Part shown: positions 1-64,000 of the stretch, in pieces
Layout of the letters: every line of letters begins with the position of its first letter
Position numbering within the stretch: position 1 is the first letter of the stretch
Assembly: GCA_965112155.1 (NCBI GenBank)
Contig: OZ218099.1
Reading direction: 5' to 3' (one strand)
Length of the DNA stretch: 64,000 nucleotides
Origin: Podarcis liolepis
Lineage: Eukaryota
Made by a program: the position numbers and the translations under genes
Notes under the pieces: generated by a model
Databases searched by the model: none
The model's input: the letters and a program-made list of their open reading frames with translations, nothing else
Told to the model about the DNA's origin: nothing

Positions 1-399
1 CATAGCCATCATTTATTTCCGTCCTGTCGTCTGTCATCTCGCGATTTTGTGCAAAGGGGAAAAGATGGGAAAGACACTGATCTGGTGTTTCATGAAAGAA
101 GAAACAACTAGAAAGAGAGGGAACTCCACCAGGAAACTCAAGACTGGCAGGTGGTTCCCAAATTCATTGATGCCGTTGCTTAGGTACATCTCTTAACAGG
201 TGAAAATCCCAATTTGGTAGAACAACGAGGCTAGAGACAGAGGGAATCTATAAAAGGACCTGCCAAAATAAACCTCTCTCTATTTCTACTCTGAACTTAG
301 AGAGCATGAAGGAAACAGTCTTTAGAATGAGTTGGGCATGGATTCTAACTCTCTTGAGCACCATTCTGCTGCAGTCCCTTATAAAATGAAAATACCTAC

Positions 400-611
400 C
401 TATTATTTTTATATTGCTGGCAGTTATAGCCCACCATTTTTCTCCAGGGTGGCATGTATGATTCTACCCCTCCTCCTTCAATCCCCCCAACAACCATGTG
501 AGGCTGAGAGGCAGTGACTGGCCCAAGTGAGCTTCATAGCCAGTTAGGATTTGAACTCTGATCTCCCAGGTCCTAGTCTGAAACTCTAACCACTGCACCA
601 CGCTGGCTCTC
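400..611 (-). mobile_element. tRNA-derived MIR/Squam3-like SINE, degraded
   Basis: Minus strand begins GAGAGCCAGCGTGGTGCAGTGGTTAGAG (A box) ... GAGTTCAAATCC (B box), followed by a core-like ctcagcctcacatggttgttg segment. Confidence 0.7.
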
Positions 612-883
612 AAGTAGCAATGTTGCTGTGAAGATACATGGAATAAGAATGGCAAAGAACTAAATTTCAGAGGATTGTATAAATGATAAGTAATGTTAAG
701 TATTTATTTGATTATTGGCTACTGTTCATCAGTAATGTTCCTTTTTACAGATTATACACAGAATCTGCTGTGAATCTAATGTGGATGAGTAAACACATGA
801 GTAAAAGTATGTGACTTCCCAGGGTTTCATCAATGTTCTCACTTGTATCTACTGCCCTAATGGCCTAACGTTGCATAACATGA

Positions 884-996
884 TTCAGGTAGGTAGCCGT
901 GTTGGCCTGATGCAGTCGAAATAAATAGCACCTTAGAGACCAACTAAGTTTGTTCTGGGTATAAGCTTCTATGCGCATGCACACTTCTTCAGATAC
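884..996 (-). mobile_element. Penelope-like element terminal fragment with degraded minimal hammerhead ribozyme
   Basis: ggtagccgtgttgg...gcaccttagagaccaactaagtttgttct...gcatgcacacttcttcagatac resembles the squamate PLE pseudo-LTR end. Minus strand reads gtat-CTGAAGA-stem-AGAA-gc-tt-atac. Confidence 0.7.
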
Positions 997-1869
997 CATG
1001 CTTATATGTCTTGCCATTTCAGGGCCCCATCAGCTGCAGTCATACAATATTTCATTTTAGAATATTTTCATTTTATCCTCTCATTTCCAGCATCCATCTT
1101 ACCATCCCCATTCATAAACTTCCCATCATGACAGTTTGGGCTGCAACCCTATGCAACCTCTCTCTGAAGTAATCTCCATCACCATCCACTGGACTGACTT
1201 CCAATCTGGGCCTGGGAGTTGCGAACAGTTTCTTATCTATACTCAAAGGAGAGCAGAGAATAATTGTGCTGGGTTTAGAAGCAGCTGTTTAGATGGCTGG
1301 CGTTAAAGCAGCTAGAAAATGTGGTAGCAATTTATGCCCAGCAATAACAGCAAGCTGCTATTTTAGCTTCATAAAAATGTAGTTACAAAATATTGTAACG
1401 TGCAGGCTGCAATGACTTTTACAATCCCTCGTAAAAATAATACTGCAACATTTTGTCATGATCAGCAACCAGTGCTTTTTCCCAAAGGCATTGGGACAGA
1501 GGAAGGAATCTCTGGCTCTGCTGTTCCAGCAGAGCCTGACATCCTGACACACAAAGCTTCCTCAAATTACAGACTGCGTTCACCCTAATTGTAGACTGGG
1601 TCACCTTTAATGTCCTGCCAGGAGGACATCCCAAGGTGGAACTCCCAGCAAGCCTGGAAGGATGTTTGAAGTTATACACCACATCAAACATACAGATGAG
1701 ATGAGTGAATTGCCCAGCTCCTCACTGGCCTGGTTTAGAAGAACTACAGATGTGCTGGATAATGCTATGCAAAGGATGGTATCTTGCCAACCGACTGCCA
1801 AGGGAAAACTTCCTTTAGCCTCACAGGACGGTACTGTGAGGTACCTACAAGATCTTACAAAGATAAAGG

Positions 1870-2582
1870 GGTAATGTCAGTTTAGTGGTTAATGTGTGTA
1901 ACAACCAGCTATTGTGCACATTCACCATGTCTCATGGAGAATGTGTACATAATTTGTCCAAGAAGAGGGAATTGTGTGCATTCATTGCATACATGATCTC
2001 CTACTGACCTTAGGCAATGTGCATATATTGACTGAATTTTGTACACTCTTTGGCCATTATGCATAATCCCTGACAGGGCTTGAAGAGTATGCATTTTCCA
2101 CTGCATTTTGTACATACCCCACAGACAATGTGCACATTCTCTAGTCCAAATGTTAGCCTCCAAGAAACATGCCCTTGTTTTCTATCGCTAATCCAGATAT
2201 GTGCAATCTGTGCCCCTCAGGCTGCTCCTGACCTATTGTCGAATCCTACATGGCACTCAGCATACCCTCCCACTGAGCAGCTGAGCAGTGAAAATAAGGC
2301 ATGAGGCTCCATAGAAAAATTAACTTCCTTTGCAGTTCAGATGCCTTTCCTTCACACTCAGCTGTTCCCCAGTTAGTGGAGTGCCACAGGAGAGATTGCG
2401 CACAATGGCCGCAAAATGTACAAACTTCAGTCAATATATGCATGTTCCGCAAGCCCTGGTGGACATTTTTTACATGAACTCAGATATGTGCCCAGTTCCA
2501 TGGGCAGGTTATATGCACATTTTCCATGAGGTCTGCATGATAGCCAGTTGTTCTGCACATTAACTGCTCAACTTACATTATC
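1870..2582. mobile_element. Old ~710 bp imperfect palindrome (probable non-autonomous DNA transposon)
   Basis: Reverse complement of the left end (cattaaccactaaactgacattaccc) resembles the right end (cattaactgctcaacttacattatct). Pairing continues inward, with many internal TGTGCACA-like motifs. Confidence 0.55.
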
Positions 2583-3116
2583 TAACATAGATGATAGATA
2601 TAGAACCATATTCAGCTAACCCAGCAGAAGCCAGCGTAAGGATTCTGGTGAACACAACTGGGTTTTCTCCCCTCTCTCTCCTCTGCATCCCACCATGCCT
2701 CCCCCAAATCCACTCTGGGGGGTCAGGAGAGCCCACAAAGTTTGTGCAAGGGGAGGAGATGAACGTTGATTCTGTTTTGCAAGCAGAAATGTTTGTGCTG
2801 ATGAAACAACCATCTTAGTGCTATGTTGCATCCTTCCCATAGATATACATACTGAAATGCCCAAAGACTACAAAATGCCTTGACTCCTCCATTCAAAACA
2901 CTCAAAATGGATCTCCTACTCTTCCTAGCCATTAGCTCCCACTGAGGAAACATCCACCAACCATTCACTAGCCTGACAAAAGGAATAGAAGTATGCTTCA
3001 CTGAGACCAAAGAGATCCATCTCTAATTGATGTATTTGGAATTGAGAATTCCTTGAGAGCAGGCAGAACAGATGACTTTTTGGGTATATCTTTCATTGGT
3101 ACCTCAAAACCTCTAT

Positions 3117-3142
3117 TCTTCCTTCCTTCCTTCCTTCCTTCC
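3117..3142. repeat. (CTTC)n microsatellite
   Basis: Direct reading. Confidence 0.9.
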
Positions 3143-4201
3143 TGAAGTGTGCATTTGCTGTACTGTGCTAGCTTTCCTTCGACAGTGCTTAATAACTCCC
3201 ACATTCACAGAGGTTGTATAAGCAATCTGGAGTAAGATTTATCACCACTTTAACCCTTCAGGATCATTACCCTGAGACTTTGAGACTAACCAGAAATGCT
3301 ATGACAACTTCCACTCAGGCAGTAATTAAACACTTTTTAAAGATGTGTCACAGCCACCAGAGGAGCAGCAAATTGGCATCATGCCACCCATCGGCATTAT
3401 TATATTGTCAACAGCCAGGCTTTCTCTCTTGAGGAATCTTGCCTCTGTGCTCTCCCAACTACTTTCCCTTTATTAGTAAAGTGTCATCTCAGGCTCCGGG
3501 GAGAAGGTTCAATGCTGAGCGTTGTAGCATGGGGCTGAAAAGTTTGAGGAAAGCCTGGCTGGATCAAAAAGCGTGTGCAGAAGTTGTATCCTAAGTCAAG
3601 TTTTCTGCAGACCTACATCACAGCTGAAGGAAACTGACTGACTGAGAGAAGAAAACTGGAACCATTCCTAGGGACTCCTGCAGAAACAGCCCCCCAAGTC
3701 AGAAGCTGTGAGATATTCATAGGGTTTGGCTACATCACACCTGGGGTATTTAGTTGAACAGTATTTCATTTATGGCTTTCATCTTATTTTTATTCTACCT
3801 TTATTACCTGTAGAAATGTAGGCTCAAGAGTGATAAATAAAATAAGCAGGGAACTCAGGATGTAAAAGTCTAGGCTCTCTTGGTCATAGAATGCACGGGA
3901 TCCACCTCGATCACCCCTTCAAACCATCACTGAGGCCTTAGCCATAAGAGTCCATTAAAAGTCCCCATTTCTTTGGGGACAGCTTCCCAGGTTCTAGAAA
4001 CTTATTATTATTATTATTATTTGAATTTATATAACGCCCTATACCCATAGGTCTCAGAAGGAGCAAGGTCAAACTCTCAGTTGTTTACCACTCAGCCATA
4101 TGTTTTTATTTTATTATGTATTATTAAATTGTATTCATTCCCCTATATAAGTTTGATTTCAACTATGCTTTTTTTGTGGGGGAGAGGCTGGAAGGCTTGG
4201 T

Positions 4202-4355
4202 GCCTGGATAGCTCAGTTGGTTAGAGTGTGGTGCTGATAATGCCAAGGTTGCAGGTTTGATCCCCATATGGGATAGCTGCATATTCCTGCACTGCAGGGA
4301 GGTGGACTAGATAATCCTCAGGGTCCCTTCCAACTCTGATAATTCTATAATTCCT
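4202..4355 (+). mobile_element. tRNA-Ile-derived SINE with CR1-type 3' tail
   Basis: Head tagctcagttggttagagtgtggtgctgataatgccaaggttgcaggtttgatcccc resembles tRNA-Ile. Tail ggtcccttccaactct..attctataattc is CR1-like. Confidence 0.8.
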
Positions 4356-4482
4356 ATGTGGTAAGGCTCCAGGTCCCATTAGCTGCACCCAGTATGGTCT
4401 GTGAACAGGGATGGTGTGAGCTGGAGTCCAATAACACCTGAATGGTATACAGGTTTTGCCATGGGTTCTGCCTGCTATACTG

Positions 4483-4487
<5 letters not shown>

Positions 4488-4524
<37 letters not shown>
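4488..4524. repeat. (CA)n microsatellite
   Basis: Direct reading. Confidence 0.95.
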
Positions 4525-4526
<2 letters not shown>

Positions 4527-5405
4527 ACACCAAAGAACCTCCCAAAATGAGAGGCTCTAACCTGAGGTCTTCCCTTGTAGCCATGGGGCCTCATAGGCCT
4601 ATCCAAGTACCAGAATTTTTTCATTTCAAGAGTTGGGAAGATTTTTTGTAAAATGCTTTATAATTTGTGGGTGGCTGACCGAGCATGCAGATGGTTACAT
4701 ATAGTCATTTTATTATCTTTACTTTAAAGAACGTCATCATTTTCTACAATGAAAAGAGAGTTCATTTCCAAATAAATGTGTTTTGCATCAAGGCAGCAGA
4801 TGCAAACTCCGGTTTTATTCCTGTATTCACAATGGCCCTGTATTGAAGCTGGTTTTAAATGCAAAACTCAGAGTATTGTTTTAAAAAAACCAAGAGTTTG
4901 CAAACCGGGTTTGTTTGTTGCCCTCACATATCAGGAATATGGAAGTAGTTGTAAAGCATGAAATGGCAGAGGGGCCGGGAGAAGGAAAATATTAATTTTA
5001 ATTAATGTGGATTTTAATGTGTGCTTCTCAACTTCTCATACACATGGCCATCTAAATAGGTGTGTGGGTGTGTTATAAGATGGTTATGTCCAGGATTTAA
5101 AATTATCTTGCTGCACCACTGCACTCATGATAAAAAATATGCATGATAACAGGCGTGCTTGTATTCTCTTTGTGTTGAAAGATCATAGTGGTGGCAACAG
5201 CACAGAGCAGACAAGGGGAAGGCTAGATTTCAGGGGCTTCTGGTGCAAGCTTCAGCCACTAGCACTGAATACTTGGAAGCAGGTAACACAAATAGTCATG
5301 AAGTCAGGGTATTGCTAGGAAAGGCATGAGTAACAAAGACCTGGTTCTCACTTTGGTTGGAAACCTGTCTAGAATGTGCCACTTCAAAATGTAAGCAGTA
5401 CTCAC

Positions 5406-5661
5406 CAGTATCATATGGTGGAGTTGGATGATGGAACCCTCTTGTCCCCTAGTCGGCTGCATCCCGGCTGATTACCAAGAGGGAGAGGGGATGGGCGAGA
5501 TGCCAGCAAGGTCAGCATAGTCAGCAAGGTGCAAACACGCCAGCAGGAGTGCCAGATTGGCTCTGCCAGTGCATTTGCACCACACTAAACACACCAATCT
5601 TGCTGTTGCCTCACCTGGAGGTCAGATGAGCACTGCTGCCCCACTCCACTTTCAGCTACTG
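5406..5661. mobile_element. hAT-type MITE
   Basis: CAGTA...TACTG ends; 8-bp TSD gtactcac (5398-5405) / gtgctcac (5662-5669). Confidence 0.6.
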
Positions 5662-6430
5662 GTGCTCACATGACTGACTGCTCTTCCCAACAAAAATACA
5701 ATCTGATAAATCCCCACACACAGAATAACAGATTTCATGGAGAGCAGTTCTGCCTAGCCTTCTCCCCGACATCTAATTTTTCAGTGCAGACAGTTATAAA
5801 GAATGTTTCAGTCATGTAAACCCCTATCTTCTGGCTGAAGTCACAACCCAAGCCCAGATTCCCCCACCACAGTCAAAAATAAGACACCATGGAATTCAGT
5901 CCGTTAGAGTTTTATTCATTGCATCACTGCTCAAACCGGGATTCTTTTTATTAAAACAAAATGGAATGCCAACAGCAAAAGAGGTGGCTCAGCAATAAAG
6001 GCCAACTGTAAATTGTTCCAATCTGCTTGCCTTAAACAAGCAAGCACAACTTGGCAAGGACGGGTAATTGAAAACAATTGTGAGAGGGTTTGCTTTGGAG
6101 ACCTGTGCCATCCTTGATTAAATAACCCATTTCTTGGTACATGCTGCATAGAAGCGATGGAAACAATAGTTGGCTCAAAGTCATGTGTGAACAGTTGGCT
6201 TGCTGCGTTGCATGTAATTCTGTGGTTTTGTCTCTGTGTTTTTGAGTTTTCTGTTAATCCCTGAGAAGGAAAGAAACAAGCCAAGCAAAGTGGTGGTGGA
6301 TCAACTTCCTCTGGTGACAAGCGTGCACATTTTTTTATCATTTCACAGAGCTCTTTTCTGCTTCACAATGAGATTGGCGTAAACCATAGTCTTTCAAGCC
6401 TTCAGGGGACATGTTTCAAATCAGCTAGCC

Positions 6431-7110
6431 TGTCAGGGAACCCCCAAAATTTGCCCTGGAAGCCTCACACATTGCAGAGGTTTCTAAGGCTTGTTGGAGG
6501 GTGTGTACTCATGCTTTGGAGGGGGCATTCATGCCAGGGTCACCTAACATACCCCTCCAGGATTCCCTGGAGGAAAATGTTCACCCTAGCAAATCCCAGC
6601 ACCCCCAGCAATTCAAAGACACCCACTCTTCTAGCACAGCCTTCAAGGGACTCCACACCACTTGCCCAGGCTCCCAGCTAGATTATGAAGCACTCCTCCT
6701 TCCTCTAGCAAAGGGGCTCCTGGGCTGCTGATGGACTGCCTAACTAGAAACACATGGGGTCCCTTTGCATAAGACTAATCAGGAGAAGGGGTGAGCTTTG
6801 TAAGTGTGTGCCTGGACTGGAGCCAGAAAGGGTGCAGCCTCCAGCTCATATAAAAACTCTCAGTTTAACTCAGGGAATTGCTGGTGCAATAGCTTCCTTG
6901 GGTTTCTCTGCCAGGCTCTCCTTTGTGATCAATCAGTTTCTCAGTTTGCGCCCTCTCTATGGACTGTGAAATGGACCACTGTTGCCCTCACAGTTGACTG
7001 ATGTGTGTAGTATAAGAAACACCCAATGTTCCCTACATCTACTTATTCTGGAGTGTGCATTATTTCCATGTATGGGGTGAATAAAGAGGTAAATAGTGAT
7101 GATTCTCACC
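6431..7110 (+). mobile_element. Possible degraded solo LTR
   Basis: TGT start, TATAAAAA near 6850, AATAAA near 7080 and LTR-like composition; no TSD confirmed. Confidence 0.3.
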
Positions 7111-8029
7111 CTCCAGTATCAAAGCACAATCTGAATAACACATGCACAAGTTGGATCAGCGATTTTTGGATTACCCCATTTTCAGATTACCCATGAATCA
7201 GGAAAAAACAGTACAGAGTGGCTCAGGGGTCAACTTACAGATCTAAGTGGAGAACACATGGAGTGACTCAGAAACAGAACAGAATTTTTAAAAATTCACA
7301 GATATAACTACAAAGTGAATCTTGGAGCCCATGTACACGCCTCAGATTTACTGTTTTGTTTTGTTTTTTCTAATCATGGATAGTGTTGTGTTTGGTCTTC
7401 CACTGCCCTTGCTGAATTGGAGAGATCGTATCCCTGAGCTTTTAAAGGGAATTTTCAGGATTTATTTCCTTTGAAGAGCAGAAGATTAGGACTGCAGATG
7501 TAACAGTACCTAAACTGAAAATTAATACCTGCCTGGAGGAGAATATTCAGTGAACTGAAGTCATTTGTTCCAAAGACATTTGCGAACAAGTGGTCATCAA
7601 AGACAAATGTAGTGTTTGTTATTATTGGGGCCTGCACAAAGTATAGGGTGCCCTTCTCTGTGCATTGTACATAACTCCATTGACCCCTCTGTGGAGGAGG
7701 AGAATCTTCTGAGACTCTAAGCCTGGCGGCAGCAGCTCAAAACCTTTAAGAGAGGATTCTGATGAACAGCGACCACTGCTAGGTATCTACCCAGTGCTTA
7801 AAGAGAACACATGGCATGATGCCATTGTACTCAGAGTATTGCTGTCACTTCTTCAGTTGACTTCCACTTGTGAAAGGTGGAAAAACTTTGTGCATAATGA
7901 TGTAATACCACACATCTTTCAATGTTGACCACTAGCTATGCTGGATAGGGCTAGTGGGATTTGGGGTTGAACAATATTTGGAGGGCCACAGGTTCCCCAT
8001 CCCAGTTTTAAATATTTTCTGCTCAACAC

Positions 8030-8063
8030 ACAACAACAACAACAACAACAACATATTCAACAC

Positions 8064-8110
<47 letters not shown>
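8030..8110. repeat. (AAC)n then (AAT)n compound microsatellite
   Basis: Direct reading; sits at an L2 tail. Confidence 0.95.
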
Positions 8111-8325
8111 TTATACCCCGCCCATCTGGCTGGGTTTCCCCAGCCACTCTGGGCGGCTTCCAACAAAATATTAAAAATACAATAAAACATCAGACATTAA
8201 AAACTTCCCTAAGCAGGGCTGCCTTCAGATGTCTTCTAAAAGTCAGATAGTTGTTTATTTCTTTGACATCTGATGTGAGTGCTTTCTACAGGGCAGGCGC
8301 CACTACCAAGAAGGCCCTCTGCTCT
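8065..8325 (-). mobile_element. L2 LINE 3' end with (TAA)n tail
   Basis: tttataccccgcccatctggctgggtttccccagccactctgggcggcttccaac...gaaggccctctgc; close copies at 36470-36805 and 49050-49175. Confidence 0.75.
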
Positions 8326-9478
8326 CTCGGTTCTGAGAACAATAATGCTATAAGGCAGCCTTCTCCAAACAGGTGGTTTCCCGATGTCTTGGTCTACACT
8401 TCCCATCTGTGCTGGCTAGCTTGGCCAATGGTCAAGGTTGATGGGCATTGCAGTTCAAAACTTCTGGAAGGCAACAAGGTTGGGGCAGGCTGCTTGAAGT
8501 GTAGAAGATTAAAATTATGTTAAAGATGGAAAAGAATTGGGCATGTGTATGTGTGCGTGTGCACATGCAAGCAGATACACCAGACTATTTTTTTACCATT
8601 GAAGTGTTCTCCTGTAGTTGCTGGTGTGCTCCAGTGATGGGAATGGCAAGTGATTTCAGTGATGTTCAGAAATCCTTTTTCTGAGTGGTTGGCTGTGATC
8701 TTTCTGCAGATGACCTAAACACTTTCATAGCTATGAATCTGGAAACGAACCATGCAAAAAGAGATTACTGCTTCAGGATTCATCACATGGGATGGATGAA
8801 AAATGAGACGACTGAGCATGCTGGAATGAAGTCAGCAAGTGGGCGAAAATGAGGAAATGTAGACTCGGGAATCCACAGATTTGCTGGAGGGAGAAGATGC
8901 CATATCCAGATGCCAGCCCAGGATGCTGGGTAATGTTACCAAACAATCAAAAGTGAGAAGGCTTTCGAGTTTAATAGTCCTTAGTCACAGTCATTTCCCT
9001 GACTTTGACCATATCGTTTTCTCTACGCCAATCTCACTGGTTACTTCTGCAAAAGATATCTAAAGTCACTGGCTCTCTCACACACATTTTAATAATGACA
9101 TCAATGGACTAAGAGCAAATATATCAGTGCTCCCCATCAAAAGCTATCGTAAGGCCCCAATCTTGTTTAACAGGAATGTGTTGGTGCTCAGCACTTTAGA
9201 TAAACATAAGCGTGCCTCAGCAGGCTTTAATTTGTCATTAATGAAGCCACACTCGCAGTGTCATTGGAATTTACTGACTTAATTAAACCCGTTCTTGTCA
9301 TTTCTCACCGGAATGGAACAGAAGCTTCAGTCTCACTACTGATGTTTCCACATTCCTATAACCTGAAGCATGGAAATGGCTTTTGCAGGGTTCTGGAACT
9401 CTGCTAGTCAATATCTATCCTTCAAATCTCCCCAAGACCAAAGGTGCATGGTCATGACCCATGTGGACCCTCTTATAG

Positions 9479-9601
9479 CAGGGAAGGGGAACCTGTGGGC
9501 CTCCAGATGTTCCATCATCTCTGACCATTGATCATGTTGTCTGTTGCTGGTGGGATTTGGGGTCCAACAATATCTGGACAACCACAGGTCCCACATCCCT
9601 G
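9479..9601. mobile_element. hAT (Charlie-like) MITE of the abundant ccagatgtt..cccatca family
   Basis: CAGGG...CCCTG ends; TSD tcttatag/ccttatag. Degraded relatives at ~4355, 7925, 8360, 17410, 18630, 26578, 38235 and 38825. Confidence 0.75.
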
Positions 9602-9944
9602 CCTTATAGTCTGTGTGGAAGACCAAAGAGTGCTGCAGGGGCAATGCAAATGTCACCATTCCTAAATGAGGGCAAAATGCAGTATTAAACAAAAAGTTTA
9701 AATTGAAATGCTAAAAAGGCACACGTGGTGCTATCATACATGGATTTATTTACATAGCTGGATTTATGTTCAAAAGCATCAAAGCAGGCCCTGATTCATT
9801 CCTGCTCTATGTTTCTGTGTTTAAACCATGGAGGCAGGCTTCTTATTGTGTTCTGTTTTAATTTCTACTTTGGTTCTTTGTAATAATAAGACTAGGACTA
9901 TAGTATTGTTACACTTGACCCCAATTTTTATGGTTTAAACTTTT

Positions 9945-9968
9945 ATAGTAGTAGTAGTAGTAGTAGTA

Positions 9969-10015
<47 letters not shown>
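9945..10015. repeat. (AGT)n(AAT)n compound microsatellite
   Basis: Direct reading. Confidence 0.95.
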
Positions 10016-10016
<1 letters not shown>

Positions 10017-10460
10017 GCCCACACTTCACCAAAAGGTCCTGGAACAGCTTATGAAAATAGCAAAACTAGCACAAATGAGGAGGTGGGAGAAACACGGCCT
10101 AATTAAAATACAAGATTTAAAATTATAAATTGGCTCAAAGGGGAATTCATTATAGGGTTGCACAGGCATTTTATGCCCATTTGAAAATAGAACCTAAAAA
10201 TCACTAAATATATTTTAGAAACCTGCCTGCAAATGTTTACAACAGTCAAGTAAGGATAATCTTGATATAAATGATGTGGTTCCTCACTAGGGATGGGTGC
10301 GTATTTCTATTCATTCCACAATTTGGAGTGGACCTCCCTGGTCCACATTCAGTGAATCGTGCCTGGATCAGAAGCCAGACACGCATATTAGATTGCATGT
10401 CTACAAACTCCTTCCAAACTTGACTTCTCATTTTACAAGATGGCTCAAGTCATCTCCGGC

Positions 10461-10508
<48 letters not shown>

Positions 10509-10510
10509 TT
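10461..10510. repeat. (TTTC)n microsatellite
   Basis: Direct reading. Confidence 0.95.
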
Positions 10511-11639
10511 AAAAATCATATCTAGCAGCTTGGAGCAGCCATAAAGTGCATTGACCGCTGTGCTTGTTGAAAACTTTTTTTCTGCCAACATCTGGAGAGT
10601 CCCAACACCTGCTCTAACTGCTACACAACACCATCACCTTTGCCTTCATGGCATACCCAACCAGGGTCAATTGTGGCTGTTCGACACCGTGATTCAGGCT
10701 TGTTACAAATCACAACATAAGAATCGCTGTAAGAGTACTTATTTTGGTCACAGCAGGGGTTTTGGCTTTCCAGGATATTACTACTACTTTGGTTTTTGAC
10801 AGCATTTTGGAGTGTTGAAAACATTTCACATACATTTCTTTATAACAACCTGAAAATAGGTCAGAATTATTTTCCCCATCTTGCAAATGGCAGGGGTAGG
10901 AGCTGAAGCTCAACTCACTAATTCGCCTTACTGAGTTTGCGGCAGATACAAGTTTTAAATTGAGGGCTTCCTGGTTCACGGCTCAGCCTCTTAGCCATTG
11001 AGCTATATGAGCTCTCATCTGTATCAGAACTAAAAAATACATTTACGTGACAGTTCTCCCAGTATTTCATTCTCTCTCTTTCTTTAGCACATGGCTCTGA
11101 CTCTGTAGTGTAGGAGAAAAGCGAGCTAAGAATTGGCCTCAAATATATTTAAGCTTCATTTCAGTTCTTCGGAGTTCAAGGTGCTAAGTTTAATCTTTCA
11201 GAGCTGATTACCATTACAGATGCATGTTCTTGGGAGACAGACCCTTATCCAAAAAGGCATGAAAGTGCAATGTGACCGCTAGACTAAATGCATCTGTCGC
11301 AGAAGTTTGGTATCGAGAACAAACTTCTAAAAGTAACTCCTGACACCATGAGAATTGTCCCTCTGAAGCAGTTGTATGTTGCATGACAGCTTTGACCTTA
11401 AGTTTTCATGGCAGCTTGTTTGGGGAAAGAGTGCCATTCCTGAGCCTGCTGTCTTACCTTCCAGTGTAATATGAGAAGGCTCAAAGGCCACAATTTCTCT
11501 GGGCAACACTTTGGGAACTACAGGTCAAAGGGAAAAAAGGGGGCGGAGCAGTAAATATGACTGTTATCATTGTACAGTAGACTACATTCTAGCCACGCAA
11601 AGTCAGAGGTTTCTACACAATCCACACAGAGAGAGAAAC

Positions 11640-11839
11640 CCTCCCTCCAGGCATGCAAGATTATCACACTTCAAGCCAGGCAAAAGGGCTTGAGGGTGCA
11701 GAACAGAGCCATAGAGGGGGTGTGGCCTGAGAAGGGGTGTGGCTTAGGAAGGGGTGTGGCCTGGAGAGAATCCCAAAGGCAGGAGAAAGAAGTTTGGAGA
11801 TCCACATTTCCCCCCTCGGCCTGAGGTTCCCTACTCCTG
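11640..11839. mobile_element. hAT-like element fragment
   Basis: Repeated ggggtgtggc subterminal motifs; ends gaggttccctactcctg. Confidence 0.5.
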
Positions 11840-14169
11840 CAATATGTGAGTGCAACCGGTGCAGCTTTGCAGAAATAGGTTTTCCAAGCCAAGCTTGTTC
11901 AATGTAATCAATGTGCAGTTTATGCCATGGTTGTTTCACAGTCCCGAGTCTTTTTTAAGTTTAACAAGAAACTGAAGCGCTTCACATTTTACTCCACCCA
12001 TTGGATATGTGCCAATGAGTGGCTGAAGGCAGACCATAATGGTTTCTTCAGCTGCATCATATGGCTTCACCAATTCATTTGGGAATCTCAGCCTTGTGGT
12101 GCCCTGGGGTAGTTTGTTCCCTTTCTCTGCACCCCAATTCCACTCTCCTAGGTAATGTGGACATATTCTATTCATATGCAAGTTCTTTTGAATCCCATTA
12201 ATTTCAATGGATGAGTTTGGCTGCAATTCTACAGACACTATCCTGAACAAAAGTCCCATTGAACACGGTGGTATGGGACCTATATCTAGCAGAGATGCTT
12301 ATGATTACATGAATATGAATCCCAAAGAGACTTAAAATGGGACATAATTAAAGCTGGACTTTGGCCTGTTTTTAGAGCACCCTGTTGTCTCCTGAGTTGT
12401 GGTGCAGAACATTGTGAGGGCACCAGGGAGATGAAGACTGCTTTTCAGTGCCCCCATAGCGCAAATTCATCTCTCATTCCCATTGGCTGACTTCCAGAAA
12501 AAAGACACAGAGCCTATCTTTTTTGGCTGGTTGGTAAACTTGTGTAGGAGTTAAGATTCCTGTGGTGTTTAACTATTTGAGGTTTTAGTCTTCTCTTTCA
12601 TTGCTCATTGGAATTAATCACTCACTCTTTCAATTATTTGCATACACCCAAAAGCCAAGGATGTCTGGGCAGGCACTGGGCACATTTTTTAGAAATAGTA
12701 ATTTGTGCTCTTCTGCCATCTTTGATGACCACCAGAAATGGCACTGCTACATAAATTTGTATCCACATTATTAATGCAATAATGGATTGTTGGAATCAGT
12801 GGTGGCTGCTATGGAAGATTTGGAAATAATGCTTATATAACAAGGGGAAGTGTTGCTCCTTCCAGCACCAGATACACCTGATTTAGCTTTTAAAAGGAGA
12901 AGAAAAATACCTAAGACATTAAACCTCTTATCCTCCGCCTGATAGAGCAATATTGGAAAAACCTGTTATTTGGCAGCAAATGGGTTTATTAACTTCTAAA
13001 GGGGACCATGTGTTTGAATGTGATAGGGAAAGGAGCATTCGTCAGAGTGCTCATTGGATCAAAAGATGAATTAATCCTTTGAAGAAACCTAGCATTTCAA
13101 ATCTGCAACTTTAAACAATCTACCAGGCTACAGACACAGAGCCACGGAAATGCTGCCTAATCCCTTTCATCACACTGAAAGTTGATCTGCTGCTTTTGGT
13201 TCCAACGCCCAGAAAGTTGATCTGCCACTCCTGTCTTGGGGAAAGAAGTGCAATCCAGAACTCTGGAAGGTAAACATAAATGACAACATCTGGTTGTGTT
13301 TGGTAGAATGAAGTAGCAATGTCTAGTGATGGGATGAATCATAATGCAAGTGTCACTGCTCAGTAGATAGAGAGATTGTCCCAACACCTCTGGATTTTGG
13401 ACAACCCAAAGCTGGTTCCCACTATCTCTGGATGAGAGACTGTCTGCAGCATATGTTGCACTTTCAACCTCTCAAGTTCCCTCCTCCCTCCTTAACTCAA
13501 TTTGTCTTGATTCAGACCCTACTACTCCTACAAAGTGTGCCACACTCATCATCTCACATATACAACCAGCATATATTTGACTGTATCCCGTGTATATCTC
13601 ATTTTATTATATGTAAGTTTAATGAAATATTGTGCACACCAACAGCACGTATTTTGTAAATATTTATTTAAAGGATTAATATCCTACTTTTTGACTGAAG
13701 TGCTCGATGTGGTTCACAATATTAATAAAGTTTGGTGGGTGGGATTAAAGCTAAGTTGGTTCCACTTAGTTCTCAATGAGATCAATGGGACTTGACACAG
13801 GACCAAACTACATATTACATTAGTCATATTTATTTATTCATTCATTCATGTGAGGGGTATTAAATCCCATACTTTGGTCAAAAAGGATCCCAAAGCAGCT
13901 TACACAGATTAATGGAAAGATAGTACCAGTCTGTGCCCTTAGGCTTACCATTTAAAAGATGCAGTGCAAAAGGAGCTAGCATGTGGATCCGCAATGTGCC
14001 CCTCTTATGTTTATATTGCTCTAGTTGTAACATTTGGGGCTTAATTGGAGGTCCAATGTGGTTTAGGCATTAGAGTGTTGAACCAGCAGCCCAGAAACCC
14101 AGTTCAAACCCAGCTGTTTGTAGGGGTGCCTTTGAAAACAATCCGAAAGCTTGAATTACTGCAGGAGGC

Positions 14170-14630
14170 AATACATTGTTTTATTAGCCAAAGGCCTGGA
14201 AGAAGAGGAATGTTTTTGCCTGACTCCTGAATATATGTAATGAAGGAGCCAGGTGAGCTCTCTTGAGCATTCCACAAATGGGGAGCCAACCACAGAAAAG
14301 GCCCATTCTCACGTTACCACCCTCTGGACCTCTCATGGAAAGAGAACATAAAGAAGGGCCTCAGATGACAATTGCAGGGTCTGGGTCAGTTCATATGGGG
14401 AGAGGCAGTTCTTGAGGTATTGTAGTCCTGAGCCATTTAAGAGTTTATAGCTCAAAGCCAGCACTTAGAATTGGGCCCAGAAACTGTTTGGCAGCCACCG
14501 CAGTCGAGCCAGGATTGGTGTCATATGCTTAAACCACTTTGCCCCAGTGAACAACTTGGCCGCTGAATTCTGCACCAGATGAAGTTTCTGAACCATCTTC
14601 AGAGACAGCCCCACATATGCTTGTAGCATA
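14170..14630 (-). mobile_element. L2 LINE ORF2 C-terminal fragment
   Basis: ORF 14465-14656 reads YVGLSLKMVQKLHLVQNSAAKLFTG...HMTPILARLRWLP...AQF, the typical L2 LQLVQNAAARL..HITP.L..LHWLP motif. Confidence 0.85.
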
Positions 14631-15411
14631 ACCAAAGACTGCTGGGCCTGTAGCATTCAAGTAAGTAGCCATATTAATTTTGCATGAAACTGATAATCCC
14701 TTTCCTTCTTTCTAGTAATGAATGGCACAACAGTAGCATCATAAACCACTTCTGCCACATGGTAGGCATTGCAGGCTCAATTGCTGCATTCCTTTTTTTA
14801 TGTCCCCAGAGGATGACAGTGAGCAAACCTTGGGGACTTAGTGGCCCAGATGCCACCACATTGTTTTCTGGAGGGCAGATTAGATGCTATCAGAAGGTAG
14901 CCGCTAAGAATTATTAGTGATCTCAGCTGGATCAATGCCACTGCTGTTTATAGCCTGCAGGCAGTCAATCCTCTTAAGTCTTTGATCCCCATGGCTTCAT
15001 TTCATTGCACTTGTCCTGAGAAGAGGCTGCAGGAAATATAACCTTCCTGCCTCCCAGACAGACAGCTGTCATTCTGCCTGGTCAAAGCTGCAGATGAGGA
15101 TTTCTGCTGAGGTTACTGGCATGAATGATGAGCTCGCCAGAATCAACCGCATATCTTTAATCCTTAAAAAGAGAAGATTCTTCTGCTTCCTCATTCCCGA
15201 GATAGCTATTTTGAGCCCAAGATGCCACAGTGTCACATTTAGCTATCCCATCCCTATGCATCTGGAGAGCTCTGTAATTGCTTTCTTTTCCGAGGTGGTA
15301 GCTTCAAAACTCAACATAAGTTATTTGTCTCATGGGAAGATGACTTTAGAATTTATTTATTTATTTATTTATTTGGATTTATATACCGCCCTATACCCAG
15401 AGCTCCTAGGC

Positions 15412-15587
15412 CAGAGCCATAGCTACGGGAGGCAGAGGGCTAGTTGGTCTTTTGCCCCAGGTGAAGCCTACAGAGGGTTCCCATTTAGACTCCCATCCTC
15501 TGTGTGTGTGTGTCCATGCAAATTTGCGTGGGTGGGTGCCAAACTGGGTCTTTGATCCAGGTGAACTGCAGCCTCCTTTCGCCCCTG
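15412..15587. mobile_element. hAT MITE
   Basis: CAG...CTG ends; TSD tcctaggc/ccctaggc. Confidence 0.6.
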
Positions 15588-16676
15588 CCCTAGGCTCCTG
15601 CATGTGGTTCCTCCACCATCGTACCCACCCCAGCAGAAGGCCTCTACCCAAGTCAGCTAAGCCGGGGCCCTTTGAGGAAATGCTCAGGAAAGCTGATGTG
15701 TCAGATCTATTCGTTTTGTTTTAATTCGTAAAAATGTTTATATACCACTAACTTGCATAGAAAGCATCTAAGGAGTGCAAAGCAAATATAAAGTCACAAT
15801 AAATAAAAGGGGAAAAAACATGAAAGCAGAAAATGTGGGGCAATGCATTTCAGATGGAATTGGATATGCTCACTGTTTTACATAGGATGCATGTGAGGGT
15901 CTTTGCCAAGTCTAACAGTGAGGAGGATGAAGCCGCTCAGCATTTATATCTCTATAAATGCATCATCTTTGGGATACTTGGAGTGGGGGGAGAGAGAGAG
16001 AGACACCTGGCAGGAGACTGACAGCAAAACTGCTTTATTGCCAGTACGAAAGCATGACAAAGAGGACCATCCTGGCCTTGTCAACCCATTTTGCAATCCT
16101 CCTACCCCCGGAGAGGCCTTTGATGCTCAGCAATTTGTGGCAACCTTTCAAGACAGAACAGGGTGTCTCTCTAATTAAATGTGAAATCTCCCCCCATTTT
16201 GGCTGCAGCTTTAATTCATCATGTTTCGCAGCTGGTGTAATGATACTGTGCAGTGCATCTGTGATGGAATTTTCACCATTAGGAACTTCCTTTTGTATTC
16301 CAAACAAATTCGAATACCGGTGCCTTATCTGCAATAGCTGCCTTATCAGCACTCCAAAGAGGACATAGCAAAAGAATGGCATTGGTTTGGGTTGATTGGC
16401 GAGAAAGGAGAGACAATTCACTGGGAAAGGCAGATGTAGGAGGTTTCTGAACTGTCCAGTATGAGGGATGGGCGATTCCTAATAACCTTAGCCAGCAAAA
16501 AATAAATAAAAGAACCTGTAACACTGGTTTGATCATCTCCCCCTTTGGGAGACAATTTTGTGAAAACTTCACAGTGGAGACCAACATGGAAGTTGTATTG
16601 AGTTGGCATGGGTTTGATAGTCCTGTTGCCACTATGTGCTTAGCTCATCTGATTAATGATTTTTGCAGTGTTACAT

Positions 16677-16959
16677 TTTGTTGTTCTTGGTGTTTCGTCG
16701 TTTAGTCATGTCCGACTCTTCGTGACCCCATGGACCAGAGCACGCCAGGCACACCTGTCTTCCACTGCCTCCCGTAGTTTGGTCAAACTCATGCTGGTAG
16801 CTTCGAGAACAGTATCCAACCATCTCGTCCTCTGTCGTCCCCTTCTCTTTGTGCCCTCCATCTTTCCCAACATCAGGGTCTTTTCCAGGGAGTCTTCTCT
16901 TCTCATGAGGTGGCCAAAGTATTGGAGTCTCAGCTTCAGGATCTGTCCTTCCAGTGAGC
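16677..16959 (-). mobile_element. 5'-truncated RTE-BovB LINE
   Basis: Encodes SLEGQILKLRLQYFGHLMRREDSLEKTLMLGKMEGTKRRGRQRTRWLD...LVHGVTKSRT (BovB ORF C-terminus). (CAA)-like tail and perfect 12-bp TSD gcagtgttacat (16665-16676 / 16960-16971). Confidence 0.93.
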
Positions 16960-17595
16960 GCAGTGTTACATACACAATCGCAATGATACACATGAGTCAG
17001 TCATCTGAGTCTCCACTGTGTGATGATGACTGCAAGTTATTCCGCAGAGGCAATAGACTCAGTCTGCAGAAACTACCTATGAGGTGGTGTTCCTGGGTGG
17101 TACCACTTTAGACTGCAGGGAGAAGAATCACATGATTGAATGTTTCCCCTCAATTATTATTTTTTTATTACCCTGCCCAGAGAACATTAAGAGAAAAGGA
17201 GAAAGATTTTAGTTTAGTCATTCCCTCTCATGTTAGTTTTCCATCTGAAAGGATTTATTGTGAGGGAACATTCAAACATGCAAAATAGCATCCCTCTCTG
17301 CCATCACTTTCAAGAGATGGGATTGTTGAGAAGCAGTTTACAACCTCATCTACTCTTTGTTTTGGAGAAACAGGATTTCATGCCACAGAGGGATGCTCTA
17401 CTCCAGAAGTAGGCAATGTGGTACCCTCCAGATGTTGCTGGACTACAACTTTCAGCAACCCTGACCATTGGCCCTCCTGGTTGGAGCTGATGGGAATTGG
17501 AGTCCTAGATTAGAAGGGCATAGAATGGTATCTCCAACTCAAAGAACACAGACTTTAAAAAATATATATTAAGTTTTACAAAAAAAATTAACATA

Positions 17596-17837
17596 CAGTG
17601 GTACCTCGGGTTACATATGCTTCAGGTTACATACGCTTCAGGTTACAGACTCCGCTAACCCAGAAATAGTACCTCGGGTTAAGAACTTTGCTTCAGGATG
17701 AGAACAGAATTTGTGTTCCAGCGGCGCGGCAGCAGCGGGAGGCCCCATTAGCTAAAGTGGTGCTTCAGGTTAAGAACAGTTTCAGGTTAAGAACGGACCT
17801 CTGGAATGAATTAAGTACTTAACCCGAGGTACCATTG
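17596..17837. mobile_element. Tc1/pogo (Tigger-like) MITE
   Basis: TA|CAGTGGTACCTCGGGTTA ... TAACCCGAGGTACCATTG|TA; same family as 58144-58369. Confidence 0.88.
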
Positions 17838-20604
17838 TAAAGACTGCCAACAATATATTCACAAAGTAAGTTCCCAGTCTGTCGGTCCACCCCCCCCCCC
17901 ACTTTCCCCAACTTCCCCTTCTGGTTTTTTACATATTCATTTCTCCTGCTTGTAATCTATATGCAGCTGAAAATTCCACATTGTTATTATATTCTTAACA
18001 TTTTATCCTCCTCTTCATATTCTATATGTTTTGTTATTTGTAAGTGTTTAGTCAAACCCTCATAGAACACACACTTAATTAGTTGGAAGGAAAGGTGTGA
18101 GTCTTGCCCTCTCAAACAAAACTGGCCAGCTGCAAAGTTTCTTAAGTTGTCAGGCCCAGTCTTCACAAACAATTGCCCAGTTTATAACCTGTACTATTTT
18201 GCACAGGGGGTGGAGACATTGCATCTGTGCATACAGAAAATGACATGTCAAAAAACATTTCTGCCTCATGTCATATATTTCATTTGTTAGGAAATGTATA
18301 TGTTGGTTTTCAGTTCCATCAAGAACAACCAAAGTGGTTTGCATAAGAAAACCACAGCGTAATTTATATTAAAATGTAATCATTTTAATCACATCAAATA
18401 AAAAACAGGCACAATAATCACAAGATCAACACCAGGATCTGGCATAAATGGTCAGAAGGATGCTTGAGTATATAGAAAACATTCAGTCATATCACCACCT
18501 GCATTCTAGAGCATTGTAGTCAAGGAACATGTTTACCATGCAATTTTCTGTTTATGTAGATGGCTTATGATATACACTTAGTCTAGAACTCCCACCTTCA
18601 TTTCCCCTTCTCCATATATATACCTTACAGCAATCTCCCCAAACAGGTCCTCTCCAGGAGTTTTGAACTACACATCTTATCAGATGCAGGCAGCAGCAAC
18701 TTCATACAGCCATACTGACTGGGGTTGATGGGAGTTGTAGTCCAAAATATCTAGGGGGTGCCTGGTCAGCGAAGGCTGCTTCAAAGGCATTCTAAGAAAA
18801 GTTTTGCTTCTAGGTCTGAAATATTGTACAATCTGCTGCCTGTGCCAAGAAGAAAATGACATTTCATTAAGCTCTGAAATCTGAGCAGAGAGAAAAGGAA
18901 GTTTAATAGTACAATTATGTTTTGGTTGCTGCCTTTAATCCTAACGATCTCCCCCAGCATGGGGAAGAAGGGCTTTTATGAACCACGCCAGTTGCTTCTG
19001 TGACAGAAGCTAGACTGACCAAGGGAAATGAATTCACTTTTTTTTCCCATATAAAGATATCGCAAGAGAGAGAGAGAGAGAGCGCAAGCACGCCTGGACG
19101 CGAAATACACCCTAGCAGATGTGTAATATCATTAAAGCTGGCTCTAATATAATCTAAGCCACAGTTTGGTGTATTAATGCTTTGTTTATCTTGAAGCACA
19201 GATGGATATTTTTATTAGCATTACTCTGTTGATGCAGCTTCAGGAAAGGTTAGTCCAGAGGGCAGATGTCTATGTTATGAGAGAACATTCGCTCTGAAGC
19301 TGACTAGCAGGAAAGGTGAAGCCTTTCCATGAAATGTCAATTAGAGAATTAAACCTTGTAGATGTTGGCGGCCAGGAATGTCAGTGCAGACTTTAGAAGC
19401 AATTAAATCTAGTTATTTATTTATTTATTTTTTAAAAAAATCCTTCTTTCACTCCTACTGCAGGAAATAGGTACATTTTTATCAAATACTTTCTTTTTCT
19501 TTTTTGCTGGTTCTTTTCAAAGAGGGTAGTCCAAAACTCCTTTCTCTTAGATTAATTGGCATAGCGCTTAATATCCTGCTGAGGGGACAATGGAAAATAT
19601 TCTCGTGATTAGGATGCTAGGAAATGAGGGAAGGGAGAGGAGGGGTTGAATTTGGGGCTAACTCTGGAGCCCATTGACAATGGAAAGGACACTTTTGCGC
19701 AACCTTTTTCATTCCCTTTTAAGGAGCACTGATGTTACTTAGGGATAAGCACTAAGTCCACATTTAATACCGGAGCAAGAATGAATTCTGGGAGTGACAT
19801 TCTGCAGGGCTTAAGGGTTTCATGAAATAATTAGCATAGGAAAGAGTGAGTCAGTCCGTACCTACGGCCAAATCATAACCCTGAGGATGTTGCAAGTTCT
19901 GGCTTTGATATCCTGGCTGTGCAAAGGAGTCTTTTCTTCAGGTTAGTAGTACAGACCTTTTAGAGACTCTGAAAACATCCTAGCTGGATCCAGTCCAGAT
20001 CTTTTGAATACTCTGAGCAAGATCAAATCCAAAGTATCAATAAGAACTGCAGCAAGCAGGCAATTTCACAGCATGAATTATGTTTGAGCTCTGCTTCTTT
20101 ATTATGCTGAATCATTTACCAGAAGCAGCCATGACACTGTCAAATATTTCATTCCACAAACATAGAACAGTTTCCACAAAAGCTTTAAATGTAGCGAATA
20201 CACCACATACTTAAACTGGCCATCTTCAACTTCAGTTTGCCTTTTTCACTTACGGGAAACAGAGAAAGGTAATTTTTGAAAATCCCTGTGTTAGTGTGAC
20301 ACTATGGGCCTAAATAAAAGTTACAGGGTCTTGTAGCTCCTGACAGCATGAGTTTCCTCCAAACTTCTCCATGGTAATCTCTTGTAAAATGAATACGTGA
20401 TGTAACATCATTTTGATAAGTATTTTCATGTCCCCACTCCAATTCACTGGGTGCCACTTCGAGAGAAAATATCTGGGAAGGGGGAAACACTGAATGAGAT
20501 GAATCTTTGTTACATGTGCTGGGTTTTATTGGGGATGCCCGTGGCTGAGATATGGGCTGGAGGCAGCTACATGATAACCACCATAGCATCCTGTTCGGTC
20601 CTCT

Positions 20605-20944
20605 AGGTAAAGGTAAAGGGACCTCTGACCGTTAGGTCCAGTCGTGACTGACTCTGGGGTTGCGGCGCTCATCTCGCTCTTTAGGCCGAGGAACCAGCGT
20701 TTGTCCACAGACAACTTCCGGGTCAAGTGGCCAGCATGACTAAGCCGCTTCAGGTGAACCAGAGCAGCGCACAGAAACGCCATTTACCTTCCTGCCGGAG
20801 CGGTTCCTATTTATCTACTTGTACTTTGATGTGCTTTCGAACTGCTAGGTTGGCAGGAGCAGGGACCGAGCAGATTCGAACCACTGTCCTTCTGATCAGC
20901 AATTCCTAGGCTCTGTGGTTTAACCCACAGTGCCACCTGCATCA
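20605..20944 (-). mobile_element. Sauria SINE, near full length
   Basis: Minus strand runs gcaggtggcactgtgggttaaaccacagagcctagg ... cagaggtccctttacctttacc. 13-bp TSD tgttcggtcctct / tgtttggtcctct; short internal deletion next to the B box relative to the recalled consensus. Confidence 0.92.
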
Positions 20945-23402
20945 TGTTTGGTCCTCTGAAGGGCCATTAATGTGTGCATTGTGTAAAGCCCCAAGGAGTA
21001 AGCATCTGACCATTTTAAGGTAGGGGAGCAGAACCTTATTTCTTTAGAGAGTCACATTACAGTGCAAGGAGAAGTGATATCTATCAGGGACCGCATGCTG
21101 GAGCTGGAGGTGCTAACTGATGATTGGTGGAGGCAAATATAAAAATGTCACAGATTTTGTAATCTTGAATGATGGCCGCTCACCCCGTCCATAAAATGTA
21201 GGTGGCAATTGTGACCCGGCATGTCAGCTCCTTCTCTCTCTCTCTCTCTCGTGGAGCACCCCATTTCCCCCTACGGCCGTTGGCTCGCACCCCCTGGCTG
21301 CTACGGAGCATCACGGGTCACCTGCCAGACCCTGTTTTGTATCACTCCCATCTGCAATGGGAACAGACCTAGGAGTGGCAGTCTTCACTCCAGTCCACTC
21401 CAGGACCATAAAGAACTGGCTGGCGCTGCTCACTCCTTCTGATATTCAGATCGCCGTGAAGAACCACCCCATCATTAGTTTCACTTGGAGTTTTGACCAA
21501 CCCTTGACCAACCCCAAGCATTAAAAAATGGTGGTTCATATTTCCAAAAAGAAATATTGATCAACTGATGAGACTCTAAAATTGTGGTCCTCAATATCGC
21601 TTTAATTATTATTTCACTGATTTTCATTCAGATATGCTAGAAAAATAACAACTTTATCTGCTTGTTCCAAACTGAAGGTCATCACCTCTATAGGCAGAGC
21701 AACCTTCAGCACTAGATTTTTATCCGATGAGTCCCTCTCATTCCAACCTAACCATGTATTTCTTTTTTATTATTAATAAGTGGAGATTAGAGTTAGCTTT
21801 ACTCATATGCTTGGGATCAATTTGGATCATCTACCTCGAAGCTATTACAAATGAGTGTGTCATCCTTTGGTGATGCTTTTCGTAATTAATGGCATAAATG
21901 GGAGGCAGCAGATTCCGTAATCTGAATAATGTGTTTGCAAACATCTGCTATGCTGGGAGGAGAAGTGGGGAGGGGAGGAACCCTCCGTCATGGAACAATT
22001 CTGGAAGTTTTTGGAAAGTCATTGAGGAACAGAAGGATGGGAGAGTTTATTTTGTAGAAGACTCCTGGAAGGATTCTTCAAGATAAAGCATTCCTCATAC
22101 CTTCCCTACATTACTCACATCAGGTGACTGCTAATTATATTTATGCCTTGATACAATTTGCTAGTTTGGTATGGATAGGTGAAGTCTGTGCTTCGTCATC
22201 TTGGCATCTTCTTTAAAAAAAAAAGACGGATGAAAAATCATCAGGAGCATGGAGCCAGGAGCAAGAAAGATAAATAACGCCAGGAAGCTGATCGCTGCCC
22301 GTCTGTCATAAAATTTCATTAGTTCTGACAGCCTGTACAACATAAGCAATGAATGAATACTAACTATACTTCCTCCCTGTCTGCTTCCATATTTCACTCG
22401 TATCGCTTGGCCCACAGAAAGCACCAGGCTAGGCCAGCCTGGGAGGAAAGAGCTGCCAGAGCATTCACACACTAAATTATAGTCTACCCCATTAGAATTA
22501 TCTATGAAGAAGAAGGGAAAGGGCGGTGGTGGCTATATTTAATATACAGACTTTCTCAACACTGTGCTTTGCATGCTGTGCAGCAAAAGACGAGAGGAGA
22601 CTGAACTATTATAAGAAGATTGTCTTCCTACAGATCTGTGGGTACTTTTGCAATCACAGATACAAGGGAAACACCAGTTTTACTTTAACCATGGTAAGGC
22701 CTTTATTTTGACATCTCTCACTGTCAGAAAGCGAATCAATATCCACTCTATCACACCGCCAAAATTGTGCTTCCCTGCATTTAAGGTGAAATGTTATTTT
22801 CTAGCTCTCGGACAAACCTTTGCAAACTTGCATCTAGAATTATGGGGGAAGGTTTTGAACATAGATTGGATATTGGAATGGATTATGCTACTGGTTTATT
22901 TTAATCATACTTTGAGTAGTGTCTGGCTTTTTATTGTACTAATATATGATTGATGATGGCCTCTGGCTAAGCAACAACATCTGGAATCCATGGGGTAAGA
23001 GCCTTACAGGAAGATGCAGGCAATGGAATGGTTAAACACCCCTGTACACTGCTCTGCTCTGAATTGCCCCTTCCTGAAGCTACGGTACTTTCCCCTATAA
23101 GAAGCAGCCATTGGAGTTTAATATGCATCTGCTTGAAATGTCTGTGCAGCTTCGAAGGGGCACCTATTGACACATTTCCATTGGTTTGAACTCCTGCTTA
23201 CAAAACTGTGACCCACTTCCACACAGTAAGCCCTAGTGCAGCTCCAATTATCCTTTAGTACCGTCAGCAGTCCACTTAGAGTTGTTGCATCAATAAACGT
23301 ATAATAGAATACACAACATATAACAAATCAAAAGCATGCCGTATTGTTTGGTGATTTGTTTTCCAGTGTTCAATAGGTGTCCATTTATTAATACTTCCTT
23401 TC

Positions 23403-23406
<4 letters not shown>

Positions 23407-23440
<34 letters not shown>
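23407..23440. repeat. (CA)n microsatellite
   Basis: Direct reading. Confidence 0.95.
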
Positions 23441-23443
<3 letters not shown>

Positions 23444-23630
23444 ATTTTTGATATGAAAGCATACTCATGCAACTTAGTTTCCCATTAAGACAATATAGGT
23501 ATCACTGACAACTTTGGGGATCTTGCATAGCATATCTGTGCAACAACTATTACATATGATAAGCTGGAAGCATTTTAAGCAGGGGTGGAGGAGATACAGA
23601 TCACTTTAAAAAAAATCAAATAATCTAAAG

Positions 23631-23739
23631 CAACCTTCCCCAGCTTTGGGTCCTTCAGCTATTGGTGGACCATGACCCAAAGGTCAGAGATGCCGGGAGG
23701 TGTCCCAGCAACATCTGGGGACCCAAGATTGGGGGACTG
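23631..23739. mobile_element. hAT MITE related to the 9479 family
   Basis: Perfect 8-bp TSD atctaaag (23623-23630 / 23740-23747); internal caacatctgg. Confidence 0.7.
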
Positions 23740-26574
23740 ATCTAAAGGAAGATAAATATTAAGTTAGCACATTAACCATTTTCAAATAACCCATAATGGC
23801 CCTACACCTTTCTCAAGGCTTCCTGCAGGTCCCACGCTGTTGGCCTTTGTTGTCAGGCTGGTTCCTGCTTGATTAAGAAAGTGATACTGAAGCAGCAGTC
23901 CTGTTGGCCTGTGTTCCCTTTCCTTAACAGCAGGATGGGTAAGGCTACTTCATGCAGAGGCCCTAAGTTGCAGCAGGCTGGGTCCTTGAGAAGAGCTCAT
24001 CATCATTATTTATTATTATTATTTATTAAAATTGTATATCGCCCTATATCCATAGATCTCAGAGTGGTTCACAACACCAGGGTTCTTGGAGCTATGCCAT
24101 CTTATCTACATATAACTGTGTCTACCCAGTCCTTTTTTACGGCAATGCGACCTAAGATAGTTGCAGCTATCATATTCCATTGTTTTCAATAGCACTTAGT
24201 CATAAGTAACTTTAGCTGGATCTTGGGTATATGTTCTCATATGCAGATTGTATCTTAAAAGTTTAAAAAAGATGTTTCAGAGTGAAACTAGGGGGGGATA
24301 ATTAATGTAGGAAAACAGGCGTGCAGTTTTGCATAGATTTAATGGAAATCCATTATGATCTTGCAAATGTCAAGGGTTACTAATACGGTGACATGGTCTC
24401 AAGGACAGACTGGATGAGGGCTTTCAGTGTTTCAATAAAAGGCCCTATTCACTATGGACATGTGTTTAATTAATAAAATTCATTTTCACCTAGCTTTTCA
24501 ATCTGCTTCTGGCTCCAGCGTGCACTAGTTCAAATAGTTCCTTCTGTTTTATTATTTTTATTAAGTACATGGAGTTTATTAATACAGTTATTAGATATGT
24601 TTCTACAGCCTTTCACTGGGATTTTCATTTGCTCAAAACAGAGATGGCTCTTGTGTGTCCCACACAGCAAATTCACTTCAGAGAAGGAATCTGACGCAAC
24701 AAACCCTTCTTTGCAACACACACCGATCCAAAACAAACCTTCGAGACACACTCCCCCCTCCAGGGTTTCTGGCCAACCAGCCAGGAATCTCACAAATAAA
24801 TAGAGTTGTGGCTCCATGGGTGAGCTGAGAATAAATCTGTTTCACCCGAAATGAGATGGAAAGTAGAGGTCAAGCTTGCTTAGTGAATTGGTGGCCGAAT
24901 GCCAAAACTAGTCACCCCAAGGGCAGCATAAAATGATTCATTTGTTAGCCTGACCCAACAAATCTTGTAAAATAAGGTGGTACACCTCTCTCTTTGGAAT
25001 CTCGGTAGAAAAAGTTGATGGCAGCACTTTTTCTGAATGCATGTATATGCCCATTAAAAGATTAGCATTATAGCATTATAATTATTTTATATTACTTTTA
25101 GCATATAAACCCATTTTCAATGTGGACTCGTTTATCACTGGAATAATACTATCACATCATTATCTGAGCCGGCTATGCTCCATGCACTGAGGTAGCCTAA
25201 ACATTCAAGCAGAAAATTTAGCTTCAAAGGAACCCCAAATTTTCACAAGACAAAAATAAAAATAAAAATCTAGCTCTCAATGGAAATGTGAGGGAGAAAT
25301 ACACTGTTCTGATGTGCTAAACTTCTCCTTAACCCTTTTATAATGTGCCTTCCAGTAGCAACAAAACTTCCTATTTATTACTTATAAATTCTTTTCTACT
25401 CTCTACTCTGCATTTTGGGCAAATTTATTCCATACCCTCAGATATTGCATTCAGAGTTACATATGTCCATTTAGTAAATGCATTTAAAGTTGTTTGGATT
25501 ATAGTACTCATTTGTTGCATTTGAGAAGATGGATTCATTTAATCATTTAGTTTGTATCCGCTGCATCCTGGTCATTTTTAACCTAAGAAGAGGGCAATCC
25601 TAACTATGTCAACTCAGAAGTCCTGTTGAATGCAGTGGGCCTTACTCCCAGGAAAGTTGGGTTGGGATTGCAGCCTAAAGCAGGGGTAGTATACCTCAGA
25701 GACTTGTCTGGCTTCTATGTAGCTCCCTCCTCAACCCCACCTTTTCCAAATTTGTGCCTTACCTAGTCTAGGTCTGGTTGTCTCCATATGATCCTGGATG
25801 GGATAAGAGTCAACCAGAAACCCCAGGCACTTTTGCAGGCGATCATATAAGATGCAGCGAGTATGTGAATCAAGTGTGAAGCACGCAGAGATTTGTGTGG
25901 AACAACTTGCAGCCTGGTTCTGTGTGAGTTTGCTTGAAAATAAACCCCACTGTGTTCAACAGGGCTGATTTCTAAGTACAAGGTTGGGCTCCAAATTGCT
26001 TGCCACTCAAAAGAGGCCTTGGAGTTGCTGTCAACAGCTCCATGAAAGCATCAGCTCAATGCACTGCAGTTGTTGTTTTTTAAAAAAAGAAGGCAAATGG
26101 TAAGTTAATAAATGGTGTATCCAGAGCTCACATACTTCTTATTTGTAGATTTGGTAATCCCATCTCAGAAAGGGCGAAGTAATACTGGAAAAATACAGTG
26201 TAAGCAAGAAAAATAATCTGAGGTACAGAGCACCTTCTGTCAAGGGGGGAAAGAAACAGCAGGGAATGTGATCAATGTAAACAAAATTATGGATAGATGG
26301 GGGAGGGGGAAGCAAATTAGAAAGAGTTGTTTATCCTTTCAGCTCCTACGGTCAGAGGGACCTCCAAAATGTTACCACACTGCAGACTTAGAATACATAA
26401 TCATATCCTATACCGTTGCATTTTGAAACTTGTCTCCAGCAAAAGAAAAAGTGGTAACATTGAACTGGATCCCAAAATTTGATGAGTTCATAGAACACCG
26501 GAATATAAGCAGTGGCTGGGTAGAACACTCAAAACATGGTGTGGCATGCTTAGAATGTCCCTCAAACTGCTCGA

Positions 26575-26960
26575 TCCGGGGTGGGGAACCTGTGGCCCAC
26601 AGCCCTCCAGATGCCATTGGGCTCCAACTGCCACCATCCATGACAGTTGGCCGTGCTGGCTGAGGACTGATGGGACCAGTGGCATAGTGTGGGGGCTGGG
26701 GGGCCCGTGGCCCCAGGCACATGTTTTTGAGGGGGCACAGTCAAGCACCCCATACGACAGGTTCCCTCATTGTGGGAAACCGCAATAGACTGGGGTAGCA
26801 GCGGCAGTGGCTACTTCTCCTTAGGGCCGCCCTGGGCTGGCCATGAGGGAGGGGGAGGGCACCACCCCCAGTAGGCCGCAGTTCCACTCCCACATCATGC
26901 CTGTCCTGGGGGTGGAAGCGGCAGCGAGGAGGGCAAACAGCGGCTGAACAGGAAAGAGAA
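26575..26960. mobile_element. Left half of a hAT MITE followed by a second GC-rich hAT-like element starting CAGTGGCATAG at 26677
   Basis: ggggtggggaacctgtggccc..ccagatgcc..ccatcc breaks off at a CAGTGGC-type terminus like that at 33281. Confidence 0.55.
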
Positions 26961-26984
26961 GTTTTTTCTTCCTTTCATATACAA

Positions 26985-27605
26985 TAACCTGTGGGCTTCC
27001 AATGAAAACTGAATGATGGAAGTCTCAAGACAGACAAAAGAAAACACTTCTTCATGTTAGTTTCTGTTTGCCACTGAGCAGCTGCTTAGGCTCTGTTTAC
27101 ATTCCAGAGACAGTCCAGGCTATTGGAAGTCTCACGGGAGACTAGAGACGGATGTGACGTTACTGGTTTCCTGTTTCCTTTGTTCCTTTGTTTCACTTGC
27201 TCTCTGCTTTCATAGAGAGAGGATGTATATTTCTTTGCTGTCTGCCTAGCTTAGAAATAAAACTCTTTGCAATGTAGCCATAAATCTCATCACTTCCGCA
27301 TGCTGCTGGAAACTCTGCTGAATGGGGGAATGTGCCTTGGAGCCTCAGCAAAGGCTCAGGTCGTTAATTATTCATCGGGAGGGCGATTCCGGAGGAAGAT
27401 GAGCTTTATCAGCTTGGCCGAGCGGAGATCCCGACACTTCACACCACAAATAAACTATGGGAATTTGGTACCCCAAGATGCAGCAATGATGGCTACCAAC
27501 CTGAATGTCTTTAAAATGAGTAGAATAAGGCTATCCATGTCTACTAGCATGGTGGCTGTGTACTGCTTGTTGTATCAGAGGCAATGAGCCTCTGAAGACC
27601 AGTTG
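26985..27605 (+). mobile_element. CR1/L3 LINE 3' fragment interrupted by a solo LTR
   Basis: aagacagacaaaagaaaacacttcttca | caccacaaataaactatgggaatt...atggctaccaacctgaatgtctttaaaa resembles CR1 RTDKRKYFFTQR..KLWNSLP..VMATNLD.FK. Confidence 0.75.
27055..27436 (+). mobile_element. Solo LTR (probably Gypsy/Ty3), 382 bp
   Basis: TGT...ACA ends, perfect 5-bp TSD cttca (27050-27054 / 27437-27441), AATAAA near 27257; splits a CR1 fragment cleanly. Confidence 0.82.
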
Positions 27606-29904
27606 GGCATTTACAGACCCTGCTGCCATGATCCCAATCATCCTTCCAGACACTGAATTTACCAGGTTTCCAAATGCCTCCACAGGGCCTGTGTTTCAGT
27701 TTTGATATTCTACCTACCAGATCTTATATTTTAATGCCGGTTACAAGCTCACCTTTGTGCTACCCAAGTGGTGACAAGGACGGGGGTTGGTATCCTCATG
27801 CTAACCATATCTGCACGTGTTTATTCATTTGCAGTCTGTCAGGCTTTCAGCTGGTTATTTATGAACCTTTTAGATTTGCATATTTTCCTTTTCAGTGCAG
27901 CTAACGGGTTGGCTGCCCACCCCCTCTTGCATGCAAGGTCCTGTTATGAAGGTGTATGCAGAGTAGGATTCCAGCCCCCACAGGAACAGAGGGGCTATTA
28001 ACTGCTGCTCACAAACAGCAAATGGGCTGTCATAAAGCAAGCACAGGAAGGAAATTGCTTACAGAATCTCGTGCCAAAATGTTTCAGATCGAGTCTTTGA
28101 AAAAACATGCACATCCACAAACACTAGGATGCCATCTTTGCCTGTAATTACTCTTTTACCATTGTCCTTGGGAGAGAACATCTGTTGCCTCTTTGCCAAC
28201 TGTCTTCTCATAGCTCTTTATTCCCTCCCAAGTATCTTAGTTTGTGTTGCAGCAGCTGCTTTTGCTGCTAATAGCTGGACCAGTCATCCTAGGCTGAAGT
28301 CCTTTGCTCCCCAGGCTTGCTCCATTATCCACTGCAGTTCTTTATGCTTCAGAGTTATCTGTTTCATCAATACCAAGGATAGGAAGGAAGGCAGGAAGGG
28401 ACAGGATCTCTTCATAGGCTTCATTTCACTAGGAGACAACCTGATTTATCTTGCAAATTAAGCCCTAATCACAGACAAGGAATGATGTGGTGCCTGGAAA
28501 TGTTATGGAGAACAGTTTTTCAACAACATGAAGTCTCTATGTCAGAGTCATCCTTGCCTCATCCAGAGTCATCCTTGCCTCAGGACTCATCTCTAGACCA
28601 AACATATGCTATGGGTCCCACTTCTACTAGAATTGCCCATTTTAAGCAAACTATGGCCCAGTCATAGAACCTAACCTACCATCTTAAGGTTGCACTGTGA
28701 AATCCACATACTGAACTCACAGAGGTTTATGTATGTATATTTTTTAAAATGGCAGCGGAGATGCAATCTGTGTTCAAAGCAGTGATCTTCCTAATGGCAC
28801 CCATACAGGATGTAGTCCCACAAGATAATAGACATGTGCTTCTTTCAGAACATATCTATCTACACAGGAGCATCTCACACTCCTGACTGGGTGCTTTATC
28901 ACCAGAATGGAAGTATGAAGTAGCAAAAGGCATAAGGCACAACATCCAAAGGTGCAAGTATTATAACTCCCATGTAGAACAATGCTGGAATGAGGATGCA
29001 ACAAGCAATCCCTCCCCTACTGTCACATGTGCTGGATAGCCCTAGCCCCAGGCAACCTATATGTACAGTGTAAAGTCTGCAGGGAAGGGGCATTCATATA
29101 TGCAGCTGTCTGCATGAAGCTTCTACATGACCTGGAACCCAGCAAGATCATACTGCTATACGCACAAAGGTGCCCCCTCTCTCTGTAGAAATTTGCATTG
29201 CCCTTCCAAAGGTCAGGGAGTCATGCCCCTCAAGACACTCCCATTCACATCCTTGCTCCCAGGTTGCCCTACATGGAAAGTGCAATGCCTAAATGGTGCC
29301 AGAGAAGAACCTTGCACAGAGCAAAGCATATTTTTTTCTATGGGGAGAAAGGAAAAGCTGTGTACCATATATATATATATCTCACTCATTTGTCCAGATT
29401 GGAGGCATGTAGCAAGTATATATATTGCCTGAGAAGTCTAGGTATCAAAACAAGGGTAACCATATTTTCATTGTCTGGATACATGTATATGAGTTGCTGG
29501 TGGAAACTTATAATTGCCAATTCTAAATCAAAAGGAAAATCTAGTTGTTTCAGGTGTGGTGGACTGAGCATCAAATGGTATTTGGTGGCAGATGGTATCA
29601 GACACTGAAGTGCTTAAAGGACCAAGTATTGCAGGCACAGAGGAGCCATACTAGTAAAGGCACACTGAGGTTGATTGAACATCTTGTCTGAATCTTAAAT
29701 ATTATTGCCCATGAAAACATTCTCAGTACACTTGTAGCAACAATATCAGAAGGCAGAATGATTGCTAAAATTCTCAACAAAACCAAAAAAAATGAGACAA
29801 ATCATCTGATAATTGGCAGCGGCAGCAGAATGCAGATGACAGGGGAAATGGCAATAAACCATTGCACAGCAGAGGGTAAAGCCAATTCTGACTGCCTCTC
29901 TATT

Positions 29905-30095
29905 CCATGCATCCATAATTGGAGGCCGAAATGCTTCTGAATACCAGTGGCTGGAAGCCACATGAGGAGAAAGTGCTCTTGTGCCTGGGTCCTGTTGGAA
30001 GGTTTCCCATAGGCACCTGGTTAGCCACCATGGTAACAGGATGCTGGACTAGATGGGTCATTGGCCTGATCCAGTAGGCTCTTAAGTTTCTTATG
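29905..30095 (+). mobile_element. CR1 3' UTR fragment
   Basis: cttctgaataccagt..ggcacctggttagccacc..aacaggatgctggactagatggg..ttggcctgatccag..ggctctta..ttcttatg tail. Confidence 0.7.
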
Positions 30096-31484
30096 AGAAA
30101 GAGAGAGAGATCTCAGGGGAGATCCTCGCCTCCACACCATTCAGCGTGACACCCATTCTTGGAAGGAAGGCAGGAAGGAAGGAAGATTGCATTGCTCTGG
30201 AAGGACACCCTGAAAATTGTTGAGCTTTTTTTTTTTTTTTTTTTACAAAAGCGCCCAAAACCCGCATTTTTTATTGGCTTGCCTTAAATCCAGGACTAAG
30301 CACTGCCTTTCAGGAATCCAAACGTATGGCAGCTATAGAATAGGTTGGCTACCAGTATAAGTAACAAATGAAACCTGATAGCACATTTTGCACTGCAGTC
30401 CACTCCCAAAAAAGCAGCAAGGGAAAGTAAGTTATTTGAAAAACCTTATTGGGTCAGTTGCCTTTACTGGGACAACCAAATATCACAGAATGTGCAAGCT
30501 GTTGAGTCCTTTAGAACTTCTAATCAGGCTAGATGTTAAATAAGGCAAGGGTGGAGGAAAGGGGGGAAATGGCTGGTGGTGAAGTCGTAAGTCTGCATCT
30601 GGTAAGTGTCTTAAGACAGAATGTGGGAGAAGGCAGCAGACATTCAAATGAAGCTGTTTTAGGTGCCACACAGGTATCAAGTTGCAGCAAGGCCTACTGG
30701 GAATGGTTGATCCCCCATCTCTGGAATTACATGAACCAGCTGTTACCCAGGTCTGTCTCTGTCCTTAGGCAAAACACTCAGGTTTCTGGATAGGTGGAAA
30801 ACAGGAATAAAGAGAAACTAGGCAGTCTTTTTATATTAACAAAGATTATAAGTTGCTTGAGTAGAGTCTGCTGTCTGCCTTTCAGCGAGTATGTAATGTT
30901 TTTCTTTGGTTGCCAGGAATCCAAAAGGAAGGAGAAGACAAAGACTTTCCAATGGATCCAGATTAACCATCAAATCAGTATCAAACATCTGAAACTATAA
31001 GAAATTCATTGGCAGGGGGAACACATTTCCATGGTGTTTTCATAACTTTGAAGGACTGAACCACAAAGAACCAATGTGGAAACCTAAGTTTTATGTGGAA
31101 GAAATAAACTGATAAGAAACGAAATGAAACTTTATGCATTCAGTGGGCTCATATGCTGAAACATTCCATGGACTGTATCACTTCAGGGTGCAAGCAGAAG
31201 GCTACATGCCTGAATCCCACCCCCATGTTATCAATATTACCATATTAGTAAATCAGGGCCAAGATGTGGTAGCATTGAAAGCACTTCACAAGAATCTAGT
31301 AGCAGGAAATCCATAGCACACCAGCAAAATTCTACCACAACTAGGAATCTATTGCATGTCTTAGATACATTATGTATTATGTGGAGCACCTACAAAATTG
31401 ATCAATGTGTGCGACTGGCAAATGCGGTGGCAGAAGGACATAAAGTAGGTGCTGCATGTAACGCTAGCATTGTGACTATAATTG

Positions 31485-31670
31485 CAGTAGGAACACAAGA
31501 AGCTGCCTTACACCAACTCAGACCATGGCTCCACCAAGCTCAAGATCAGTGACACTGACCAGCAGGAGTCTTTGCAAACCCTACCAAGAAACACCAGTGA
31601 TTGAACCTGAGATTTTATTTTCGGTTGTACCCAAAACATTCACTCTACTACTGAGCTGTGACCCTTTCCC
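31485..31670 (-). mobile_element. Degraded tRNA-derived SINE (gaagctgcctta..cagacca tail family)
   Basis: Tail aggaacacaagaagctgccttacacc..cagacca and head attgaacctg...actgagct. Relatives at 36805-36905, 48505-48672 and 49700-49872. Confidence 0.55.
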
Positions 31671-33280
31671 AATGGATGCCACGGATGTCTTTCAGGAATA
31701 CTCAGGGTTGCTACTCAGGAGGAGCCACCACACTGTACCAATATCCTTTTCACCAGTTCCTCTGATGCACTGGTCTTCAACTGGGGGGACAGCAGCCTCC
31801 AGTGGATCACAACAGGACTACTTCCACCTTGCAAATACACTGTGAAATATAACGAAATTGGCTCCCCAATTCATGTTTAGGGTAAAAGAGTGTCCTGGAT
31901 CTGAAGAAGTTGAAGATACCTGCTGTAATGGTCAGGGAGAGGTTGAATGCACACACACACATCAGCAGAGAAGCTGCCATGGCCACAGTGACAGCAATAA
32001 GCCCCTGCCTCTTCTCTATTCTGATAAATACTCTGCCTACTTGGCTTGAGAAGCAGCAACAGCAGCCTCCCAGAACATCAAGAAAGCTGACCCATTTCCA
32101 CCATTCATGGTCTGGCTTCATTCTGGGGACTGTTATTTGCAGGCAGCAAAGCAATGGATATACCCTCAAGCCATAAATGGTGGGCTCTCAATGTGAGTCC
32201 ATATTCTGCAGATAAGAGTGCTGAGAAAGAAGTAGCATGCCTATGCAAATATCACTGCACAGCAGGAAAGATGGCTGTGGCAGAGATCATAATAGTCAAG
32301 CCTTACTGCCTCTCTTGCTTTGTAACCATCTTTGGCTTCGGAGCAGCGTGCATCTGAATTCAGCGCTGTACCTTTCCATCTGGGATTGAATGAGCTTTGT
32401 TTGCATTAGGCTGATGTTTGTTTTCTCCCACAGAGCTCTCTGGTGGAGTTTTTGCTGCTTCTCTCGCAAGCGGCAGGCTTCTGCTTTTCTGTCCTCAATC
32501 AAGCATTTCATTCATACACTGAATATCCTATAAAGGGTCACAGGGAGCCTTGTAGCACACATAGATGGCACAGAAGGCCTGGGGTGACCATTCAAAAGAG
32601 ATACAGCACATAAGTGAATAATAACGGAACTGCCTGACTAGTGGCGACAGAGGCACACAGCAGTACTTGCAGTTCGAAAAGGGAAAGGTGGAAAAAACCA
32701 GACAACCTTATGCCCATCTGCAGACATCATGGCACCTTGACTCCTTTATGGACCAGTTTCAAGACTGACCTCAGCATCAAATCACCCCACAGACCTCTTC
32801 CAGGTGACAGCCAAGACCCAGAGTATAATTCTCATTTGTGCCAAAGCTACCTTAAACGATTCAAAAGTGCTAAGGGGAAACCAGTGTAATCCACAGCTTC
32901 CCAAAGGGAGAGATGCAGGAGTTCTGAAAGCATTTAGGAATTCAGTCATTCGACACGCAATTCATTTCACTTCTTTGACTGCATATGAAAGCAGCAATAC
33001 AAAAAGCAGTTTTCAAAAAGAAAAGTCAGCAATGTATTAAGGCTCAAAACTTATATTAATATAAAATTGATAAATTAAAGAAGTCAGATGGAATTCCCCC
33101 TGCCCCCACCCCCCAAAAAGTAGTTCGTTTTTTTCTCAGTAGCAGTCACAGCCGAAAATCAATGACCTGTTTTCTATAAAGTTATGTTGAGGTTCTAGAC
33201 TATTTTAGAGGTCAGTTGATAAGCTGGTCAGTCCATCAGTAAATACAATCAAGAGGAAAATGCAAGTTATTTCCAACAAC

Positions 33281-33449
33281 CAGTGGCGTAGCGTGGGTTG
33301 TCAGCACCCGGGGCAAGGCAAGTAATTTGCGCCCCCTAACCCGTGGATGTGCGCCCCCTAACCCGTGGATTTGCGCCCCCTAACCCTAACCCCCAGATGT
33401 TGTGCCTGGTGCGGCCGGCCCCGCCTGCACCCCCCACGCTACGCCACTG
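33281..33449. mobile_element. Young hAT (Tip100-like) MITE with internal 22-bp repeats
   Basis: Perfect 17-bp TIR CAGTGGCGTAGCGTGGG; perfect 8-bp TSD ccaacaac; CpGs retained. Confidence 0.88.
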
Positions 33450-34685
33450 CCAACAACTAAACAAAATAACTAAAATAATAATACTCAAATTATTGTCATG
33501 TGACAAAGTGTTTTATAGGGCAATCCTGTGAGGTAGGTTAGGTAAGTGAGAGAGTGGCTTACTCAGAACTACCCATTGCACAACAACAACTGAATGAGAA
33601 TTATAGCTGCATCCACACAAAACACATCCCACCCACATTCCACTGCTGTAATACTGGTGTGTGACCACAGTTCCAGCATCAGTATATGGCATCCATGGAT
33701 AGTGGCAGAGATCTCAGCACCCACAATTGATACCTGCCCCACCCCTTCCTTAATGTTTTCCCTTATAGGCAGCATTTGAACAAAGCACTAAGCACTATTT
33801 CCACTACAGCACCACTCTGGGAAATCAAAATGGCACCTCCCAGTGCCTGTTCAGAGTGCTACCCACTAATGTCATTGCATTTGGGGCATGTTGACAAAAA
33901 ACAATCCATCACACTGAAACTGGCTCTATATGACAACTTGACCTGTATCAATCATGTGGCTTACGGCCCACTGAAGAGACTGGTGCAGCTTAGGAAATTG
34001 CTTCTTTCATTGGCCTTGAAATCCTGTTCTCAAGCATCAGAACGCTTTTCTGGAAGGGACTGTGTTCCACAAGTGTTCTCAGCCCTAGCACCACCTCTGC
34101 TTTTTATTTTCTCTAGCCCCCTCTGACTTTTTGGTGCTGGAAAGGCCGTTGCCTGCCATTTCTGGTTGTCTTGCCCATCTTGTATAAAAATGTATTCACT
34201 ATTTTAATCTTAAAGCATTTTAATCCTGTAAGCATGATCAAAGCTGTGCCTGAAGGCATTTCTCCCCACCCCCACAAATCCTGACATTTAAATCTCATGT
34301 GACCCACATGATCAGTATAAATACTTCAGCCTTATATGTCTTGCTTCTCTCTCCTACCTTGATGTGGTCCAAGGTCTCACACAATCCCCAAAGCAGCTCC
34401 TGAGCCTTGTCTGTGCAGTTGGATGGCTCAGTGATTCCCAAGGCAGTGTCAGTATGATGTGGTGGACATGACCTCCTCTTGCTCAGACCATATTACTGCT
34501 CACTGACTTTTCATTCATTGTCTCCACTAAAATGAATAATCTTCTCTCTTACACTCTGAGCTCATAAGGCTCTCTGTCTGTGAGGGCCCAATGATATGTA
34601 GCATCAATTATTATTATTTATAAAAAATTTATAACACTCTTCATCCAAAGATCATAGCATGGTTTACAGTTTAAAAAGACAAAAT

Positions 34686-34855
34686 ACATAACATAACATA
34701 ACATAACATAACATAACATAACATAACATAACATAACATAACATAACATAACATAACATAACAACAACAAACAATATCCTCCCATTTAATGGCCATTAAA
34801 CATGGGTAATGTTGTATGTATGTATGTATGTATGTATGTATGTATGTATGTATGT
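34686..34855. repeat. (ACATA)n pentamer array and nearby (TATG)n array, within/next to an L2-like 3' end
   Basis: Direct reading: ACATA array 34686-34760, TATG array ~34814-34855. Confidence 0.92.
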
Positions 34856-36467
34856 CAGTATATTTCATTCTCCAGTTGCTGGATGTGTGATTATTACATC
34901 ACATGTCTGTGTTTACTTTCCAGGCTTGGAAAGTATGAGAACAGAAGTCAGTCCTATCTCTTCCGCTGTATTGTACTTTTGTACTTGCTCTCTCTCTCTT
35001 GGAGAAGATGTGAGAGGACGCCATGATTGCTTTGTCCTGTATATATTGCTTAATAAATTACTTAGAATGCCACACCTCATCTCCACATCGTTTCTGCTAT
35101 ATTCTGCTTTTTGAGTGTGCACATATCTGAGCAAATGTGTCACTGATGCGCACTGGGACTGAAGATTTATGAACGTCCTGAGCTGCGTTTCACAAGGAAG
35201 ACGCCCGGAGAGGTTTGTCTCAGTCCAGGGACTGTGGGTGCCCACTAGGCATGTTCCAACAGTATATACACATACACACTAATGCCAAACTAATGCTACT
35301 ACTGCTAATAATCCCCTATATTATTCTTTGTGATGAATGGGAGGTGCAACAGCTATATCCTTTCATGTCACTTTTGACCATTTCAAGGGTGCAGGCAATG
35401 GGAGAATGGAACTTACAATGGGAGAATGGAACTTAGTGTGGACAGATGCAGGCAGTTGATGGTCAGTCAGCCCCAGGCCAGTTTGGGCAGCAGTCCAGAA
35501 TCATGGGTTAGGTTTCAGGTAATGAGGGATTCAAGTTTGGCAGGATCCTGAATGGGTGCCCATTCTCGAAGGCTCTGGTATACCAAATAATCCCCCTTTC
35601 TCAAACTGTGGTGTGAATTCATCAACATGTTGTCCCCAGCTTCAGCAAACATGCCTTGGATCTCCTGATCTCCCAAGCATAAATGGTTGCTTCAGTATGA
35701 ACTGCAGATTCTGTGACTAATGCAAGTCTTGGTGCTATGTTTTGTATCAACAACTCCAAGAAGGAGGTTTTGCAGCTGGGCTGATAGAGAGATGCTTTAT
35801 GTATCTGGGTTGGCCTCCTTGTTTTTCAGGTGGGTTACAGTAGACTCTGTGTATTAGAAATGGCAGCAGTGCTTTCTCCTATAAAACCGTATGAAAGCCC
35901 TCCACTGTTCCTGCAGATTTAATTTTCCCACTCAGAGGCCACGGAGAAACAAGCACATGGAAACTTTTAATTAAACAGTGGGATGGGTTCCATTCTGATA
36001 GAGTGGAGTAGTGTGTTGGGTTGTTTGAGAAGCTGAGGATATACATGGCGGAAAGGAGCGGTTACCTGTAAACCTGGAATTTCTGATTTAACGATGAGCC
36101 ACACTCTTGCCGCCAAGCAAAAAGACAAGACAAATGGTGTAAACCACTGGGAAACTACCTTTTGCAAACATGCAGTTCTCATTCATTTCAATAGGGTTAA
36201 CACAAGAAAACGTCCTTTTGGAGCCCCAAAGTCTTAATAGCAATAAAAGCATCAATCTGGAGAAATAACGGTGTAAAAAACCATTAATCAGAGACAAGGT
36301 TAACTGAGGGCTTTGCAATGCAACAAGCTGAAATAGCAACAATGTTATTAATGGCAATGCATAAGTTTTATGTAGTGCTTTTGAGTTCAAAGCGCTTCAT
36401 ATAACACTGTCTTCTAGCAGTCCTTCAAAACAAAAATTCTTGGGGAGGGATCATAGCCCATGCTTTG

Positions 36468-36468
<1 letters not shown>

Positions 36469-36512
<44 letters not shown>

Positions 36513-36805
36513 TTATTTATACCCTGCCCATCTGGCTGGGTTTCCCCAGCCACTCTGGGCGGCTTCCAACAAAACCCTAAAATACAATAACATATTAAAC
36601 ATTAAAAGCTTCCCTAAACAGGGCTGCCTTCAGATGTCTTCTAAAAGTTTTGTAGTTATTTTTCTCTTTGACATCTGGTGGGAGGGCGTTCCACAGGGTG
36701 GGTGCAACTACCAAGAAGGCCCTCTGCCTGGTTCCCTGTAACTTGGCTTCTCACAGCAAGGGAACCTCCAGATGGCCCTCGGCGCTGGACCTCAGTGTCC
36801 GGGCA
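36469..36805 (-). mobile_element. L2 LINE 3' end with (TAA)n tail
   Basis: Same family as 8065-8325, including the adjacent (AAT)n array. Confidence 0.75.
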
Positions 36806-37461
36806 GAAGGTCCCAGGTTCAATCCCTTCCATCTCCACTTAGAAGGATCAGAGGTAGCTGATGATGCAGAAGACTTCTGCCTAAACCCCTGGAGAACTGC
36901 TACTATCCAGAATAGGACCTTTGTCCTAAGTCGAGCGCTTTCCCAGTCTACATCTGTACTGGAATTGTTTTAAAGATGTTTTCATTGTTTTATCATTTGT
37001 TGTTTGCTGCCCTGGGCTCCTTTGGGAGGAAGGAAAGGATATAAATTTAATAAACAACAACAACAAATAATAATATTCACCTGTCCCTGCTGGCTACAGT
37101 AATTCATCATGTTATTTACAACAGGTGAATGGATGTTTTAACTCATCTTGACAGCTGTTACTCCCAAGAGTGGGATCAACAACCTTTGATTGGGTTGTAT
37201 AAGCTATAGGAAGAGAAGAATGAAAGATATTCATCTTTTTGATTTCTAGCCTTAGAAGTAGATTTCTGTTGTATTTTGATGCAACTTGGATTCTGGGGAT
37301 ATTGTAGGTATAGCTGTGGAACAAAATGTCCATACACAATTCTGAAGAGTTGGGAGAATAAATGCTTGACGATTTTTACGTTTGCATATAATACACTGCA
37401 CTTTAGGCCTGGCAGAGCCTAACATTTACACTACTGAGCTTTGATTGAGACGACAGTGTTA

Positions 37462-37546
37462 AGGCTGCAATCCTATGCAAACTTACCTTGGAGTAAGCCT
37501 TGTTGAATATGGTGGGATTTCTGAGTAAACTCGCATAGAGTTGCAC
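37462..37546. mobile_element. ~80-bp hairpin-like repeat (ggctgcaatcct...ttgcacc family)
   Basis: Inverted ends; degraded relatives at ~1139, 12218, 25592, 25905 and 51460. Confidence 0.55.
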
Positions 37547-40500
37547 CATGATAGAAATAAAAGAGAAAGGAAGATTTTGGTAGTCATGGCTGGGGGTGGG
37601 GGGCAATGTAGAAACCATACCAGGGTGAACACAAGCAGGCAATGCATTCAGATAGATGACAAGCATAGTAATATGCATTAATGTTCCCATAGGTATTAAT
37701 AATGGCTTTTAGAAATATAGAAAAGGAGGGGAAATAGCAAGACAGAAAGTGGTTCCATCAATAAATAAAGAGTAGATTATATGAATGACGACTCTAAAAT
37801 GACTGAACTCCTGAAGCTCATTTAAAGAAATCTCTTAGTAACTGAGCAAAATAAGGGGGGAAGATGTAAGGACTCAGGAAACTGGGCTGCCTCAGTGTAT
37901 GACATACTACTCACAGTACAGACAGCACGGGGACTCAGAATGGCTCTCATCCTGGCAGAGAAATAAGTTGTCTCTTTAAGATTGCTTTACTTTTAAAATT
38001 TGGCTGGAATTGTCCATGTTCCTATATGAATGTAGACCTTCACTAATTTTTGGATATTCACTGACCATCTGCAAAACAACTGGAGAGAACTGCCCCTATT
38101 CAGTTGCAAGCCCACAGCTTGCAGGGAGCCTGTGCCCAATTGACAAGGCCCATGTGTGAACTTGTTCTGTTTTTAAAAGCTCCTATGTGGTGACTGCAGT
38201 AGTAGCATCAGGTGAAAACTTGGGGTTAGGCCCTCTTCCAGCTGTCCTGGACTACAGCTCCCCATCGTTTCTGCCCATGAGCCATGTGGCTGGGGAAGAT
38301 GAGGAACTGTAATCCAAAATTTCTGGAGGGCACCAGATTAGGAAAGATTGTCTTAGAAAATGCTCAGGTTCTGAACTCTTTGTGTACCTGTGTGTAATCT
38401 GGGGTGACCCTTTCTAAGGTGGCTTGCAACGTAACAAAACAACTAGGGGACTGGAGAAGTCATATTTTTTTAATCAATGGATGTGGAGAACTTAAGTCTA
38501 AACTTAGTTGGATACCCACCCCTGTACAACAAGGGCCCCACAGCTTGTCTTTGGCTAAGCCTGATATTTGGACACAGGTCTCTCAAACTCATGACCAGTG
38601 TACTGCTCACAAAACCTCCCTCTTTCTGGAAACACAGCAACGGAGCATGGGCCTGTGATTGCCACTTGGCAAATCAATTACAAACAAGTGTCTTAGAGAA
38701 GTAGCTCAAGAGTTTCTTTCATGTCTTACCCTCTAGTCAGTTCTAGGTTGATATCAAGCAAGGTACATTGGCAGGACAACTGCCTAGCCAGTGTACAGGT
38801 AAAGCATTTGAATGGCAGAGAATAGGGGGTGGGGAGGTTGTCACCCTCTAGGTATCACTGGACTCCCAACTCCCATCAGCCCCAGTCAGCATGGACAAGG
38901 GCGAGGGATAACTGGAGTTGTTGTAGTCCACAGACATCTAATGCCCCACAGATTCTTCAACCCATGTTCTAAGAAGGAGTCAAGTGCCTATGATGGCCTA
39001 GTTAACAAACACGGCCTGATTTTGGAAGGTATGCATTTTCTAACCAATCAGAGATTCAGAAGTTTCAGTAAGGAGGACATGACCACAAAGCTATGCAATG
39101 TGGAGGTGTTACAAATGTCTGGCTGCCATCATCTCCATTGGAGAGCCAAGGGTATGACTGCCGCAAGTATTCCTCTTCCTGTCATTGCTGCTCTTGAAAA
39201 AGGCAAATGCTGGCTGTTCTGGGCCTTAAAATGCCAAGACTAAGAAAATCACAGCTTGTTCATTTGCTTGGTGACGCCTGGAACTATCATCCTCCCAGAG
39301 CATGGAAATTTAGAAAGTGTCAAGAAAATCCCTTGCCTACGTCAAAACAAGTCCTACCCATTTGGGCATCGCTAAGGGGTGGCGGCAATACATGGCTCTC
39401 TGTGCGACAGAAGAATCTTTGAATTATGAACTGGCAGAACAGTCAGCAAAGGAACTTCTTTCCCCATCACTGAATTAAAGCATTCAGCTATTTTCAGCAG
39501 TTTACACTTCTCACGAATAGGTTGAGCCAAGGAAAGCCAATGCTAATCGGCCGAGAGAACTGCAAATGTTTTGAAATGCTATGTGGATTAGGAGGAAAAG
39601 TCCAGATTTGGGGGGGCAGACATGAATTATTGTGTGTTGATACAAATAAATATTTTTTCCCCAGCTCAGCTTCTGGCTCCCGTCCAGTACACTGCAAATT
39701 CATTTTCTTTAAAAAAAAGAAAAAGAAAAATGAATAGCCTAGTGTGTTAACAAGTGCCTGATGAATGAGGAGAAACTGCCCTAAGGGGGTAGCCTTGAAA
39801 AATTGAACCTTCAATGGGAGCTGGTCTGTTCAAAATAGGCTGCATATATACATTCTCTGATTCACACTAAGGCTTTCTTATGGCATTTCGTTAATGGAAG
39901 GGGTAGTTTTTTAGTAATCTGCCTTCATTCTACACCCTGAATTTCTACCCAAAGGATTCATATTTTGCAGGCTCTTGGTTTTACCAGGAAATCATGATGA
40001 AACATACACACACGAACATAATATTTAAAGGCCAATAGGAATGAATTTCTTCTCAGATTTTATTTGCATTAACTGGTGACCGTGGGAGTAGGAATGAGAA
40101 ATTTCACTCATCTCCTCAAAACTTTTGAAATTCCCCATGTCATCAAATTCACTTCATTTCCCACTGTGGTCAAAATCTAGACACAACTAAAGGATTTGAG
40201 AAATTTGCTACTCATAGTGAAATATGGCTGTTGCAACACTTAGTGGAACTTTTTTCAGTTTCACTCAAGATCATGGTAATGTTTCGCCCGAAGAAAAGGC
40301 TCCAGATTTGTCTTCGGACGAGACAACTTTGGGATGTGCAAGATGACCATGAGAAATTTGGGTCATTTCAGTGGTAAACTTTTGGCTTTCCTTAATATTT
40401 CTCAGATGGTTCACCTGAGAAGTAAGTACCAAACTTGCATTGAGTTATACTTTAGCTAAATTTCAGTGACAACTCTTATGTTAAGGATTTTGCCTTTTTC

Positions 40501-40829
40501 TTTAGAATATGACACTGCTGGCTTGCTTTGCATGTATAATTTTCTGCACATATACCTCATCTTTAATATAGTGAGCACCCTTCAACTCAGAGCTTACAGC
40601 AAACTGCAACCTGAACAAAATAGATTAATCTGTAATATTTATTACTTTTTTAATCTCACCCTTCTTCTAAAGAGCTCAAAGTAGCACTTCATCCCCACAA
40701 AAACCTTGTGAGGAAGGTTAAGCTGAGATATTGTGCCTGATCCAAGGTCACCTGAGAACTTCACGATTGAGGAAGGATGCAGACCTGGGTTTTTCCTCAT
40801 CCTAACTCCTAAATTGCGCTGCCTCACTA

Positions 40830-41051
40830 CTGTCATACCTCCGCAAACGTCCACCCCCTCAATCATCCATTTTGGTGGACATCCACGGCAAACCCAGAAG
40901 TACCGGAACGGGTTACTTCCAGGTTTGCTGCTTCGCACATGTGTGAAAACTGCTCCACGTGCACGCGCAGAGTGACGCTCTATCAAGTGTCTCTTTCGTC
41001 AAGTGTCCGGGGCTCCGGAATGGATCCTGAACGCTCAACGAGGTACCACTG
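40830..41051. mobile_element. Tc1/pogo-type MITE, older
   Basis: Right end cgaggtaccactg|TA; degenerate left end ta|ctgtcatacctc. Confidence 0.6.
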
Positions 41052-41178
41052 TATTTATTTCATAGGGCTATTGGTGACACAACATCCTGTCTTGCTGTGG
41101 TGTGCAATGGATGGCCTAAAAATACTTCCAGAACCTAGAAAAGGAACACCTTACTCATGAATACCAGTCTTAGCAATA

Positions 41179-41419
41179 CAGTGGTACCTTGGTTTATGAA
41201 CTTAATCCATTCCGGAAGTCCGTTCTTAAACCAAAACCGTTCTTAAACTGAGGCACGCTTTCCCTAATGAGGCCTCCTGCCGCTGGTGCCCTTCCACTGT
41301 TCGGATTCCATTCTTAGGCCGAAGTAAAGTTCCCAAACCGGGACACTATTTCCAGTTCTCCAGAGTTTGTAAACCAAATCGTTCTTAAACCTGACTGTTC
41401 TTAAACCGAGGTACCATTG
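41179..41419. mobile_element. Tc1/pogo-type MITE
   Basis: TA|CAGTGGTACCTTGGTTTA ... TAAACCGAGGTACCATTG|TA. Confidence 0.85.
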
Positions 41420-43544
41420 TAGATCCAAAGGGCTTAAAATGGAGGAGAGGCTGCACTCCAGGATCTATTTTTAAGCTAAAATCCCCAATAAAGCTTACTC
41501 TAGAATAGACTAAGAGGTTTTGGGAGAAGCTTTTGGGAGCAAATGATTAAGAGTTCTTTGGCCATTTCCCATTAATAAAATTGCCATGTTTGGCAACAAA
41601 TATTATTTTTTCAATGCGTTCCTGAACCACAATAGATGTCTCAACTTCCAGACACAACATTAATTAATTCCATTCCCTCCCATTATGGTTTCTGTGGAAT
41701 AAGAAAGGTGTAAGGGAGAAGGTGCGAGTGATGTTCTCAGGTTCTCCCCTGGCTTGGTGTCATTCCTCGTCTTGTTGCAGACCTTTTCCTAACAACCTAC
41801 TGCACAGGCTTGTTCAATTATTTTCTGGGGCTTTTAGTAGTTTTCCTATTACTATCACAACTTCATAACAAAGATGAAACATTAAGTCATTCTGAACCCA
41901 AAATTAGACGGGAGGAACCTACTCTGCTCACAAAGCTGGAGAGGTTCTGGATTTTCTCAGACGTTACCTAAAGCAACTTTTTGCTGCACTCTGGCTGCCT
42001 TGTGTGGGAGGAGTAGCAAAGTATAAACTTTAATATATTAAACAAAAAAAGGACTTTAGAAGGTAAAGTAGGCCATGACAGACAGGCTGATAGAAATAAT
42101 GTCACTTACTTGTCAGCATATAGATAGTCCCGCCAGCATGCTAGGATTTATTTATTTTTAACGAAAACATGTGCAACTCAATTCCACCAATATGAAATCA
42201 TGCCCCTGCAGCAAAATAGGTAAAGCAAACATTAAAGCTCTCCCTAATCTGACCTTGGGTGTTCTCAGAACTATAAAAAGGATTATTTATGGAACCTCTG
42301 GATCAGTGATATAATAGCTTTACTATGCCTAATTACAATGCTCTGGAGTGAGATTACCCTTGTAAGTCAGTCACTCATACACTTAAATGCAGTTTCTCTG
42401 GCTGGAACATCAACATCGGGGACAGAGCGTTCACATTGTGAGAGAGCACAGTTGTAAATACAATTTTTCTAGTGACAAAAATTGTTTGAATTTGATGTTT
42501 CTGTTAACGTTTTACAATATTAAGTGTTCAAATTCAGTGCTGTGTTCACAGGTTAACTTATTTATTTATTTCTTAAGAAAATTATATTGATTGAGGCATT
42601 TTTAGTTGTATCTGTTTTAATTCATGTTGTGAGCCACCTTGGGTCCTGTACTTGGAGAAAGGAGGGATATAAATAATACAAAATAAATATAAAGCTTTGG
42701 GAAAATATTTTGTCAATGAAATGATCCACTGGAAAAAAACTTAAGATATTCTGCTGCACTGAAAGAGATGCATTATAAAAAGCAGGAAATTCAGTAAGAC
42801 TTGAGGCCTGTGTCACAGAATGATAGAGCAACTGGGCTGAATGCAAGTATAGATGTAATAAGATAAATAGAGATTCTTAGGTCATATTTCTCCAGTGATA
42901 ATTATCAAGCAATACCTTGGTTGCTTAAAATCTCCATTGCAGGTCAGCTATCACAGACTGAGCCTTCTCATCACATGAATGATGGTAATAGGAGGCATAC
43001 TGGGATACGATAAGCTTATCATGCGCTAGCAGCCACTCAAACAGCGAGTTCAATTCATCCTAAAATATGGATGGATAAAATATGTCGATGAAGTTGGATA
43101 AAAAGCAAGGAGGGACAGAGTCGATGCAGACAGAGGTCAGTGGATGAACTGTATTAGGACATGAATGGAGTGCATTTGGACAGGGCTGGATAGATATAGA
43201 GTGCCCATGGGTAAACGGATGAAACATATGCAGAGAGGAATGGATGGATAAGATGCAGTTATGGATGTATTAATAGATTCAGATAGAGTGCATGCTGGTG
43301 AAAATGGATAGACGGGCTGTTTGAAAATCAAGATGGAGGGATTTATAGGTCTTTTTGAAACCGTAAGCAGACATATTTGGAGACGCTTGAATCAAAGCAG
43401 TTTTGGGGGTGCGGGAAGTTACCCTCATCCAAAGCAATAAATCTTAATATCAATAGTATTCGGTGGTGCCATGAGCCTTTATTTTACATTTAAACATTCT
43501 ACTTTGGCTCTCACACCCACCCACTCACTCACTCAAGCCACCCA

Positions 43545-43870
43545 CAACCTCTGCTGAGCGGTAGCAAGATTCCAGGGGGTTCCAGGCACTCACACAGAGT
43601 TGTGTTTCTGTTGGGGAATCAAGGCACAGCAGAGACGAGTGTCTTTAAGAAATATGGTTTGTTTTACTCATATTGACACCTAGAGCCTTCAGTGGAGGGG
43701 GTGCAGAACATGACACCCCAACTGTGTCTCTCATAGCTTCAGCAAGCTTGGGCCCAGAGCAACAGCCAGTCATGGACCCCAGCCTCTTGGTGACCCCCTC
43801 CAGACAGCGCCACAAGGAACTCTCCCTCCTTTTTGTTCCCAGGACACCTTGCCAAAAAGCCTCTGAGTAA
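43545..43870 (-). mobile_element. Possible LTR fragment
   Basis: Composition resembles squamate LTR ends (ggcacagcagagacgagtgtcttt..tggtttgttttactc); no TSD established. Confidence 0.3.
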
Positions 43871-46800
43871 AACAGTAGTTCTCATCATTTTTTTTCTCTA
43901 GGCCACACTTTCAGAATAAAAATTTGCTTGCGCCACAGCAATTTTTTTATTGGTAGGAAATACATGGGGGAGGAGAGTGGGAAACAAAAGTCCTAGCAGT
44001 GCTTGGTTTTGAAAAGATACCTATCCATATTCTGTAAAAAAAATATAAATAAAAATTTGATACTCTACTATACCATGCTACACTGAAATGTTTAAATGTT
44101 TCTTTGATTGCCCTTAAATTGTCCCGCCACATTTGCCATCCTCTCCTGCCATACCACTGTGGTGTACCACACCCTTTGAGAACTACTGGTGTAAAAGAAC
44201 AACTTTTTTCCTATGTGACATCAGGCCCAAGTTGCCCTGGCAACCTCCCCCCCCACTCCCATAGGGTTACCTGTAGGGTCTTTTGCCTTGTAGATGACAT
44301 CATCTCCCTCTGCCCCTCTGTCTGGCAGGAAATGACAGGCAGAAAAAGCAAGCTCAGCCTGTCAGCTCTGATTAAAACCCAGCACCCAAGAATCTAGATG
44401 GGAAAATCTGGTACCCAGAGATCTGGGGGATCCCTTTCCCCCCACCAACCCATAACAATACATACTTAGCAGACCAGACCAGAAGAACAGAACTACAGCT
44501 ATGCAATGTCTCCAGTGCTACATCCCACCATTGAACTAAATTGCCTGGCAGTTACTTTGATAACCTTTTACACATCACTTAGGAAATGAAACAGCAGGTA
44601 CCCCCACCCCACTCCACTATTTATTTTGCACTTAGGTTTTTTTAAACCCTGCATTGGAAAGTATGCCAAGTCTCAGTGGGGTGCTAACATCAGTGACAAA
44701 TTATATGAAGCACACATGTATTTTTATGGTAGGACTTAGCATCATTTTCTGACAACAAATCTATCTAGTAAAGACTCTTGCTGGTGTTTTATCTCACGAA
44801 CAATATACAGCCCCCAGATTTGTCTTTTATCGTATTAAGTCATTACATTTGAATATTTTTTGGAATTCATTTAAAATGTTTAAATACTGGTGGCCATCAA
44901 GTGCAACGTACAATGGCAATGCAGAATACAATAGAGAATTGTACAATACAAAATATGATAACATTAAACTTTTGCATTCTTTGCGAATCAAAACCCACAT
45001 CCACTTGATATTGCATTGATACTATATTTGCAGTTGTATTAGACTGCAGAAACCTAATTAAGCCACCACTGTCATATTTATGATTTGAACTAATAGGAAA
45101 AAGGACTGTGTAATATTTTTAATACATAGGTATAATTAACATTAATAGGGCTCAATTTGTTAAATATTGCATCATCCTGAAGCAGCAGACCAGTATGTCT
45201 TGTTTATATAGCAGCCAGTGAAACATGAAGAATAAAAAAAACTATGCATCACAGCAATTCACTGGGTAAAATTTAGACTTCCTAGAAATATTGTTTAAAC
45301 GATGTCTGGTCTTGAACTCTAGTAGAATGTTAGTCCAGAGCCAAACAGGAAACCGAAAATGTATTACAGAATGAAGTTCAATGTTGGAAGATTCAGAAGA
45401 GACAAAAGAAAGTGCTTCTTCACACAGCATATAGCTAACCTATGGAATTTGTACCCAACAATGAAGTGATGGCCACCAACTAGGGTGGCTTTAAAAGAAG
45501 GAGACTGGCCGTGATGGCTCTGTTCTGTCTCCACTGTCATAGGCTGTGCTGGCTGAGGCTCACGGAGCTGCAGTACAAAACAGCTAGAAGGCAAAAGCTT
45601 AGAGAAGGATGCCCTAGCCATTTTAGTACAGAATGAATAAGGGGAAACATGCAAGCAATATTCTAGCTATTGGCTATCTAGCTATTGGGCCCAGAGGCTA
45701 ATGGTTGATGTGACATCAAAGACAAGTGATTGCATTTCCAATGCCTTAAAAAAACAAAAAACCCTAAAAGCAGCCATAGCATCCTCCAACCCGTTTGGAT
45801 CAGAACCATGGTGCTTGCAGGATTTAACCCTACCACCTTCTTTCAGAGCACTGATGCAAATAGTCAATGTCAGCAAACAGTTGCTATTAGCCATGAAAGC
45901 GGGAAAAATACGGACCTAATGAGTTTGTATTGCACCTATATTACCCTCTCCATATCCCTCTATGGCAAATAGCAACTTTGTGGGTGTGTGGCTTGAATTG
46001 GGGCTGCCGCAGCATGGGGAAGAATTAAGAACGCCTTCATCCACATGGTCCTGATCCAAACTGGAGCAGTCATGGCTTCTTTCAGCCAACTGGCCAGCCA
46101 ATCAAGATGCTGGGAAGAAAGGAGTGTAACCTCCTAGAAGCCCTTCTTCAGCAGCCAAGAGGAGGACTGTATGGCACCAATCATAGTGGAGGATTGGCAG
46201 ACGGAAGGGAGTGATGAACCTCTTTCATGCCCCCGCCCTTGAATTAATCTTCAGCAACAATTTTGAGTGGAAAAACAGTCCAGGGGGAAGGGAAGCGTTA
46301 AGCATCTCCTACTCATGCATCAGTCTTCTCCTATGATTGGTGCTAGGCTTTTGTTCCTTTGGCATTTATAGCACAGCTTTTGTCACAGAGCTATATGCCT
46401 TGCACCAAACTAAATGCTACCCATAGGCTATACATTGTGGTCTTTCATTTATCGGACTCCCTCCTTTCATGACTATCTTGGAAAGACAGTAAAAAGAGGC
46501 AGTTTACCGAGATCCTGATGAGCTAGCACAAATCAGTGAGGGTATGTTTTTAGCTTTGTAGGTAACATGCATTTATTACAGTTATAGAAAAGTGTATTTT
46601 TCATTATTTCTATTGGAACTGTTCTTTGGAGGGGGGGGGGAAGCCAACTGCCTCTCAACAAGGAATCGTTTCAGCACTTAATTGTTGATGAATGTGAGGA
46701 ATGTCCAAATAAACTACAGGCTCCAGTGGGGAAAGGTTATTCAAGGTTCCCAGCTTTTTCTTTTGCTTCCAACATTCTACTATAAAGTCAGAAAAGTCCC

Positions 46801-48099
46801 CAGTCCAGTTCAAAACTCTCTAGGGAAGGTAAATGCCAAAGCCTCCAGCCTGTCTATAATTCTGAAACCAAAACTCGGTTACTTGGCTGTCCAAAAGAAA
46901 GAAGCTTCTGAATATTTCTCAGCCTGAGTTTCTTCAGGGAATTTCACAGCAACATCTCACACCACAACCACCAACACAGTATAAACATCCTAGTGTCCAA
47001 CAAAAATCGCAGTTGTGGGATAAAAGAAGGCACTAAGGGTCAAGCTACATGTGACTGACAGCTGTGTGTAACTGTTGCCTTGTCTGCAGCTGTGGGAGGT
47101 TGTAGTCTTGAGCAATGGGTGGTGGGGAGGTGCTTAACCCTTTTTCTTGAGTGATCTGCCTGTTCTCAGTTCTCAGTTGCTCCAGCCATGAACAGTTTTT
47201 ATCTCAGCAAGAAGGTAGCAGTAGTCTTGAAGGAAGCAGCACTGTGTTGGCCTGGGCAGAATTGCAGTCCACTCTAAATGCACACTTAGATGGATTAAAC
47301 AAGCTGATATGTACAACATTCCACTAACCGCCCTTCTTGGTTTTTGTCATCAGGAGGTGAAATATTGCCTTTTGTGATCCAGAGAGTAAAGAGGGTGGGA
47401 TTTTCCTACTTTTGACTAGCAGGGATGCCTCTATTCGCATGCTCACTGGCTGTGGTACCTAACTCCCAGCCTGAAATCCATTCCTGTCTAGAGCTTGGCT
47501 CAAACTAGCTCATTCTGGCATGTAAGTGGTATGTAAACAAATGAATAAACAACCATCAATAACAACGATCTGTTCCTATGAAACAGAATTGATCCAGGAC
47601 GTTTAAACATGTCAGTTTTTCTGTGGAATTGCTGGTTGAGCAGCACCAACCCTACCATCAAACATCTGCCTGGAAGCACCCTATCTCTTGGTTTTAGGTA
47701 CTTTGCAGGATAGAAAATAATGTGCGCTGCCATCCTATATTATTTATAGACGTTGCTGACAAGACCGTCAACGCAAAACACAGCAGCGTGGTCGGCCCGC
47801 TTTTCTCCCACGATGTCCTTAACATCAGGGACAGAAGTTCAACAGGCGCAGCTTCGCTTTCTCCCGCTGGCCAGGAGCCACTGCTACCCTCCCTGAGGCT
47901 GAAGCATATATGGAGACACCGGGCACGAAGAGGGTCCCGCTCTGCACCACCGCAGCGCCTGCGCTTCTAGCAAAGCACCTGCCAGGTGTAGCGCGCGACC
48001 TCCGCCCGTTCTTTCCCCCCGCCGCGCGCGCCTAGGCTTAAAACGTGACTTTCTCCAGCCGCGCGCGCCGAACTCGCTCACCTCCCGGAAGTCCCGCCT

Positions 48100-48265
48100 T
48101 AGCTCCGCGGAAGTGAAGCGGAACCCGGAGGGCGGCCGGGTGGCAATCATGCCGGGCAAGATGGCGGCGCCCACGGAACCGTGCTGAGGGGAACGAAGGG
48201 CAGGGCGGGCACCGAGTCCCGCTCTCTGCCCTTCCTACGTCGCGCACCGCCTCGGGCTCCCGCAG
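48100..48265 (+). other. COX10: COX10 exon 1 (5' end approximate; contains no in-frame ATG)
   Basis: Lies in the CpG island after the ETS/NRF1 sites. Donor CCCGCAG|gtacca at 48265/48266 is phase 1 in the frame that continues into exon 2, like mammalian exon 1 (..RLLT G|). Confidence 0.65.
48149..48187 (+). promoter_or_regulatory. uORF MPGKMAAPTEPC* in the COX10 5' leader
   Basis: ATGs at 48149 and 48161 (AAGATGG, strong Kozak context) share a frame that ends at TGA 48185-48187, out of frame with the COX10 CDS. Confidence 0.65.
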
Positions 48266-48504
48266 GTACCAAAGGGAAGTTGGGAGGAAAAACCTCGGGG
48301 AGTTTTTGCCCCTTCCGTCGGGGCGGGAGAAGAAGGGAGGGGAGGGGAGGGACTCTTAGGTGCCAAAATAAGGCGAGAAGGGGCAGCGCCTTTTCGGAAG
48401 GTGCCAGAGAAGGAATGGCTCTCTCCTCCGGGCTTCTCTGCCTGTCGCCTCTCCTCTTTACACGGCTGCTTCTGCTCCCGTGTGTTCGGAAGGGCGACTC
48501 TAGG

Positions 48505-48672
48505 TCATAGGAACCTGCCTTGCCCCGTGCCAGACTGTGGCACTGCTTACTAAATGTTATGTGAGGTGCCTGTCAGTGGCTTTCCAGCATTTCAGGCAAG
48601 GCCTTCCCTTATCCCTACCTCGGCATCTGAACCTGGGACCTTCTACGTGCAAAGCAGAGGCACTGCCCGCTG
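48505..48672 (-). mobile_element. Degraded SINE at the 3' edge of the CpG island
   Basis: cataggaacctgcctt..ccagac.. and tgaacctgggaccttctacgtgcaaagcaga..actgccc (B-box region). Confidence 0.55.
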
Positions 48673-48888
48673 AACAGAAGCGGAGTGATCGTAAAAGAAA
48701 CCGAGCCGAAAGAGTGAGCAGCTAGTCCAAAGCAGTCTTCTCCCAACAATGCTATAGATATGATTGCTTTTCCTAAATGGAAAGGGTTTGCTTTAGGGGT
48801 TCCAAGGCATGTATGCTTGATTACTGAGCTGAAGCCGGTGTTGTTGGCTACAGCTTCTGTTTCATGGTACAAGCCTGTGGTAACTTCT

Positions 48889-49016
48889 NNNNNNNNNNNN
48901 NNNNNNNNNNNNNNNNNNNNNNNNNNNNNNNNNNNNNNNNNNNNNNNNNNNNNNNNNNNNNNNNNNNNNNNNNNNNNNNNNNNNNNNNNNNNNNNNNNNN
49001 NNNNNNNNNNNNNNNN
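48889..49016. other. Assembly gap (128 N) in COX10 intron 1
   Basis: Run of N; abuts an L2 3'-end fragment. Confidence 0.99.
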
Positions 49017-49049
49017 AGCAGCCCCCCATTCTCTTCTGCCGTGTTTGCT

Positions 49050-49175
49050 GACAACACCACCACCACCCCACCCGTCTGGCTGACTTGCCCCATCCACTCT
49101 GGGTGGCTTCTACCACGTATAAAAACATAATGAAACGTTAAACATTAAAAACTTCCCAATACAGGGCTGCCTCCA
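49050..49175 (-). mobile_element. L2 3' end fragment next to the gap
   Basis: cccgtctggctgacttgccccatccactctgggtggcttc...aaacttcccaatacagggctgcc matches the 8065 family. Confidence 0.65.
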
Positions 49176-51112
49176 GTAAAAAGTGCAACTTGCTAAAAAG
49201 CATAACTTGCTGGGGTTTTTGTTACTATAGGCAAGGTGAGAAAAATCTTTCTCTGCTTACACACTCTTCTTCAATTATTTTCCTATACTGTACTATCTTA
49301 GTTGAACAAAAATAAAAGATGGTGGCAAGGATACACAGGGAAAGAAGGTGCATTCATTTCAGTTGTATGTTTTAAGGCTTATGTTTAGTGGGAGGTGAAG
49401 ACTAAAGGGCTGTGTCTAAGACCTCAAGAAGGATTTTTGAGGGGGTTGGCAGAATGGAGAGTCACACCATCCCTTAAAGTTCTGGAAGACAGTTTAGGGT
49501 ACAAGGGGGCAATAAGACACAAAGGGTGGATAGTTTTGAGGGAGCTGAGATCCTTTGGATGGTCTGTGGTGATGGAACAACAGGTTTAAAGGTCAGTGTC
49601 AGAGATCTCTTGGGATATGAAAATGCAAGATTAGCAGGGTAAGGTCAAGGAGGATTTGAAAGAAAGATTTGTGTGGATCTGAAAGTAGATAAGACATTGG
49701 CAGTGGATGTTGTTCAGTGGTGGAGAACATCCTTTGCATTACAGAATACCCTAAATTCAGTCCCTGGCATAGTTGGTTAAACCACACTGGGAATTGTAGC
49801 TGTTTGAAAGGAAGAGGGGTAACAGCTCTCATATGATTTGACCCTGGTATAAGACAGTTTCCTATTTTCCTTAAGAAGGGGTGTTACATGGAGGTAAATG
49901 AAAATGTTGGCAGAGTTCTATGCAGAAATATGGCAGTGAAGAAAGCTTCAGGCACTTAGACTTACTAGTGTCTCTTTTTCAAGACTGTAGTTAATGTTGT
50001 GATGGGGAGAAATGAGCTTCAGTTCTCTAAGTGAATTCCCTGGTGCACTGGGAATTTGGATGCTGCACACCTTCCTTAGTGACTTTTCCCCTTTGGCCTC
50101 ACGTGTTTCTTTAAAATATGTTGATTCTTTTATATATTATCTAGACAATGTATCCCTTGCCCTTTCAGTATTTCAGTTGCTTAGCGTGACTTGCAACAAT
50201 TAAAACAAAACCATCCCCTACAATAAAAGTTTAAACAACAGCATAAAAATGGAAACAGGTTCAGCAAGTTCAGGGGTTTTGTGATGGAGAGAGAGAAAAT
50301 GTTTTACTATGTAGAAGTATTTAAGTTTTCTTTACATTCTCCTTGTTCTCTCCTTTAAATGTGTATATGACTAAAGGTTCCCCCCCCCTCTTCACCGTGG
50401 ATTTATGTTACTTTCTTTTCAACTCAAGATTTGTGTTCCTTTGAGAGAATATGCACTTTTCCTAGTTAAAATAATGTGTGTTAATAGGCATACTTTATCT
50501 GAGTAACTTGTGCAAGCATACAAAAAAGCATGTTAAATAAATGAAATTGTTTGTTCCAGACATAGAAGCTACTTTTTAGTGAGCATTCAATGGAATTGTG
50601 ATGTGTCGACTTGACAAACTGAAGCACGTACACCAGGCTCATAAACATTGCTTTAGTGTTTGCCTTTATTGTCATGAGACTTTTTACTGTGACAATTAAA
50701 AATGAAGTTTTATGGTTGTCTTATATCATAGTTGTAGTTTTTAAGATCTGTAATAAACACACACATTGCAGCTGGTGCAAAAACCAGAAATGTTCTCCTG
50801 ATGTGAATGTTCAACTCTGGTGCTATTTTAATGGGCAATACCTACTTTTAAGTAAATATTCCATTTTGTTGATGCTTGTCTAGTTATAAACAGTTTTATA
50901 GCCAATGGCAGTAGCAGGAGTGGAAAAGATTAGCTTGATCGGTTGTTTGAAAGGAAACACTGAATGACTTCCCCTTGGATTTTGCAAGGATTTTTTGTTT
51001 TATGCTTTGTTTTCATTTGCATCTTTTCCTGCTGATGAAACTGAAAATTTGTAATAGTTTTCAATCTAATTTCTATTGTAAGTAAATTCAGACTTTTCCC
51101 CCTTACTTGTAG

Positions 51113-51237
51113 GACTTTTTCCAGCACCTTCAAGAAAAAAAGCCATGCAGCAAATGCCATGCAAGTTTGCTTGCTTCTTTAGGGTCACCAAAGAAAGAGG
51201 AGTTACATTTCAACAGTTAAATTTCATCAAGCGAATG
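51113..51237 (+). CDS. COX10: COX10 exon 2 (N-terminal presequence region); first in-frame ATG at 51145
   Basis: Acceptor ccccttacttgtag|G and donor ATG|gtaagt. Reads (G)LFPAPSRKKAMQQMPCKFACFFRVTKERGVTFQQLNFIKRM, resembling recalled human COX10 ...WITFQHFSFLKRM. Phase 1 start, phase 0 end, in frame with exon 3. Confidence 0.88.
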
Positions 51238-51813
51238 GTAAGTTGGTGTAATACTGTGTAGTGCTACAAAAGGCAGTGAAAATCAAAACTGCATTCATTG
51301 TACTGTATAGATTTCTCGCATAATAGTATTCATTACTTACAAAGGGAAAACAAAGACTATTCCATGAAACTTCTTGAAGGGAAAATAAATAAATAATGTG
51401 ATTAGAGCAGTGATGTGAGGTGAAGCTTTTTCTATAAATATCTGGTGTTAGTCATACACAGAATAGACTGATTAAAATCAGTGCACTTAAATCCCCTGAT
51501 TTCATTGTGTCTACTCTTGAGTTTGCTTTAGTTGCATATCAGCAACAAAGAACTTTCCTTGTTGAAACAGCATAAACAGTTTAATGCTCAAATTAAAACT
51601 ACTCTCTAGGCCACACTAGCTCAAGAGAGGTTTTCACCTTTCTGTGTATTTGGGATAATGTGACCTCTGTATCCAAGCAATGTGATAGAAACCGCATAAT
51701 CTAAAACTTTTGAGAATCTGAATTAAATTTGTAGATACTTACATAGCTTCATAGGCCCACAGAATCTATAATAAAAAGTAGTTTATTTTATTTTTATATT
51801 GTTTTTTTTTTAG

Positions 51814-52138
51814 TATGTAACCCAGCATAGCAAAGCCCTCAGCCAGCGAGCAAAGTTGAAGTCAGAATCAACTGCACCTCCTTTCCTTGAAGGCCAGCAT
51901 TCAGGTCAGGAAAAAACGGTTATCCATGAGGTGAGATCGGTTTCACCTCTTCTGCCGCCTTTATCTGAGAAACGAGTTATTAATGAATCTGAAGCACTGA
52001 AGTCCACAGTAATCGCCGGAGGCACAGGAACTGTAGTAGGACCTGCATCCAAGGAAGAAAAACAATGGAAAGAGATGAAACTAGAGCTGGATGATTTACC
52101 AGGCATTTTAGCTCGTTTGTCCAAAATCAAACTTACAG
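51814..52138 (+). CDS. COX10: COX10 exon 3
   Basis: Poly-T acceptor ttttttttag|TAT and donor ACAG|gtaata; 325 bp. Encodes YVTQHSKALSQRAKLKSESTAPPFLE...KEEKQWKEMKLELDDLPGILARLSKIKLT, matching the COX10 motif WKEMKL..DLPGILARLSKIKLT. Confidence 0.96.
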
Positions 52139-55100
52139 GTAATATTGTTATTCTTTCAGAGGTGTAGGTTATTGCAATATATATATATATATGTGCATGC
52201 TTCTCCTATTCTTGTTGTAAAAGCAAGGGCTGCAAAGTTCAATGGCATTTCTCTAAAATATGCATGTTTGGGATGTGCCATGTAGCCAGGCTTTGAAAGG
52301 TGAGTTCAGTTGAGGGTGACTCAATTGAGGATGATGGAGACATGTACTGTACAGCAGTTGTACTCTGATATGAGGAGTTCTTCCTTTATTACCTGTTTGG
52401 GCTGCCTTTTTTACATCCTGAGTTGGAGTGGAGCAGAGATTTCTATTTGTGTGCTTGTACCTGGAATTGTCAAGCAGAGTGTGTACAAGGGTTTAGAGAA
52501 GAAAGTAGAAAACCTAAGTTTAATATGCCCTTCCAACTTTGTGCAAGCAACAGACGGCTAAGTCCCCTTTCTCCAGTGTTCCCTTAAACAAACTGATGTG
52601 GAGAGAGAGAGAGTGAGTTCTATACTATGTGCTTTCTAGCATGAGTGGATTTATATACTGCTGCTGGTGTGCAGTAATGGGCAGTTATATTACATCGTGG
52701 CTCTGAAAATGGCGTGGGAGAAAGGGGGAAATCTTTTTGGCTCTCTGCTGAGCTCTTTAAGAGTGCATTAATTTAAAACACCTTTCTTGCTGGTTCATTA
52801 TGTTTTCTTTCTGAGTGAATAAGATTTGGGTGAGCATGACTCTAAATCTTGTTATTTAGTTATTTAGTTATTTAGTTATCAACCACTGCATCATCAAGCT
52901 ATATCACAGTTGTTTACAATATAAAAACAAAAAACCAAACAATAAAATTATAAAATGTTAAAAAGAAATCGAAACTTCCCTGCCTGACCTTTGATGGTGC
53001 CCATTTTTTTGCCCTTGCACCTGTTCTGGATAGATATAACCAGGGTGCTACAGCATAGTACTATACCTGATGTTGGTGTAACTTTCGGCTGTACAGGCAC
53101 AAGAGAACTTAGTCTGCATCCATTCCTTGTGCTGCCGGCATAAGTCATTTTTTTCTTTGTGCAGTTTAACCTTGATTTAAACAAACCTAGAGTTTCAGTA
53201 CCTTAAGCTGAGACTGTCTCAGGCCAAGTAATTGTGTAAGCAATCTATCTGTTAATACAAAATCAAAGCACTGTATCCAGTGGTCACACAAGTAGATGGC
53301 AGCTCACTCAACCAATCTTTCTCTTACTTGTTTCCCCCTGCAAAACCTCTTTGGAAGGTTGGGAGGGCCTTGCTAAAGAGTATGTAAGAGGCTGAAGGGA
53401 AGTAATCACCTCAAATCAGACAGGGAAGCTTGGCACAACCCAAAATAAGCATAAATGAGAACCCATATTTGCAGCGGTTGTGTGGGTTGAATTTTAGAAC
53501 TAAATATACTTGCTACACATAGTGGATGATGATCGTAGATGCTAATAATGTGCCTCACATGGGTCAAGTAGGCTATTACAATTTTAATTCATTGATTTAT
53601 TTAAATTAAATACCGCTCTTCATCCAAAGATCGCAGGGCAGTTTACAACACACAAAACCAAAATGCAAAACATAACAAAAACAGAAATAAATACACTCCC
53701 CCCCCCAACACCATTAAAAGGCCATATATTGTTTTAATACCCAATGGCCTGGTTGAAGAGGAAGGTTTTCCCGTGGTGCCTAAGGACAAGTGAACATTCA
53801 AAAGAAGTAATTGTTCTGAAGCTTGGGAATATTGTATGTTCACTTTTTAGGAATTTGGGTTATTTATACCAAGTACTGTAAAGTCTGAATAGAGAATAAG
53901 CATTGGCTTATATTTTGCTTCATTGATAGAATGCTTCTTTATTTAATTAAGTTACTGAGAGCAGAAATTAGTTCTTAAACATTTAAATCTCCTAGACGTT
54001 TTAATAAAAAACTCATTATCTTATTTCGCTCCCTAATACTGGTTACAAAACGTTTCTAGGCGGCTCTAATTTTAGTTGTTGTTCTCCTACCAAGAATATA
54101 ATATAGTCCTCCTAGACTTTGCAGTGGTGCACATTCCACCAAATGTATTCCATAGATTTTACAGATTCTTGATAGATACCATATTGTAGTTTCATAAAGA
54201 ATTATTTTTCTTGATGCACAGAGGAAGCAAAATAAAAGAGTTCGCACTTCAGCCTCTCTTCCTCCAAAAGTTCTCTGATATAACATAGTATCACAATCTG
54301 CTTTATTTTTAGGGCTCCTGCTTAGTTTCTGCAAGAAGTGTTACGAACATTTGTTTCAAATTACTGTTAAATGCAAGAATGCTTTAAGTACTTAGCCTCT
54401 TTTTAATGTTCATGCTGTAACCTCTAATGAAACATATATAACTACTCCAAACAAATCTAGGCTTACTAAGTAAACAAATTGGTGAGTCTCCTACCACTAG
54501 CATTACTCTTATATTTAGTGTTTCAGTGAACAAAGTGTGAGAATGTAAGGAGAAAAACATTCATGCCAAGCGCTTTAGGAGAATGGTAGCTTTCCTTGGG
54601 GAAATATTAAAACCTGCAGTAATATGATCAAATTCCTCTCCCACAAATTAAATAAGAAACACACCTTTTTCTGCAGCTTAGTTTTAGCATAGAAGTTCTG
54701 AAGCGTAGGGATTTCATTTTAAAAGCTCAAATGAAAAAGGCTGGGATTAAAATTTAATTTTCTATATTTTAAATGTTCTAAGAGTTTGGGTTTTTATTTT
54801 CTTGCCACTATTGGAAAGTCATAAGCAACCTTGAGATGGGCATATATAGATATATATATTTTAGTGTACAGTATATGACAAACTAGTAGAATGTGAGTAT
54901 GTTTGTCATTCACATTTAACTTTAGCTGTCAATGTGCAATCTGCAGACTCTTTTCCTTTAAAGTTTGGAGTCAATGGGAAAGGTGTAGCCACTTTTACAT
55001 CTAGATGTAGCTGCTTTTTGCAGGTATTGGCTGTGTGATCAAGTTCCCCAAGCACTCCTGAAGTTGCCAGCCATTAGCTGATGGGTGGTGACTTCAGTCC

Positions 55101-56634
55101 TTCTTGCTGTAGGGATCAATTTCCTCAAGGGGAACCTGATTGCACAGGCAATCCAGCCATGTCTCTAGCTGCCCCACCCTATCCTTAGGGTATGGATAGG
55201 TACATATGGAAGGATGCATTCCATTAGATACCGAGTTCTCAAGCTGTTTTAAGATGTCATGGGCCAAAACCAGGACCTCTACCTGGGCTCAGCAATGAAG
55301 CTAATGCACTTAAGGGAGGACTGAGAAAGAATTAAAGAATTCTGAATCAATTATTTTGTTTTGAATACAGTAACTGAACTGAGATCACAGTTCTTCATAC
55401 AAAATTAACTTCTGCCCCAACTCCAATTTTCATTTGAGCAGTAAAATGTAGGGTTTGGTGGGAAGAGTCAGTTTGTTGCCATCAAACAACAATGTTAGAA
55501 GTTTGAAATCTTTGCTGATCTATTTCAAATCACCCAGAGTTTTACCTCCCCACCCACTCTACTTTATAGTAGGCAGCTCTAAAAGTTAGAAAGGCATAGA
55601 TGAAGGTCTCTAGGTCGGAATTTGAGGTGTGCACTTAAAGCTTGCTTTAGCCAAGGCCCTGATGATGCACTTGACAGCATAAACTTTGTTTTATGAGTGT
55701 GGGATACTGGGCAAGCTTACAGAAATATCTATTCCAGTTGGATAAATGAGAATGTAGTGCAGCTGCTTTTAATGAGATCCTGATAAGTCGCAATGAAATG
55801 ACTGCCTGAAATTAATCTGGAGAAATCAATGGAGACTTTAATTAGAACACTGGCTACAGTATGTTAGAACTTCTTTGAGGGTCATTGTAATGATAATGCC
55901 ATACAGACAGCTCCCCCTCCCTCCTTCTATAAATGAACTGGTGTTTTGTTAAAATAAATAGATTTTGAGTATTCGCTCTGATAAATTTAATTAAAACTTC
56001 TTGTCAGAATTTAAAGGAAGGCATTTACCTTTACTAATGGAAACCCAGTGTTTCTGACAGAACTCAAATAGGAAGGCAGCAAAATATGTCGTTTGTGATT
56101 TTTTTCTTCTGGCACCACCATTGACTTACCTCTCCACCTCCATCTTTCCTTTATTTAATTTCAGCCTTAATTTTTTCATTATGCTGTTTTTTAACTGTCA
56201 TAAGGCTAGAAGGGTGGAAGAGAGAGCTGAAGTAGTGTGATAGTGGTTGCACATGTGACTTTAGCTTCCTGGTTATGGGAATATGCCTAGTTGCTTGGTG
56301 AAATGGATACTCACCCTAGGCAAGTTGCTAAAGGCCACATGCAGAGAGCATACTACTATGTGCCAACATGGGAACACACCCTCATATTTTTGAGAGCAGG
56401 AGCAGCTTCTTCTATTTCCCCTGTTTTAATCATGAAGGCAGGGGGGAGGACACTGTTTTCATGGCAGTATTATCAAAAAGAGTAAGGATGACTCAGAGCT
56501 GGAAAGCCTCAAAGTTGTCTGTGATGAAGTTGTCTTTATAATATTGTAATTGATATACAGTGGTTCCAGCTGCAAAACTGTAAGTGATGTATTTTATTAA
56601 CATATTGGTACTAAAGTGTGTGTTTGCATTACAG

Positions 56635-56759
56635 CCCTGGTTGTAAGTACTGCCTCAGCTGGATTTGCAATGGCACCTGTACCGTTTGACCTAACTTGTT
56701 TCCTGCTTGCCTCCCTTGGAACAGGCCTATCGTCCTGCGCTGCTAATTCCATCAACCAG
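56635..56759 (+). CDS. COX10: COX10 exon 4 (start of the UbiA prenyltransferase transmembrane domain)
   Basis: Acceptor tttgcattacag|CC and donor CAG|gttggt; 125 bp. Encodes (A)[41 protein letters not shown], close to vertebrate COX10. Phase fits exon 3. Confidence 0.97.
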
Positions 56760-57294
56760 GTTGGTGCTTCATCATTATCTTGTCTTCACAGCTCAGTGCT
56801 ATGAATATACAAAGTTACTCATTTTTGCAATTCCTGTGTGATGATAGATCAAAATATGAACATCAAGCATAACATGTTTATTTGGGAACACGAGTTAAGA
56901 CAGCATTAAAGCCTTGTCAAAGTGGTGCTACTTTTGATGGTATAAAAGCGGCAGTCGGGGTGCAAGCAGTATTTCTGGCTCCCAAGGACTCCACCTATTT
57001 TGGCAGCGGTAGTAAAAATAAACAAAATAGACAAAGTGCTGGGTTGGAGGGAACTGAGGAAAATTCAGGTGTATATTCTTGAAACTATGGTTTATTGTTA
57101 TATGAATAAGGTGCTTCTGCCATCTAATGGGAGGGAATTTCAAAGGGTAGGTACTGCCATGCTAAAGGTGCAATTCTGAGATCGTGTGGAATGGACCTTT
57201 GGATAGGTTTGTATCAGCTGGATGCCCTCCTGCAGAATATAGTGGTCAGCTGGGTATGTAGGGGATGAGATTATCTTTTTGGTACCCTGTTCTC

Positions 57295-57840
57295 ATGCTG
57301 CATAAGGCTTTTTAGTCCAGTACAGCACTTTGAACCTAGCCTGGTAGCTAATTTGCAGCCAGTGCAATTCTTTCAGCAGTGGTGTAATCTGATTGTGATA
57401 TTCCAGCCTACTGAGTGATCAAGCTGCCACCTTTTGCACTAGTTGCAGCTCCTAGGGCAGCCCCACATAAGCACATTGCAGAAATCCCATCTGGAGTTAT
57501 GAGCACATAGCCAACAGTGGTCAGGCTATCCTGATACACAAATGGCTGGAGCTGTTTTACCAACCCAAGCTGATAAAATGCACTCCTAGCCACCAAGGCC
57601 TTTAGTGACAGATATAGATCCAGAAGTGCTCCCAGATTATGAGCCTGCTCTTTCAGTGAGAGCATGACCCCATCCAAAGCAAGGAGTGGACTAATTTTCT
57701 GGACTCGGGAACTACTTACCCACAGCAAGTCCATCTTTAGAGGTTGGTTCATTGGCTGTCATTCAACGACTGAATCCAGGCACTGGTCCAGGGCTTGCAT
57801 GGCTTCTCCTGATTCAGATGTTACAGAGAAATAGAACTGG
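57295..57840 (-). mobile_element. L2 LINE fragment in COX10 intron 4
   Basis: Translation LDGVMLSLKEQAHNLGALLD...ARSAFYQLGLVKQLQP resembles the L2 RT C-terminal region; frameshifted. Confidence 0.8.
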
Positions 57841-57899
57841 CTTTTAGTAGTAGTAATACTACTAATCATGTGTATAGGGCAGAGCTCACAGAGCCTTTA

Positions 57900-58141
57900 C
57901 AGTGGTAGCTCCGGTTTCGAACTTAATTCGTTCTGGAGGTCTGTTCTTAAGCCGAAACCGTTCATAACCTGAGGCACGCTTTCACTAATGGCGCCTCCCG
58001 CTCCTGCTGCGCTGCCAGCACGCAACTTCCACTCGCATCTCGGGGCAAAGTTCACAACCAGGAGCATCTACTTCTGGTTTAGCGTAGCTCGTAACCCGAA
58101 GCGTTTGCAAGGAGGATGGTATGTAACACAAGGTTCCACTG
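57900..58141. mobile_element. Tc1/pogo-type MITE (left member of a pair)
   Basis: TA|CAGTGGTAGCT ... AGGTTCCACTG|TA; shares TA 58142-58143 with the next element. Confidence 0.8.
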
Positions 58142-58143
58142 TA

Positions 58144-58369
58144 CAGTGATATCTCAGGTTACAGACGCTTCAGGTTACAGACGCTTCAGGATACAGACTC
58201 CACTAACCCAGAAATAGTACCTCGGGTTAAGAACTTTGCTTCAGGATGAGAACAGAAATCGTGCAGCAGCAGCGCGGTGGCAGCAGGAGGCCCCCATTAG
58301 CTAAAGTGGTGCTTCAGGTTAAGAACAGACCTCCAGAACGAATTAAGTTCTTAACCTGAGGTACCACTG
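58144..58369. mobile_element. Tc1/pogo-type MITE (right member), same family as 17596
   Basis: TA|CAGTGATATCTCAGGTTA ... TAACCTGAGGTACCACTG|TA. Confidence 0.85.
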
Positions 58370-58807
58370 TATAGTTTTTTAAAAAACGTATTTCTTAGTT
58401 TACAAAAGTATGTGCAATGTCTCTTTTTTCCAGTTGCATTTTCTACAGATTAATTTCATTTGTTGTGAGACATTAGTGTTACATTAGGAAGGAAAGGGGG
58501 AAAGAAGTAGAGGGGGGAATGGTGAGTGGGGTGGGGTCGGGTGGCAATGCTTCTGTTCTACTTAATGTATGTGAGCGTTTATAGTTTTTGTGCTTTCCCT
58601 CAAAATATACCTGTGGAGTAGGTTACTGGTTGTTACTGAGGCTGAGTGACAGATTACTTTCGTGTGATGTCGGCATCACAAAAGAGCCAAACTACACATG
58701 ACATAATATCAGAATATGCAACTATGGTGATGCAGTATAGTTGCAGGAGGTCCTTCTTGCAACAAGTCAGGTGGAGGCAACATCACTGAACAAGTGACAA
58801 ATACAAA

Positions 58808-58958
58808 GTCGTAGAATCGTAGAATTGTAGAGTTGGAAGAGACACTGAGCATCATCTAGTCCAGCCCCCTGCCATGCAGGAATATGCAGTTGCCCCATAC
58901 AGGGATCGAACCTGCAACCTTGGCATTATCAGCACCACATTCTTAACAAGCTGAGCTC
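58808..58958 (-). mobile_element. Second copy of the tRNA-Ile/CR1-tail SINE
   Basis: Reverse complement matches 4202-4355 (gggatcgaacctgcaaccttggcattatcagcaccaca; tail gtagaatcgtagaattgtagagttggaag). Confidence 0.8.
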
Positions 58959-59920
58959 CACCAAAGTCTTGAACAAAAGGCTTGTTGAGCAAGAAGATTT
59001 GTATATGTGTAATATAATGCACCACCCTCAAGTCCGGGGGGGGGGGGTAGAATAGGAAAGAAATCCCAATGATTAATTGCCCATTTCTGTTTTATTAAAC
59101 AAGCAGGGGGGCGGGATGGAAATCCCACCCTGTGATGTGATCCTGGAGGCAAATTATGTTTTCCTCAGTCTCAGTCGCTTTACCTAACCTGCTTTTACTT
59201 TAGTTCAATACCCATTTTAGGGTTGTAAACCTGTTTTCTGATCTCCTTATGAAAACTGAAAATCAAGCTTTTGTAGTGTCAGATCTTTATGTAGAAAGAA
59301 TATCTTTTTTTGGAGTTCAGAGATTGATTTATGGCACTGCCATGCAGATAAAACGTGTAGTGTTGTTTACAACAAAACGTACAACATTGAAATATTGAAA
59401 GATTGCATGTTCCTCTTAGAAGTCAAGTGTATTCTTCTGAGACTGTGGAATGGTTCAAAGTGGGAGAAGATTGTAAAGATGAAAGCAGGATGTTTAAAAT
59501 GGTTTGAATTTAGTAGCTGAAAGATAAACTGCTGTGGTTAGGTTTGAGTGATAGTACCTTGAGAAAGAAGCAGATGGAATTGCATATCTTGTACTGAACT
59601 TCTAAAACTTACAGTGGAAATTAAAGAAAACAACACACAGGGAAAGAGAACAAATCAAAAGTGATGATATACTAACCCCTTCTGATTTGTGGGGGGCAGG
59701 AAGGGGAATGTTTGCCTCAAATAATTGTATTGCACATCTGCAATAGCTGTACTTCTGGCATTTGATGTAAAATGCTTGCTAATTTTTGTTCTTATAAACC
59801 TTTCTTAAAATTAATAAAGAAAAGCCAGAAGATGGGTGGTTGTGCCTAGCCTAGCCTAGCCTAGCTCTCCATGCACTGGCAGCACTAAAATGCATTGTAC
59901 CTGGGCTTCCCTTTGAGGAC

Positions 59921-60231
59921 CAGTGGGTTTTCAGCTGGAACCCACTGGAACTGAGTTCTAGCACCTCTTAGTTGTGTTCCGGCAGCTCTGTAGTGTGGTG
60001 GTCTCACTCCCCTGCACGGCGCTCAGGGCTGCGCGGCAGGGGCGGTGGGTGGCAGGGCAATTTCAGTGATGCGATGGCGGTGTAGGTTGGTGGCAAAAGT
60101 TTTAAAATTTTCCCTGGGGCTTTGGGTCAAGCGGGTGCGCCCCCTAAAGAAAGCTCAACAACTTTGGGTGGGTGCTCCCCCTAAAAAAAGGGAGAGTTCT
60201 GGAACCTCATTTTCTATTAAAAAAAGCCCTG
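59921..60231. mobile_element. hAT MITE in COX10 intron 4
   Basis: CAG...CTG ends; perfect 8-bp TSD ttgaggac (59913-59920 / 60232-60239). Confidence 0.75.
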
Positions 60232-61454
60232 TTGAGGACCATTTGGAAACTACAATTAGTGCAAAACACAGAAACATATTTATTAGGCAGAAACGGATAT
60301 TTTCCAGTTTTGAAACAATACCTCAGATTCCATTTCATTTATCACAGTGTTGGTTTTGATCTAGATGTTACCTTAGATATAGGCTTCCACATTTTGATCA
60401 CCATGACAACTGTGTCATTTCCCTCTAGTGAGCCCAGTTATACTCTAATCGTGATGCTGCAGAAGTGTGTAGGGTTCATCCTGGAGGTTGTGCAGCCATC
60501 TTAGTTCCAACTTTGGCAGGACAGCTGGAGATGGTTTGCTGAGACACCATACAGGGCCAAAGTGGCGCTTGTTCCAATTCCCTTCTCTGGAGCACTTCCT
60601 TAGCCAAACTGGTAAGCTCCATGCATCTCTTTCCTACAGGAAAGTGTGGTGGTGGTGTTCTTGGCTACTGTGGTGTTGAGCTCTTGACATTTGTTTCATT
60701 CTATAGTTTAATTTTGTTTTTTGCTGTCTGTTAGGCTAGCTTCAGTTGAAGGACAGTGATTCTTATGCCTGGATACATATGAAAAAGCTATGTAAGATCT
60801 TTCCTATGTTTACGCTGGGCAAGATCCAATTGCAGGCTTGGAGCAGGCCCATTGAAGTCATTGGACTGAAGTCCATTAATCGTGAAATGGATCTGTTCTG
60901 TTTATCTGTTCCGTTTATTCTCAACCGCAGATGACCAGGTTAGGAATGAATACCAGGATTTTAATATTTTGACATGTTGAGTCTTCCTGAACTTCACCTA
61001 TTTGAAGCTTAGAAAGACAAAGGGAGGCTATTCAGTTAGTGGTGCTTGTTCTTGGTTTTGCCTCTGGCCACCTGCCATACCAGAGAGAAAGAGATCTGAG
61101 TTATGTGGGCGCATGGTGTGGTTTTGGTTTCCTGCGGGAGGGGTGCCAGCAAAGCAAGAAACCAGTGAAAACTGATGGGGCTTCCTGTTGGTCACAAGCC
61201 TTATCAGTCCATACCGGCTGGAGTGTTGGAATGCACAGTCCACACAGCTAACCACATTGTATTAATTAGGAGGGAGCAGGTCGGCTCACTGCCTTCTGTC
61301 TTCAACAGAACGTAGAAGGAGCATGTTCTTCACTGCCTTTACTTCCTTTGGAAGGGGGGAAAAAAGCTTTAAGACAAGGTTTGAACAACCACAAACATCT
61401 GAATACTGGATTCATTTAGTTTAGAGAAACTATTCTGTGAGATTCTGAGCAGTG

Positions 61455-61458
<4 letters not shown>

Positions 61459-61510
<52 letters not shown>
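61459..61510. repeat. (CT)n(CA)n compound microsatellite
   Basis: Direct reading. Confidence 0.95.
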
Positions 61511-61513
<3 letters not shown>

Positions 61514-63039
61514 GAAGTGCTTTTTCTCCTGTGTATGGCATGGTGAGACAACTTGTAGCTGCCTGGAATTTTTTGAAATTAATAGAGAATGGAGAGCCAA
61601 TGTGCTTGACTTCTGTATAGTTCATTTGAGATTAACACCTGATGCATCTCTGTCTGTCTTTCTCTGAAGTTTCCTTTTGTTTTGACTGAGCAGACGGCCT
61701 GCAGCAGGCAGCGCTTCCTTTCATCTTCCTCTGATGATGAAAAGATTGCCAAGTGGTGGTTATTAAAACCTGGTGTTTAAGCTCTGGAGTGCAAGGCTGT
61801 CAGTGTAGGAGGCAGCCAATGATGTAATTTACAGTATATAATAAATATAGGAGAAGTGCAACACTGGAAGTCTATCTCCGTGCTCAAAAATGTTCTGATA
61901 TATGCTGCTTTGATATTTTAACTGCTTGGCAACCTTCATTAGTGGTTACTGTGAGGATCATAAGTTATGGCTAGTCCGATGATTCATAATTGTAACTCCG
62001 CTAAATCGGTGAGCATCAAGAAATCCTCAATACTGAAGACGAATAGTTTGACCAGTGATGGTATTATTTCATGAGCTGCGAAAATGATGAGCACTTAGAG
62101 ACCCAACCTCCACAAGTACAATAAATTTTAAATGCAGAGATCATCTTTCTAAAGCATAAATTATTTGACCTGTGGCTGAAACTTGATAAAGGATCTTGGG
62201 AAGAATGTTATAAATTAGTGGGTGCCGTTGTTAGGAGAGTGTCTCAGATAATAAGCATAACCAAGGGAGGAGGGAAACCTTTGCAAGCATTTTTGTTGTG
62301 TGCATGCATTATATTTTGAATTAAATGTCCTGGCAAGGATGAAAAAAATAGCTGTAGAAACAAACTGGAGAAAGTAACAAGTTATTTTCCTTTTCACAAA
62401 TTGTTTCATTTAGTCATGCTTATTTATAAATATGAAGCATGTCAATGTGGAGCAACATTCATCCTGTGAATCCCAAGTATACTTTGGAGACGGCATGGCT
62501 GCTGAGAGTTTTGAGTGTGTACTGCCAAACATTTCTGGTATGAGTCAGGGTGACAAAAGCCTAACTTACCTGCTTCATAACAAAGCACTGTATGCAACAG
62601 AGATGTAAAGTGGGACTGCATCGTATTTTTCTGCTATTTATACCCACACTGCTGTTTTAGCATTGCTTGATAGTGTCTATATGCACAAAGGGAGATGCAT
62701 TCCTATATAATTTTAAAAAAACAGGCTCTGATAACTCACTGCAGAGACCCTCTTAAAATACTGTAGCTGAGAGCAGCCTCCTGCATTAACTTAGAAAGCC
62801 CATTGTGCGTGCGCATGTGTGTATACAGGTGATTTCATGTTCGCATTACAAAACTTCCAACAAAATTTTGGTTTTGTAAGAAACAATGTAAAGCAAAATT
62901 CTCCCCTCATAATAAACATCAATCAGAAGAAGATCAGAATGCAGGTAATATGGGAACAACTTGCCCTTTTCTTTTGTACAATAATTAATAGAAGATTCCC
63001 CCCTTTAAATTAAGGATTGCCTGAGACACGTGAAGATGG

Positions 63040-63615
63040 GACATAACAGAAAAGTACAAAATAAGGAGACAAAATACATAATAAAACAAAAACAAACCAA
63101 TAATCCCCCTCCCACAAGCATATTTTAGATGCCATGGAATGTTAATCAGCCAAACAGCTGGTTGAAGAGCAATGTTTTCGCCGGCACCTAAATATATATA
63201 ATGAAGGCACCAGGCAAGCCTCCCTGGGGAGAGCATTCCATTAACCTTCCAAGATCTCTCATCGAGGAGGCACACAAAGAAGGGCCTATGATGATGATCA
63301 CAGGGTCTGTGTCAGTTCATATGGGGAGACGGTGTCCTTGAGGTATTGCGGTCCTGAGTCATTTAAAGCTTTACAGGTCAAAACCAGAACTTTGAATTGG
63401 GCCCAGAACTGTCTTCAGAGACAGCCCTACATATCATGTGTTGCATTAATCTAACCTAGAGGTTTGCAGTGCATAGACAAGAGAGGTTAGGCTACCCCTG
63501 TCCAGATGGAGTACAGAAGGGCCACCAGCAGAAGCTGATGGAAAGCACTCTGCCGCACTGAGGCCACCAGAGCCTCAAGCGACAGCAAAGGATCCAGAAA
63601 GAACCCCAAGCTACA
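63040..63615 (-). mobile_element. L2 LINE fragment in COX10 intron 4
   Basis: Similar to 14170-14630 (cagttcatatggggaga..ttgaggtattg..gtcctgag..atttaa..ttgggcccagaa). Confidence 0.75.
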
Positions 63616-64000
63616 TACACATTCTGGATAATCCCACTCAGCAGTTTCATGTAGATGTTACATGACTACATCATTTTTTATTTTGCTGGTAATTGATTTC
63701 TGATTTACCTTCTTACCTCCTTCTAATCTGGTGGGAACTCTTTCATTTAACAATACTGCCAGTAGATGTTTCATTGGCTGTTTGTTTCTAGAACTTTAAC
63801 TTTGGATAATGGCTGTCTCATAAATTCATAGTTCCAGACTTGGTTAAAATCTCATACCAACCAGCATAGAGTCTGGAGCACATTTTTAATAAGGAGCTGG
63901 AGTCCAATGTTGGGTTATGCTTCCTAGCCCTTAGGCCACATTTTGTATGTTATTCTTATTCCTGTACCATTTGTTCAATTAACTTTATTCATAAGGGTCT

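Follow-up and report, generated by a model that had tools for sequence, protein, structure and literature searches.

The window, by which we mean the whole 64,000-nucleotide stretch of the Podarcis liolepis assembly that was analyzed, contains the 5′ end of lacertid COX10 (protoheme IX farnesyltransferase or heme O synthase; UbiA family), the Lacerta agilis protein cluster including Zootoca, Podarcis, and Rhineura. When the 417-residue representative of this cluster (P0001), standing in for the window's own full protein, was used as the query, COX10 was found at a single locus in the genome as six coding stretches of 91–97% identity. The cyoE_ctaB domain (TIGR01473) in P0001 scores 297.9 bits, versus a curated cut-off of 210.3, and spans residues 130–402. 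The exon junctions agree both with RNA and with the homologue alignment. The features at the locus are as follows.

47801..48400, unstranded: CpG-island promoter of COX10, with GC of 0.60–0.69 and CpG observed/expected of 0.72–1.18 versus approximately 0.1–0.3 at 46001–47600.
48085..48114, + strand: two GGAAGT motifs in the sequence, which we take to be ETS/GABP-like.
48124..48265, + strand: exon 1, likely all 5′ leader now, with main 5′ ends inferred near 48138; joined to 51113.
48149..48187, + strand: predicted upstream open reading frame (uORF) MPGKMAAPTEPC with its stop, 12 codons from 48149 and 8 from 48161.
48157..48168, + strand: exact TISU/YY1 element SAASATGGCGGC around ATG 48161, present once in the window and in 0 of 100 shuffles.
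48223..48265, + strand: what is left of the first 15 ancestral codons, a decayed relic in which the old ATG maps near TCT 48223 or CTG 48226.
48266..51112, + strand: intron 1, GT..AG, a joint that skips 2847 nt in 6 of 6 RNA or presumed-RNA runs.
51113..51144, + strand: exon-2 leader, once coding, with an A-run (51135–51141) that differs by 1 nt and the ancestral HLQ out of frame.
51145..51147, + strand: probable start codon, in the context AAAGCC ATG C with a purine at −3; all 30 squamate species with the column have Met.
51145..51237, + strand: predicted shortened presequence, 31 residues to KRM with Tyr next in exon 3; 6 R/K, 1 acidic residue (E), and a moment of 0.50.
51814..52138, + strand: exon 3, reached by the joint 51237–51814 in 4 of 4 runs; 98% identity to Lacerta agilis COX10.

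The RNA runs come from relatives or label-matched organisms and are not provably from the assembly's individual. In them, read depth is nil at 47600–48070, four reads extend to 48124, and 12 X21 reads among the loose ends listed stop with loose letters before 48138, approximately 23 nt 5′ of ATG 48161; we infer that these stops mark the main 5′ ends of the COX10 transcript. Exon 1 ends at 48265 (CCGCAG|GTACC) and exon 2 opens at 51113 (TAG|GACTT). This junction, for which the preliminary description had proposed a check by RNA, was spanned by 7 (X23), 22 (X24), and 27 (X21) raw reads and was also present in contigs of X1, X13, and X14. Set against these read counts, the depths at 51135 are 12, 29, and 25, and among the joints listed only 48265 feeds exon 2, which argues against a different, ATG-bearing first exon that would supply the N-terminus, whether from intron 1's N stretch or from 45514 as in a Podarcis lilfordi model. 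Reads cannot map onto the N stretch, a minor variant would be compatible with the loose ends listed, and variant N-termini do occur in models P0129, P0162, P0169, and P0141; these termini, however, have nothing in common between species. The segment 45514–45600 is used as first exon by the 488-residue P. lilfordi model, and since it is frameshifted in the window relative to that model, it is probably a gene-model artefact. We consider another first exon very improbable.

The reading frame that passes through the donor at 48265 into exon 2 is open from TAG 48100–48102 and contains no ATG in exon 1; its first in-frame ATG is GCCATGC at 51145 in exon 2. The preliminary description had reported exactly this, and all of its coordinates hold. 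The leader's only ATGs, at 48149 and 48161, are both out of frame and both run to the TGA at 48185–48187. One explanation put forward earlier was that a 1-nt assembly error parts ATG 48161, with its MAAPTE.. reading, from the coding frame. The MAAP start does look like the mammalian MAAS, and at 51135, in a homopolymer of A, most runs depart from the window. DNA contigs, however, cross exon 1 with no gaps (X15, 47950–48526, depth 88, which is possibly tied to the assembly's source and so maybe not independent; X16, 47950–48645, depth 87, which carries another organism label), and no exon-1 indel is present among the indel rows listed for four RNA runs. In addition, TGA 48185 ends the frame of ATG 48161 under either A-run allele. 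The assembly-indel explanation is thereby refuted, and the missing exon-1 ATG of COX10 is confirmed as a real observation.

ATG 48161 itself lies in the TISU element, for which the consensus was taken from PMC3177215. In the available text of that source, TISU is described as a YY1-bound, strong initiator near the site at which transcription starts and resistant to leaky scanning. The element here matches the consensus exactly and would lie near the inferred 5′ end, but it differs from the known TISU in what it opens, which is the main open reading frame in the systems covered by that text and an 8-codon uORF in COX10. Likely the same motif can be recognized in other frames of other COX10 models, as QDGG in alligator, cordylid, and kiwi, and as RWRR in gecko and two cetaceans, all read from protein read-through rather than from DNA. 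QDGG and the exon-2 Met are 47 residues apart in the window, the alligator, and the cordylid alike; in the two cetacean models, the motif precedes the true MAASPH start by 24 codons. Because the motif coexists there with the ancestral start, ATG 48161 is not the displaced start, which also counts against an assembly indel. From these alignments, the TISU element appears to be older than the ATG loss and to have coexisted with the ancestral start, and a TISU-context uORF appears to be common to amniote COX10 leaders. In the lizard transcript, 110 spliced nt separate the uORF stop from the main ATG at 51145. A uORF-to-start spacing of 110 nt permits reinitiation.

The second explanation offered earlier was that translation starts at a near-cognate codon of exon 1 (GTG 48181, CTG 48184, or CTG 48226) and retains a basic N-terminal extension. 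From GTG 48181 the frame does encode 39 residues with 10 R/K and 1 E, as had been counted, and an A occupies position −3. The window's allele leaves this frame open, a relic of the ancestral frame can still be recognized, and a Gekko kuhli model has the ancestral frame open with a Lys near the old Met position. However, the frame shifts among close relatives. Six of eight runs lack one A at 51135 (in the run 51135–51141): it is absent from 10 of 12 (X23), 24 of 29 (X24), and 24 of 25 (X21) reads and from X1, X13, and X16 contigs; X15 (depth 80 at the A-run) has the window's 7-A allele, and the exon-2 piece of X14 has one gap, which among the indel rows listed is not at 51135. Since the open frame above the exon-2 Met needs the seventh A, it is an accident of one allele. 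In the 6-A allele, all three near-cognate codons are out of frame, and the in-frame candidates left are ACG 48237, in poor context, and AGG/AAG codons. GTG 48181, moreover, sits within the uORF.

The residues encoded upstream of the Met likewise vary from one squamate family to another: GTFLRYLQETA in the gecko, ECFCRAFKKKA in the cordylid, KIFVAHPRKNI in the snake, and GLFPAPSRKKA in the window, with a varanid model also having its own distinct residues. The P. lilfordi model P0129 follows the 6-A frame (RTFSSTFKKKA). Turtles, crocodilians, and birds keep LFVWHL upstream of the exon-2 column; the ancestral HLQ of LFVWHLQKRA persists in the window in another frame only, as DFFQHLQEKK. Conservation of frame and codons in exon 1 across squamates, which the preliminary description had suggested examining, is therefore not seen, given the 1-nt indel and the family-specific frames, where the exon 1 of other squamates is known through N-extended protein models alone and not as DNA. 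The upstream frame shows, at the level of sequence comparison, the pattern of a decaying leader, and we regard near-cognate initiation as very unlikely.

A start in exon 2, the remaining reading of the preliminary description, is well supported by the frame-shifting indel and by the invariance of the Met at 51145. We gathered 32 squamate species, from which Crotalus adamanteus and Protobothrops mucrosquamatus were dropped because their models have no exon-2 column; in the other 30, which comprise geckos, a cordylid, lacertids, an amphisbaenian, anguimorphs, iguanians, and snakes, the column is Met in every species and is where the chosen model begins in 28. As the 30 share one ancestor, they represent one event. 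Since automatic models are built to begin at the first in-frame Met, the independent evidence consists of the residue's invariance alone. In 132 non-squamate records the same column is V in 49, I in 26, A in 19, M in 18, and another residue in 20 (the comparison set is without amphibian and fish outgroups). Exon junctions 1/2/3 and the protein from the exon-2 column onward are alike in turtles, birds, crocodylids, and mammals, but COX10 in these groups starts in exon 1, 25 residues upstream of the column in the sauropsids and 28 in mammals, as read from an alignment set of 175 proteins from which 24 with no alignment anchor were left out. The shared exon-1 start indicates that this position is ancestral for amniotes. 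The tuatara model begins 8 residues downstream of the column. On this comparative evidence the start most likely moved to exon 2 in the squamate ancestor, and we hold a squamate-wide relocation to be highly probable. Exon 1 has probably become a 5′ leader in which the former coding frame survives as a decayed relic.

Met at the exon-2 column also occurs beside a retained exon-1 start in marsupials, horse, seal, tree shrew, and a molossid bat (P0057, P0058, P0079, P0092, P0093, and P0182), where it is a possible second start. Its presence alongside the exon-1 start in marsupials and some eutherians indicates that a fallback Met arises readily.

The relic was compared, together with two exon-2 codons, with the starts of six proteins in all. 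It is identical to turtle starts at 8 of 17 positions (14 of 20,000 shuffles), to plover at 9 of 17 (5 of 20,000), and to three other proteins at 5–7 of 17 (60–269 of 20,000). A parallel is found in the alligators (P0041, P0130, and P0131): in two models of Alligator mississippiensis, Val occupies the old start and the exon-2 column is Met, and Alligator sinensis has Met at the column in a model without exon 1. In Crocodylus and Gavialis (P0132 and P0133), the old start is Met and the column is Ile. The upstream segment of Alligator is in frame and identical to that of Crocodylus at 23 of 25 positions, so that either a recent relocation or a GTG start is possible; Alligator may have lost the same exon-1 ATG independently, or it may use a GTG start.

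Using crude measures, we found the N-terminus that begins at 51145 to be basic, acid-poor, and amphipathic. Across seven squamates the retained 31 residues contain 6–8 R/K and 0–1 D/E, with a hydrophobic moment of 0.44–0.70, and the lost segments of seven outgroup proteins have a moment of 0.38–0.48; the retained squamate piece would be at least comparable to the lost segments as a presequence. By the same measures, the GTG 48181 extension (moment 0.58) is as presequence-like as the retained part, and these similar scores mean that presequence measures cannot pick the start, which is selected by the conservation data. Invariant in the 30 squamates are K7, R13, K16, T21-F22-Q23, L25, F27, and Y32. 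A hydrophobic-x-x-hydrophobic-hydrophobic motif at positions 8–12, which we assume to be a candidate TOM20 motif, is present in 28 of the 30 squamates; as 69 of the 132 other records share it, a squamate-specific gain is not claimed. The basic-basic-x-Tyr end of the predicted presequence (KRM-Y) resembles what we presume to be a site for cleavage by MPP. The catalytic domain, which starts at residue 130 of P0001, is far from the lost N-terminus.

With the gorilla protein as a proxy for human numbering, the squamate Met aligns with residue 29, and no further Met occurs in the gorilla protein before residue 59. According to the available text of PMC11011759, which cites another paper, a mutation of the human COX10 start codon was fatal in infancy. 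The one supplement file of a mouse N-terminome that was consulted has no Cox10 entry (PMC8014998).

Taken together, the observations are best explained by a start at the exon-2 ATG 51145 with exon 1 devoid of an in-frame ATG, an account in which we have high confidence. Translation from 51145 would yield a predicted 417-residue heme O synthase lacking the first 25–28 amniote residues. The squamate ancestor would have had or gained the exon-2 Met and lost the exon-1 ATG, after which the old N-terminal codons would decay as leader. Ribosomes may get to 51145 by reinitiation after the TISU-context uORF or by leakage past it, and the retained 31 basic, amphipathic residues, with their conserved basic-basic-x-Tyr end, would act as the import signal. 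Among the points that weigh against a start at 51145, a strong upstream ATG such as 48161 is expected to reduce initiation there, and the residues dispensed with correspond to human COX10 residues 1–28, which the available text of PMC4444999 describes in use as the mitochondrial targeting sequence (MTS) of an AAV-ND4 gene-therapy vector. We put forward one broader reading tentatively, judging it rather doubtful as a whole: residues 1–28 would be the dispensable half of a presequence of approximately 60 residues, and exactly that half would have been deleted in squamates; Alligator would have lost the ATG independently and fallen back on the same exon-2 codon; and an amniote-wide TISU uORF would gate COX10 translation by reinitiation and could link heme A synthesis to eIF2-alpha stress signaling.

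The closest known counterpart is AGXT/AGT in mammals, where the available text of PMC12960970 likewise describes lineage-specific loss of the upstream ATG and decay of the targeting codons through non-canonical starts, stops, and frameshifts. In AGT, however, mitochondrial targeting is lost with a shift to peroxisomes, whereas COX10 is an integral inner-membrane enzyme in which targeting is predicted to be kept through the second half of the presequence. Squamate COX10 models of 412–429 residues in RefSeq/GenBank (among them XP_032995416.1, XP_028572958.1, and XP_026557923.1), which are automatic predictions, have the same Met start. The short squamate protein is thus already annotated by RefSeq, and a description of the start shift itself was not found in print: our literature search, with most subscription journals outside its scope, yielded nothing on where squamate COX10 starts, on a uORF in COX10, or on its initiation at a non-AUG codon, and the available parts of PMC5360235 and PMC9456099 held nothing relevant to the COX10 start.

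The doubt over annotation is settled in that the short COX10 of squamates is most likely genuine rather than a broken gene or an error. The squamate start shift represents a modest evolutionary result rather than a new mechanism. Squamate COX10 amounts to an experiment of nature in which part of an essential mitochondrial presequence has been deleted, and the position of the squamate Met, at the equivalent of residue 29, leads to the prediction that residues 29–60 hold enough targeting information, a point relevant to which MTS is chosen for allotopic expression.

Elsewhere in the window, both DNA runs have approximately 25 extra bases at 50049–50057, where the assembly has either an intronic deletion allele or an error. 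Intron 1 also contains fragments of high-copy repeats at 49085–49180 and 48540–48700, with summed DNA contig depths that reach approximately 10^6 and 4 × 10^4, respectively. An open frame like the 3′ end of a LINE, which we take to be a putative RTE/BovB-type element, occupies 16674–17000 on the − strand.
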